This document shows positions 1 to 64,000 of a stretch of DNA of 64,000 nucleotides, piece after piece (within the stretch, counting starts at the first letter, position 1; each line of letters begins with the position of its first letter). The DNA is taken from NCBI RefSeq assembly GCF_006345805.1, contig NC_042999.1:146320001-146384000 (forward strand), in the 5' to 3' direction. The DNA is from Octopus sinensis. Taxonomy: Eukaryota. A model generated the notes under the pieces. It had not been told where the DNA came from, did not search any database, and saw only the letters and a program-made list of their open reading frames with translations. Both the position numbers and the translations under genes were made by a program.

Positions 1-139
1 TTTTGTTATATCTGTTTCTTTATTATATTTTACCTTTACGATAGCCTTGTTTGACTATTATCAAAGGCATTGTCATCGTCATCATCATTAATGTCTCGAG
101 CCCTAGGACTAATATGGCCGATTACCCGGTTTCCAGGAC

Positions 140-304
140 GAGATCAGAAACAACATTACCCCTAGAACGTGACGCCAGTTTGTTGCAAGGTTACTCATGT
201 GCAGTTGAGTGGACTGGAGCAACAGGAAATATAGTACCCGTTAGGGAATTGAAACCACAATCTTGCGATCGTGGTTGCACAGCTTAACCACTAGACCACG
301 CCTC
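140..304 (-). mobile_element. tRNA-derived SINE fragment
   Basis: Minus-strand head cgtggtctagtggttaag...gtggtttcaattccc with A- and B-box-like motifs. Confidence 0.7.
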
Positions 305-1678
305 TTCACATTCCAGCCACGGTCATCTTTTATATTTGTATATCAGTTGCGACAAAGTGTGCTTGAGTGTGAATCGAGGGTATGTGACTGCTATTTCTAG
401 TAGATTGATCTACCCTGTGGAGCAGAAGTCCTCAATCAGGGTCCATATGACCTTTGGGGATCCATTTAAGCTTTTGCTGTTAAAGTTTATGAGCAGTAAA
501 TTTATTATACATCTACAATACACAAATATTTAAATTTTGTTTTATACAATTCCTAATAATATTTAATTAAAGAAATATAATAGGATTTTTTTAAACATGG
601 AGAGGTCCAGTAGAATATAATTGGAGTCAAAGGGATCTATAAGTAAAAAATGTTTGAGAGCCACTGGTGTAGAGAATCTTATTCTGTTCTGTTTTATTCT
701 ATGTGTAAATAATATAAAATAACTGAATCCATGTCATGATTCCGGTTCAATGTGTTTAACATTTACATCAATTTTATTTCTTATGCTCCTTCTTTATAAC
801 TACACATATTATAAAAAAGAAACTGATCTCCTCTGTCTGCACGTCACAGTATATATGTAGAAGGAGGAAAGAAGGGGAAGAGAAAATGTTGTTGTGAGAT
901 AAAGAGAGAGAGAGGGAGAGAGAGAGAGAGAGAGAGTGTGAAAGAAAGATAGATAGATAGTGTTGTCACCATAGTAACTAACAAGTTCTGATTAAAAACG
1001 CAGAAATTTTAACTGTCTATCTGAACTAGTGTTTATACATGGACAGTTTTATGTTGCTAACCGCAGAATGGACGACCTAGAAAACCAGTGCGTATATGTA
1101 AACGAAACAGAATTCACCAGTGCAGCCAATAAGAAACAACATCACGGAGAAAGAACTTTGACAAGAACTGTTTTTTGTCATGAAGTTGTCTTATGAGAGA
1201 TTACTCAGTGAATATACTTATTCTAGCAGATAAGAAAAAATATTTGAAGTACATGTTACCGTTCAACAGTATTCAAACTGTTATTAATCTTCACCGAGAA
1301 CATCAATCTACGAACAATTTATAAAGGTACGCGCATAATTAAAAAATATTTTTGCTGGCAAAATAGCGACGGATAATGATATAGTTTCTTATTACCTACG
1401 CACTTTTGTGATGAAAGAAAACTTATATCACAATCTAAAGTTTAGCTTGTTCGGAAATTATAAGGATTCTATGTTTTAAAATCACCTCCTCCTCCTCCCC
1501 TCCCCACAAACACACACACACGCGCATGCACGTACACGCACACACACAATTGGACAAAACAAGTAAGAAATGACTGCTTCTCTCTTCCATTAAGATATTT
1601 ACATATATTGCATCATATAACATCTACTTTCCGCGTCTATCATTACCACCACCACACTCATCATCATCAGCATCACTG

Positions 1679-1714
<36 letters not shown>

Positions 1715-3057
1715 CCATCATCATCATCAATCATCATCATCATCATCATCATCATCAGTTCGTCGTCGTCACCATCATCATCTACAATAGGATCCAGTCC
1801 TTCAATGTTAATATCGCCATAACTACACCTATTACTGAAATTCAAATTTTTCTTCTGACAGAAATTATAAACAGCAGGAAAAATAATTATTTTTATTTAG
1901 CTTCAGAAAATTGGTTGTGCAAGTTGATTTATGACATCAATTATTTGTCAATTTGGATGAGAAATAACTCTTTTACACCTCTTCATGGTTTTGTATGGCA
2001 TTCAGTGTTAAGAGGCTTCGTTCATATTTGCATTTATACACACACACATACATACATACATACACACACAAGTACGTACATTAGCATATGCAATGCTAAC
2101 TTTATTAGAAATCTCCATGGAATAGGGGAAAATATTTTCAAGAAACAATTGACAAATTGACCTTCAGCTGTCGAAGATCTCAAATGAACCTACACGGCAA
2201 GAAACTCAAAAGAAGGCAGCAGTGTCGAATTCCCTTCTTCACCAACGGCCGATCACAAACAATTGACATCGAAAAGGTGATTATACAGGTGCTGCCCCAG
2301 CATGGCCTCAGCCTTTGGGCTGAAACATAATTCTCCGAGAATTTAATTTATGTTGTAAATTGTTCCCGTTGTGGATACAAATATATAAGACAGACAAGTA
2401 TGTCACTTAGACGGAGAACAACGCTACATAAAGAACAAATCCGTTTCTCCTGGCATAGACATATAACTTTGATTGAAAACATAGAATGATGTGCAGAGAA
2501 TCTTCAACCAACTTTCAGTTTTCCACATCTACCAGTGCAAAGAAAAATTTCTGAACAAGAATGTTTAAATAAAGAAAATTTATTCATCGAATAATACAAA
2601 ACACGCCTAAATATGGACGCACAACCAACTTTTGTCTCAGTATATATTTTAATTCATGATCACATATCCATCACTATACATATTTCATTTCACTACCCTA
2701 TCTCATGATTTTTTCTACGTTTATTTATCACACGCAAGAAATGAGCAATCACCTTCTCTGTCCCGAAAAATGACTATCACCAGTTACTATCCACCCTTGA
2801 TTTTTTTACTTGTTGATTCATTCACAAATTTTCAAACAAGAGCATGGACTAAAAACGTTTTAAGAAAATACGAAATCACAATAATTTCAATGTCATGATT
2901 AGCGAAAGTGAAACCAATCGACAACCACAATACTTTTTCATTCAAAGTATACTAAAACTACCTAAACTGTGTGCAGTTCCCTTCTTTTATTATATATATA
3001 TTGCATTACAACTCACCACATGGGGATAATTGTAATTTTCTTCCTCTGTTTTCTTAC

Positions 3058-3091
<34 letters not shown>

Positions 3092-3969
3092 TGTATGTAT
3101 GTATGTATCTATGTATCTATTTATACATACATACATACATACATATATATATATATTATATATATATAATATATATATATATAATATATTATATATATAT
3201 ATATTGTCAGTAACGGTTTCATGTGATTAGAGAAAAAAAACGAGAAAGAAAAGGGAGAGAAAAAAAAGAGAGAAGCATCCATAACGTGAGGTAGAGGAAA
3301 TATAATTGTAACGCTTTCAAGTGATTGGTTGAAGGGAAAGAAAGGAGAAAGAATGAGGAGAGAGAAAAGGCGAAGAGAGAAAATGGAACGTCCAAGATTT
3401 GTGGTAGGGGGAACGTAATATTTTTTACGTGGTTAAAAACGTCAGAGAGAGACGGAGAGAGAGAGATAGGGAGAGAGAGAGAGAGAGAGAGGAGGGAGAG
3501 AGAGGGGGAGATGGTTGCGGTGTTGGTAGAGATGGTGGTGATTGTGGTGGCGGTGGTGCGTAGATAGTGAAAAGTGTATTTTTAAAGCTTGAACAAAGTT
3601 TTTGATATTACCTATCACTTAATGCATACGCATAAATGCAAATTAGTGAAATATTCACGCTTATTTACGTGGCAAATATAATTAAACTAAAGTTTCTTTC
3701 ATATGTACTGGATATTATGTTTTGTTTATGGGAATAATGGAAAAACAAGAGGGAATATTTATTCTATGAGCGCTGTGTATTAAGTCTATAAAATTGTGTA
3801 TATTGTATATAAAGTGCATTAAGTAATCATCCTATTCCAATTTCTTTCCCTTTTCAATGAGTAACAGATGAGCGACTGTCTTTCTATACAAACATAACAA
3901 TGGCTATGCTTTCAGATATTTTAGATAAAGTTTTCAGAAATAACGCAATAGGTTTATCATTACCTGCTA

Positions 3970-4006
<37 letters not shown>

Positions 4007-4244
4007 TCGCCATATCACGCTGAACAGGGGAAGCTGTTCTGCAATGCATGTGTGTGTGTGTGTGCGTGTGTATAATACATATATTAATATACATATGTAT
4101 ATGCATATATATATGTATATAAGCATACATATATATATGTTTATAAATACACACACATATATATATATGTATATACATACATACATACATATATATATAT
4201 ACGTACACACATTTGATAGTTGAGCCTAGAAAATGGACGTGTTA

Positions 4245-4279
4245 AACCAAAAGTTATGCATCAGCGTTCTGCCTGTTTC

Positions 4280-4312
<33 letters not shown>

Positions 4313-4600
4313 TGTATGTATGTATATATATATATATACGTATATATACACACGCACAAACATATCTTATAGCTGAGTTACACAACCAGGCCTCTGTAAC
4401 CAAAAGTTATGCATCAGCGTTCTGCCTGTTTCATATATATATGTATGTATGTATGTTTGTATGTATGTATGTATGTATGTATATATGTATATATATATAT
4501 ACGTATATATACACACGCACAAACACATCTTATAGCTGAGTTACACAACCAGGCCTCTGTAACCAAAAGTTATGCATTAGCATTATCTCTGTCATGCCTG
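4245..4600. repeat. Local tandem duplication, ~155-160-bp units (2 plus a partial third)
   Basis: aaccaaaagttatgcat recurs at ~4245, ~4399 and 4561; each full unit includes (TATG)n(TA)n. Confidence 0.85.
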
Positions 4601-5150
4601 TTCCACGTAAAGAATATTCCAAATATTTGGACATTCATGAAAGCGTCTTAAATACTAGGATGTATATTGAAAGATTGGAAAATATATCATACGAAGGTGA
4701 TGTGACTAAAGATACTGTTACTCGCGATTATTTGACCAGATTTACAAAATATGACAAGATAAGACAAGAATATATGCGTAACGTTACAGGAGCCAGCTAC
4801 TCTGCTGATGGGAATATCTCTTCGAAAATCGAAGAGAAAGACACTAACCAGGGGAAACTATCTGCAAAACTTTGCCTCCTATACTCTGATTCTAAATTCA
4901 GATTTATACCAATCAGTGCATTTAGTTTTGTGAGTTTATGCCCAAGTGACAAACCATGGTTTTTCAGAGAAAGAAATCAACCAACTAATTCGCACATTAT
5001 GTACATGCCACGTGTAAGCGGAACAGTAAAAATCTGCAAGACTTCTTCTGACTTTCAAAATGCAAATTTGCTTTAGTTACCAATATTGTAAAGCTGGAGC
5101 TTTGTATCTTTGGTAGAAAACGAGATTCCTTTTTACATGAAGAATTTAAA
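4594..5150 (+). mobile_element. Decayed 3' fragment of the same RLE lineage as 62530-62940
   Basis: The track ORF carries GNISSKIEEK, LLYSDSKFRFIPI and SGTVKICKT, matching VNIKLKISEK, LLYQDYKFRFI and TGTV.ICKT. The 3' UTR block ggagctttgtatctttggtagaaa is shared with ~54010. Confidence 0.75.
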
Positions 5151-5413
5151 TTATCAAAAACTGGAGAGAAAATATATACGTACATGCATAGTACATACAA
5201 GCATACACACATACATGTATGTATATATATGCGTATATATGTGCGTGTGTGTATATATTAATGTAAATATACATTTATGCATACGCGCGCACACACTAAC
5301 ACACATATTCTATTTTACAGAGTTCCCTTAAAAACATACACACATGAATATTTATTCCATGTATATATGTACATATATTTGTGCGTATATATGTATATAC
5401 ATGTATGTATGTA

Positions 5414-5484
<71 letters not shown>

Positions 5485-6086
5485 TTATCTATCTACATAT
5501 AAGTATATATGTATATACATATATGTGTGTGCGTGTGTATGTGTGTGTGTGAGTGTGTGTGTGTAATAGACAAGTAAACTTCATGTTCTATAGCTTAAAG
5601 CAATGCAAACGTAGCTAATTAATTTATAATATACTAACAAGGGCTCCTTATTTTTTGATTTATTTCTATATACATTTTTGAAACTTTAAGCTGCCATGTA
5701 ATATAAAAATTACTAAAATAAAAACGACAAATATCACGCAAAATCCCTACTGTTTGGAGCATAATTAATTAATTAATCAGTCACGATTACAGCACATATA
5801 TTTTAATGTAACTTGGATGAATTTATCTATGCCCAAAATTGCATTAAACACACATATACACGCGCGCGAGCGCGCATATGGCTATGAATATGTGTGTGAT
5901 TAATCACTAAATCCACAAGTTTTTTATTCTCTCTGTTTATTTTCTCTTATTCCCCTCTTTTGAAGAGCGTACGCTCGAAACGTAAAAGACTTTCTTACTT
6001 CCCCAAGCGTCAAGCTAATACATCTGCTTGTTGTTCATACACCTGTCTTCGTCTTTTGTATTTCTGTAAATTTCAACTATACACAC

Positions 6087-6348
<262 letters not shown>

Positions 6349-6384
6349 ACATGAATGCCAAACATGTATGTATATATGTATGTA

Positions 6385-6679
6385 TTCATGCGTGGGCAGG
6401 GCGTGCTGTTCCTAGATATTTACAGAGAATGCCAAACTGTCTTAACAGGATCTTGTTTTTAGGAATTGCCAATAAATTATGAATACAGAAATCGTGAAGT
6501 CAGTTATATAGATAGTAAGTAGAAATTAGTTAGTAGTAAATAAAGTAGCCCCGAAAAAGGCTTTAATGGCTTCCCAGAGTATATAGAACATAGGAGGAAA
6601 TACTAATAAGGTATGTATACTAAAATCGTGAAGCATGTTACTTAAGAACAGGCTAATCAGACATGATATATATCAGATA

Positions 6680-6736
<57 letters not shown>

Positions 6737-6890
6737 CATACACATATATATGACTAAAACTACTTATCGATCCGTATCAAAGATTAGTAATTACTTATAA
6801 AGTTTGGCGTCGAGAGTTATATCAGCTCCCGGGCAGGAAACCATTGCACCAACAGCTATCTAGCAATAGCACGCCCTGCCGACGCACGAG
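6385..6890. mobile_element. Non-autonomous TIR element (MITE) with TA flanks
   Basis: ta|ttcatgcgtgggcagggcgtgctgttcctagata versus tatctagcaatagcacgccctgccgacgcacgag|ta: ~34-bp imperfect TIRs. Confidence 0.7.
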
Positions 6891-7828
6891 TACATACATA
6901 CATACATACATACATACATACATACATACATACATACATACATACATAAATACATACATTTATACATACATACATACGTACTTGGTTCTGTGAGTAAATA
7001 CGCAATTAACTAGAGAAGCCCGAATTTTCTGCAAAAGAAGTCGATCAAGTAACTTGCAACGTTACAAATACAGTCTGTAAGTGGAACAATAAAAATATGC
7101 AAGACTTATCTCAAGTTTAAAATGTTTCAATGATTTCGTTATCTATGTTTGAACGATGAAGCTTTGTGTCCTTGTTAGAAACCAGTTCCTTCTTCAGAGC
7201 AAGAGTTTAAATGACTGAGAATAGAACAGAACATACACACACATACACACACATAAGTGTGCTCTTTTAAGTAGCTTACAATTAAAGTACAACTATTAAT
7301 TCTATTAAACACTATTCACATTTGTTCACTGTGCTTTATGTATAGCTTAAAACAATAACGGGTCTACGTAAGTCATTGATTCTAGATTCACTCGGTGTCA
7401 CTTTCTGACAAGAAATCTTTATAATGGCGTTGTTTTTATTGCTACATTTTCGTACTTGATAGCAATGAGCATGTGATCGATTTGACTGATAAGGTTATCA
7501 CATATAATCTTTAGTGTGGCATGTTCAGTTGTTACATTAATATCATTTCCCGTCAACAATTACATCAACGTTCATTTATTATTATCTTCCATTTAAAATG
7601 TTTCTTATTTTATGTAACTTCAAACAAAATATGCAGTTTAATCGAGTATACCTGTTTAATCACTTATATCACTTAAGTACATCTTCCGATGAATTTGCTT
7701 TGATCTTATTACAGTACTATACATACAAACATACACACACACACACACATATATATATGTGTGTGTGTATGTGCAAATATATGTATGATAGAGCCGAAAA
7801 TGGAATATATGAGAAACTTTATTGTTTA

Positions 7829-8000
7829 CAACGATCGTTTTGACCTATCTTGCACCGATCCCTTGTGAGTGGAATACTGTGCTACATATTTCAGTGCAGA
7901 CGTCTCGTCAGGTGAACTATACGGTGTTATCTTGTTAAATAACTCTGTTTCGCTTGGTTTTAATACATGTTGTTATTGACCATAGGTCTAAGTTGTTGGG
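7829..8000 (+). repeat. Unclassified dispersed repeat; related copy ~63685-63880
   Basis: Shared colinear blocks acgatcgttt, atcttgcac, gttaaataa, ctgtttcg, tttaatacatgttgtt, atagg..taag. Confidence 0.6.
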
Positions 8001-8150
8001 CATATATATATATATATATATATGCACATACGCATACTCACACATTCACATAAACACACACACACACACACACACACACACCACCACACACACACACCAC
8101 ACACATATATGTGCATAAATGCGTACGTTTAAATATACCTGTATGTATAC

Positions 8151-8209
<59 letters not shown>

Positions 8210-9650
8210 CGTGCGTGTGTGTGTGTGTGTACATATATGAGTATGTGCGTGTATGTATATGCATGTGTGTGCGTGTGTGCATACATATTTTCATACGTAC
8301 GCACACGCAGATAGACATCTACTTACACATATTAATGCTCACAATGTGAACTTGATATATAGTTATAAAAATATTGACAATTTAGTTGAAGAGACAATCA
8401 ATAAGTATATGTGGAATATAAGATTACATCCTGTCTTTCACGAAACTTTAATTTTATGTATTCGCTCTGTCTTCTGTCTCACCAGTTCTGACTTCATCAG
8501 CTTTTACCTTCTATGAGGTATTGTATTAGTGACCTTGAATCATGATATATTTGCTCCAGCACCGTCACGATCTTTATTTTGCGTGTGTGTGCATGTGCAT
8601 GTGCGTGTGTGTGTATGCGTGTGCATGTGTGTGTGTGTGTGTGCATGTGTGTGTGTGTGGCTCCGCTACCGCTTGACATCTTTGTTGGTGAGTTTGCGTC
8701 CCCGTAACCAACCAGTTCCTAAAAAGAGACCGATTGAATAAGTGCGAGGATTAAAACAACAGGCCTGACAGCACTGGGATCGGATGTTTTCTGTTTTGCT
8801 GCAGGTGTGGAAATTTCAAAGTTTATTGAACATTTTAAAATTTGGTGTATTAATGTAGTTTTCCAAGCTGAATCTCAAGAGATATTTCACTTTTGCTAGA
8901 AATTTTCAAAAAAAGTTATAAAGGTTTGAAGGTTGATAATATATGTGAGAAAACAGGATTTAGTAACTGTCATTTTGCGCGTGACAGTATGAGCTGTTAA
9001 CATTCTGAAAATAGCAGGTGCTTTAATATGAAACTGTAAATAAATCAAATTCTGCTTTACGCACGACATAACTTAAACATTTTTATTTTCAAGTTTGAGG
9101 AAATTTTTACGATTTTGTATTCTACACTTGGGAATTCATACGATTATGCAAACCCCTCCAATCAAGAAGATTAGGGTGCGCGATGTAAGACCTATTTGAC
9201 TGTTATTTTTAGCACATCTTTCGACCAGGAAACAAGCTGCAAATGGGCACATTTCGCGTAAAATAAATTTGCTAACATGTGCTATCTCGCAGGAAAAAAA
9301 GTTTTCGTGTTTGATTTGTTACCACGGAAACAGATATTAATGCATCTGTGGCTTACGATTGGCTAAGATTATTCAAAATTTGCAAACTTTAAAAGCTAAT
9401 AACTCTTTATTTATTGATTTATGTCGAAAATGAATTTTCTGGCATTAATTAACACATAAAACTACATCATTAAACCGAATATGAAATTAATTCGAATAAA
9501 AATTAAATAGACTGAATATTGGTTGCCAAAGAGAAAAGATTCCTGGAGTCGATTCGTTCTACTAAAATTCTTAGTGTGGCCGCAGTCTAATGGCTGAAAT
9601 AAGCAAATGGTAAAAGATATATATATATATATACATATGTAAACAACAAT

Positions 9651-9798
9651 ATTGAACACGCATACACAAGGTATGTGTGTCGTTAGTTCATGGGTCGGCT
9701 GCGGTTTTTAGGCGTAAGAGAATATATTCTCTTACGCCTAAAAACCGCAGCTGACCCACGAACTAACAACACACATATCTTGTGTATGTGTGTTCGAT
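9651..9798. repeat. Spacerless palindrome, 74-bp arms
   Basis: Centre aata|tatt at 9724/9725; 6 mismatches between arms, all transitions. Confidence 0.9.
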
Positions 9799-10257
9799 TT
9801 TGCTTATAGAACTTGAACTACTGCTAATTCATATATATATATATATATATTTATGTATGTATGTATGTATGTATGTATGTATGTATGTATGTATGTATGT
9901 ATGTATGTATGTATGTATGTATGTATGTATGTAGATAAGTAGAGTTCGCGGTCGGAGTAACAGTCTGATAAGAATATCCGTTATTACTACCGGTGTAAAT
10001 TACCTATGTTAACCCTGACATTGGCAGCAGAAACGGCTGTAAGTAACGTTCAAGCTTTGTATTAAAAAAATTTAACCGATGGCAGTCAACTTGTTTTTGA
10101 TCAAAAGTTTTCTCCATTGTCTGCTCATTATATATATATATATATTATATATATATATATATAATATATTATATATATTATATATAATATATATATATAT
10201 ATTATATACAATATATATATGTACATATATGTATGTATGTATTATGTATGTATGATG

Positions 10258-10288
<31 letters not shown>

Positions 10289-10495
10289 GTATGAATATAC
10301 TTATATATCTATGTAACACATTCGTGCAGTAGTTATGCTTGTCGTATGTAACAAAACAAAACAAAATCGTAATGAAATACAAAGTGAAAGGACGCTCAAA
10401 GCATTGTAAGGAGAATGTTAAATAAATTTTTACCATTACCTTTATTTATGCCTGTAAGCCCTATATATGTATATATATATGTATGTATATATATA

Positions 10496-10538
<43 letters not shown>

Positions 10539-11139
10539 ATATATATTATATTATCATATATGTGTGTGTGTGTGTGGGTATGTGTATGTATGTGTGTGTA
10601 TGCTATCATACCGAATTTAGAAATAACCGTTAAGCTATGAAATCCATACTTCAAAGAACTTAATGCTTTTTACTTGTAGATTATTATCACTGGTATATTC
10701 AATGTATTCTTATAAACTGTGCTTTGTTTCAGCTACCATAAAGCTTTTCCAGAGCAAGTTGAAAGTTATTTATAGATTTGTATTTCGTAAAGAACAATAT
10801 ACATTAACACTGACACGCGCACACACACATATACACGCACACGCATATGTATGTATGCATATATACATACATGTGTAGATATATATGCGTGTTTGTTTAC
10901 TATATGAACATGAGAGTCATATGCCTATATTATAGTGTCACACGCACACAGAATGAAAACGAACCGACGCATAGACTCACAACATACACACTCATGTAAT
11001 ATGATTTCATACCTAAATGAGCACTCGTAGGAATTTGACGATCATCTACTGCATGTCATGTCAGTATTGAAAAACTGATACAAAAAGATGTATATATATA
11101 TATATAATATATATATATATTATATATATATATAAGGTA

Positions 11140-11385
11140 CTTCGTTGGTTCTCGTTGACTCAATCAACGGAACAGTTTGCTCGCGAAATTAACGTACAAG
11201 TGGCTGCATACTTCCTAGACACGAATATCTTTAACGTAGTTCTCAAGGAGATTCAGCGTGACAGAATGTGATAAGGATAGCCCTTTGCCAGTTGAGTGAA
11301 CTGGAGTAATGTGAAATAAAGTGTGCCACAGGGAATCGAACTCATGTGAGCTGATTATCCTAACCGCTAAACCACGAGCCGCCTT
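11140..11385 (-). mobile_element. tRNA-derived SINE, family C, partial
   Basis: Shares atcaacggaacag..tgctcg.gaaattaacgt.caagtggctg and ttcagcgtgacaga with 48095 and 51144. Confidence 0.7.
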
Positions 11386-11518
11386 CACATATATATTATA
11401 TATATGTGTCTTATATGTTTGGCTGAAGTGGCTCAAACTTCGAAGTCACTGTCAATACTATTCTTTACAAACACACACACACACACACACGCATGTACAC
11501 ACACACGCATGTACACAC

Positions 11519-11579
<61 letters not shown>

Positions 11580-11790
11580 AATAGCAAGTTTTATAATTTG
11601 TAGAAAGAGACCCGGTGGGATCTTTGACAACAGGGTGCTGCCCTCTCTCACCGAATTAATCAGAGAAAGTAAGAACGGGAGGTTTGAGACGTAACATGTA
11701 ATAATAATAATAATAATAATAATAATTTGTTGATTAACGTGTAGAACGACTGAAAAATCGAGACAAAATACAAAAAGAAGCCAGATTTAG

Positions 11791-11845
<55 letters not shown>

Positions 11846-11856
11846 ACTACTACTAC

Positions 11857-11928
<72 letters not shown>

Positions 11929-12717
11929 GAATAAGGCGGCTGGACGTGACAGAGGATGGACGTATTTTTACGATGCTCTGAACTGGCAACAGCGAACCCA
12001 GCAGGTCAACTGTAGAAAACTGGAAGATCTACTGTTTACTGTAAGTAATTTGAATTACCCTCAAAATAAGTAAAAAAAAAAAAACTTACATATCTACAGC
12101 TCATACAAACGTACACCTAACAAGAAAAATTAGAAACATAAATATCTCCAATTCTGTGTGAACATTTACATTTAGTCGTCTCTCATGACTATAAGAATGT
12201 GTAAAATTGCCTTTTAAATTACCTTTTATTGTAACAACACAATTAAATGCACGATAAAAAGTTATGGAATTAAGCACCTACTACTATATACATACAACTG
12301 AATTCAGAAATTTAAAAATATATACATAACATTGAACTCAGAAAGTTATTTAAAAAAAGAAAAAAATCTTCGACGAAAACATCAGATAATATGTGTGAGT
12401 GAATATACATATATATACATATACATATGCATGTGGTGAAGAAGAAAAGAGAAAGGAAAAAAATAAATAAATAAATAAATAAACGTAAACAGGTTTGACC
12501 TTTTACTGACCATTAACGTCCTTTGTCTCCACCATCTACCGTAGCTATTTATAGACCCAAAGAACATGAATTCTTTAACCACCCATTCTCCAACACAATG
12601 GAGTGTTGATGGTGGCTGTGGCTACACATAAAACAATGTCATTGAAGATGATGATGGTGATGGTGATGTTGCTGATGATGGTGATGGTGGTGAAGATGAT
12701 AGTAATAACAATAATAA

Positions 12718-15700
12718 CTGACAGATCCCGTCTTTTTCCCTTTCTTTTCGTTTCCTTCTCCGTATTTTATTCTCATTATTTCGAACTAATACAGACACAG
12801 TAAGCCTTGAAGAAAGGAAGAGGAGGAAAGGAAAAAAAAAAAAAAAAAAATGTCCGGAGATAAAACTATCAACAAAAAAAATACAGACGAATATAGATCT
12901 GCTAGTCTTAAGAAGCGGCGCTATGAGCAATGCTTACATGTAGTGAACCCTAGACTGACAGATCCATCTCCTAATATAAGAATGGATGCTCGTCATGCTT
13001 CAAGGTCAACAAATCAAACAATAAACCGCATTGGTCATTGCGCGGATTACAAAAGACCACGTACCCGAAAATTGAACCAAATCCTGATTGAAAAATCAGT
13101 TACTGGATCAAATCTTCCCAACACACAGGAGCTGGACGAACCCCACAACCGGAATATTCCAACAGATGGCCATCCATGCTCATCACCAAATCATCAAAAG
13201 AAAAAGAAGGAAAAATGGTCTAGGGAAGATAATAAAGAAGTTCTTGAGGCCTTCTACCATGCCATATATTTCCCCACAGATAAGTCTAGCACTGTACAAG
13301 CATACTTAAACTGGAGACAGAAACACCCTGAAGTAAGACCCTACATAGACAGTAACAAGCTTGCCAATGTTAGAAGAAACATTATAAAAAAGAAATTACT
13401 GACTGAAGTAGAGATTGATCAGGTTAGACAAGCAATATCGGATAAAATGAACGAAGCTGCAGCTAGAGAAGATAATACAGAGGAAATGATTATAGACCAG
13501 CCCAGGGCGGATAAAAACGAAGAGAGGATTGAAAGAGTTAGTATAAGTGATAGGCAAAGTGAAATACGCCCTGAACCAATCATAAACACTAAGACAGATG
13601 AGCATCAAATAGATAAAGAAAGTCACACAAATATTGACCCAACAGAACTACATGAGCTAAAAAATCAAATCATGATTGAATGGCTGAAAATTAAAGAAAC
13701 CAGCATGGATGAGCGTGATACAAAATAATTGGTAAAATCCGGCTTGCACTTAAGGATATAATTTCAGTTAATGATGTTGATATCACAAACCTCAACCACC
13801 TATACTATGCATCCGCGAAAATCTCAACGATCCTATGTGGTGTAAAGATTAGAAAACGGCAACAGTCCCACAAAACGCCTTCTTGGCAAGAGCGTCTGCA
13901 ACAACAAATTAAAATATTTAGATCTGACATTGAATATTTGAAAAACCTTAAGGCTCACAAGATTACCAACCTACAAAAACCCCAAAAATTACTGAAAAAA
14001 TACAATATGAAAACTATACTTGATATTGATGCCACCATAGAAACCATCAAACAAAAGGTATCTGCCAAAGCTGCCCGCATAGCGAGGTATGAAAAGCGTG
14101 TTAGATTTTTCAAGGACAACAACATGTTCAAAAATAACACCAAGAATTTTTACAGGAAGATAGGAAAAACAGCGTTTACTGCAGGGTCTGTACCATCAAA
14201 AGAAGAATGCAGAGATTTTGGAATAAAATCTGGGCAGAAGAAAAAACACACAACGAAAAGGCCCCCTGGATTGACAGAATATCTACAGAACTGGACCCCT
14301 TAGAAGAGCAAAAGTGGGAGGGTGTCAAGTAGAAGATATAAGATCTGCTCTCAGGAGGTCAAGCAAATGGAAGTCTCCAGGAAAGGATAAAATTCCTAAC
14401 TTCTGGCTGAATGCCTTCCCAGAGAGCCATGAACTGCTAACAGAACTGTACAATGATGTTTTGCAACACCCTAGTAGGATGCCTCCTTGGCTAGTTAATG
14501 GGTTAACATTCCTGCTTCCAAAAAGTGAAGAAACAAATGAACCAAAAAACTATAGACCCATAACCTGCTTAACAACTATGTACAAAACACTAACATCTGT
14601 CCTGACGGAATATACCTATAGTTTTTTAACAGACAGCAGCATATTCCCTAATGAACAGAAAGGATGTAAACGTGGATCCTACGGCTGTAAAGACCAACTA
14701 CTCATCAATAAGATGATCTTAGAAGATTGTCACAAACGACACAAAAACTTATCAATAGCCTGGATAGACTATAAAAAGGCTTTTGATAGCCTACCACATA
14801 GCTGGATTAGGAAATGCCTTGAAATGTATAAGATAGCACCAACTCTGCGAAACTTCTTGACTGTAAGTATGAGATCATGGAGAACCACACTAACTCTGAA
14901 CAGTGACAGTGAATCCCTAAATGCTGGTGATGTAAAAATTTCGTGTGGCATTTTCCAGGGTGACTCACTGTCACCACTCCTCTTTTGTTTATCCTTAATA
15001 CCTCTCTCAAAGCTGCTCAATGATGCGCAGTACGGGTATAAAATGTTGATAAAAATATAAATCATCTCGTTTACATGGATGATTTAAAGCTTTTTGCAAA
15101 AATGATCAACAACTCAAGGGCTTACTAGCGATAGTCAAACAATTCAGTGACGACATCAGAATGCAATTCGGCCTCGATAATGTGCAAAGGCTACCTTTAT
15201 CAAAGGAAAAATGACAGAAACATCTAACGTTAACCTTGACCAACAGAATGTCATAAAAGAACTAGACCCAGCGGAGAGCTACAAGTACCTAGGGATAATT
15301 GAAGGGAACGGAATAAGGCATTCAGAGATGAAGGAAAGGATCAGGAGAAATGCTATCGAAGAGTGAGAGCAATACTCAAGACAGAGCTGAATGCAAGAAA
15401 CAGGATCGAAGCAATCAATGCATTAGCTATACCAGTCGTGACTTACAGTTTCAATATTGTTAACTGGTCAATTACTGAAATATGTCAGCTCGACAGAAAA
15501 ATAAGGAAACTGTTGACAATGCATAGAATGCACCACCCTAAGGCAGATACAGAACGACTCTATCTGCCAAGAAAAGAGGGAGGCCGTGGTCTTTTGCAAC
15601 TGGCAATAACAATGAAGATTGCTACAATTGGCCTAGACAGCTACCTGAAAAACTCTGAGGACTGGATGCTAAAACTTGTCTCAAAACATGAAAACAAGAA

Positions 15701-16836
15701 AGCATCATACTCAGTCACAAAACAGGCAAAGGAATATCTAAGTGAATTCCGAATACAACCAATTTCGGAATTAGAGATAGATATACAAGAAACAAGCACA
15801 GAAAAAGCTAGGCGCATGAAAACCCGTGCCAAAACTGCGGCCTTAGATATTCTGAATAATAAATGGCAAGAAAAACCTCTCTATGGCAAATACCCAAAGA
15901 GAGCGAATAATGCAGATATCGACAAAGCCCTGACCCATCAATGGCTAATGGCCTCTGGCTTAAAATCTGAAACAGAGGGGTTTATCATAGCAGCTCAAGA
16001 TCAATGCCTACCAACAAGAAACTACCAGGCCAACATATTAAGATCAGAAGCAGTCCAACGTGTCGTGTATGCAAGCAACAAAATGAAACCATTGACCATG
16101 TGGTCTCCAAGTGCAGTCTTCTAGCGCCTACAGAGTATCTCAACAGGCACGATAGAGCTGCACAATATATATCACTGGGTAATCTGTAAAAACCTGGATT
16201 TGCCCCATGAAAAAAACTGGTGGGAACACAAACCACCCCCAGTGCTTGAAAATGACCACATCTCACTCCTCTGGAACTTCACCATTCAAACTGACAGGAA
16301 GATAGATGCAAATAGGCCAGACATCATATTGAAAAACTTCAAACAAAGAACATGCCTCCTCATTGATATGACTGTCCCAATCGATATAAACGTATCTGTC
16401 AAGACCTACCAAAAACTGAGCAAATATAAAGATCTTGAAATAGAAATCAGCAAAATGTGGAAGCTGAAGACTAAAACAATGCCTGTTGTCATAGGTGCCC
16501 TGGGAATGATAGCAAAAGGGGCTGATAGCTACCTAACTCAGATACCAGGAAACCCAAAATGGCAGAAGTTCAAAAGATAGTGCTCATGGGAACTGCTCAT
16601 ATCCTACGCAAAATACTCTCTATGTAATCTCAAGGTTTAAAACAAACATAATTTTCGTTTAAAAAAAAAAAAATTTTTTTTTTTTTAGACATTCATTAGT
16701 ACAACATCCCCACCCCCCAAATATATGGCACACTAGGCATAACAACAACATGAACTTCCAACCCTGTTGTCTCTTGAGGTCTCTGGGTGAGACTTGGAGC
16801 CAACTTGTACAAATATAAAGCAAAAGTCAAACATAG
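12718..16836 (+). mobile_element. Near full-length R4/Dong-clade non-LTR retrotransposon (RT + CCHC + restriction-like endonuclease)
   Basis: One long frameshifted ORF with N-terminal KWSREDNKEVLEAFYHA. RT motifs: WKSPGKDKIPNFWL, YRPITCLTTMYK, EQKGC..GSYGCKDQLLINK, AWIDYKKAFDS, GIFQGDSLSPLLF, YMDD (~15072). Zinc knuckle CRVCKQQNETIDHVVSKC; RLE RPDII...IDMTVP...K..KY.DL. Ends in (AAT)n after 16836. The 5' boundary is uncertain. Confidence 0.92.
12850..16627 (+). pseudogene. R4/Dong polyprotein ORF, frameshifted as assembled
   Basis: Track ORFs 12850-13728, 13938-14303, 14314-15060, 15363-16124, 16004-16189 and 16200-16580 are consecutive pieces of one polyprotein ending ...QKIVLMGTAHILRKILSM*. 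Confidence 0.85.
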
Positions 16837-16894
16837 AATAATAATAATAATAATAATAATAATGATGATGATGTTGATGATGATGATGATAATG

Positions 16895-16945
<51 letters not shown>

Positions 16946-16967
16946 TAATAATAATAATAACAACAAC

Positions 16968-17327
16968 AACAAGAGCATTCAGAGAGCGCAAATCTCCGCC
17001 AAGTCAACACTAACGTCCTCTTACGATTAGCCAGAGATAATTTTTAAAATGAGAATATTTGAAATAAACTCGACTTCTCTCACAAATGAGAATATAAAAA
17101 ATGAACCTGACAATTCTCAAAAATTGAGTAAAAAAAAAAAAAACAAAGAAAAATAATCCAGGATTCTTGTCCGGTATCAGATCGATGCCAAAATCTAATC
17201 AATTCGTGCCAGTCATGAGCCCTAACATCCATGGAAGTTTCATTCAAATCCATCAAGCGGTTCTTGAGATATCCTGTCCACGAACAAACACGACTGAAAA
17301 CAATACCTCCGCCTTCGATAAGGCAGA

Positions 17328-17333
<6 letters not shown>
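16968..17333 (-). mobile_element. Helentron/Helitron2-type non-autonomous element (HINE-like)
   Basis: Minus strand starts attacctctgccttatcgaaggcggaggtat (terminal hairpin) and ends cttggcggagatttgcgctctctgaatgctcttgtt, with an asymmetric CTCCGCC subterminal repeat. Resembles HINE-type termini from memory; sits in (AAT)n. Confidence 0.6.
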
Positions 17334-17382
<49 letters not shown>

Positions 17383-17388
17383 TAATAA

Positions 17389-17429
<41 letters not shown>

Positions 17430-17622
17430 TTCATAATAATAATAATAATAATAATAATAAATGCCTCGATGCAATATATGGTAGTGGCTTTCATGACTTC
17501 TGATCTTAATTGATTGGAAGCGTTATCGTGTACATTGTTTCATCTAGTATAAAAGATGGGCTACAGCAACTATTCTGCTCAATACCACAGATTTGCTTGT
17601 CAGTCGTTTGACCTTAATCAGG

Positions 17623-17720
17623 TGAGCGTGTCCCTTAGAGGCTGAGCATGTCCCTTAGTAGTTGGGCATGTCCCTTAGTGGCTGAGCACGTCCATTAGTT
17701 GCTGAGCATGTCCCTTAGGG
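17623..17720. repeat. ~20-bp minisatellite, 5 units
   Basis: Consensus gctgagcatgtcccttagtg. Confidence 0.8.
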
Positions 17721-18145
17721 GCATTTGAGATGGCTCATCTCATCCTATGATGGAATTAAGCTACAGACATTATTATGGACCACCGATACCCCGAGAAACA
17801 GTAGTTGGATTTGTAATTCTTGCCCTTTACTCCTTTAGTTCTCTATATCTTTTGTACTCAGTGTAAGTTGGACCTTTTTAGATGTATACATATATACATT
17901 TTTTGTATTTCATATATTTGATATACTTTATATATTGATCTTTATAATTTACTTATACCAAAATTTACTTGCTGAAACTGTAAGGATAATCTGAAAACTT
18001 GACTGAGGAGAGAAGGTCATGAATGGTCCGTCCTTGTTTTATTCTGTCCGACTTCGTATCGTCTATCTATCCGAATGTTTCATTGTCGTCTGTTGCGTTC
18101 TTGTTCCATTTTTTTGGGTATATATGTATGTATATATATATATAT

Positions 18146-18177
<32 letters not shown>

Positions 18178-18213
18178 AATATATATTATATATATATATA
18201 TATTTTCAAATGA

Positions 18214-18271
<58 letters not shown>

Positions 18272-18603
18272 ATGTATATATTAGTGTAGTATAATTTAAA
18301 AGATGGTTGAGATAGAGCTAATATATCTATATATCATGCCCAATTAATTTTCAGAATGATTCTAGAATTAATAGGCCAAGCGTATATCGTTTAAATAATA
18401 TATTTGACGCGTGGAGACTAAATCTTTTGAAATGTTTGTTTTTGAAGATAAAAAAAGCGTAGAAAGGAAAAGAATCTTTTTTAAAAGATTAATTTTATCG
18501 AAACCGCTGTCAATCATTTTTATGAATCATAGGAGCACTTTTTAAAACATAATCCTCAAATTATCTTAGAAAACACACTCGCACACACACACACACACAA
18601 ACA

Positions 18604-18650
<47 letters not shown>

Positions 18651-20780
18651 ACAAACACGCACGCACATGTACACACACTCTCACAAGCTCGCGTACAATT
18701 ACTCTCGAGCACAAGCCGTCTCACATACACATGTAATGGTCATAACTATATACTTTGTGGTGCTGTTACATAGTTGGTCTGGTACACATATTTCAATGTG
18801 TTGAACACATGATATCGAACGATATAAAAGCAATATGAAGAAGAGCTGTGTACTTTGCTTGTGGCTGCACAGATCAATGAAAAGCCAGTAGAATGAAATG
18901 GCAATTGATCGGTTTACTGATTGTCATATCTTCTATTTGTGTTATAAGCACAAATTTGAGTTTGTGCACACACACACACATACACACACACACACACACA
19001 CACATGCACACATGCACACATTCAACACATACACATCCTTCCCTCCTTACGCTCACTCCACACACAGTTGCTCGTAAAGAGACGAAGCAATGTGAAAACT
19101 TAAAAAAGACCTTACAGAATTTAGACCAGGTAAATAGGTAAACACTAATAAAATAATCAACGTTTCGAAACTAGAACCGTATGTCGTGTTTCATTCGATT
19201 TGTTTCTGTCGGTATTTCCGTTAAATTACGTAAGTAATATATTTCCATGTCTAAATATATTAACAATTTATTAAGTATGAGAAAACAAGTTGGTGATGTA
19301 TTGTGATAGAAGAGAGGCGTCTTCTACTGATCTACGTATCTTACTAATTGGCAATTATAAAAAGAAGCAAAACGTCACCCTTTGAAAATGAGGCACAATC
19401 TTCTGAGAACAGGACAAAGAACTTTCTGTCTTTATATTCATAATTTTTCTTCTAATCGTTATGCTGAAATTTTTAAATGCATTAGCTTTCGGCATTATGG
19501 GTTTAAGAGTTCCAGCTGCAGCTGTTACATCAATTTCCTTCATTCATTATTGGAATAGAGAGAACAGAATTGAAGATTTTAAATTAGAAATTGTGTCTTT
19601 TACTTCTATCACAGGATGAGTCTGCAAGGAACATTTTGACGTCGTAGAGATATCATTAACAATCATATCTGTGGGTAGTTCTGTGTACCTGATTGACTAA
19701 CATCGTCCCTCACAAAGAAGATGAATGCAGAACTACATGCGAACCAAAACCACTTTTACATCATCACTCACTGGAATGAAATCAACCGAGGAGGAGTCGG
19801 CTGCTGAGAGTTAAATGTATCAACATCGATATCACAATACAAAGCGTTCTAAGTCAGGTTTGTTATTCGATATTCTCTTGACTCAGACATGGCTTTCTTT
19901 AGATATTATAATACTTGTTAAAAACAAATTTTATAGAAGCAGATGAATGAAATACGGGTCTCATTTTGAATAGGTATAAAGGTACTCTATGCTAAGCGAT
20001 GTAGAGGGATACCGCATAGTTTATTCCATTACTTTGGCTATTTTAGATGTAAATTACATCAACTAAGAACTTAGTGTGTCACGATATTGACTTACCAGAT
20101 TAGTATGATATAGTGTAGTTGCTGTTTGGCACTAGAGTAGCTCTGACTGATCAAAAGTGTTCTAGCACAACCGTCTTGTCTTTTATTCACTCATAATCTT
20201 TCTAGAACCACATTAGAAAGTATATTCTTTTAAGATGATGGCATATGAAGGAGATTTGGTTAGTATTTCTAGCAGTTTGAGTAACTCTGTAAATGCTCTC
20301 CCATTGTACTATCACTAGAACTGTATTATGTCTGTGTCTAAGGTACATCCTGTTTATCTAGTTGCAAAAGAGCAGCCATCTGTACAATAACAGTCAAAAC
20401 CTGACATTTGTTTATAATATGGATACAATATTACACAAGAGAAGAACCGACCAAATTTCCCTCCATATTTATCTGTTTCATTATTATACCGTTTCTGAAA
20501 GGCCATAAGACGAAGAAGATCTCAGCGATATTTGATCTCAGAACACTGATAACCGAACTGTGTGATGCTCAGACATTTCTGTCACTTAACTTTTCTATCA
20601 CTTAACCCCTTTAAAATCGTCGTAATATTGATTTCAAACTTTGGCACAAGGCGAGCAGTTTTGTGGGAGGGAGTAAGTCGATTACATTCGACGCCAAAGT
20701 TCAACTCTTACTTATATCATCGATCCCGAAAGGATGAAAGGTAAAGTCAACCTCGACGGAATTTAAAGTCAGAACGCAAA

Positions 20781-21185
20781 TGACTGTGTGGTAAGAAGCT
20801 TGCTTCCCAACCACATAGTTCCGGGTTCAGTCTCACTGTATGGCACCTTGGGCAAGTGTCTTCTACTATAACCTCGGGCCGACGAAAGCTTTGTGAGTGG
20901 ATTTGGCAGACGGAAACTAAAAGAAGCCCGTCGTGTATATATATATATGTATATCTGTGTGTGTGTATGGATATATTTGTGTGTGCTTGTTTGTCCCCCT
21001 CCCACGGTCCCTTGACAACCGATGTTGGTGTGTTTACGTCCCTAAACTAGCGGTTCGCAAAAGGTACTGATAGAATAAGTACTAGGCTTACAAAGAATAA
21101 GTCTGGGGTTTGATTTTTTCGACTAAAGGCGATGCTGCAGCATGGCTCCAGTCAAATGACAAAGAAATAAAAGAATAAAAGAATG
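20781..21185 (+). mobile_element. tRNA-derived SINE, family A (octopus OK/OR-like)
   Basis: ctgtgtggtaagaagcttg...ccgggttcagtc...accttgggcaagtgtcttctactata, internal (TA/TG)n, tail cagcatgg..cagtcaaatgac...aataaaaga. Confidence 0.85.
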
Positions 21186-21445
21186 GACAAAATGCTGCTA
21201 GGCATTTTTCCCGACGTACTAAAGATTCTGCCAGCTCGCCACTTTAATTCGCCGTAATATAAAACTATCAATGTTTAGATTTTAAATTCTCATCAGTATA
21301 GTTTGTAGAGGGATGCCCTTTTCTCAAAATGATTCGGGATAGATAAAGTACACGATGATGACTTCTCTAGATACTACTCTGGATACTGGTCAAAACAGTG
21401 ATTGTTAGACTAAAATTTTCTGATATACAGAAAATTTTCTGATAT

Positions 21446-21850
21446 AGGCGTAGGAGTGGCTGTGTGGTAAGTAGCTTGTTTACCAACCACATGGTTCCGG
21501 GTTCAGTCCCACTGCGTGGCAACTTGGGCAAGTGTCTTCTACTATAGCCTCGGGCCAACCAAAGCCTTGCAAGTGGATTTGGTAGACGGAAACTGAAAGA
21601 AACCCGTCGTATATATGTATATATATATATGTGTGTCTGCGTGTATGTTTGTGTGTCTGTGTGTTTGTCCCTGCAACATAGCTTGACAACCGAAGCTGGT
21701 GTGTTTACGTCACAGTAACTTAGCGGTTCGGCAAAAGAGACCGATAGAATAAGTTCTAGGGTTACAAAGAATAAGTGCTGGGGTCGATTTGCTCGACTAA
21801 AGGCGGTGCTCCATCATGGCCACACTCAAATGACTGAAACAAGTAAAAGA
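21446..21850 (+). mobile_element. tRNA-derived SINE, family A
   Basis: Full colinear copy of 20781-21185. Confidence 0.85.
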
Positions 21851-23760
21851 GGTATATTCGAATATATATCATATACATGAGGTGATATAATTACCTAAGT
21901 GCATATATTTATGTACTCTAAATCTGGATGCTATCTTTACTGCTAATTAAATATAGAGAGCTTATGTTCCGACATTGACTGAATGTTAAATTAATAATCA
22001 GTAATCCTCTGAGTCGTTAAAGGAGTTGTTGATACCGGAGTGCTAGTCTTTCAGGGATGACTCAAGGAAAAACACACTCGATTGATTTCTGTTTGACTTT
22101 ACCAAACTCATAAAATCATTTCTTGTAGAACACTTTCACACATCTTGCAGTGGTAAAGGAACATGGTCTAATTGTTAGGGTGTTGGGATCACGAATATAA
22201 GGTCATGGATTAGATTACTGGTTCAGGTGGTGCATAGTGTTCTTGGACAAAGTACTTCTTTTCATGATGCTTCAGTCAAATTAGCTGAAAAGAAGTACCA
22301 GCGTATTGCTGGTGCGTCCCCTTCTCTTTCTCTCTACCATTGCCATATTCTCAATGTTTTGCTAGGTCAAATATGGGAAGGACCCAAGTGAATGTCTATG
22401 TTTCATGTGAGTGTGCACAGGCACCTAAAACAATCAGTGAGAGCATGGTACATGCTATCAAGTCATACTGGTTTGTGATTGTCAGCTATGATTTTTGGCA
22501 TAGCTTGATCTATTAGTCTATTAAGAAATAATAGCATTGTCAAGAGTACAATGAAATTATAGTAGAGTTGTAGTACATTACTAGAAAGCTTAGACCGGGT
22601 TGAAAGCTCGATTACCTTTGGTGACCTAACAACCCATTAAGAGTTCCAGGAAGTTTTCTTCTCAAGAATACAATACAACGTCGATAACGGGTTATAAAAT
22701 ATAAAGAAAAGTAGCAGTGATTCTTGTTTGTGATGTGGTGACAGCAACAGTGGCGAAGTTGGCACTAAGTAATAACTTAGTAATACACATACATACATAC
22801 ATACATACATACATACATACATACAACATACATACATACATACATACATACATGCATATACACACGTGCTTACGTATATGTATATGTATGCACAGTCACA
22901 CGCATACAAAGCTATACATACATTAATTAAGCGAGGTGAATAAAAGAATAACAGTTCATGTATATGAAAGCTAATTATAAATAATTCTCATAGAGAATGA
23001 TTGAGTGATAGCAATAACAAAGAGAGGAGAATTTCTGTTGAAAGGAAGTTGAGAAAAGACGAAACGTGTCTTAGAAGTCAAACTAAGAAACAACAAAGCA
23101 ATTTTTAACAATAACTAAACAACTATTTGTCACATTTATGACAAAATGAAAATTAGATTCATTGTTGGACAATATTGAATTTTTTGTTGTTACTGTATGA
23201 ACTCAAATCAATATGGGCGATGGAATCGATATTATGGGTCTGATAGTTATTCAAGCTCTGCATGATGTATGTACCCCTTTAACTGGCATTACAGAACAAG
23301 TTTCAATTCTTATTTTAGCTCATACATTCATTTCATAAACATTCTCTTTGCCCCTGACGTGTAACCAATAGCCTTAGTGTTTTAAGGATACCACTAAAAA
23401 ATAGTATTATGATATGAATCATTTGCCTTAATTATGTTTATGTGTGTGTGCGTGTGTGTGAAGGTGAATTATATTTCCTAAACTTATTTCAAAAACTATA
23501 TATCTGCTATATTGCACGTTAAACGATCAGTGTTGACGATCATGTCCAGGTTTCTATCATATCAGTTAGAGTGTTCCTACGCAGCTACTCAACATGCTAG
23601 AAATAGAAAACATATTTCACTTAAAATCAAACCCAACTGCCATATAAAAAGAAAAGATTACATAGATTGGATACATAATATTTGAATGGTGTTGTGTGGA
23701 CGCCCCCAGACGATGAAGTAGGCTAGCCCAATACGTAGATATAGTGGGAGAAGCCAAGAC

Positions 23761-23829
<69 letters not shown>

Positions 23830-24384
23830 CTAGAACAGAGAGGAGTAGCAGAGTAGAGAGAGAGAGAGTAGAGTTGAGTAGAAGGCATCCGAACGTGCGA
23901 CGTAACAAATGGAATGAACGATGTTTAAAAACCGAACCGCTATTAATCATTTGTTTGGTTGATCAGGTGTGACTGGAACTAAACAGGAACAGTAGCGACA
24001 TCAACAACAATAACAATATTTCTTGATTGTATCGGAAGCCTATTTGTATTCACATCGAGTTGGAAAATAGAAGCGAAAGTTTCAGTTTATACGTTATTAT
24101 CGATATCTTAGTTGTAAGGAGAGAGCAAAAGGCTTGATCATTTGGAATCAGCAATTCAAGTGCCGTTGCCATTCAGGAAAATTAATTCTCATTTAATATG
24201 ATGATTCATAAAATTCAGCATTTTAAAACTCACATGACTGTAATAACTGTAATATTGTCGAGTATTTAGATGGTTAAAAAGAAATGAATTCCTTTTGCAA
24301 ATGTTATATGATATAGACGCTCCTCCTATCCAGCAGGTTTGTCACTCATTCCAGTGGGTTACTGAGAGATAAATCGCAGTGATA

Positions 24385-24600
24385 TTATTTCTTTATTGGC
24401 CCACAAGGGGCTAAACATAGAGGGGACAAACAAGGACAGGCAAAGGGATTAAGTCGATTACATCGACCCCAGAGCATTACTGGTACTTAATTTATCGACC
24501 CCGAAAGGATGAAAGGCAAAGTCGACCTCGGTGGAATTTGAACTCAGAACGTAACGGCAGACGAAATACCGCTAAGTATTTCGCCAGCTCGCCGCCTTTA
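24385..24600 (-). mobile_element. tRNA-derived SINE, family B
   Basis: atcgaccccgaaaggatgaaaggcaaagtcgacctcgg.ggaatttgaactcagaacgt. Other minus copies: ~20620-20780, 38622-38765, 42030-42245, and 33755-33847 plus 35142-35275 (split by the mariner). Confidence 0.85.
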
Positions 24601-24952
24601 AATTGCAGTGATATAGTGAGGAACTGGCTAAGAGTAGGGTAGGGATATAAAAGTAGGCTAATAGGCAGAGTCATAAATCGTAAAGCCAAATGTACTACCA
24701 TAGCTAAAACTTACAAATTGTTATCCCATTCCACCGGAAGTGTCATCTTTCTCAACAGGAACATACCATTCTTAGATGTAGTTTATGCAGAATTAAGAGA
24801 GTGAGAGACAAATTGAGCAGATAGGAAACCAATCTATATCGTATACAATTCATCACGTTAAAGGAATTGAACTAAGTACTACAAGATATTATCCGACTGT
24901 CTTCCAGCTTTGTGTATTTTTTCATCTCGCACTAATTACTACCTTCTTCAAA

Positions 24953-25125
24953 GGGGCGAGCTGGTAGAGTAGTTAGCATGCTGGGTAAAATGCTTAGAGG
25001 CATTTCGCCCAGCCTTACGTTCCGAGTTCAAATTTCGCCGAGGTCGACTTTGCCTTTCATTCTTTTGGAGTCGATAAAATAAGTATCAGTCGAAGACTAG
25101 GGTCGATGTAATCGACTACCCTCTC
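24953..25125 (+). mobile_element. tRNA-derived SINE, family B
   Basis: ggggcgagctgg.aga...gagttcaaatt.cgccgaggtcgactttgcctttcat; another plus copy at ~41325-41535. Confidence 0.85.
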
Positions 25126-25695
25126 CCTCAGAATTAATTACTATCTTCTTAGAGTTGAATGAATTTGGCTTTGAAATAGGAACTGAAAGCTTGAATTGCT
25201 GAGAGGACATAGAGTGCTGACCACTCTCATGATTTTTCGAAAACCTATCCTGTAAGTGTGAGAAATTATTGCTCATGACAGACTGACATACTTACAAGAT
25301 TTGCTTATTATTTAATTCAAAGACATGAAACACGAGCAAAGTACTGGCATTCGAACCAATAAAGTAATTTTCTCTTTGTTTAATACAACTCATCACGATC
25401 TAAATTCTAATTATAAGGTACTGTAACATTTAATGGACTGAGGACTATAACGAAGGGCCAATAAGACCCCTGTCTGTATGTAGCCTGTTACAGTCAAAAC
25501 TACCCTGGATATTGACTACAGCTAAAAATAAAAAGCAAGTGAAATTAAAATAAATCGATATAATATTGAGGACAATGATGCGATTTGTTGGAAACTTAGA
25601 CTGTATTGCAAAATTGTAAACGAAGTTACCTTAATATGCTTCATAAAGTTATTTTTAGGGCCTGTGATTAAACCAGAGAATTCTCAGCTGTTAGC

Positions 25696-25781
<86 letters not shown>

Positions 25782-26334
25782 ACATCGACTCAACTAATGG
25801 ATTATATAGTTTATCTCTCCAGAGAAAGAGTCAGTAAACGGATCCTGACTATGGCTTTAACGAAAGTTGAAACCAATTGATTTCTAGATTTGATATTGTT
25901 TCCTGCCCTCCGTTACACCTTCTGGCTAAACTACCGTGTCTAATTTCTCTAGTAAAGCAAAGCATATGTATGTTAAATGTATGAGCGTAACTTTACGTTA
26001 TTGAAATATATTCTATATCATGTTTCAGCACACCAGTTAACTATATTCTGAGGCACCTGCACGGCATTCTCCAAAGTGTCGCTGCAACATATAACATGAA
26101 AATATCTCTGAATATCTCCTGTGTAAAGTCACTTACAAATGACCAAGCGGTGTTTCAATGTCTTTTATTGACATAAAAGAAATCAATAATGTGATTGAAT
26201 ACATTGGAGTAACTATTTCGTAAAAGATTGTTTAATCAAATCGATTCTACCATTGCAGTTTTGGCTGGTTTCCTCGGTTCAATGTGTCACATTTCGAAGA
26301 GCATGAAAAAGACAATGTAAGCGAGAGACGTCAA

Positions 26335-26414
<80 letters not shown>

Positions 26415-26416
<2 letters not shown>

Positions 26417-26612
26417 GTTTGTGTGTGTGTGTGTTTGTCCCGCCAATATCGCTTGACAACCGATACTGGTGTGTTTACCTCCCCATAACTTAACTGTTAG
26501 GCGAAAGAGACCGACAGAATACTAGGCTAACAAAGAATAAGTTCTGAGGTCGATTTGTTCGACAAAAGGCGGTGCCCCAGTATGGTCGCAGCCAAATGAC
26601 TGAAACAAGTAA
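26415..26612 (+). mobile_element. SINE family A, 3' half
   Basis: gcttgacaaccgat.ctggtgtgtttac...gactgaaacaagtaaaagaataaaaga. Other partial copies: ~39797-39945(+), 42755-42930(+), 44390-44620(-), 45930-46145(+), 61740-61925(-). Confidence 0.8.
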
Positions 26613-26624
26613 AAGAATAAAAGA

Positions 26625-26737
<113 letters not shown>

Positions 26738-26841
26738 TTTGGGTGTGTATGTGTGTCCGTGTATTTGTGAGCTTGTGTGAACGTATATATGTACATGCGT
26801 AAATACATTCGATAGAAATTTTGTCAATACAATTCACTTAC

Positions 26842-27763
26842 CTTAAAATCTTGGTTAGCTCCGAAGTAGATAGGTATAAATGCCAACCACACTATACATG
26901 TGCTGTACATGGTAAAAGCTATGTATTTAGCTTCGTTGAAGTTCTGTGGGATCTTTCGTGTTTTGAAAGCATATACCGTACATAAGATAATGAGGAACAT
27001 ATTGTAGAAAAGGGAGATAACTATTGCTATCTGACTTGTCTTGCACTTTAAAATTAAGGCGTCTTTTCCTTGGAGGACGTACATAATATCTGGTCTTTCG
27101 AAGCCAATCCATGTAAAAGCTCCAACTACTTGAACAGAGACCAAGGAGAAACAAATAATTACTTGTGACCTTGGACTTGTATAGCTTGGCCTTTTCACAA
27201 CTGCTCGAATACCACGATTGAAAATTCGGTAAATTCGGTTGGTTTTGGTTAACATTGAGGCGTAAACGAGGCTTAGAGAGGATCCAAGACCTAAACGCAT
27301 AATAGTGCAAATTGCTATCGATGGCCTGGCAAGCATCACGAATGATGTGCCGTATGAAAGGAAAATACCCAGAAAAAGTATATAACACAGCTCTCGGCCT
27401 GATGCCATGATTACTGGCGTTTTGCTATATAATATGAATGTAACTAAAACGAAAATTGTTGAAACTATTCCTAAAGCAGAGAATGTAATAGGCAGAATTG
27501 CCCATAATGTTGTCCATTGAAGATGGAGGACTGGTAGACGTACGCATGAAGTTTTGTTCGCATCAGGGCGAAAGCCTAATGGACAGTCTTTGCAGGTGCT
27601 GACGTTCTCTAGAATTTGGTAGTCATTGCAGCGAACACACACCCAGCAGCAGGCATCGCTGCCACTTTTAGCATAGCCAAGACCACACGGCTCTGAACAT
27701 ATCGATGTCGGAGTAACATTAGATCCATTTCGCCATGAAATCTTGTCTTCAAATAAACGGAGA
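26842..27763 (-). CDS. mGluR: mGluR large exon: cysteine-rich (9-Cys) domain plus TM1-TM6
   Basis: tttttctctag|T CTC CGT...GAT TTT AAG|gtaagt; 922 nt, phase 2/0. Contains TSICSEPCGLGYAKSGSDACCWVCVRC...C..C...C (9 Cys), TPVIMASGRELCY, KTNRIYRIF, KTRKIPQNFNEAKYIAFTMYSTCIVWLAFIPIYFG. Extends the 272-aa track ORF upstream and joins the previous exon in frame. Confidence 0.97.
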
Positions 27764-29476
27764 CTAGAGAAAAATAGAAATAGAAAAAGAAGATATTGAA
27801 TTTGAAGTGTTATTGATAAACATGTCGGGAATATAAATGTTCATAATATTTAAACATTTCGGAAATATAATTCTTCATAATATTTAAACATTTTTTAATT
27901 GTTACAAATTTTCAGTTTTCTTTTCCTGCTAGTTCGTGATTGGCTTAAAACACCGCATGCCTTACGGCATATTACGAAGTTTTGATGGAAATCAAAATTT
28001 CACCGACTGAAAATTGAATATCGAAGATGAAACTAAAAAGAAACAGCGAGGGGAAAAATCAATCATTAATAAGTGTGATGAATTTGAAGAGAAGAGAGAA
28101 GTTTACAATCAGTGAATACAAACATCTAAAAAAAGAACAAAAAAGAAAAGAAAAGGTTAAATACATAGGTTAAATACATTTTCAGTTTGAAATTAAAATT
28201 CACAAGACCCACACAATTTTGGTCGCAAATCTACAGTTTATAATGAGTATTTCATTAGCTGTTTCTGAGGTCTGAAAATATGCATTTATTAATATGGTCT
28301 TTGCTGTATACCTAACCAAGCTTATTCATTCTCATCGAATAACACTTTTCTCCAGCTCTAAATTTGTATCATGTTTGGAATAAGTGAACTGTAGAGGTTA
28401 GTGAAATTTATAGTGGGTTATGAGATCTCAAAGTGATTTTTAAATATTGTTTTCACTGGGGAAGTTTATTAAGATTTGAAAGATTTTGCTTTGTAGGGAT
28501 GAAACCAGCATCTGATGTGCAATAGAATTAATCTAAAACATAAATGAGTTCTATATCTAACAAATGTGGATAAAAGTGAAAAGTGCTGACAAAGGCCTTA
28601 ATATTTAATTTTGTACTTTGGACGAAAGTATCTCTGCTTTTCTAGTTGATTCCAGTTTCTCTGTAGACCAACAAAACAAAAACAAAAACAAACAAAACAA
28701 GCAAACAAACAAATAAAAGTTAAAAGAGAAGGGAAATATGCTCTACTAGATGGCGTCAGGAGTGGGAAATATGTTATTTGAATGATTCAAAATTACTATA
28801 TCAAAGATAATAAAAAAATCCCCAGCTCTTATATTGAATTAGGAATTCACAGTAAGAAGACGTTCATGACACTTTCTAATTGTAAATATCCTCTTTGATG
28901 CTGACCGGTTTTGGAACCCTAGCTTAGAGTTAAAATAATTCTACTACACAACCTGAGTTGGATCAGCAAGTTACATCTAAATAAAATCTCCCGGTGAAGA
29001 ACAGATGTGACTGAAAGAGTTCAGCTTCGTGAATGTATATTTGTTGATTTCCTCCCTGTTTTTCTTGTTTTCTCTCTACATCAACTTGTTCATAGATGAC
29101 TTTAAAACACTTCATTTTAAAACAATCATTAAGAATATAAAAATAATTGTTCATATTTATTGTACTCGGGAGATATAAATATAGTGAAAAGTGCGTAGGT
29201 GTTAGAAAACAGAAGTAACAACATCCATTCATTTACTTTAACTTTAGTTGAACTTTTACCGATGTTTTACAAATATTGGAAAAAAAACAAAGAAAAAAGG
29301 AAAGAAAAGAACAAGCTCATAGGCACGCATATAGCGTTCTTTTCTGAAATATAAAACGTCTTCCAATACTTTTACGTTGAACAATGAATAATTATTTCTA
29401 CTACAAAAGAAAACGTAAACTATTCTATTAGATGGAAGACAATATGAAACTGAAAATATGTCACGCGAATTAAAAA

Positions 29477-29515
<39 letters not shown>

Positions 29516-29777
29516 TGTTTGTGTACTTCGATCGTTTTCCGTCCTTTCGTTGTATACATTCGAAGCTTTCTCCAGGGGATCTAATGCGCTTGGCTTAGAT
29601 TTCCCTTGGCGGGCTGGCCATATCGGAGCAATCTCAAGATTAATCAGCCGAAATTGCTAAGATGATCTGGTTCTTGACTGATGACTGAGGGCTTCGAATG
29701 TCCCGTCCTGTGGTTCTTGTGTCGTCTCTGTGGTGTTTCATGTTCTTGTCCATGTCTGTAATTAATTTTACTGTTTA

Positions 29778-29847
<70 letters not shown>

Positions 29848-30649
29848 CAAGTATATTTTAGCATATTTTTCTGGATATACAGAGAAATGGTTGCGCACAC
29901 ACCACATATACTACTGCATACATATGCGCATAACATAAATAGCAATATAACGGAATAATTTAATTGTATAAAAAAAGTTTTAATAAAATATAAAAAAAAG
30001 CCTGCTGTGCTTTACCATTACTGCCAAGACAAGCAACAGAAAATTAACAACAAGACAACTATTCTGTATCGCGACTAAGAACAACAAAAATTTTCTCAAA
30101 TTTCTAGTCCCATGCAGTGTCAGACATAATGAATTGATTCGTATGAATAGAAGAAGCCAAACGGACTGTATAGAAAAAATATAATAACGGACAGTTGAAA
30201 TATGCTGCCGGCTTCAAGCAAAGATATATTAATTTGACACATAAACATATAGGAACTTTTCCAAGTATTGTTCTGCACTTTATTACAACGATCTTACAGT
30301 TAAATATAGTTTGCCACGAAGTAAGATACTTTTTACGAAAATTTTTTAACTAGGTTAAGATAGAAAAGTTTTACACTAACGTGATCAAAACTATTATACT
30401 CACAAAATATCAGAAAAAAAAAACGAAAGAATAATTAAAGCTAAAAATGATTGTATTAATATGATAATATTATTTATTGTATTCTTATGTAAGAATATAC
30501 TACTTTCACGGCAACTGTCCATCGTACAAAATGTTCTTTAGAAGTATTTGTTTAGAAACATTATAGATTTTATTACGTGTTTCTATAGATTTTTAAAGCA
30601 CGCGTGTGTGTGGACCTTATGTTTTGATCTATGTTTGTAACCACATTCT

Positions 30650-31880
30650 TATTGCTTTCTCTTTTATACTTGCCGAGTCTGGAAAAAGCAGCAGTGGTCA
30701 TGAACCTTGCTGGCTCTCCCAGTCTGGCAAGACTGATGCTGTTTACACTGTTACATATCAACATTTGTTCGAAAGATATGAGCTGGCAGAAGATTAAAAA
30801 AGGATGTTATTCTGAAAATGAAGGATTGGACAAAGCGTTTATAGTGGGGAGAGGAGTGGTGAAGGCTGAGTGAAGGCTGGCGAGAGGTGGGGAGACGAAT
30901 AATTTCAGAGTGCCTGAGTGGTGGAGGTGCGAGACCAGTCAACTTCAATGACTTACGTTTGTGAGTCAAAGGTAGGAGTTTGTTAGTGATGGAATGCCAA
31001 TCAGCCGAGTAGCTCTTCCCTGGGTGCGGTCCAGTATATCAGGGTGCAGAGCAGTACTGCCCCAAGTGTAGGTGAATTATTCCATTGTGGACCACACATA
31101 AGTCTTGAAAAGTGTCAGCAGCTGTTGGGGTTGGCATTTCTTCTGGTCCTAAAAAATAGATGCTGTACTAGCTATGCTTGTAGGATGCGGTACTAGCTAT
31201 GCTAAGGATGTTCTTTAGTCAGAAGTTATCCTCAGTTATCCTGCATCTGGAGCAGCTGCGAAGGCTCTCGCTTAGTGTCACTCAAATTTAGAGATATAGA
31301 GTTGAGGGCATTTTCTTAATATGATTGGTGGTTGATTTTTGTTTCTGCTTTTAAAAGATACTAAGTTGGCGTGGCTCTATTGAAGGAAGCTATCAATGTC
31401 TCCGTTTACAGAACCAATGTGAGTTTAGAGCATTGTACTTAAATTTGCGAGAGGATGATGCATGGTTAGGAAAGCTTATAGATGACTGAAAGGCCGTGTT
31501 GTTTAATAAGGGTGGGTATTCTTCGACGTGACGGCAATCTGTTCATCGAGATATTGAGGAAAGAGATTGCCCTACAGAATCGATCCCCGGAGAACACAAG
31601 AGTTAATTGAGAGTAGAGCAGAAAGAACTCCGTCAAAAAATGCCGCAATAATGCGATATGAGAGAAAGCTTCTGGTCCAAAAGGTGACAAATGGATGGGA
31701 CCCATAGATGGTTAGTTTTAAAAGAAATTTGCATATCAGGTACAGTTGCGAACCCCTTGAGGAAAAACATCGTTATTGCAGGACATCTTCAGAACAAGAA
31801 CCCACCGGTGAGTGATATAAGAGAGAGCTCCAGTGGATCTGACTCTACGGAAGACACACTGGTAGTTAGTGAGGAGACAG
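30650..31880 (-). mobile_element. Decayed LINE (CR1/L2/Crack-like) RT and 3' region
   Basis: Fragments QQLLTLFKTYVWSTME, LDRTQGRATRLIG, and SFIFRITSFFNLLPAHIF typical of the LINE RT C-terminus; many stops. Boundaries approximate. Confidence 0.6.
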
Positions 31881-32009
31881 GGATTCTAGACCTACAGTTT
31901 TATATATAGGTTGTCATATTTACTGTTGCAATCCTAGGTAATCTATGTCTGAGTAAATAAAAGTAGTCCATTTGCGAATATACAGTTCTACATAGGCAGT
32001 GACCTGGAT

Positions 32010-32046
<37 letters not shown>

Positions 32047-32094
32047 TCGAAAAATACCTTAGGAATGAGAACCCAGGTTCGAAATATCGCCAAG

Positions 32095-32138
32095 ACACCT
32101 GATGAAGGCTGGAGGGTATATCAACCGAAACGTTGTGT
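32095..32138 (+). ncRNA. Minimal hammerhead motif, second family (repeat ~32045-32200)
   Basis: ACAC-CTGATGA-A-GGCTG(gagggtatat)CAACC-GAAA-CG-TT-GTGT; one stem II mismatch. Confidence 0.7.
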
Positions 32139-32294
32139 TAACAACAAACAATATGAGGACAAATATCCGTCAAATGTAAATAATGTAAATAATGTATATT
32201 TGCGAATATGTTTAAACGTAGACCTCTTTTCTATCATAACTGACGATGAGCTAAATAAACACAACAGTATTAACTTCAATGATATATTTCTTAC

Positions 32295-32418
32295 CTGCCC
32301 GTCCATTCTCCAATCCTAATATATTTATATTCAATATCATCTCTTTGATATTGGTAAACATCATAGCGACCTGGTCCATCGCCTTTTTCATTAAATTCTA
32401 CTGTTTCATCAGCGATAC
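32295..32418 (-). CDS. mGluR: mGluR internal exon (end of Venus flytrap domain)
   Basis: ccattgcag|GT ATC...GGC AG|gtaaga; 124 nt, phase 1/2. Translates (G)[40 protein letters not shown](S), matching FNE.GD.PGRYD..QYQ and IG.W. Confidence 0.95.
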
Positions 32419-33847
32419 CTGCAATGGATTATAAATTAAAAAAAAGTTATATATATATATATGGCAGTAAGATATCCGGTGTTGTTCTAGAAATAAACAG
32501 AATTTGATTATTAAAAAAAAAAATGAATCGTTATGGTAATTCTGCATAAATATCTTATTTGAAACCCTACGCTTATATTCCTTGTAACAAATATACATTG
32601 TTCAATAGATACTTACCAACTGCAAAACACAGAGAAACAATTCTTAGCGAAAGGCGCCGTGAAAAACTAAAACCACCATTATAATTCGTTTTTGGATTTG
32701 GTTTGCAAGATTCTTTATATGAGTTCGTGTGTTGAAGCATATTCTGTTGTGTCTCGGGAGAGTCATTTTCTTTTTGTGCCTTATAATGTAACACACTCAC
32801 CAGTAAAATTTCCACTTATTTCTACTTATTTCTTATTTTTTATTTTTTTATTTTATAAGTTTTCTTTTTTTTTACCTTGAGCATTGACATGAAAAGTTTT
32901 CTCACTTTCAACCCTTAAGCAACCAATGAATTGCTTTTCATGAGGAGAGCAGGTCCTTTCCAAATACTCCTCGGCTACTTTCAACATTCGGCCTTGCGCT
33001 ACATTCACGTCCATTGCGAAACCTTAGCATATGGCGATATGGAGTATTTTGAAGTGAAATGGTAAATCAGCAGGAATTCTAAGGATTATCACAATGAATA
33101 TGTTTTCTCCTTTACCAACCTCAGCAGATATTGTAACCTTCAAAATTCTTATTATACAGTCATGGTGGATTTAAATTACAAAGAAGTTTCATGGGGGTGC
33201 TTATCTCAAAGCAATATAGTGGAATTCTTGAAGGTTCTTTTAAATTTAGACACTTCTTGACGTCGATTAGGAATTGTATGGAGCGACTTATAGTCGTAAT
33301 TCTTACAAAGTAAACGCTACAAAAATATATTTCTGATAGCTTTCAGAAACAATCAGGAAGATCATTTCTTTCAATTCACTAAAGGATGATTTTGCTGTTG
33401 TCATATCAACTCTTTCTTGCGCTTCTGGTTTGCATTTATCATTGACTACTTGTAGAAATTTGTAAATTTCCATGTAGTTATCTACATGGAAATTTACAAA
33501 TTTACAAATTAGCAGATGAAAGTAATTTTGTTACCTTTTTTCAAGGATACTAAGACTTTAAACAAAATTTAAGTTCATCTGTTGGACCAACAAGTAGCGA
33601 TTGTCTGAACTCATTTACTTCTATTATATTTCCTGTTTCCAGAAAAACGCCACAATTTTTCTTTCATATTTAAACGCAATTGAACGTGTTGTCATTTGAA
33701 GTAGACGTAGTTGAAACCATGTGAAAGAAGAGCGACAAAGCTTTAACGGTTTCTGAAATACTGATTTCAAATCCTGGCACAAGGCCAGCAATTTTGGATG
33801 AGGGAGTAAGTCGATAACATCTACCCCTACAGCTCAACTAGTGCTTA

Positions 33848-35141
33848 CGAGACAGTATCAAAAGTTCTCGGACTAGTTCTGTTGCGCGCCAACAGATGGA
33901 AGCACACGGTTGCGTGTGTAATGAGAGCTAGCAGTAACCCCCATAAGGCAGTGTACCGAGTGACAGCGCTGTGTTTTTGTAATCACGTGTATGCTGTAGT
34001 CTGTGATTGCTTTCATGGACAATAAATTAGAACAAAGAGCCAACGTGAAATTTTACGCTAAACTTGGGAAGTCTGCTACGGAAATATTGAGCATGTTTCG
34101 GCAAGCTTACGGCAACGAGGCAATGGATCGCACGCAATGTTTCGAGTGACACAGGTGCTTCAAAGCTGAAGAACGTCCCTGGAAGATGATGAGCGATCTG
34201 GAAGACCTGCCACGAGCGTCATCCCTGGAATTTTGGAGAAAATTCATCAGCCTGTGCATGAGAATCGCCGGAAGACAATCAACGACATCGTTGATGTAGT
34301 TGGTCTGTCGTATGAGTCTTTGCAGGCAATCCTAATGTCTGGATTGAACATGCGGCGTGTCTTCCCAAGTTTGTCCCTCGCCTGTTGACTACTGAGCTGA
34401 AAGAAAGTCGCGTCGAAGGCTGGAAAGATCTCAGTCAGCGTGCCACTGATGACCCATCTTTTACATCGAAGGTCATCATCAATGACGAGAGATGGGTCTA
34501 TGGGTACGAGCCTGAGACGAAGAAGTTGTCATCACAATGGAAGAGGCCTTCATCTTCACGACTGAAGAAGACATGGCAGAGCCGCAGCTCAATGAAGAGC
34601 ATGCTCATCGTTGTTTTCGACATCCGCGGTATTATACATCGAGAAATGGTCCCCCAGGACCAGAACCTCATTCGAGCGTTCTACTGCGATGTTTTGAAGC
34701 GTTTGAGAGAGGACATTCAGTGAAAGTAACCAGATCTGTGGAGCATGAAGAAATGGATTCTTCACACCGACAATGCACCCTGTCACCGAGCTCTCCTCAC
34801 TCGTGAGTAGTTTCTTGCCAAAAACAACATGGCATAACTTCCGCACTCACCCTATTCGCCACATTTAGCACCCGTGGACTTCCATCTCTTTCCCAAAATG
34901 AAAAGGCAGCTCAGGGGTCGCCGGTTTAACAACGTCGTCGAAGTCCAGAGCGAATCACAGAAGGCCCTCGACTCCTAACGCAAAAGAACTTCTAGGTCAG
35001 GTTCCAAAAGTAGCAGGAATACTGGGACCGGTGTTTTCTGCGCCAAGGGATTTTTTTCGAAGGAAACGATGTCAAAACTTAAATAATAAGTTAGTTTTTG
35101 ATTAAATATAAATAGGCCGGGAAGATTTTGATACCACCTCG
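33848..35141 (+). mobile_element. Mariner (Tc1/mariner, DD34D-type) transposon, full length, decayed
   Basis: ~28-bp imperfect TIRs (ta|cgagacagtatcaaaagttctcggact and aggccgggaagattttgataccacctcg|ta), TA duplication, 1294 bp. Transposase from ATG 34015 with EQRANVKF, DDERSGRP, KFVPRLL, DERWVYGYEPETK, HTDNAPCH, PYSPHLAP; several stops and frameshifts. Confidence 0.93.
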
Positions 35142-36614
35142 TATTTTATCGATCCCGAAAGGATGAAAGGTAAAGTCGACTTCGGTGGAATTTGAACTCA
35201 GAACGTAAAGACGGACAAAATACCGCTAAGTATTTTATCTGGCGTGATAACGATTCGGCGAGCTTGTCGCCTTAATGATTTCTGAAATATTCTTAATATT
35301 TATTTACGAATATCACAGATTTAAATGAAATACACTGAAGCTGTACAGATCGATAAAAATATTGGAGCAACAGTTAGATGAAGACTAATAATATATACAT
35401 GATTTTCTGGGTATTGTAATTTGTTTTCGAATAACACACCACATACGAATAAATTCACACACACACACACACAGACACACCCGCACACGCACGCGCGCGC
35501 ACACACACACTAACACACACACACTAACACTAACACACAGACACACTCATAGACACACACTCACGCACAATTTTATGTTGATAAAAAATACAATATTTAT
35601 GTGAAGCATTTCTCTATGAATCAGACACGCCGTCGTTTATCAGCCAGTAATTAACAAAGATTAGCCACTTTTTCCGAAAGTGTTTTCTTTTTAATAAGAA
35701 CTTTCTTGACCTACAGTTGCCTCAGCCATAGGCTTGTTTGCTATCAAATCTGTGTGGTAAATAAATTTACTACACAGCTTGCCTGATACAAATATTCTTG
35801 ATTTTGCTAATTGTTACGCCAAAACTGATTTATAAGATTAGGTTATGACTTAATAATACAAAACTCTCATTTACCGTTTCTGCATTTCGAATAATAATCA
35901 GAAAACACTTGAAGCATGCCAGGTAAGTTTCCCCCAGATATTAAACATTTAAACATGATTGTACTGCATTACTAAATGGACCAAGAGAAGCTCACTTAAT
36001 TTTGACTGCAGAGAAACGCAATGAGAGAAGATGGAAATTTTCAGCTTAGCTAAGAGTTAGCCGTAAGGTGGCGCTTGGCCGTGTCAAAAAGTGAATATTT
36101 TGTGTTTACGTTCTTGGCCTTCTCAGAAAACAGCAAGGAAATTGCAGATCGAAATGGAAAAACAATGTTAGTATGAAAGATTTCATAGTCTGGGCTCGGC
36201 TGTACTATATTATTCCATTGTATATAGACTGATCGGTTTGGTCCACAGCTTCTTATTCAGTGTTATCGGAAAAAAACTTTTTCTGTTTGATTTGCGATCT
36301 GCTACCCAAGAGACGAGCAACTCATTTGATCCAATTTGAAACTATGCAAGAAATATATACAACTGAACTCCTCACAATAAATAAAATCATTAATTTAGAT
36401 TTTGTTGAGATATTGTGAAATAAGTCTATTTCACTGACACACTCAATAATACACTATACATATTTCTAGCATAACTCTGTATCAAAAACTAAAAATGCAC
36501 GTGGCTACGTGGCTATGTGGGCGCCTGAATTACTAAAGGCAATTTTAATGAGTACACACAAACACACACATGCACATAATATGCATACATTTATATATGT
36601 ATGTCTATATATAC

Positions 36615-36646
<32 letters not shown>

Positions 36647-36698
36647 GCGTATATACATATATATATATATGTATATATATATGTATATATACATATGT

Positions 36699-36733
<35 letters not shown>

Positions 36734-36763
36734 AATACACAATACACACACACACACACACAC

Positions 36764-36887
<124 letters not shown>

Positions 36888-37008
36888 AATGAGGTAATCA
36901 GATAAGATGGTTCATATTTGTAGATATTTATTTATATATTACATTTTTTACATATATATCATATCATATCATTCGGATTAGCGCTTTCTCCCAGTCTAGT
37001 GGGCTTTT

Positions 37009-37055
<47 letters not shown>

Positions 37056-38879
37056 CAATTATGTGTGCAAAAATGTATGTGAGTGTGTTTTTAAGAGCAA
37101 CACTGCAGGAAGCTAACGAAACACTCATTATTTTTCCTCTCTGTAGAGTTTGAAATTGTTCCTATTCTGTGGTACCAATTTACAGTTAGGTGATCTAAAG
37201 CATTTAAAATATAATACGTCCATAATAACTTCAACGCTACACGAAAAATAGCATATGAACAGCCGATCGTTTTGACTGGAAATCCGCCTGTCATGTTACT
37301 CAGTAGAACGACACTGATTCTGTGTTTAAAATACAGCTCCTTTTTCTAGTTGACGAACAAGCAAAGTCACCTGAGCATAGAAAATACCTTGTCTCACCTC
37401 TCTACGTACTGAGAGTGCCTATTCTTTGTGTACTGAGTTCCTGAGGGGAAGACAATCCCTCGCTTGGTTTAACATCCCTACTTTATGTTTTGGGTGTCTC
37501 TCCTGAATCAATTTGTTTGAAGGTAATTTCTTCTCTTCCTCCAAATCAGTTTTGAAAATATAAAGGATCAGAAGAGGTAGTCTTCCTGCCCAGACTAAAA
37601 CGTAAAAAAAATGCCAAATTTTTTTCCGAAATTTTGTAAAGGAATGCGTGTGTTCGTTGGTTATAAACTTTACAGGGAAGATATGAAGATAGAAACCTAT
37701 CAGCGTCAAAAATTTCGGACAGATTTCTTTTCGTAATCAGCTATATGATGATGTTTATGAAATAAGTAACACGTCAATTGTATATGAACCTATAAGACAC
37801 TAATTGCAGCCAAATCGCCCTCAAATTAAAAACCCCCTTCTTAAAAGTAGAAACACATACCAGATAATGTAGTGCTAATTCACATATGTGTGAAAAAAGA
37901 GAAGGTCACAACCAGAAAGTCATTGTTCTTAGGGAGTCTCGAACAAGCTTGATAAACAACACTTAAAGACGTAAGAAATCAAATAAATTAAAGTATGCAG
38001 GAGTAAAGCAATTAGCCAATTACTCTATTAACGTATCTATTTAATAAAAATAATGACATCTCAGGCGATTAAGAACTTATCAGAAGCAGACATTCTGAAT
38101 CCAAACTGTCTGTTTGCCTTCGGTTGTAAGAATTAGGAACCTGAAAATAAATAGGATTAGCGCTTGCAAATTTAATTGAGAGAGAATCAGGCAACAACAC
38201 GTCAGCGAGTGAAGTGAGCAACTGTTGAACAGAGGATTATGACTAAACAGTGTCGATTGGAAATTTTCGATAGCTCAGAATTAATTATCTCTGAAAATCA
38301 TCGAACCACAATCAATCGCTAAAAGCATGCACTCACATTTCTACTGTTGACTTTTGCAAGTATTTCGTCTAATATTTCCCCAGCAGCAATGATTTGTATA
38401 AGTAACACTAAGCGATATGTTGACACATACAGTGGTTCACTAGCAAACAAAAGCACACAAATATAGTGTATGAGCGTGCATGTAAAAATATATGCATGCA
38501 TGCATGCATGCATGCATACATACATACATACATACATACATACATACATACATACATACATACATACATACATACATACATACATACATACATACATACA
38601 TAAACATATGTATGTATGCATGTTTCACTGGTACTTAATTTATCGACCCTGAAAGGATGAAAAGCAAAGTCGACCTCAGCGGAATTTGAACTTAGAACGT
38701 AGCGACGGGCGCAATACCACCAAGCATTCCGTCCAGCGTGTTAATGAGTCTGCCAGCACGCCGCTTTATCTTTATATGGTAATGATAATGAAATTATTGT
38801 ACATAGTGCTCAGATGCACTATAACTCATCAAAGGTGTTTGTACAGTGCATAGAATTCTGTACAAGAGTCAGGAAAGTG

Positions 38880-39700
38880 AACAATGTATGAGTCATGATA
38901 TATATGTGTGCATGCGTATGGAGTGGGGGAATATCAAGTGTAGTATTGGCGAATTTCAATGAAGCATGGAGCTTTTAAAGGATGCAATGTCTCGGCAGCT
39001 AATAAATGATGCAGGTAGTTTATTCCATGCTTCAGCAATTTTGAGTGTGAAAAAATGTTTCCGAAACTCATGGGAGCTGTGCTGTTCTTTGGCTTTGTAG
39101 GCATACCCACGTGTGTTAGACACACAGAATTAAAAAAGGTGCTTGAGGTTGTTGTTTGCACAATGGTTAGTAATTTTGTGGGTGTTTACCAAGTCAGTTG
39201 CCAAAAGTCGGAGACTAAATGTATCCATACCCAGGGAAGCAAGACGTTCAGAATGTGGTAGATGCCTGATGGATGGGATTCGCTTGGCAGTACGTCTCTG
39301 AACAGTTTCCAGGAGGTCGATATCCTGAGTAAGATTGGGGTTCCAAACTGGTGACGTAAATTCCAAGTGTGGCCGCACCATAACCATATACAAACTTAAA
39401 TAGATAGCTGTAGAGCTGCTGACAAAGGTCTTACTGAGTGATGCCTAGACACCCTGGGCCATCTGACAATTTTAGAGATGTGCTTTGTCCAGTGCAAATC
39501 GCCGCTGACAGTAATGCCCAGGACACATTCACAGAAAGATTTCTTGATATTAGTGTTGTGGAGAGAGTATGGGAACGCTGGTTTTTTTCTCAAAAATGGT
39601 ACACCTGTCCACAGCCAGCTTGTAGATTATGTTTTGATGGCAGTGAGCAAATCCAAACTTCGAAGTCGCAGATAACTCTTTTACTTGTAGAAATATATAT
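38880..39700 (-). mobile_element. Decayed CR1/L2-type LINE 3' portion
   Basis: LGITVSGDLHWTKHI, YMVMVRPHLEFTSPVWNP...DIDLLETVQRR..KRIP, ERLASLG. Confidence 0.85.
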
Positions 39701-39993
39701 CTGCTCTACTAAAAAGTAGTAATTCTTCAGTTAAACATTAAATTGTTTGTGTATTTAACGTTATAAAAAGACGAACATTTATATATATATATACATATAG
39801 GCGCAGGCGTGGCTGTGCGGTAATAAACTTCCTTCCCAACCATATGGCTCCAGGTTCAGTTCTCGTGCTTGGCTCCTCAGAGTGACTATAGCCTTGTATG
39901 TAGATTTGATAGATGGAAACTGAAACTGAAAGCCCGTTGTGCATATATATAACAAAGTGGAGCTGTAAGGTACCGCACGAGTGGAAATATATA

Positions 39994-40209
39994 CGAAAGA
40001 AGGTTTGAAAATGCAATTTTAAAAGATGTTTATTTACTTTACCGGTTTCACTCTTTATAAAAAGATTGTCAAAAGTAACATGTGGAAGTTTGGTTGTGTT
40101 AATTATTGGTTGTCACAAAATAAGTTACTTTTGACAATCTTTTTCTAAAGAGTGAAACCGGTAAAGTAAATAAACATCTTTTAAAATTGCATTTTCAAAC
40201 CTTCTTTCA
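39994..40209. mobile_element. Young hairpin MITE: 86-bp TIRs, 44-bp spacer, TA flanks
   Basis: Arms 39994-40079 and 40124-40209 differ at 2 positions by my alignment. Confidence 0.85.
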
Positions 40210-40320
40210 TATATATATATATATATATATATAGATATATATATATGTGTGTGTGTGTGTGTGTACCGTTGGCGATTTTTTTCCTCCGTCTTCCCTTCTC
40301 GGGATCTTTCCTTTTCCTAT

Positions 40321-40355
40321 GTTTCTGACGAAGAGCTCCGCTCGAAACGTAAAAC
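40321..40355 (+). ncRNA. Minimal type-I hammerhead ribozyme motif in a Penelope-type repeat (~40245-40460)
   Basis: GTTT-CTGACGA-A-GAGC(TCC)GCTC-GAAA-CG-TA-AAAC: complete core, 4-bp stem I, 4-bp stem II, palindromic ACGT stem III, GUA site. Confidence 0.75.
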
Positions 40356-40464
40356 CCTCCTTCTTCCCTTCCTTCCTGAGCGTCCAATAATACTATATTT
40401 GTTCCACGTCCTCGCGTTGTGTTTTCTCTTCGTGTTTTCATGTTTGTATTAACTTTAATATATA

Positions 40465-40495
<31 letters not shown>

Positions 40496-40969
40496 AATTC
40501 CTCATATGTGTGTGAATGAATGTATATGTGTATATATATTATATGCATGTATATTTCTTATATAAAATATAGTATATAGCAAATAATATTTGTTCAATAT
40601 ACAAGTAAGATATAACATATACTCTGATACGTTGTTTTCATTTATGGTATTTCATGATTTTCCCCCATCCATTTTGTTTCATTTTGAAATTTTGGATATT
40701 GCTAAAATATAGTGAAATGCGGCGTAATAAGGAAGAAGAGTCATAAAGAGTAATGGAACGCTAAGTCATGCAGTGATACACAAAAGTAATCAGTTAATGG
40801 GATACATCGGCGTCCGGTTAAAAGGAAGAAATCCATTTTTTGGATTGAGTCCAGCGACATGCTGCAACACCGGCGTCTGATACTTCATAAGTAGAAGGAA
40901 AAATAATTGCCCATACTTTTTTAATAACAGAATATGCTTCTAACAAAGTAATTCTATGCTCAGCTGACG

Positions 40970-41153
40970 TGTCGTCGTCGTCTTCTTCTTCTTCTTCTTC
41001 TTCTTCTTCTTCTTCTTCTCTTCTTCTTCTTCTTCTTCTTCTTCTTCTTCTTCTTCTTCTTCTTCTTCTTCTTCTTCTTCTTCTCTCCTCCTCCTCCTCC
41101 TCCTCCTTCTTCTTCTTCTTCTTCTTCTTCTTCTTCTTCTTCTTCTTCTTCTT

Positions 41154-41184
<31 letters not shown>

Positions 41185-41195
41185 TTATTATTATT
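40970..41195. repeat. Microsatellites (representative: (TCT)n)
   Basis: Other large arrays: (CAT)n 1640-1790; (AAT)n 11690-11935, 16837-16970, 17331-17460; (GA)n 23765-23825, 25695-25780; (TA/CA)n 36560-36880, 59700-59920; (TAC/TAA)n 58060-58220; (TATG)n 62300-62460, 62980-63100. Confidence 0.95.
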
Positions 41196-42335
41196 ATTTC
41201 GACTATCTCGCAGTCACCTCATGTTATTTTATCAAGAAACCATCCACAATAGATGTCTCAAAGCTTAGAGCCCATCGAACATCTTTTATAGCTGCATTTG
41301 AGCTCCTTAACTGTATCTATTCAAGGCAGCAAGCTGACAGGATCTCGTAGGAAAAGATTGCTTAGCGGCATTTCTTCTGACTTAACGTTCTGAGTTCAAA
41401 TTCCGCCGGGATCATCTTTGCGTTCACCCTTTCGGCGTCGATAAAATAAGTACCAGTTGACCACTTTAGTCGAGATAATCAACATACGTCCACTTCCCGC
41501 GAAATTGCTGGACTTGTGTCAAGATTTGAAACTAATGTGATTTGTCCAGTTCAATCAACCAAGTGGCAAACGATTCTCTTGTCACCCATTTCATTTCTGT
41601 TGGCATCATATTTACTTCAAAGATAATTTACGTTGTTGAAGCTTCTTGAATCTTTTATCGTCCAATAACAAGGAATATAATTTCTCAGCTTCTAACATCA
41701 CAGTTAAGAGTTGTTTTGACTTCTTTCCTCTTTTGCAGGAGTGTCCTCTGGTTGTTAGAATACTTTGCGGTAACAACTGATGAAAAGAACATTTGTTTCC
41801 TCAATATTAAATATAAATTTCTCATGAAGAAATAATTTTCATTTTATTTTTTTTTTGTACTGAATCCCTTGTTTGTATTGAAACACATATTTTATTATCG
41901 TGTCTGTTGTGTATGTGTGTTTGTGTAACTTTAACATCAAAATATATCTTTGGGTTTCGGAAATCAGCGTGTGATAGAAAGTGATAGCAATGCAGACAGA
42001 TTATTAAGAATAAAAAAAAATAACGACAATATTGGCTTCAATTTTGGCCCAAGACCAGCAACTACGACGGAGGGGGTAAATTGATTACATCGACCCCCAG
42101 TGATCAACTGGTACTTATTTTATCGACCCTGACAAGACGAAAGGTAAAGTTGACCTCGACCAATTTTGAACTCACAACTTGAAAGCGGACGAAATACCGT
42201 TTAGCATTTCTACCGCTGTGTCAACGATTCTATCAGCTCGCCATCTTACACGATATTGAAATATTACTTCAAAAGTGCTTTGTTTAATTATTTGTGATAT
42301 TACTGTTTAAGAATTTTACTATGGCTTCAAGAAAC

Positions 42336-42377
<42 letters not shown>

Positions 42378-44061
42378 GAGAGAGAGAGAGAGAGAGAAAT
42401 TTTATCCCCATCTGTTTGCGTAGTGGCATTCGAATTGCCACATGTCCCTTTTCGTTTTTTCTCGTTCCTCCCTAATTCTTCTGTCCCTCTGCCTCTACCT
42501 CTCTCCCCTCCTTCCACGTGACTAGAGTTCGGCCTAGCCTGACCTTTCTTTCTTGGTTCGACTACCATCCGTGCAACATCTATATTCCTTCCCATGCCTG
42601 TCATCTCTTATATCCCTGCCATAAGGCTTCACTTCCACACATGCCAGCTTAATTAAATTCGTCCTTAGTTGAAAGACACCTGTTATTAACATTTGTATTT
42701 GTGTACCATTTCTCCGTTTTATCTATCCAGTGTCTGTCGCCACATCACTGCATGACAACCGATGTTAGTGTGCTTACGTCCCCGTAACTTATCGGTTCGG
42801 CAAAAGTGATCAATAGAATAAGTATTAAGCTTAGAAAGAATAAGTCCTAGGGATCGATGTGTTCGACTAAAGGCGGCGTTCCAGCATGGCCGCAGTCAAA
42901 TGACTGAAACAAATAAAAGAATAAAAGAAAATACTCACACACACATATAGACATACATATGCATATATACATACATGCATATGTATATGTGTGTGTGTGT
43001 GTGTCTATATAGACAAATACACATAATATGCATAAAAAAATTACACGTACACACATATATGGGTATATATTTATATATATGCACTAGCAGTATCGCCCGG
43101 CGTTGCTCGGGTTTGTAAGGGAAATAATTATATAACCATTTTTAGAGATGTAAAGTATAATAGCCATCTCAATATGGCTAACCACAAAGGGGGAGGGGGT
43201 GTTACTGTAGCTTTTACGTTCTGAGATTTAATAATAAATTTAGAGAGTTACTTCCCTTATATATGTCAAAAATGGATTAAAAATGGGAAAAATGATGGTA
43301 ATTTTTTTTTTAAATCGTAGACTCATCGTAGACGCGCGCTAATACCCAGACGGTCTCGATATGAATCACGACTATAAGATACCCGGTTTTGGTTAAACTG
43401 CACCGCAAAATGTGGGAGTAGTTAGGAATCTAAATCGTAGGAGACAGACACACAACCTCACTTTTATATATAAAGATTTCCTCTATTTACATAATATTGA
43501 GGTCTCTTTCTTTCTTTTGTTATCTTACTGTTTTTACCAATATACATATATATATATATATATCTCTTATTATAAAAGGCAGATTTTATCTGCCTCCCTT
43601 TGGGAGTTATACAAATCTACAATATAGGATTTCTTCAATTACAATTTACCTAGCAGTTTTGAGAGTACAATGCATCGCGTCATGCCAGGTCCAGTTTTTA
43701 AAATTTAAACTCCAATTAAGCAAAATTTACAGAAAACTCACATTCTGGTGTGTGTGTCAAATGCTTTTCTTAGTCTGGTTTACAGCACACGCAAACGCAC
43801 ACACACAGTGGGCAGCGAATAAAATGAAAGTAATTTACTTACTGTAGTGAGTGATTCTTTCACTCTGCCTCCCACTTCCTCTTTCAACACATAGACACGC
43901 AAATATATAAATAAAATTGTAAGCTAACGTGCGTGTGTGTGAGTGTGTGTGTGTGTGCGCGCGCGTGTGTGTGAGGGTGCGCGTGTGTGTGTGTGTGTGT
44001 GTGTGCGTGTGCGTGAGTGTGTGACAGGAAAGTTTTTTACGACGAATATAAGTAGCAGAAA

Positions 44062-44340
44062 GATAAGACAGTAAGGTGTGATTTGAGGGAGATTTGGCTG
44101 CTATTTCTACCATGTCTAGCTGCCATGTAGGGGTCTCCCTCATAGGCTCATACATACATATATACATAGATAAGACAGTAAGGTGTGATTTGGGGGAAAT
44201 TTGGCTGCTATTTCTACAGGTCTAGCTACCATGTAGAGGTCCTCCTCATTGGCTCATATATATATACATACATAAGACAGTAAGGTGTGATTGAGGGAGA
44301 TTTGGCTGCTGTTTCTACCAGGTCTGTTAGGCCTTCTCAT
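44062..44340. repeat. ~100-bp tandem triplication inside the Helitron (mirror copy ~46205-46475)
   Basis: taagacagtaaggtgtgatttg.ggga.atttggctgct occurs three times. Confidence 0.85.
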
Positions 44341-44648
44341 GTAAACTCAAGCTTTCTCATGACTTGAACATAAGACCAAAGCAGAGAATGTATTCTTTTA
44401 TTCTTCTGCTTTTTCCAGCCATTGGTCTGTGGCCATGCTGGGGCAATGCCTTGAAGAATTGTAGTTTAATGAATCAACTCCAGTTTTATTTTTGTAAGCA
44501 TTGTACTTATTCTATCTGTTTCCTTTGTCAAACCACTAGGTGACAGGGATGTAAACAAACCAACATTCGTTGTCAAGCAGTGGTGGAGGACAATCACAAG
44601 CACAGACACGCACACACACACACATACATGCATACACATATACACACA

Positions 44649-44684
<36 letters not shown>

Positions 44685-44702
44685 TATGTGTGTATATATA
44701 TA

Positions 44703-44961
44703 TTGCAGCGTGGAAGGTGTTGTAAGCCATTTAAGAAAAACACACAAAAACCGTTACATTCACTTCAACATTTAAATTTCATTTGCCAAAATATTTTCGT
44801 CGCTTTGAGACCGCGACCTGTTCACTGACAAAAATATCGTGCTAACAGGTCGCGGTCTCAAAGCGACGAAAATATTTTGACAAATTAAATTTAAATGTTG
44901 AAGTGAATCTAACGGTTTTTGTGTGTTCTTAAATGGCTTATAAACACCTTCAACGCTGCAA
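44703..44961. mobile_element. Hairpin MITE (~120-bp arms, ~21-bp spacer) carried inside the Helitron; second copy ~45592-45848
   Basis: ttgcagcgtggaaggtg...cgcgacctgtt versus aacaggtcgcg...caccttcaacgctgcaa. Confidence 0.8.
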
Positions 44962-45865
44962 CTGTTTTCGTTCAGCACACGATCTCAGATCAAGTCACTT
45001 GCTATGCAAGTACATCTCTGTAACTATTTATATATTTATATATATATATATATGTATATTGGTAAAAACAGTAAGATAACAAAAGAAAGAAGAGACCTCA
45101 ATATTATGTAAATAGAGGAAATTTATATATAAAAGTGAGGTTGTGTGTCTGTCTCCTACGATTTAGATTCCTAACTACTCCCACATTTTGCGGTGCAGTT
45201 TAACCAAAAACCGGGTTATTTATAGTCGTGATTCATATCGAGACCGTCTGGGTATTAGCGCGCGTCTACGATGAGTCTACGATTTAAAAAAAAAATTACC
45301 ATCAATTTTTCCCATTTTTAATCCATTTTGACATATATAAGGGAAGTAACTCTCTAAAATTTATTATTAAATCTCAGAACGTAAAAAGCTACAGTAACAC
45401 CCCTCCCCCTTTGTGGTTAGCCATATTGAGATGGCTATTATACTTTACATCTCTAAAAATGGTTATATAATTATTTCCCTTACAAACCCGAGCAACGCCG
45501 GGCGATACTGCTAGTAAATATATAAATAGTTACAGAGATGTACTTGCATAGCAAGTGACTTGATCTGAGATCGTGTGCTGGAACGAAAACAGTTGCAGCG
45601 TTGAAGGTGTTTATAAGCCATTTAAGAAACACACAAAAACCGTTAGATTCACTTCAACATTTAAATTTAATTTGTCAAAATATTTTCGTCGCTTTGAGAC
45701 GCGCACTGTAGCACGATATTTTGTCAGTGAACAGGTCGCGGTCTCAAAGCGACGAAAATATTTTGGCAAATGAAATTTAAATGTTGAAGTGAATGTAACG
45801 GTTTTTGTGTGTTTCTTAAATGGCTTACAAACACCTTCCACGCTGCAATATATATACACACATAA

Positions 45866-45896
<31 letters not shown>

Positions 45897-46565
45897 GTGT
45901 ATATGGTATGCATGTATGTGTGTGTGTGTGCGTGTCTGTGCTTGTGATTGTCCTCCACCACTGCTTGACAACGAATGTTGGTTTGTTTACATCCCTGTCA
46001 CCTAGTGGTTTGACAAAGGAAACAGATAGAATAAGTACAATGCTTACAAAATAAACTGGAGTTGATTCATTAAACTACAATTCTTCAAGCATTGCCCCAG
46101 CATGGCCACAGACCAATGGCTGGAAAAAGCAGAAGAATAAAAGAATACATTCTCTGCTTTGTCTTATGTTCAAGTCATGAGAAAGCTTGAGTTTACATGA
46201 GAAGGCCTAACAGACCTGGTAGAAACAGCAGCCAAATCTCCCTCAAATCACACCTTACTGTCTTATGTATGTATATATATATGAGCCAATGAGGAGGACC
46301 TCTACATGGTAGCTAGACCTGGTAGAAATAGCAGCCAAATTTCCCCCAAATCACACCTTACTGTCTTATCTATGTATATATGTATGTATGAGCCTATGAG
46401 GGAGACCCCTACATGGCAGCTAGACATGGTAGAAATAGCAGCCAAATCTCCCTCAAATCACACCTTACTGTCTTATCTTTCTGCTACTTATATTCGTCGT
46501 AAAAAACTTTCCTGTCACACACTCACGCACACGCACACACACACACACACACACGCGCACCCTCA

Positions 46566-46596
<31 letters not shown>

Positions 46597-47009
46597 TCAC
46601 ACACGCACGTTAGCTTACAATTTTATTTATATATTTGCGTGTCTATGTGTTGAAAGAGGAAGTGGGAGGCAGAGTGAAAGAATCACTCACTACAGTAAGT
46701 AAATTACTTTCATTTTATTCGCTGCCCACTGTGTGTGTGCGTTTGCGTGTGCTGTAAACCAGACTAAGAAAAGCATTTGACACACACACCAGAATGTGAG
46801 TTTTCTGTAAATTTTGCTTAATTGGAGTTTAAATTTTAAAAACTGGACCTGGCATGACGCGATGCATTGTACTCTCAAAACTGCTAGGTAAATTGTAATT
46901 GAAGAAATCCTATATTGTAGATTTGTATAACTCCCAAAGGGAGGCAGATAAAATCTGCCTTTTATAATAAGAGATATATATCCATGTTGATTCGTTAGCT
47001 ACTGCACGC

Positions 47010-47195
47010 ATCTTTTTTCTCTCCTTCTTTCTGTGTTTTTCTCTCTCTGTGTATCTTTCTGTTGAAGAGCGTAGGCTCGAAACGTTTTAAAGACTTGTTT
47101 ATTTATATTTTCCTGAGCGCCATACTAATACAATTGTTCGTTTGTTTTCCACCTGCCTTCGTCTTTTGTTTATTTTCATAAAGCTTCCCGGTATA
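47010..47195 (+). repeat. Penelope-type terminal repeat with variant hammerhead core; related copy ~5925-6078
   Basis: TCTTT-CTGTTGA-A-GAGC(GTAG)GCTC-GAAA-CG-TTTT-AAAGA at 47054-47093. The copy at 5956-5989 lacks 4 core nucleotides. Downstream text (cctgagcg..ctaatac..tttgt...acctg.cttcgtctttt) is shared. Confidence 0.65.
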
Positions 47196-48094
47196 TGTAA
47201 TATATATATATATATATATATATTAGGAATACACATATATACCCACACACATACGGGGAGAGTGTTGCCAACATTCAGATACACATATACTTGTGTAGAA
47301 ACACATAGGCGTAGATAAACACCAATATAAGTGCTTATGTATGTTCATATGTTGCTATAAATATAAGTATAAACATATATTTGTGTATATGTCTCTGTAT
47401 GTGTGCATGAGTACATTAACATATGCGTGTGTGTGTGAGTGCATGTGCTTGAATATGTGCGTGTTTGCTTGTGTGCTTATACATGGATTTATAAATATAT
47501 GTGTGTATCTGTTATCTATATGAATGTGTATATTGTATGTGCCTGTGAATATATTTAAAGTTTTATGCCTATGTTTATGAGAAAAATAAGAATTTGACTG
47601 TCTGAGTTTCTGCTCGTATGCCGTGTCGTATCGCATATTTGTCTTGCATCACCCATTACAGTCTGTCTAGCTATAAACATCTTTACAAAACATTTCCTGC
47701 TCTTAATGAGATCTTTATGTACTAAGTTGATAATGATTTTTCTGTCTTGAAATATTAATGCAAAAATTGACAGCCTGGTGTCATGTTTCTAAGTGTGGAC
47801 ACTCGATATACTGAGCTGCTACATAAAAAAGGGACTCATGACAAACGTTTCATTTATTTTTAATGGGAACTCTGATGAAGTGCTGATTTAATAATTACCT
47901 AAGTACAGAGAACGTATTTCAGCTGTATAATTATCACTGAAACATATGTAACGATGCTATGTGTAAATGTTTACTGAAGAAATACCCGAATCTTGTTTGA
48001 CGCATGCAAAGCAAAGTCTTCACTGAGATATTCCTCTGTACTGAAGTGTTTCTGTTAGTCATATATGAAGATTACTTTTCCAGTACTATGTCGG

Positions 48095-48445
48095 TTGCGA
48101 CGACGTGGCTTCCAGTTGATCCGATCAACGGAACAGCCTGCTCATGAAATCTAACGTGCAAGTGGCTGAGCACTCCACAGACACGTGTACCCTTAATGCA
48201 GTTCTCAGTATCACACAGAGTGTGACAAGGCTGGCCCTTTGAAATACAGGTACAACAGAAACAGGAAGAAAGAGTGAGAGAAAGTTGTGGTGAAAGAGTA
48301 CAGCAAGGTTTGCTACCACCCCCTGCCGGAGCCTCGTAGAGCTTTAGGTGTTTTCAGTCAATAAACACTCACAACACCAGAATAGAAACAGCGATCCTAC
48401 GATCGCGAGTCCGCTGTCCTAACCACTGGGCCATTGCGCCTCCAC
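48095..48445 (-). mobile_element. tRNA-derived SINE, family C
   Basis: Head gtggaggcgcaatggcccagtggttag...; colinear with 51144-51492. Confidence 0.85.
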
Positions 48446-51045
48446 AGGGATTTTATACCAATTACACATCCATAAGGCTAGTTTATCACTACATGATTAT
48501 CTTTTTAACTAAATACTTGATAGAAGTCCAATAATTTGTATTATCTCTCGGCCCTGTATTTAACTCAAGTTTCCGTAATATCGAGCATATACCAGATGCA
48601 TGTTCCCACGGCAACAGATCCTTGTTAATTAAAGGGTCTTCAGCCTTTTTTCATGAAAAGCATTAGAAACCCTTACTTAATTTGCGGTTGAAATTGCTAT
48701 GTCTTTCTCTTCACGTCAACCGTACTGACGCTGTTTGGAACGATACAGTCTTCTCTACCGTGTGGTAGCTGTTAGCAATTAAGTAGACTGAGGCATTTCA
48801 GAATTGTATTTTTCTTTATTTGATTATGGATAAATTTCAGTGTTACACGAAATCTCATCTTGTTGTATGTTATTTTGTTTACTCATTTAGTTTTAACTCT
48901 TAGGTAATTGAATAATCAGTTCATTATAGCATGTTTAGCGTATTGCGCTCTTATTTTTATTGTCTTGATATCACGACAATAGATTAAAGATGTCACAGCA
49001 GAACCGCGCACTTTTACAGTAATGAAGCAACGTTATCTGTTACAAAAATATACTGTATTTAATTAGTGCATGTATGTCTGTGTGTGTGAACTTATGTTTG
49101 TGTGTATCTGTGTGTTAACGCCTTCGACTAGCGTGTCTATATGTAAACACGAGTATTCATGTGTATAAGTATGCATGTATATGTATAATTATATGTTTGT
49201 ATACATGCATGTATGTCTTTAGATGTGTGTATATGTATTGTATCGCTGTGTTTGAATGTGCATATTTGTACCGACATGACCATATTCCAATATACATATA
49301 GGATTATATGTGACGTAATCCTCATTAGAAGACAGCTACAAGAGAAAAGCAAGAGCAACATCATAGCCTGTTAATTACATCTATGTATCGGTCAATGACT
49401 TTTACTATGGAACTTCTGGAGGATATGTCTGCATAGTTTAATGTTCACTCAATTTCGAATCTATAGTCCGCCAGCTTCATACAAATATGATAGGTCTAGT
49501 TATTATTATGGGACGGAAATCTTAATCGTTCACTGTAAAAATGAAACTCAAATAAAAAAAGTGAGCTGGTTCTCCTTCTCTTAAATAATTTCCTCATGCG
49601 TGTGAACATAATGTTACACAGGAAAAGGAAAGAGACGCGAAAGTCACCACTAGCTTTCAACTCGTCAGGAAACTTTTCAGTATCAGGTCACCACCAAGTC
49701 CAGACGAAAATAGCATTGATATGCATTTTACTCTTATATATTCATGACTGTACTCTTGTAGATCAAATTCCACAAACTGTACTGGCTATCGTCTTTTATA
49801 AGCAGTTATAGTTTATGAAAGAGTAGTCAAGAAAATTAATGCCAAGTAAACTGGCTCATCTGTAAATTATGAACTTCACCACAACTCTTCCTCCGACTTA
49901 GCTCAACAGCGACATCTAGCGATACTCTAGGCAGCAACATTGCCTACGACTAAATAGTGAAGGAGAAGTTAGAGTGGCTCAAAAAGGTCTTTTTTTGGAT
50001 GAATCAGAACGGAGAGATTCTCTGAACGACAAGCTGTCTCTATATCGAGATTCTAGACTACCAGGAAGTCTGAATTTCCATTCTCCTGTGTGCATATGGG
50101 ACATAGATCACTTCCAACTGGTGCATTAAAATTATGGAGGGATTTAATGCTCAGTGTTTTCAGAAGATGAAGTTAAGATTACACAGAAATTCTCCGTCAA
50201 ACCAACGTTAGAATGAATCGAATCCATACTAAACACACATCAACTGAGACAGCTTAGACATGTAGTGTGTTTGTGAGTCTTGCGTATTTTCCATGGAATT
50301 GTCCACGGCCCGCTATACTATATTCAATGTCAGTTCAAAGGAAGAAAGAACAAACCAGTAGTCGCTTTGAGGAAGAGTAATAACAAAGTTATAAAAATGG
50401 TACACAACATTATCCTTCGCTCACATTGATATCGATACTGTTGTAGAAGAGGCTGATGATATAAAGGAGAAGTACACGCGGTAATATCAGGACGACAGAG
50501 AAATAAGATATGCACGTAGAATTATTACTGGCCTCCCTAACCAAATATTTATATGTTTGTTTTACGAACTAATTTCTATATTCTGAGTTGTGATGTACGA
50601 TCATCAAAGGAGCCACAATTGAGGGGGAAATTAGATGGACATTATTAGATTCGTTGGTCATCTATTAACAAATGATGACGCAAGTACAACTATATGCATA
50701 TAATTGTTTGCGAGTCTGTGTATGTGTATTTGTATGTGTAAGTATATGTATGTCTATCTGCGTTTTGGCATGGGAATGTTTATGCATACATGTCCATGTT
50801 TCAATATGTATATGAGTTGTTATATGAGTGTTCATGTGTGTGTGTGTGGGGTGTGTGTGTGAGTGTGTGTGTGCGCGCGAAGGAGCGTGCATACATTTGT
50901 GCTTGTGTGAATATTATCCATTCGAATGTATTCCCAATGGTAAAATAAATCATGTTCCAGACATCCAATTAATAGGCTGCTAATTAATAAGCAATAATTG
51001 AGATGGGAAATTATTATTGAGGTTTGTATTGAGGTGTGTATGTGA

Positions 51046-51106
<61 letters not shown>

Positions 51107-51143
51107 ATTTGATATCAAGTTAGTGATTTTATCGTGGCAGTCG

Positions 51144-51492
51144 ACGGTTACGACGACGAGGGTTCCAGTTGATCCGATGAACGGAACATTCTGCTTGTGA
51201 AATTAACGTGTAAATGGCTGAGTACTCCACAGACACGTGCACCCTTAACGTATTTCTCGGGGAGATTCAGCGTGACACAGAATGTATTTGAAATAAGGTA
51301 CAACAGAAACAGGAAGAAAGAGTGAGAGAAAGTTGTAAAAAGAGTACACCAGGATTTGCCACTACCCCCTGCTGGAGTTTCGTGAAAACTTTAAGTGTTT
51401 TCGCTCAATAAGCACTCACAACGCAAGAATCGAAACCGCGATCCTACGATCGCGAGTCCGCTGCCTTAACCACTGGGCCATTGCGACTCCAC
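51144..51492 (-). mobile_element. tRNA-derived SINE, family C
   Basis: Same head and body as 48095-48445. Confidence 0.85.
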
Positions 51493-52066
51493 AGGGATTT
51501 AGTGTTGCACGTAAATATTTCCAAACATTACATCTCATAGTACATGTAGAGACATCTGTCGGTCGTAAGTGGATATGATTTAGTAACATGGACCATAAAT
51601 ATGCTAACTGATTCGGGGGCTTATGTAATGGTGAGCAGATAATAAAAACAATTTTTGTTGACGCAGACCGACACTAGTTCCTGCAGACATTTTCTTTTCT
51701 TCTTCTTTTCTGTATCTATTACTCGTTGTAGCCCGAATCCTTCGTGTTGCACGAAATGTTTCTCCTATTTCATGATCGATCGTTCTTTTCCTCAAACAAC
51801 ATCCCATCATAAACATGTTTTTATTCTCGGTTTAGCATGAACTTTAACATCACTAACTTGTTTCTGTTTTCACACGATATAAGAAAAATCCAGATATAAG
51901 AAATAGTTACTTATTTCCTTTTTCTTCTTCGTCTTCTTCTCTCCCTCCTCCTCCACCGTCACCAACTATGTATCACTACACTCACAAAAGAAAAAAAAAA
52001 AAAGAGAAAACATACGGTATTTTGTGAGTCTCTATTTTACACACGTTCATTTATTTTTGATCTTAC

Positions 52067-52264
52067 CTTGAAAAGTTACATTCCGGATATGACGTAACAG
52101 TTCTTCTCCGGGTAAATTGCGGCTGGCTCGGCACAATTTCACTTGGCCATTACATTTTTCTTTAATCATATTTTCAACAGCATGTGCCAATGAATAGACG
52201 GAATCAATAACAAATTGCACCAATCCTTCCTGTTGGTAGCTGACCCTGTCAAGGCTTTCGTCGC
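52067..52264 (-). CDS. mGluR: mGluR internal exon (Venus flytrap domain)
   Basis: ctctctgttgcag|GC GAC...TTT CAA G|gtaaga; 198 nt, phase 1/1. Translates (G)DESLDRVSYQQEGLVQFVIDSVYSLAHAVENMIKEKCNGQVKLCRASRNLPGEELLRHIRNVTFQ, matching Y.QEG.V.FVID.VY..AHA and G..LL..IRNV.F.G. Confidence 0.95.
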
Positions 52265-52679
52265 CTGCAACAGAGAGAGTAAGAGAGAGATTATGAGTTA
52301 GAAAATAAAGAAAAATAGAAAAATGCTTCCAATATTATGGCATCAGTGTTTCTGAGGATATACTTGTGTTGGTTTAAGCTATTAAATTGCTGCCATGCCG
52401 GGTATTGCGTACAAATCTTTCAATCGATCATATCCACATCAGTACTTATTTCAGTTCGGTGTATTTTAAACAATTATACATATTTATTGAATAACTAAAT
52501 TACACATTTTATTAGAACGGCGGTTTTAAACCGGTAAATATTATATAGCCACGAATACAAAGTCACACATCTCACTAGTGTAATTGTATGGTATTCAATT
52601 AGATCTCTAGCTCGTCAATGATGAGACTTGCTGACTATCGCCTATATGGACTAACAAAACTAGCTAAGTAGGGCACATA

Positions 52680-53530
52680 GCACTTGCTATTCATGCATCT
52701 CCTGTCAACATATATCAGAAATTCAACAACATTGACAACTACATTAAGTACCGGATTGAAAATCTGACAAAACCTGGTCCCTCCCTTCGGCTTGATTCAC
52801 AACTCTATATTACAGAGAAGGGATCTGTCTACCCCAATTGTTTGGAAAAGTGGCCAAGAGGAACCTATTCGTGGACTACTTATCGGCCGTTCCTACCAGA
52901 ATCAAGGACGCTTATGTACAAAATGAAATTTCTCGGATGTGTAACAAATGCAACGAAGCAACTGATAAAGCTGTCAACACCAAACAATTTCAAAGGGATC
53001 TACGAAGTAACATGTCCATCAGCTTTCCTCAAACGTCGAGAAGTTCGTACACACTGAAGGAAGAACCACACTCCCAGTGATGGAACGTGTTTCTTAAGAC
53101 TCGCTATATTTCAACAATAGAACCGCTGCTACAGTTCAACAAATGGTCAATAGAGAACGTTTAAACATTGAGTTTGAACACACCGGGACCTCCTTGAGGA
53201 TATTCCTGTTTGAAAATCGACAACCAAACAGTAACTAAATATGCACACTGGTTAACTGCCCCGTTAAACACGTAGCTATGTTTTCGAGGACGTACGTAAT
53301 CAGCAGTAAAAGTGACAGTTCTTGTATCGGAAACACCGCTCGAAAGCTACATAACCGCATCAAGGAACACAAACAGATAAACAGATCATTCAAAAACATG
53401 AGGAGAAATGCTTACAGGCAGAATGTTACGGTTACCGTCAAGATAACAAAGTGTAACTTAGGTATTTCGAAGATCTAAACAGCCCATTTTTATAACAATG
53501 CTGAAATCTTCGACCAAGAGCAGAAGTAAG
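52680..53530 (+). mobile_element. Penelope-like element remnant (RT C-terminus + GIY-YIG endonuclease)
   Basis: KVAKRNLFVDYLSAVPTRIKDAYVQNEISRMC resembles the PLE thumb region; TYVISSKSDSSCIGNTARKLHNRIKEHK resembles the GIY-YIG Y.I.C...YIG.T.R.L..R..EH pattern. Confidence 0.65.
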
Positions 53531-53889
53531 ATAAATGCGGTGGATTGGCTATTAAAACAATACTATTCTGCGCATATCACAAATTCCCCCTCTTTCCATA
53601 CTTCTGAGCAAAAGATGGCGGCTCAACACCATTCCCATTTTCTCTTGAAGGATAATTAATCTCTAAATACAGAAATGTAAAGTAAAGTACAAAATGTTGT
53701 TCTATTTTCCTTACTTCAGTTTACACTAATATATTCTATTAGCATTGTATTGGCTTTTGAACAATTTCAATCTTAACTTTGAATATTTCACAATGCTTTG
53801 CTATACTTATATACATACATTACTACAAACTATACTATACGGTACACGTACATACATACATACATACATACATACATACATACATACAT

Positions 53890-54065
53890 AGACAGAAATC
53901 AACTGATTCGCACATTACAAATACTATCTGTAAGCGGAACAGTAAAATTATACAAGACTTTACTCAGGTTTAAAATGTAACATTATTTTCATTATCTACA
54001 TTTCAGTGATGGAGTTTTGTATCTTTGTTAGAAATCAGCTCCATCTTCAGAGGAAGAATTTAAAT
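53890..54065 (+). mobile_element. Short 3'-end fragment of the same RLE lineage
   Basis: RNQLIRTLQILSVSGTVKLYKT. DNA tgtaagcggaacagtaaaa and aactgattcgcacatta closely match 4970-5040. Begins directly after a (TACA)n tract. Confidence 0.75.
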
Positions 54066-55174
54066 GAGCACGTACATACGTTCATATAAGCAACGGATTT
54101 ATACAAAGTTTCCGTCGACCAAATTGCATCGACAAACATCAACCAACCCAACGCAACAGGAAAAGATACTCTAGTCTAAGGTGCCATGTAGATAGGTTAT
54201 ATCCAGAATCACCTTACTGCGAAGTGAACTTAATTACACAACTGTCTGCATATTAGTGCACGAAACTGTCCCTTCTCTATCTCTGTCTGTCTCTCTTTCT
54301 CTCTCTTGATCCATTTTAATCATCTGGAATTAGGAACACTGAAAACGCTTGATACTAGAAAACGAAGAGAGCCTTCTATGTGGTGGCTTGACCTGTTAAA
54401 AAGGAACCGACAGCAATTTCTGCCTGTCTACCTGTCTGTCATTTTCTCTCTCACTCTCCCTCTCTTTTCTTTCTCTCTCACTCTCCCTCTCTTTTCTTTC
54501 TCTCTAACGTTACATTCTACACAAATAACATTGGATATCGTATCCCCAGATGAAAAAAAGCAAAACAAAAATGTATATATTGGTCACTGATGGAAATCTT
54601 ATGAGAGATTCGCTCGATTAGGGCTGACTTATGGTAAGAGAAAAAAGCAATAACAAAAACAGCCACTTGATTACTGCAGGAAATTTCTATAACGATTTGC
54701 TTCAGTTACGCAACGTTTAAACCTGACTGGTATCAATTTTGCATTTTATTCCTCTGAGCCAGTTGAAATAATTACCTGACATATCCAAGAATCGATTCAA
54801 TCGATTACATTTTTCTTAACGAATGAGTAGCTTCTTATCAAAATGTGAAATCAATATCTTATAGGATGTTCTCTCGATATTCACCAGACATATCAATAGG
54901 TCACGACTCAGTTATAAGGTAATTCATATCGCTGTCTGACAGCAAGATATCCACACCAAAACTTTAAACGTTCATGTTTTACAGAGTTTGTAAAAGAAGA
55001 GGAATAGTATTCTATAGTGAAATTCCCATTGCTGAGATCACAGATATATGATACATAATATCTGTTCCTCATGAGATGTCAAGCTAGGCATTAGATCTCG
55101 AAGCCAAGAAATTCAAAGCGATCTTTAATGCAAAATAATTACTGAAGTGGAACAGCAGAGTAAAACAACGGTCT

Positions 55175-55242
<68 letters not shown>

Positions 55243-55620
55243 ATGATGGTGGTAGTAGTGGTGGTGATAATTATAATGCTGGTTTTTGTTGTTATTGCTA
55301 CTAGCGGAAACCTTTCAGAAATAAAGTAAAAGCGAGAGGTTACAAACGTGTGGAGATATTTATATAAAGTTATATGAAATAAGAAGTTCTATAAAACGAA
55401 AAAGGTGTCAGTGAGGATATTTAATAAATAATTGAAGATTTTAAAAAACTTGACATAAATCAAACACAGGCTATAACTAATTATACAAAAACACTCAATA
55501 GCAAAAATAAAATGGCTTAATAAATATATGATAAACATATAATAATATTATATATTTCTTTACTGCCCACAAGGGGCTAAATATAATAATATTATAATAA
55601 ACATATGATGAACATTTTGA

Positions 55621-55747
55621 TTTGTCTTTTTTTCTTGCTTTTTTTTTCCTTCTGTGGAAATGAGGAATTCACACAAATTAAATGAGGGAGAGGCCAAGTA
55701 AAACAAAATGGAAAGAGAGATTATTGATTCCGCTTTCTTTACTATGT
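55621..55747. repeat. 127-bp segment with an inverted copy at 59473-59599
   Basis: tgaggaattcacacaaattaaatgagggagagg...gagagattattgattccgctttctttactatgt is the reverse complement of acatagtaaagaaagcggaatcaataatctctc...cctctccctcatttaatttgtgtgaattcctca. Confidence 0.85.
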
Positions 55748-57524
55748 CTCTGTGTGTAGTAAGAAGCTTGCTTCTCAACCACATGGTTCCGGGACCAATA
55801 GAGTAAATACTAGGCTTACAAAGAATAAGTCCTGGGGCCGATTTGTTCGAGAAAGCGTAACCCATGCACAGGCGGATTCGAATTTAGAGTAAAAGACACT
55901 TGCCCAAGGTGCCACACAGTGGAACTGAACCCGGAACTATGTGGTTGGAAAGCAAGCTTCTTACCATACATCCAAACATAGTAAAGCCGCTTACCATACA
56001 TTCGAATGTTCCAACGCATTTAACTTGGTGTATCCGTTAGTTCTTATGAATATCTTTGGTGGTGAATTCGGTAAGAAATCTCTGATTTCTTCTATGAAGC
56101 TCCACATTATTAGTGTGGCCCACCTGTGACATATTCATTAGCTACGTATTTGAATGCTCCACTAAATTAGAGCCACCCTCATTCTCAATCTCTCGACATT
56201 ATTTCTTGAACTATTTTAGTAGTTCTGTTAGTTCTTTTGTTTTGCGAAGAACTGTGAACTTAATTTCGATTTAAGTGGGATGAGAAGAGCTTCTCAAGAC
56301 TTTTTTCTTGCATTCTGTCTCTACCCACATTTCAGTGCTCATATTGAAACCTGGTGTGTCTATAAGGCACCAGAGAACATTTTGTGGGTTGAACATTGAA
56401 TGACGCTTTTCTGTGTCCTCTATACAAGCTAATTTTATGTAATAATCAAAAGTGCAAAAATATTTTTTCTGGTTCTATTTCCTCTTCCCAAGTAAGTAAC
56501 TCTTCCTCACCGTTTTGCCTGAAGTCTTCTATTAGTTGAATGAAAGAAACAACCTCTTCAAGAGGGACATTTACCTTCACTTGAGATAGTCGCATTTCTT
56601 ACTGGGAGTTTTAATTTAATTTATTTTTTACCCTTGATACTAACCCTGAAATCCTATTTGTTCTCCAATGTTATCCACATGATCAGGAGACAAAGTGAAA
56701 GAGTTAGTGAGTGACCTGAGGTAGATGACCATTAGAGTCAGTGCAACTAATGTACACTACAAGTTGTAGTCAGTAAGAAGGACCACGCGACCATCCACTT
56801 TTGTTCTCGAGGGCGAGCAAACCTTTTCAGCCGTTCTAGTAGTGGCAACCGAGGGCAGTATTGTCTAGACAGCAGCATACTATTGTTACTGCTAGTTTTG
56901 CTGTTGTCACTGCTCTCTTTCTTTGCCTTTCCTGTACATTGTTGGCAAAAAAAGTCTCAAGTGTCTACCACTTCTATATGTGTAATGCTGATCCCTTTTA
57001 CTTTACACCGATGATCTCATTGTCGTTGTTTCCGCTTCCTCGGTGGTACACGGCTCTGGAACAAGCCTTGGTTTTGGGAGTCACGAGGAAATGTAATCCA
57101 AATTAACAACTCCCGACCATTTCTAGTGACCGCTTCATTCACAACCTGTTCAGAGGTCAATATCACTGATTGTGCAGTATGAGGTAGACGTGTGGGTAAG
57201 CAACCCGGGCTCTTCCTCAAGTATTAAAAAAACCAGGCAAACACATTTTTCGCCGTTTGACAAGCCGCATCTTCCATACATAACCAAACACAGGCCACCT
57301 GAAAATGCTCATTTGCGATGATGTACATGCCAAATTCCAGTTGTTATTAATGCAGAAAAATGTTATCTTCTTTCTTGGTCGTTTTTTATGTGTTGCTCGA
57401 GCAAGTAGGCATTATCTTTCATAACAAATATAGTAATTCATCGATCACGCATTAACGCTCTGCAATTCATCACCTTTGTATATACGATACTTGCTTCTCT
57501 TAAAAGAAGCCAGTTTTGTGACTA

Positions 57525-58053
<529 letters not shown>

Positions 58054-58059
58054 AATAAA

Positions 58060-58179
<120 letters not shown>

Positions 58180-58379
58180 TAATAATAATAATAATATTAA
58201 TAATAATAATAATAATGATAAATAATGAAAGAGCTGAAACGGTGTATCATAGCAATAGCAAGTAAGCTTTCCAGTTATTAGAAAAGAATAGATTAGTGTC
58301 AACAGAATTGACTATGTGAGACAGACCAGACTTTATAGCCAAATAATGTAGAAGAGTCTACTGAAGCGGAGAAGCGTAA

Positions 58380-59320
58380 TGCGCAAGAGTAGTGTTCAGT
58401 TCGAGGGTTAGTATAGCTTCTGATTATAAGGTTTCGTGCCAACCATTCCAGAATCTTCCATATGTATATTACTGCATACCTCTTTTGTCTTCGTTGCGGC
58501 GAGTAGAGTTGTATATGTTTCGGTCTCTCTCAGTAGCTCAGCTGTTCCATTGTCGCAAACGTGAGTTCAGACCAACAGCTCAACAATCTTAACATTCCTA
58601 CGTGACTTTCCACTCACCATTCTCTTCAATTCCGCTATCAGTTTCATCCTTTTGGGTGACCACAGTTGAGAGAAATAGTCCAGACGGCTGAGTACAAATG
58701 TCCTTCATAGAACCAGCATAGTTTCCTGATACCTTGTTCTGAAGGTTCTCAGAATCCACCCAGCCATTCACTTGCACCTAGCCACCATCCTGGTGAAATG
58801 TACGTGAAACGAGGCGCCGTTGCTCATACCAGTCCCCAAATCACACACTGTACTTGACCCCCTGGACTGTCGCTCCTTTTGGTCCAAAGTATTGCTGTTG
58901 TGACACGTGAGCATTAGCTAGCTGTTAGCATAGGGCTTGGAATTTATCTTCATTAAATTGCATGTTGTTTTCCTCATCCCCTTTATATAAGTCATTCTCG
59001 AGAAGATTATCATCCGAAGGTTCCTCGGCTGCTTGTATTACTTTTGTGCCGTCAGCATAGCTAATCAGCGTGGCTACCTGCGTAACTGATAGCATGTATG
59101 AGAGAGCAACCGTAAACAACAGCAGCCCCAAGACAGATATCTGAAGCAATCCACTTTCCATTACTGTCCCCTTCGCCACCGCCTGGCTTCTGTCTTTTAA
59201 GAAGTCATGTAACCACTCTCCCAGTTTTCTGCCGATCCCGAGTCACTGTAGCATTTGACATATCATTCTATGTTCGACCTTATCAACTGGCTTTGCAAAG
59301 TCAAAATATATCACATCGAT
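58380..59320 (-). mobile_element. Decayed CR1-type LINE RT fragment
   Basis: DVIYFDFAK..DKVEH, SG.LQ.SVLG.LLF, YADGTK, NNMQFNEDKF. Confidence 0.85.
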
Positions 59321-59722
59321 ACATACATACATGCATACATACACACACACATATTTGTATGCACACACACACACACACACAAACACACTCACATATATAT
59401 ATATATATGTGAACACACAAACATGTAGTGAAACGTGAAAGAGAAGCACAAAGTAGGGAAGAAATCAGCAAAACATAGTAAAGAAAGCGGAATCAATAAT
59501 CTCTCTTCCCATTTTGGTTTACTCTGCCTCTCCCTCATTTAATTTGTGTGAATTCCTCATTTGCACATAAGAAAAAAAAAGCAAGAAAAAAAAGACAAAT
59601 AAAAATTAAAAATACAAATACAAATCCATTGCCAAGAACCCAAGAAGGAACAGCGACACTCGAAGTTCACCAGATAATAAGCACCAACGATATAAATATA
59701 TATGTATGTATCTCTCTCTCTC

Positions 59723-59762
<40 letters not shown>

Positions 59763-59769
59763 CACATAC

Positions 59770-59893
<124 letters not shown>

Positions 59894-60109
59894 CATATAT
59901 ACATATATGTATGTATTTTATATACATATGAATAAAGAGAAAGGAAAAGTAAAAGAAAGAATGAATACGGTTAAGAGCAGCGTTTCTGAAATTGTCCTGA
60001 GATTTTGCAATCTCAGAAATACAATCGACGTTTGAAGAGAAAGGTGAGTGGAAAGTCACGTACGAATGTTAGGATTGTTGAGCTGTAGCTTTGAACTCAA
60101 GTTATATGT

Positions 60110-60900
60110 GTGTGATAGCATGTCTATATATGTGTATGAATGAATCTATGTAATAATATGTATACATTTATAAATAATGTTTCTGTATTTGTGTGTGACT
60201 ATATGTGTACCTCTAGAATGATATATGTATTTCCGTTTATGTATGGATGTGTAGATGTGTGTCTCTTTAACAGTATTTTCATGTATGTATATGTAATCGT
60301 TGTGCTTGTTCATGTGCGACTATGCAACTCTATAATGGTACGTTCATCGGTGTATGTATGTATGCACATTATTATATTTGTACAAATGTATGCATCTATG
60401 TACGTACGTAGGTTTGTATAAATGTTGGTGTATGTGTGTACTTCTTTAATAATATACATAAATCTGTGTATCTGAATAAGTATGCGTGTTTGTGACAATA
60501 TTACTCTACATGCATGTATGTATATGCAGTGTATGTGTTTGGGTATTGCCTCAATAACAATATGTGCATATAAGTATATGCATGGATGTGCAGTTGTTTA
60601 TCTTTATAGGAATGAGTGTGTGATAGTATGTGCAATCATAGTGGGTATATGCTTCTATAACGATATGTGTACATCTGTATATGTTAGTAAGTATACATGT
60701 ACAAATAAATGTATGTATGCATAATGTTTGTGTGTGTATGTGTGTTTGTGTGTATGCGTGTATGTGCATATGTATGCAAGCGCCTCGTAATAACATGTGT
60801 ATGTCTGTGTATCTCAATATGTATGCGAACTTGTGTTAATATAAAAAGTGCGCATATATTTCAATGTTATGCGTGTGTTTGTGTATGAGCCTCTAACTGT
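60110..60900. repeat. Long degenerate (TG/TA)-rich low-complexity tract
   Basis: About 800 bp of decayed tgtgta/tatgt motifs. Similar tracts at ~47270-47600, 49070-49320 and 50680-50900. Confidence 0.7.
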
Positions 60901-61108
60901 CTGTTAGAATATCTCAACCGGTCAACATGTAACTTCCTTAGTGTCCTTTCATCCTGATGATATTCCACTTAAAATCTTCAAAATGCAAACAAATTTTAAT
61001 ATATATGTTTTATAATTTGTATTGAGTGTGAATTGAAACAATTGTAGGCATTGCTAATTAAATAAATTAATTTTATCAATTAAATCTCTCCACATTCTTG
61101 GTCAACAT

Positions 61109-61159
<51 letters not shown>

Positions 61160-61255
61160 ATCCAAACATGAAAACACAAAGAGAAACACAACAACGCGAG
61201 GACTTGGAACAAGTATAGTGTTATTGGAGCCTCGGGAAAGAAGGAAAGAAGGAGT

Positions 61256-61290
61256 GTTTAACGTTTCGAGCGGAGCTCTTCGTCAGAAGC
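61256..61290 (-). ncRNA. Minimal hammerhead motif, same family as 40321 (repeat ~61155-61355)
   Basis: GCTT-CTGACGA-A-GAGC(TCC)GCTC-GAAA-CG-TT-AAAC; one stem I mismatch. Confidence 0.65.
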
Positions 61291-61631
61291 ATAGGAAAAG
61301 GAAAGATCCAAAGAATGGAAGACGGAGGAAAAAAATTGCCAACGGTACACACACGGTCACATTTTGAATATATATATATATATAATTTTACAGGCATGCA
61401 TACATACTCACACACACACACGTACACACACACTTTTCTCTATATTGCATTGTTCCAAAAGTCCCAGATTAACCAATATGAAGGCAGGAGATTCAAATGA
61501 GGAGAGCAGTGTCGAACTTCCTCCTTCACCAAAAGCCAATGACATAAGATAGGCCATTGAAAAGTTAATTACTCTGGTAGTGCAACAACATGGTCACAGC
61601 CTTCGAACGTATATAAGAATAAAGAATAAAG

Positions 61632-61735
<104 letters not shown>

Positions 61736-62529
61736 CTTTCATTCCTTTACTTGTTTTAGTCATTGCAGCCATGCAGGAGCCCTGCCTTTAGTCGAGCAAA
61801 TCGACACCAGGACTTATTCTTTGTAAGCCTAGTACTTATTCTATCGGTCACTTTGCCCGAACCGCTAATTTACGGGGACGTAAACGCACCAGCATCGGTT
61901 ATCAAGCGATGTTGGGGTGGGGGACATGTGTACTATCGACGATATATATTAACTACTTTGCGGAAGGAGTAGGCTAATATACAACACATACAATTCATTA
62001 CTAAACACAAATAGTCTGTGTGCAGCTTCTTCAGCAAGAAATTGCTGAACCGTGTTCTTTAACTCCGAGAGGCTACCATTTATTGAATGTGTGTGCATGC
62101 GTATGTGTGAGTGTGATAGTGTGTGTCTTCACAACGTGTGCATGTTATATAGATTGCTAGATACACAAACATATGAATGTGTCTACATTTCTGTATGTAT
62201 GTCATTATTCAGTTTATTTCAAGGTTTCTTGCCAATAGATAAAAAAAATCGGTTTCTAACCTAGATTCAAGGCTCCTTCATTGAATTTTCAACATCAACA
62301 ACAAGGTATATTCGTATGTATGTATGTATGTATGTATGTATGTATGTATGTATGTATGTATGTATGTATGTATGTATGTATGCATGTATGTATGTATGTA
62401 TGTATGTATGTATGTATGTATGTATGTATGTATGTATGTATGCATGTATGTATGTATGTATGTGGAGATTTGTATGTTTTATGTATGTATTCTCATGCAT
62501 ATAGTTGCATATCTAGACATACGCATGTA

Positions 62530-62940
62530 TATTTAAATGATAAACTTCTGTAAAGTTTTACAGATTTATACAGTCCCTGTGATGGATTGGATCTGTAGTC
62601 TTCGAATCAGCTTTCTCCTTTCAGGTTTTGAGAAGTCTAATTTCTCAAGATTGGTATTTAAGTAGTGTGTTACATATCTCAGGGCCCCAATAATTACAGG
62701 TATATAAACCTGAACTTGTAATCTTGATAGAGTAACTGCGGATTTCTCAATAGTTCAGTATAGATGTTCTCTTTTTCACTGATCTTCAGCTTTATGTTAA
62801 CATCCCCTGGGCAGTTAATTTCCACAACTGTGCACAGTTTCTCTTCTCTATTCCAAATCATTATATCAGGTCTGTTGAGCTTACATTTTAATGAAGTCTT
62901 CACTGGTACATTCTACAAGTATTCCCTTTTTATTATGAGA
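62530..62940 (-). mobile_element. RLE-type non-LTR retrotransposon 3' fragment (second lineage)
   Basis: RPDIMIWNREEKLCTVVEINCPGDVNIKLKISEKENIYTELL...YQDYKFRFI/PVIIGAL...LIRRLQIQSITGTV*ICKT: a PD...E...K RLE motif. (CATA)n-type repeats on both sides. Confidence 0.85.
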
Positions 62941-63552
62941 GGCTATGGGTTATTATGTATGTATTATGTATGATGTATGTTTGTATGTATGTATGTATGT
63001 ATGTATGTATGTATGTATGTATGTATGTATGTATGTATGTATGTATGTATGCATGTATGTATGCATGTATGCATGTATGCATGTATGTATGTATGTATGT
63101 ATATATATATATATAATTTAGATTCAGAATATGGTACTTAAGTTAAAGGCACCTGAATTTAGTATGGTATCATCCAAATAATTCAAAATGGGGTGATTAT
63201 AATCAAAATAAGCAACAAGGATACCTCTGGATATCCTTGTTGCTTATTTTGATATATATATAAGAAAAATAAAAACGGAAAATACGCACACTTACATGGT
63301 TATAGTATAATTTTTAATGTATCGACCGGTTTCACAATCGCTATTCATGATACAATGTTTAATTTATATGAAAATATACTTTTTCTTAAGAAGAAAATGG
63401 GTCCATGTTGTTTATAATGAGATTCACGAGTGAATGATTTTATAGGTTGACAAGTAAAGGGAGGTAATTGGTTGTTATTGTTATTGTTGTCTGTAAGGGA
63501 GATAACTGTTTAGGTTTTGGTGGGGAAAATATGTGTACAGAAAGGAGACAGG

Positions 63553-63635
<83 letters not shown>

Positions 63636-64000
63636 AAACAAATGATAGCAACAGAAAATGGAATATATGGGTAACTTTATCGCTCACAACGATCGTTTCA
63701 ACCCATCTTGCACTGACTCCACTCGCGGGGAGGGATACTGTACATCTGGTCGTGGTGCATCGCTCCGCGAAGAAGTGCCTCGTCATGTGATTTTGCAAGT
63801 GGTATCTCGTTAAATAAACCCTGTTTCGGTCGGCTTTAATACATGTTGTTTAGCAGCAGCAATAGGCTTAAGCCCTTGGGTAGGAATGACGAGGGAATGA
63901 TTTCGTTGCAATATTATAAACGGTTACTAGGTCTAAATGTATTTAATAGAAAACCAATGCCAAGGGATAAATAAAAATATAAAATATACAATGTAGGAAA

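What the first reader, a model, noticed from the sequence alone, without database searches (positions are those of the whole stretch)
43084..46974. A Helitron inserted, inverted, into a near-identical copy of itself
Seen: the layout is A-B-rc(A)-rc(B), with A=43084-43562, B=43563-~45035, rc(A)=~45036-45514, rc(B)=45515-46974. B+rc(A) is a complete TC...hairpin-CTAG element. Deleting it exactly joins ...tatatata|taaatatataaatagtta, the reverse complement of the element's own internal junction. Both copies sit at A|T with no TSD. Most copy differences I found are 1-2-nt indels, so the copies may be identical. Established: Helitrons insert at A|T without TSD. Inference: very recent local self-targeted rolling-circle insertion, creating ~1.9 kb of potential intronic dsRNA or cruciform. 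A simple fold-back read artefact would give a plain palindrome rather than breaks at exact Helitron termini, but misassembly is not excluded.
Basis: partly seen in the sequence, partly recalled or inferred. Interest (0 to 1): 0.8.

Follow-up and report, generated by a model that had tools for sequence, protein, structure and literature searches.

The report
Helitron nested inverted inside its twin
A 1.95-kb non-coding rolling-circle transposon (Helitron) has landed, upside down, in an AT-rich spot inside a second, apparently identical copy of itself within an intron of an animal glutamate-receptor gene. It is a tidy, probably very young example of a known kind of event, not a new one.

Summary
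The layout is real in the sequence. A complete 1,952-nt element (43563-45514, + strand) interrupts a second copy lying on the - strand (43084-43562 plus 45515-46974).

The element has canonical Helitron (HLE1) features:
- a 5'-TC start;
- a small GC hairpin 12 nt before a 3'-CTAG end;
- no terminal inverted repeats and no coding capacity;
- both copies sit between A and T in TA-rich DNA, with no target duplication.

Removing the inner copy restores the element's own internal sequence, apart from one TA unit and one T.

The two copies differ by 0 substitutions and 33 small indels, mostly in homopolymers. That pattern points to unpolished long-read error, so the copies are probably identical.

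- The simple hairpin is about 1.45 kb (B:rcB), not 1.9 kb, because the two repeat pairs cross.
- "Local, self-targeted" origin is untestable here. The one studied Helitron, Helraiser, shows no local hopping.
- The join is exact only to within one TA unit.

Misassembly cannot be excluded without reads. It is unlikely, because breakpoints resembling Helitron ends arise by chance at about 1e-6 or less.

Helitron self-insertion, including in opposite orientation, is already in the literature. No third copy, empty site or independent read evidence could be obtained. Interest is modest.

The parts
43563..45514 (+). Inner, complete non-autonomous Helitron copy (1,952 nt), 5'-TC ... CTAG-3'
   Evidence: The termini occur only twice each in the window. 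No Pfam domain in any ORF. No terminal inverted repeats.
43084..43562 (-). 3' part of the outer copy (segment A). It matches inner 45039-45514 and starts on the + strand with CTAG, the reverse complement of the 3' end.
   Evidence: 0 substitutions, indels only; 97.5% identity over 483 columns; junctions.
45515..46974 (-). 5' part of the outer copy (segment rcB). It matches inner 43563-45038 and ends on the + strand with ...AAGAGA, the reverse complement of TCTCTT.
45487..45514 (+). Inner 3' terminal signal: hairpin CCCG-A-GC/AAC/GC-CGGG (45487-45502), then 12 nt ending in CTAG (45511-45514)
   Evidence: structure found, -4.5 kcal/mol, z -0.64, so weak on its own. Its position matches Helraiser's palindrome 11 nt from the end.
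43084..43111 (-). The same 3' terminal signal in the outer copy (CTAG 43084-43087; hairpin 43096-43111)
   Evidence: exact 19-mer match on the - strand..
43563..43595 (+). Inner 5' terminus TCTCTTATTATAAAAGG, with an 8-bp subterminal hairpin GGCAGATTTTATCTGCC (43577-43595)
   Evidence: z -3.0, 2 of 200 shuffles fold as well.
43545..43562 (.). Left half of the insertion target in the outer copy: a (TA)n tract ending in A at junction J1 (43562|43563)
45515..45538 (.). Right half of the insertion target in the outer copy: TAAATATATAAATAGTTACAGAGA, starting with T at junction J2 (45514|45515)
45024..45056 (+). Uninterrupted paralogous 'empty site' inside the inner copy (CTATTTATATATTTA|(TA)n, boundary 45038|45039)
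   Evidence: identical to the rejoined outer site apart from one TA unit and one T.
44703..44961 (+). Internal ~260-nt near-perfect palindrome of the element. The outer-copy counterpart is 45593-45848.
   Evidence: -124 kcal/mol, z -28.8..
44063..44325 (+). Internal 107-nt tandem repeat, 2.5 units. The outer-copy counterpart is 46212-46478.
44389..44702 (+). SINE-like segment plus (ACAT)n/(TA)n tail carried inside the element. Diverged copies (68-72%) lie elsewhere in the window, including directly left of the outer copy.
   Evidence: hits at 20933-21184, 21612-21850, 26338-26629, 42743-42929, 61799-61915. D7, D9.
26827..27750 (-). Host gene exon: NCD3G/7TM region of a class-C GPCR (metabotropic glutamate receptor)
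   Evidence: (PF07562, PF00003).
32297..32419 (-). Host gene exon (short mGluR segment), downstream boundary of the intron that holds the element
   Evidence: tblastn with four mGluR proteins, E 1e-6 to 1e-8.
52051..52245 (-). Host gene exon (ANF_receptor ligand-binding region), upstream boundary of the intron
   Evidence: PF01094 on the L004 ORF. (L004 match)..

Best explanation
A non-autonomous canonical Helitron (HLE1 type, 1.95 kb, no RepHel gene) first inserted on the - strand. Its site was an A|T in the TA-rich microsatellite tail of a SINE-like repeat, inside a ~19.6-kb intron of an mGluR gene.

Later, a second identical copy was mobilised in trans by a RepHel transposase encoded elsewhere. 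It travelled through the usual copy-and-paste circular intermediate and integrated at an A|T in the (TA)n tract inside the first copy, in the opposite orientation and without a target duplication. The site was most likely chosen because Helitrons prefer AT dinucleotides within AT-rich DNA, not because the element recognises itself.

The event is young. A 95% upper bound on substitution divergence is about 0.16%. The 33 small indels between the copies are most likely residual long-read consensus errors in a duplicated stretch that short reads could not polish.

The result is two crossed inverted-repeat pairs. In the host pre-mRNA the stable form is a ~1.45-kb perfect hairpin (B:rcB) with a 476-nt loop. 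That hairpin is a plausible substrate for ADAR editing or Dicer.

Shown: the layout, termini, flanks, paralogous empty site, indel-only differences, intronic position and fold topology.

Inferred: trans-mobilisation, order and age of events, error origin of the indels, and any RNA consequence.
For: - **Layout and copy identity:**
- **Exact termini and flanks, and the self-contained empty site:**
- **Ends are non-random:** the termini occur only twice in the window. The chance of Helitron-like breakpoints is about 1e-6 to 2e-10.
- **Element type:** no TIRs and no protein domains.
- **Match to a studied Helitron:** Helraiser has 5'-TC/CTAG-3', a palindrome 11 nt from the end, an AT target, an AT-rich context (especially 3' of the insertion), and a retained donor. 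HLE1 is defined.
- **Indel-only differences are unlike real divergence here:** another repeat pair in the window shows 27 mismatches against 5 gap openings. The orthologous exon plus flanks from a related species show 57 substitutions against 11 indels, with 0 indels in the 912-nt exon stretch compared.
- **Fold:** 1,447 B:rcB pairs in the minimum-free-energy structure.
- **Precedent:** Helitron self-insertion, including an opposite-orientation model, is described in Fusarium.
Against: - Only two copies could be examined. No third copy, autonomous partner, empty allele or read-level evidence was obtainable.
- The 3' hairpin is thermodynamically weak on its own (46 of 200 shuffles fold as well).
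- The rejoined site differs from the paralogous site by one TA unit, so the 5' end could be 2 nt further out.
- The region carries about 0.8% indels per copy while the exons carry none. This shows the stretch is the worst-resolved part of the assembly.
- Zero substitutions could partly reflect gene conversion.
Confidence: 0.82

Rival explanations
1. Assembly artefact. The genome has one copy at this locus (A + rcB), and the inner inverted copy was introduced by chimeric long reads or a mis-traversed repeat tangle.
For: - The stretch is unusually error-rich: 33 indels between the copies against none in the 7TM exon stretch compared with a related species and open reading frames across all three exons. 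It was therefore poorly resolved or polished.
- Both new junctions lie in low-complexity TA-rich DNA that shares short microhomology with the outer flanks: 7 nt ATATATA at the 5' side, and an offset 11-mer ATATATAAATA at the 3' side.
- No independent data could be found.
Against: - A fold-back or missed-adapter read gives a plain palindrome X-rc(X). This layout has no contiguous symmetry centre.
- The artefact would need two switches that both use the same internal point and the two exact TC and CTAG ends. That is about 1e-6 or less by chance.
- The structure is 3.9 kb in the middle of a gap-free 64-kb window (no N), which ordinary long reads span easily.
Confidence: 0.1
2. Non-transpositional inverted duplication. 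Replication template switching (FoSTeS/MMBIR-like) or repair between AT-rich microhomologies copied the resident element backwards into itself.
For: Microhomology exists between the internal (TA)n site and both outer flanks. With only two copies, the 'termini' are defined solely by the duplication breakpoints.
Against: - The breakpoints coincide with a full set of Helitron signals: TC, a GC hairpin 12 nt before CTAG, and A|T at all four flanks.
- There are no extra or missing bases beyond one TA unit.
- Template switching has no reason to copy exactly one whole element.
Confidence: 0.04
3. The nested insertion is real but old. The inverted copies are kept identical by intrachromosomal gene conversion, as in palindrome arms, so the event is not recent.
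For: Zero substitutions over 1,922 aligned positions is also what concerted evolution between inverted repeats produces. The arms are long (0.48 and 1.46 kb) and close together.
Against: - Nothing positively indicates age. The termini and internal (TA)n flanks are intact.
- Older repeats inside the same element, namely the palindrome arms and the 107-nt units, have accumulated substitutions.
- Conversion tracts would have to cover both crossed repeat pairs completely.
Confidence: 0.04

Closest known systems
Canonical Helitrons (HLE1), e.g. Helibat/Helraiser (Grabundzija et al. 2016, PMC4778049; 2018, PMC5876387)
   Same: 5'-TC and CTAG-3' ends. A short palindrome about 11-12 nt upstream of the 3' end. 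Insertion between A and T without target duplication. AT-rich target context. Donor copy retained.
   Different: This element is non-autonomous: no RepHel and no Pfam hit. Its hairpin is shorter, a 6-bp bulged stem against a 19-bp palindrome. No autonomous partner or further copies could be examined.
Helitron self-insertion, nested or composite Helitrons (FoHeli in Fusarium oxysporum, PMC5148889 and PMC13342296; nested Helitrons in plants cited there)
   Same: One Helitron copy inserted into another copy of the same family. The Fusarium paper explicitly models insertion in the opposite orientation. Such structures are read as a sign of recent activity.
   Different: FoHelis are non-canonical (HLE2-like) fungal elements. 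The cases seen there were mostly copies with duplicated 5' termini, and the opposite-orientation case was inferred after loss of the inner termini. Here both copies are complete, apparently identical, canonical-type, in an animal intron, and all four termini are intact.
Hairpin-RNA 'killer' loci made from inverted transposon duplications (maize Mu killer; animal hpRNA/endo-siRNA loci). Recalled from general knowledge, not checked here.
   Same: An inverted duplication of transposon sequence, transcribed by read-through, could give a long perfect hairpin. Here that is a 1.45-kb stem inside a host gene's intron.
   Different: There is no evidence here of transcription, small RNAs or editing. The element is non-autonomous, so silencing its transcripts would not obviously stop its mobilisation.

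Membership tests
Canonical Helitron (HLE1) | 5' end starts with TC | tested here: met
   Both copies start TCTCTTATTATAAAAGG. The boundary is ambiguous by up to 7 nt because both flanks end ATATATA.
Canonical Helitron (HLE1) | 3' end is CTRR (usually CTAG) | tested here: met
   Both copies end ...GATACTGCTAG. CTAG frequency in the window is 0.0018.
Canonical Helitron (HLE1) | Short GC-rich hairpin about 10-12 nt upstream of the 3' end | tested here: met
   A 6-bp stem with one bulge and a 3-nt loop at 45487-45502, 12 nt from the end. The energy alone is not significant (z -0.64). A comparable GC hairpin at that distance occurs at 0.02% of window positions and at 0 of 1,351 other CTRR sites (the criterion was set post hoc).
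Canonical Helitron (HLE1) | Insertion between host A and T, with no target-site duplication | tested here: met
   Inner copy A|...|T and outer copy A|...|T. The flanks are unrelated apart from AT-richness. The paralogous empty site is restored to within one TA unit.
Canonical Helitron (HLE1) | No terminal inverted repeats | tested here: met
   The best complementarity between the first 40 nt and the last 80 nt is a gapped score of 8, i.e. chance level. No end-to-end pair appears.
Canonical Helitron (HLE1) | Termini shared with an autonomous RepHel-encoding element of the same genome | not testable with these tools
   Only 64 kb of this genome is available. No RepHel was found among the ORFs of at least 130 aa in the window, and no Pfam domain in the seven element ORFs scanned. 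The species is absent from the searchable collections.
Canonical Helitron (HLE1) | Multiple genomic copies in unrelated sites with the same ends | tested here: inconclusive
   Two copies with identical ends in two different A|T sites, but one site lies inside the other copy. There is no third copy in the window.
Helentron / Helitron2 (HLE2) | Short (12-18 nt) terminal inverted repeats and insertion between T and T | tested here: not met
   No TIRs. The flanks are A and T. Definition taken.
Tc1/mariner-type TIR transposon | TA target-site duplication plus terminal inverted repeats | tested here: not met
   The inner copy happens to be flanked TA...TA, but the outer copy is flanked TA...TG. No TIRs.
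Fold-back (missed-adapter or duplex) long-read artefact | Plain palindrome X-rc(X) with one contiguous symmetry centre | tested here: not met
   The order is A-B-rcA-rcB. Its reverse complement would be B-A-rcB-rcA. The two repeat pairs have different centres and no junction lies on either centre.

The most novel reading that the evidence does not exclude
The inverted orientation may be a mechanistic footprint of cis auto-integration. While RepHel peels the sense strand off the resident (outer) copy, the complementary strand of that donor is briefly single-stranded. The HUH nuclease then joins the displaced strand into the A|T of the exposed (TA)n tract. That would make the new copy necessarily inverted and identical to its host copy.

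Sitting in a transcribed intron, the product would then act as a hairpin-RNA source (a 1.45-kb stem) that could feed siRNA, piRNA or ADAR pathways against the whole family.

The evidence neither excludes nor specifically supports this. Orientation has a 50% prior. The source copy is unknown. Helraiser shows no local hopping and uses double-stranded circular intermediates.
Probability: 0.08. Interest if true: 0.6.

Novelty: new member of a known kind. Interest (0 to 1): 0.3.

Why it matters
If real, this is a self-documenting transposition event. The same locus holds the insertion, the uninterrupted target site and both complete copies. It therefore defines the element's ends and its no-TSD, A|T insertion without needing another genome.

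Two apparently identical copies indicate that a Helitron family, and hence a working RepHel somewhere, was active very recently in this animal, which is probably a mollusc.

The locus also places a 1.45-kb perfect inverted repeat in an intron of a neuronal receptor gene. That gives a concrete place to look for hyper-editing, endo-siRNAs, splicing effects or repeat-mediated inversion.

None of this changes how Helitrons are understood. Nested and self-inserted Helitrons are already known.

Tried and rejected
**Independent confirmation of the junctions.** ORFs spanning J1 (116 aa) and J2 (50 aa) were looked up by exact sequence in the public assembly index. Neither is on record.

**Other copies of the element.**
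- A homology search with the 116-aa ORF across J1 and the 5' end found nothing.
- Exact scans for the 3' terminus in metagenome and viral contigs, and for the 5' terminus in metagenome contigs, found nothing.
- BLAST of the element against the fetched loci L001-L004 found nothing.

**Orthologous locus.** The closest data are Logan contigs of about 1.4 kb from a related species, covering only the 7TM exon. There is also an ENA contig from a more distant relative whose introns are far shorter. Neither reaches the insertion site.

**Organism.** Neither the mGluR exon search nor the reverse-transcriptase search returned a close named species. The best named mGluR hit is Biomphalaria glabrata at 74%. 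The run accessions were not found in the literature library. My impression that the repeats look cephalopod-like is memory only and is not used as evidence.

**Rfam.** There are only sub-threshold microRNA-like hits on microsatellites and the palindrome. I rejected them as chance.

**Helraiser 5' end.** I recalled a resemblance between the Helraiser 5' end and this 5' end, but could not verify it in the papers' main text, so it is not used.

**Rejected readings.**
- A TA target duplication (Tc1/mariner): the outer copy lacks it and there are no TIRs.
- HLE2/Helentron: no TIRs and no T-T site.
- A plain fold-back palindrome: the layout is wrong.
Full report
**1. Observation**

Reading 42800-47300 and running repeat detection show two sets of long inverted repeats in crossed order.
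- 43084-43562 (A) pairs with about 45039-45514 (rcA).
- 43563-45038 (B) pairs with 45515-46974 (rcB).

BLAST of 43563-45514 against the window places its positions 1-1476 on 46974-45515 and positions 1475-1952 on 43562-43084. The internal boundary lies at 45038|45039 rather than about 45035|45036.

The 19-mer at the 3' end and the 20-mer at the 5' end each occur exactly twice in 64 kb, against 0.01-0.02 expected. This is the only near-identical repeat pair in the window, and the window contains no N.

**2. Junctions**

On the element's sense strand:
- Inner copy: ...CATATATATATATATATATA|TCTCTTATTATAAAAGG ... CCCGAGCAACGCCGGGCGATACTGCTAG|TAAATATATAAATAGTTACA
- Outer copy (- strand): ...CAACATGGATATATA|TCTCTT ... 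GCTAG|TGCATATATATAAATATATA

Both copies lie between A and T, and there is no common target duplication.

Joining 43562 to 45515 gives ...CCAATATACA(TA)nTAAATATATAAATAGTTACAGAG. This is the reverse complement of the inner copy's uninterrupted 45024-45056 region, apart from one extra TA unit and one T in a T-run. The inner copy thus serves as a paralogous empty site for the insertion into the outer copy.

With only two copies, the 5' boundary is resolved to within 7 nt, because both flanks end ATATATA. The 3' boundary is resolved to within 1 nt.

**3. What the unit is**

The 3' end folds into a 6-bp, one-bulge GC hairpin (45487-45502), followed by 12 nt ending in CTAG. By energy alone the hairpin is unremarkable (z -0.64). 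There are no terminal inverted repeats. No ORF has a Pfam domain. Rfam returns nothing near threshold.

The interior is a patchwork:
- (GT)n at 43929-44023
- 2.5 units of a 107-nt tandem repeat at 44063-44325
- a SINE-like piece with a microsatellite tail at about 44389-44702
- a 260-nt near-perfect palindrome at 44703-44961 (-124 kcal/mol)
- a (TA)n tract at 45039-45056

The features match the published definition of canonical Helitrons (HLE1): TC start, hairpin plus CTRR end, A-T insertion. They do not match HLE2, which has TIRs and T-T insertion. They also match the experimentally studied Helraiser: 5'-TC/CTAG-3', a palindrome 11 nt from the end, an AT target dinucleotide, and AT-rich context especially 3' of the insertion.

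Here the ends are defined by where homology stops, not by motif scanning. The usual false-positive problem of TC/CTRR searches therefore does not apply. Arbitrary breakpoints would show TC, CTAG and A,T,A,T flanks with probability about 1e-6. Adding a hairpin criterion (set post hoc) lowers this to about 2e-10.

**4. Differences between the copies**

A global alignment of the inner copy with the rejoined outer copy needs 0 substitutions and 33 indel events totalling 47 nt. Of these, 20 change a homopolymer length, 5 are microsatellite units and 8 are other single or double bases. Twenty are missing in the outer copy and 12 in the inner.

Real divergence in this genome looks different.
- Another repeat pair in the window has 27 mismatches against 5 gap openings.
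- The 7TM exon plus flanks compared with a related species' short-read contigs show 57 substitutions against 11 indels, with no indel in the 912-nt exon stretch compared.

At about 0.8% indels per copy, roughly 7 indels would be expected in that exon stretch, yet none is seen. I infer that the indels are residual long-read consensus errors in a stretch that short reads could not polish because it is duplicated. On that reading the two copies are identical or nearly so. A 95% upper bound on substitution divergence is about 0.16%.

**5. Context**

The window carries an mGluR-type class-C GPCR gene on the - strand.
- The NCD3G/7TM exon lies at 26827-27750.
- A short exon lies at 32297-32419.
- An ANF_receptor exon lies at 52051-52245.

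The nested pair therefore sits in an intron of about 19.6 kb. The outer copy is in gene orientation and the inner copy is antisense.

The outer copy landed in the TA-rich microsatellite tail of a SINE-like repeat (42743-43083).

The organism could not be named. The nearest named mGluR hit is the gastropod Biomphalaria glabrata at 74%. The reverse-transcriptase search gave at most 62% identity to unnamed sequences.

**6. Mechanism**

The best explanation is two successive trans-mobilised Helitron insertions. The second went into the (TA)n tract of the first, in inverted orientation. Target choice is explained by the known AT/AT-rich preference.

Helitron transposition is replicative and leaves the donor in place, so a copy can end up inside its own family member.

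Whether the inner copy derives from the outer one ('local, self-targeted') cannot be decided from two identical copies. Helraiser showed no clustering of new insertions around donors, so there is no prior reason to prefer a local origin.

Self-insertion of Helitrons has been described for Fusarium FoHelis, including a model with opposite orientation, and is used there as a marker of ongoing activity.

**7. Consequences**

The two repeat pairs are interleaved (A, B, rcA, rcB), so their pairings cross. An MFE fold of the 3,991-nt gene-sense transcript pairs B with rcB (1,447 bp) and forms no A:rcA pairs.

The realistic structure is thus a ~1.45-kb perfect hairpin with a 476-nt loop, not 1.9 kb of duplex. 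Cruciform extrusion in duplex DNA is unlikely with spacers of 476 and 1,476 nt. This rests on general knowledge of inverted-repeat instability and was not tested. Editing, siRNA production and inversion by recombination between the arms are plausible but unshown.

**8. Artefact question**

A missed-adapter or duplex fold-back read would give X-rc(X). This layout has no contiguous symmetry centre. An artefact would need two switches that use one internal point and both exact element ends.

Against that, the stretch is the least accurate part of the window. Both new junctions lie in TA-rich low-complexity DNA with short microhomology to the outer flanks. I also found no independent data.

My confidences are:
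- about 0.82 for a real nested insertion;
- about 0.10 for an artefact;
- about 0.04 for a non-transpositional inverted duplication;
- about 0.04 for an old event kept identical by gene conversion.

**9. Verdict**

The finding is a clean new example of a known phenomenon: nested or self-inserted Helitrons. Its main value is as evidence of very recent Helitron activity and as a defined long intronic inverted repeat. Interest is 0.3.

Noticed in passing
window 26827-27750, 32297-32419, 52051-52245 (- strand): Exons of a metabotropic-glutamate-receptor-like class-C GPCR. The 7TM exon is 100% identical in protein, with 12 synonymous changes, to ~1.4-kb Logan contigs from runs SRR11869390, SRR11869391 and SRR11869394, whose intronic flanks differ by about 10%. 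These are therefore from a related species, not the same one. In a more distant relative (ENA ERZ21867824), the ANF_receptor and 7TM exons lie ~2 kb apart, against ~24 kb here.
   Followed up: partly
window 12850-16124 (+ strand): A non-LTR-type retrotransposon remnant: three consecutive ORFs of 292, 248 and 253 aa, with an RVT_1 domain in the middle one (E 1.7e-16). The ORFs are separated by gaps or frameshifts. The best database relatives are only 62% identical.
   Followed up: partly
window 42743-42937; also ~20933-21184, 21612-21850, 26338-26629, 61799-61915 and inside the element at 44389-44600: A SINE-like repeat of about 200-300 nt with a (CA)n/(TA)n microsatellite tail recurs at 68-74% identity. 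One copy lies directly left of the outer Helitron, which inserted into its tail. Another copy is carried inside the Helitron.
   Followed up: partly
window 44703-44961 (and 45593-45848): A 260-nt near-perfect palindrome inside the element (arms about 89% complementary overall, -124 kcal/mol as ssDNA). It could be a foldback or MITE-like insert or a captured hairpin. In the outer copy, three indels cluster in its left arm next to the central loop.
   Followed up: partly
window 43577-43595: An 8-bp subterminal hairpin (GGCAGATTTTATCTGCC) 14 nt inside the element's 5' end (z -3.0). It is not part of the canonical Helitron definition.
   Followed up: no
window 9647-9802: A 156-nt sequence that is 91% identical to its own reverse complement (a palindrome), unrelated to the Helitron.
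   Followed up: no
window 40226-40496 and 61111-61384: An inverted repeat pair of about 275 nt at 88% identity (27 mismatches, 5 gaps), 20 kb apart. Used here only as a control for normal repeat divergence.
   Followed up: no
window 43068-43083 versus 45515-45528: The 3' flanks of the two insertions share the 11-mer ATATATAAATA at a 3-nt offset. This may reflect a target preference, or chance in AT-rich DNA.
   Followed up: no
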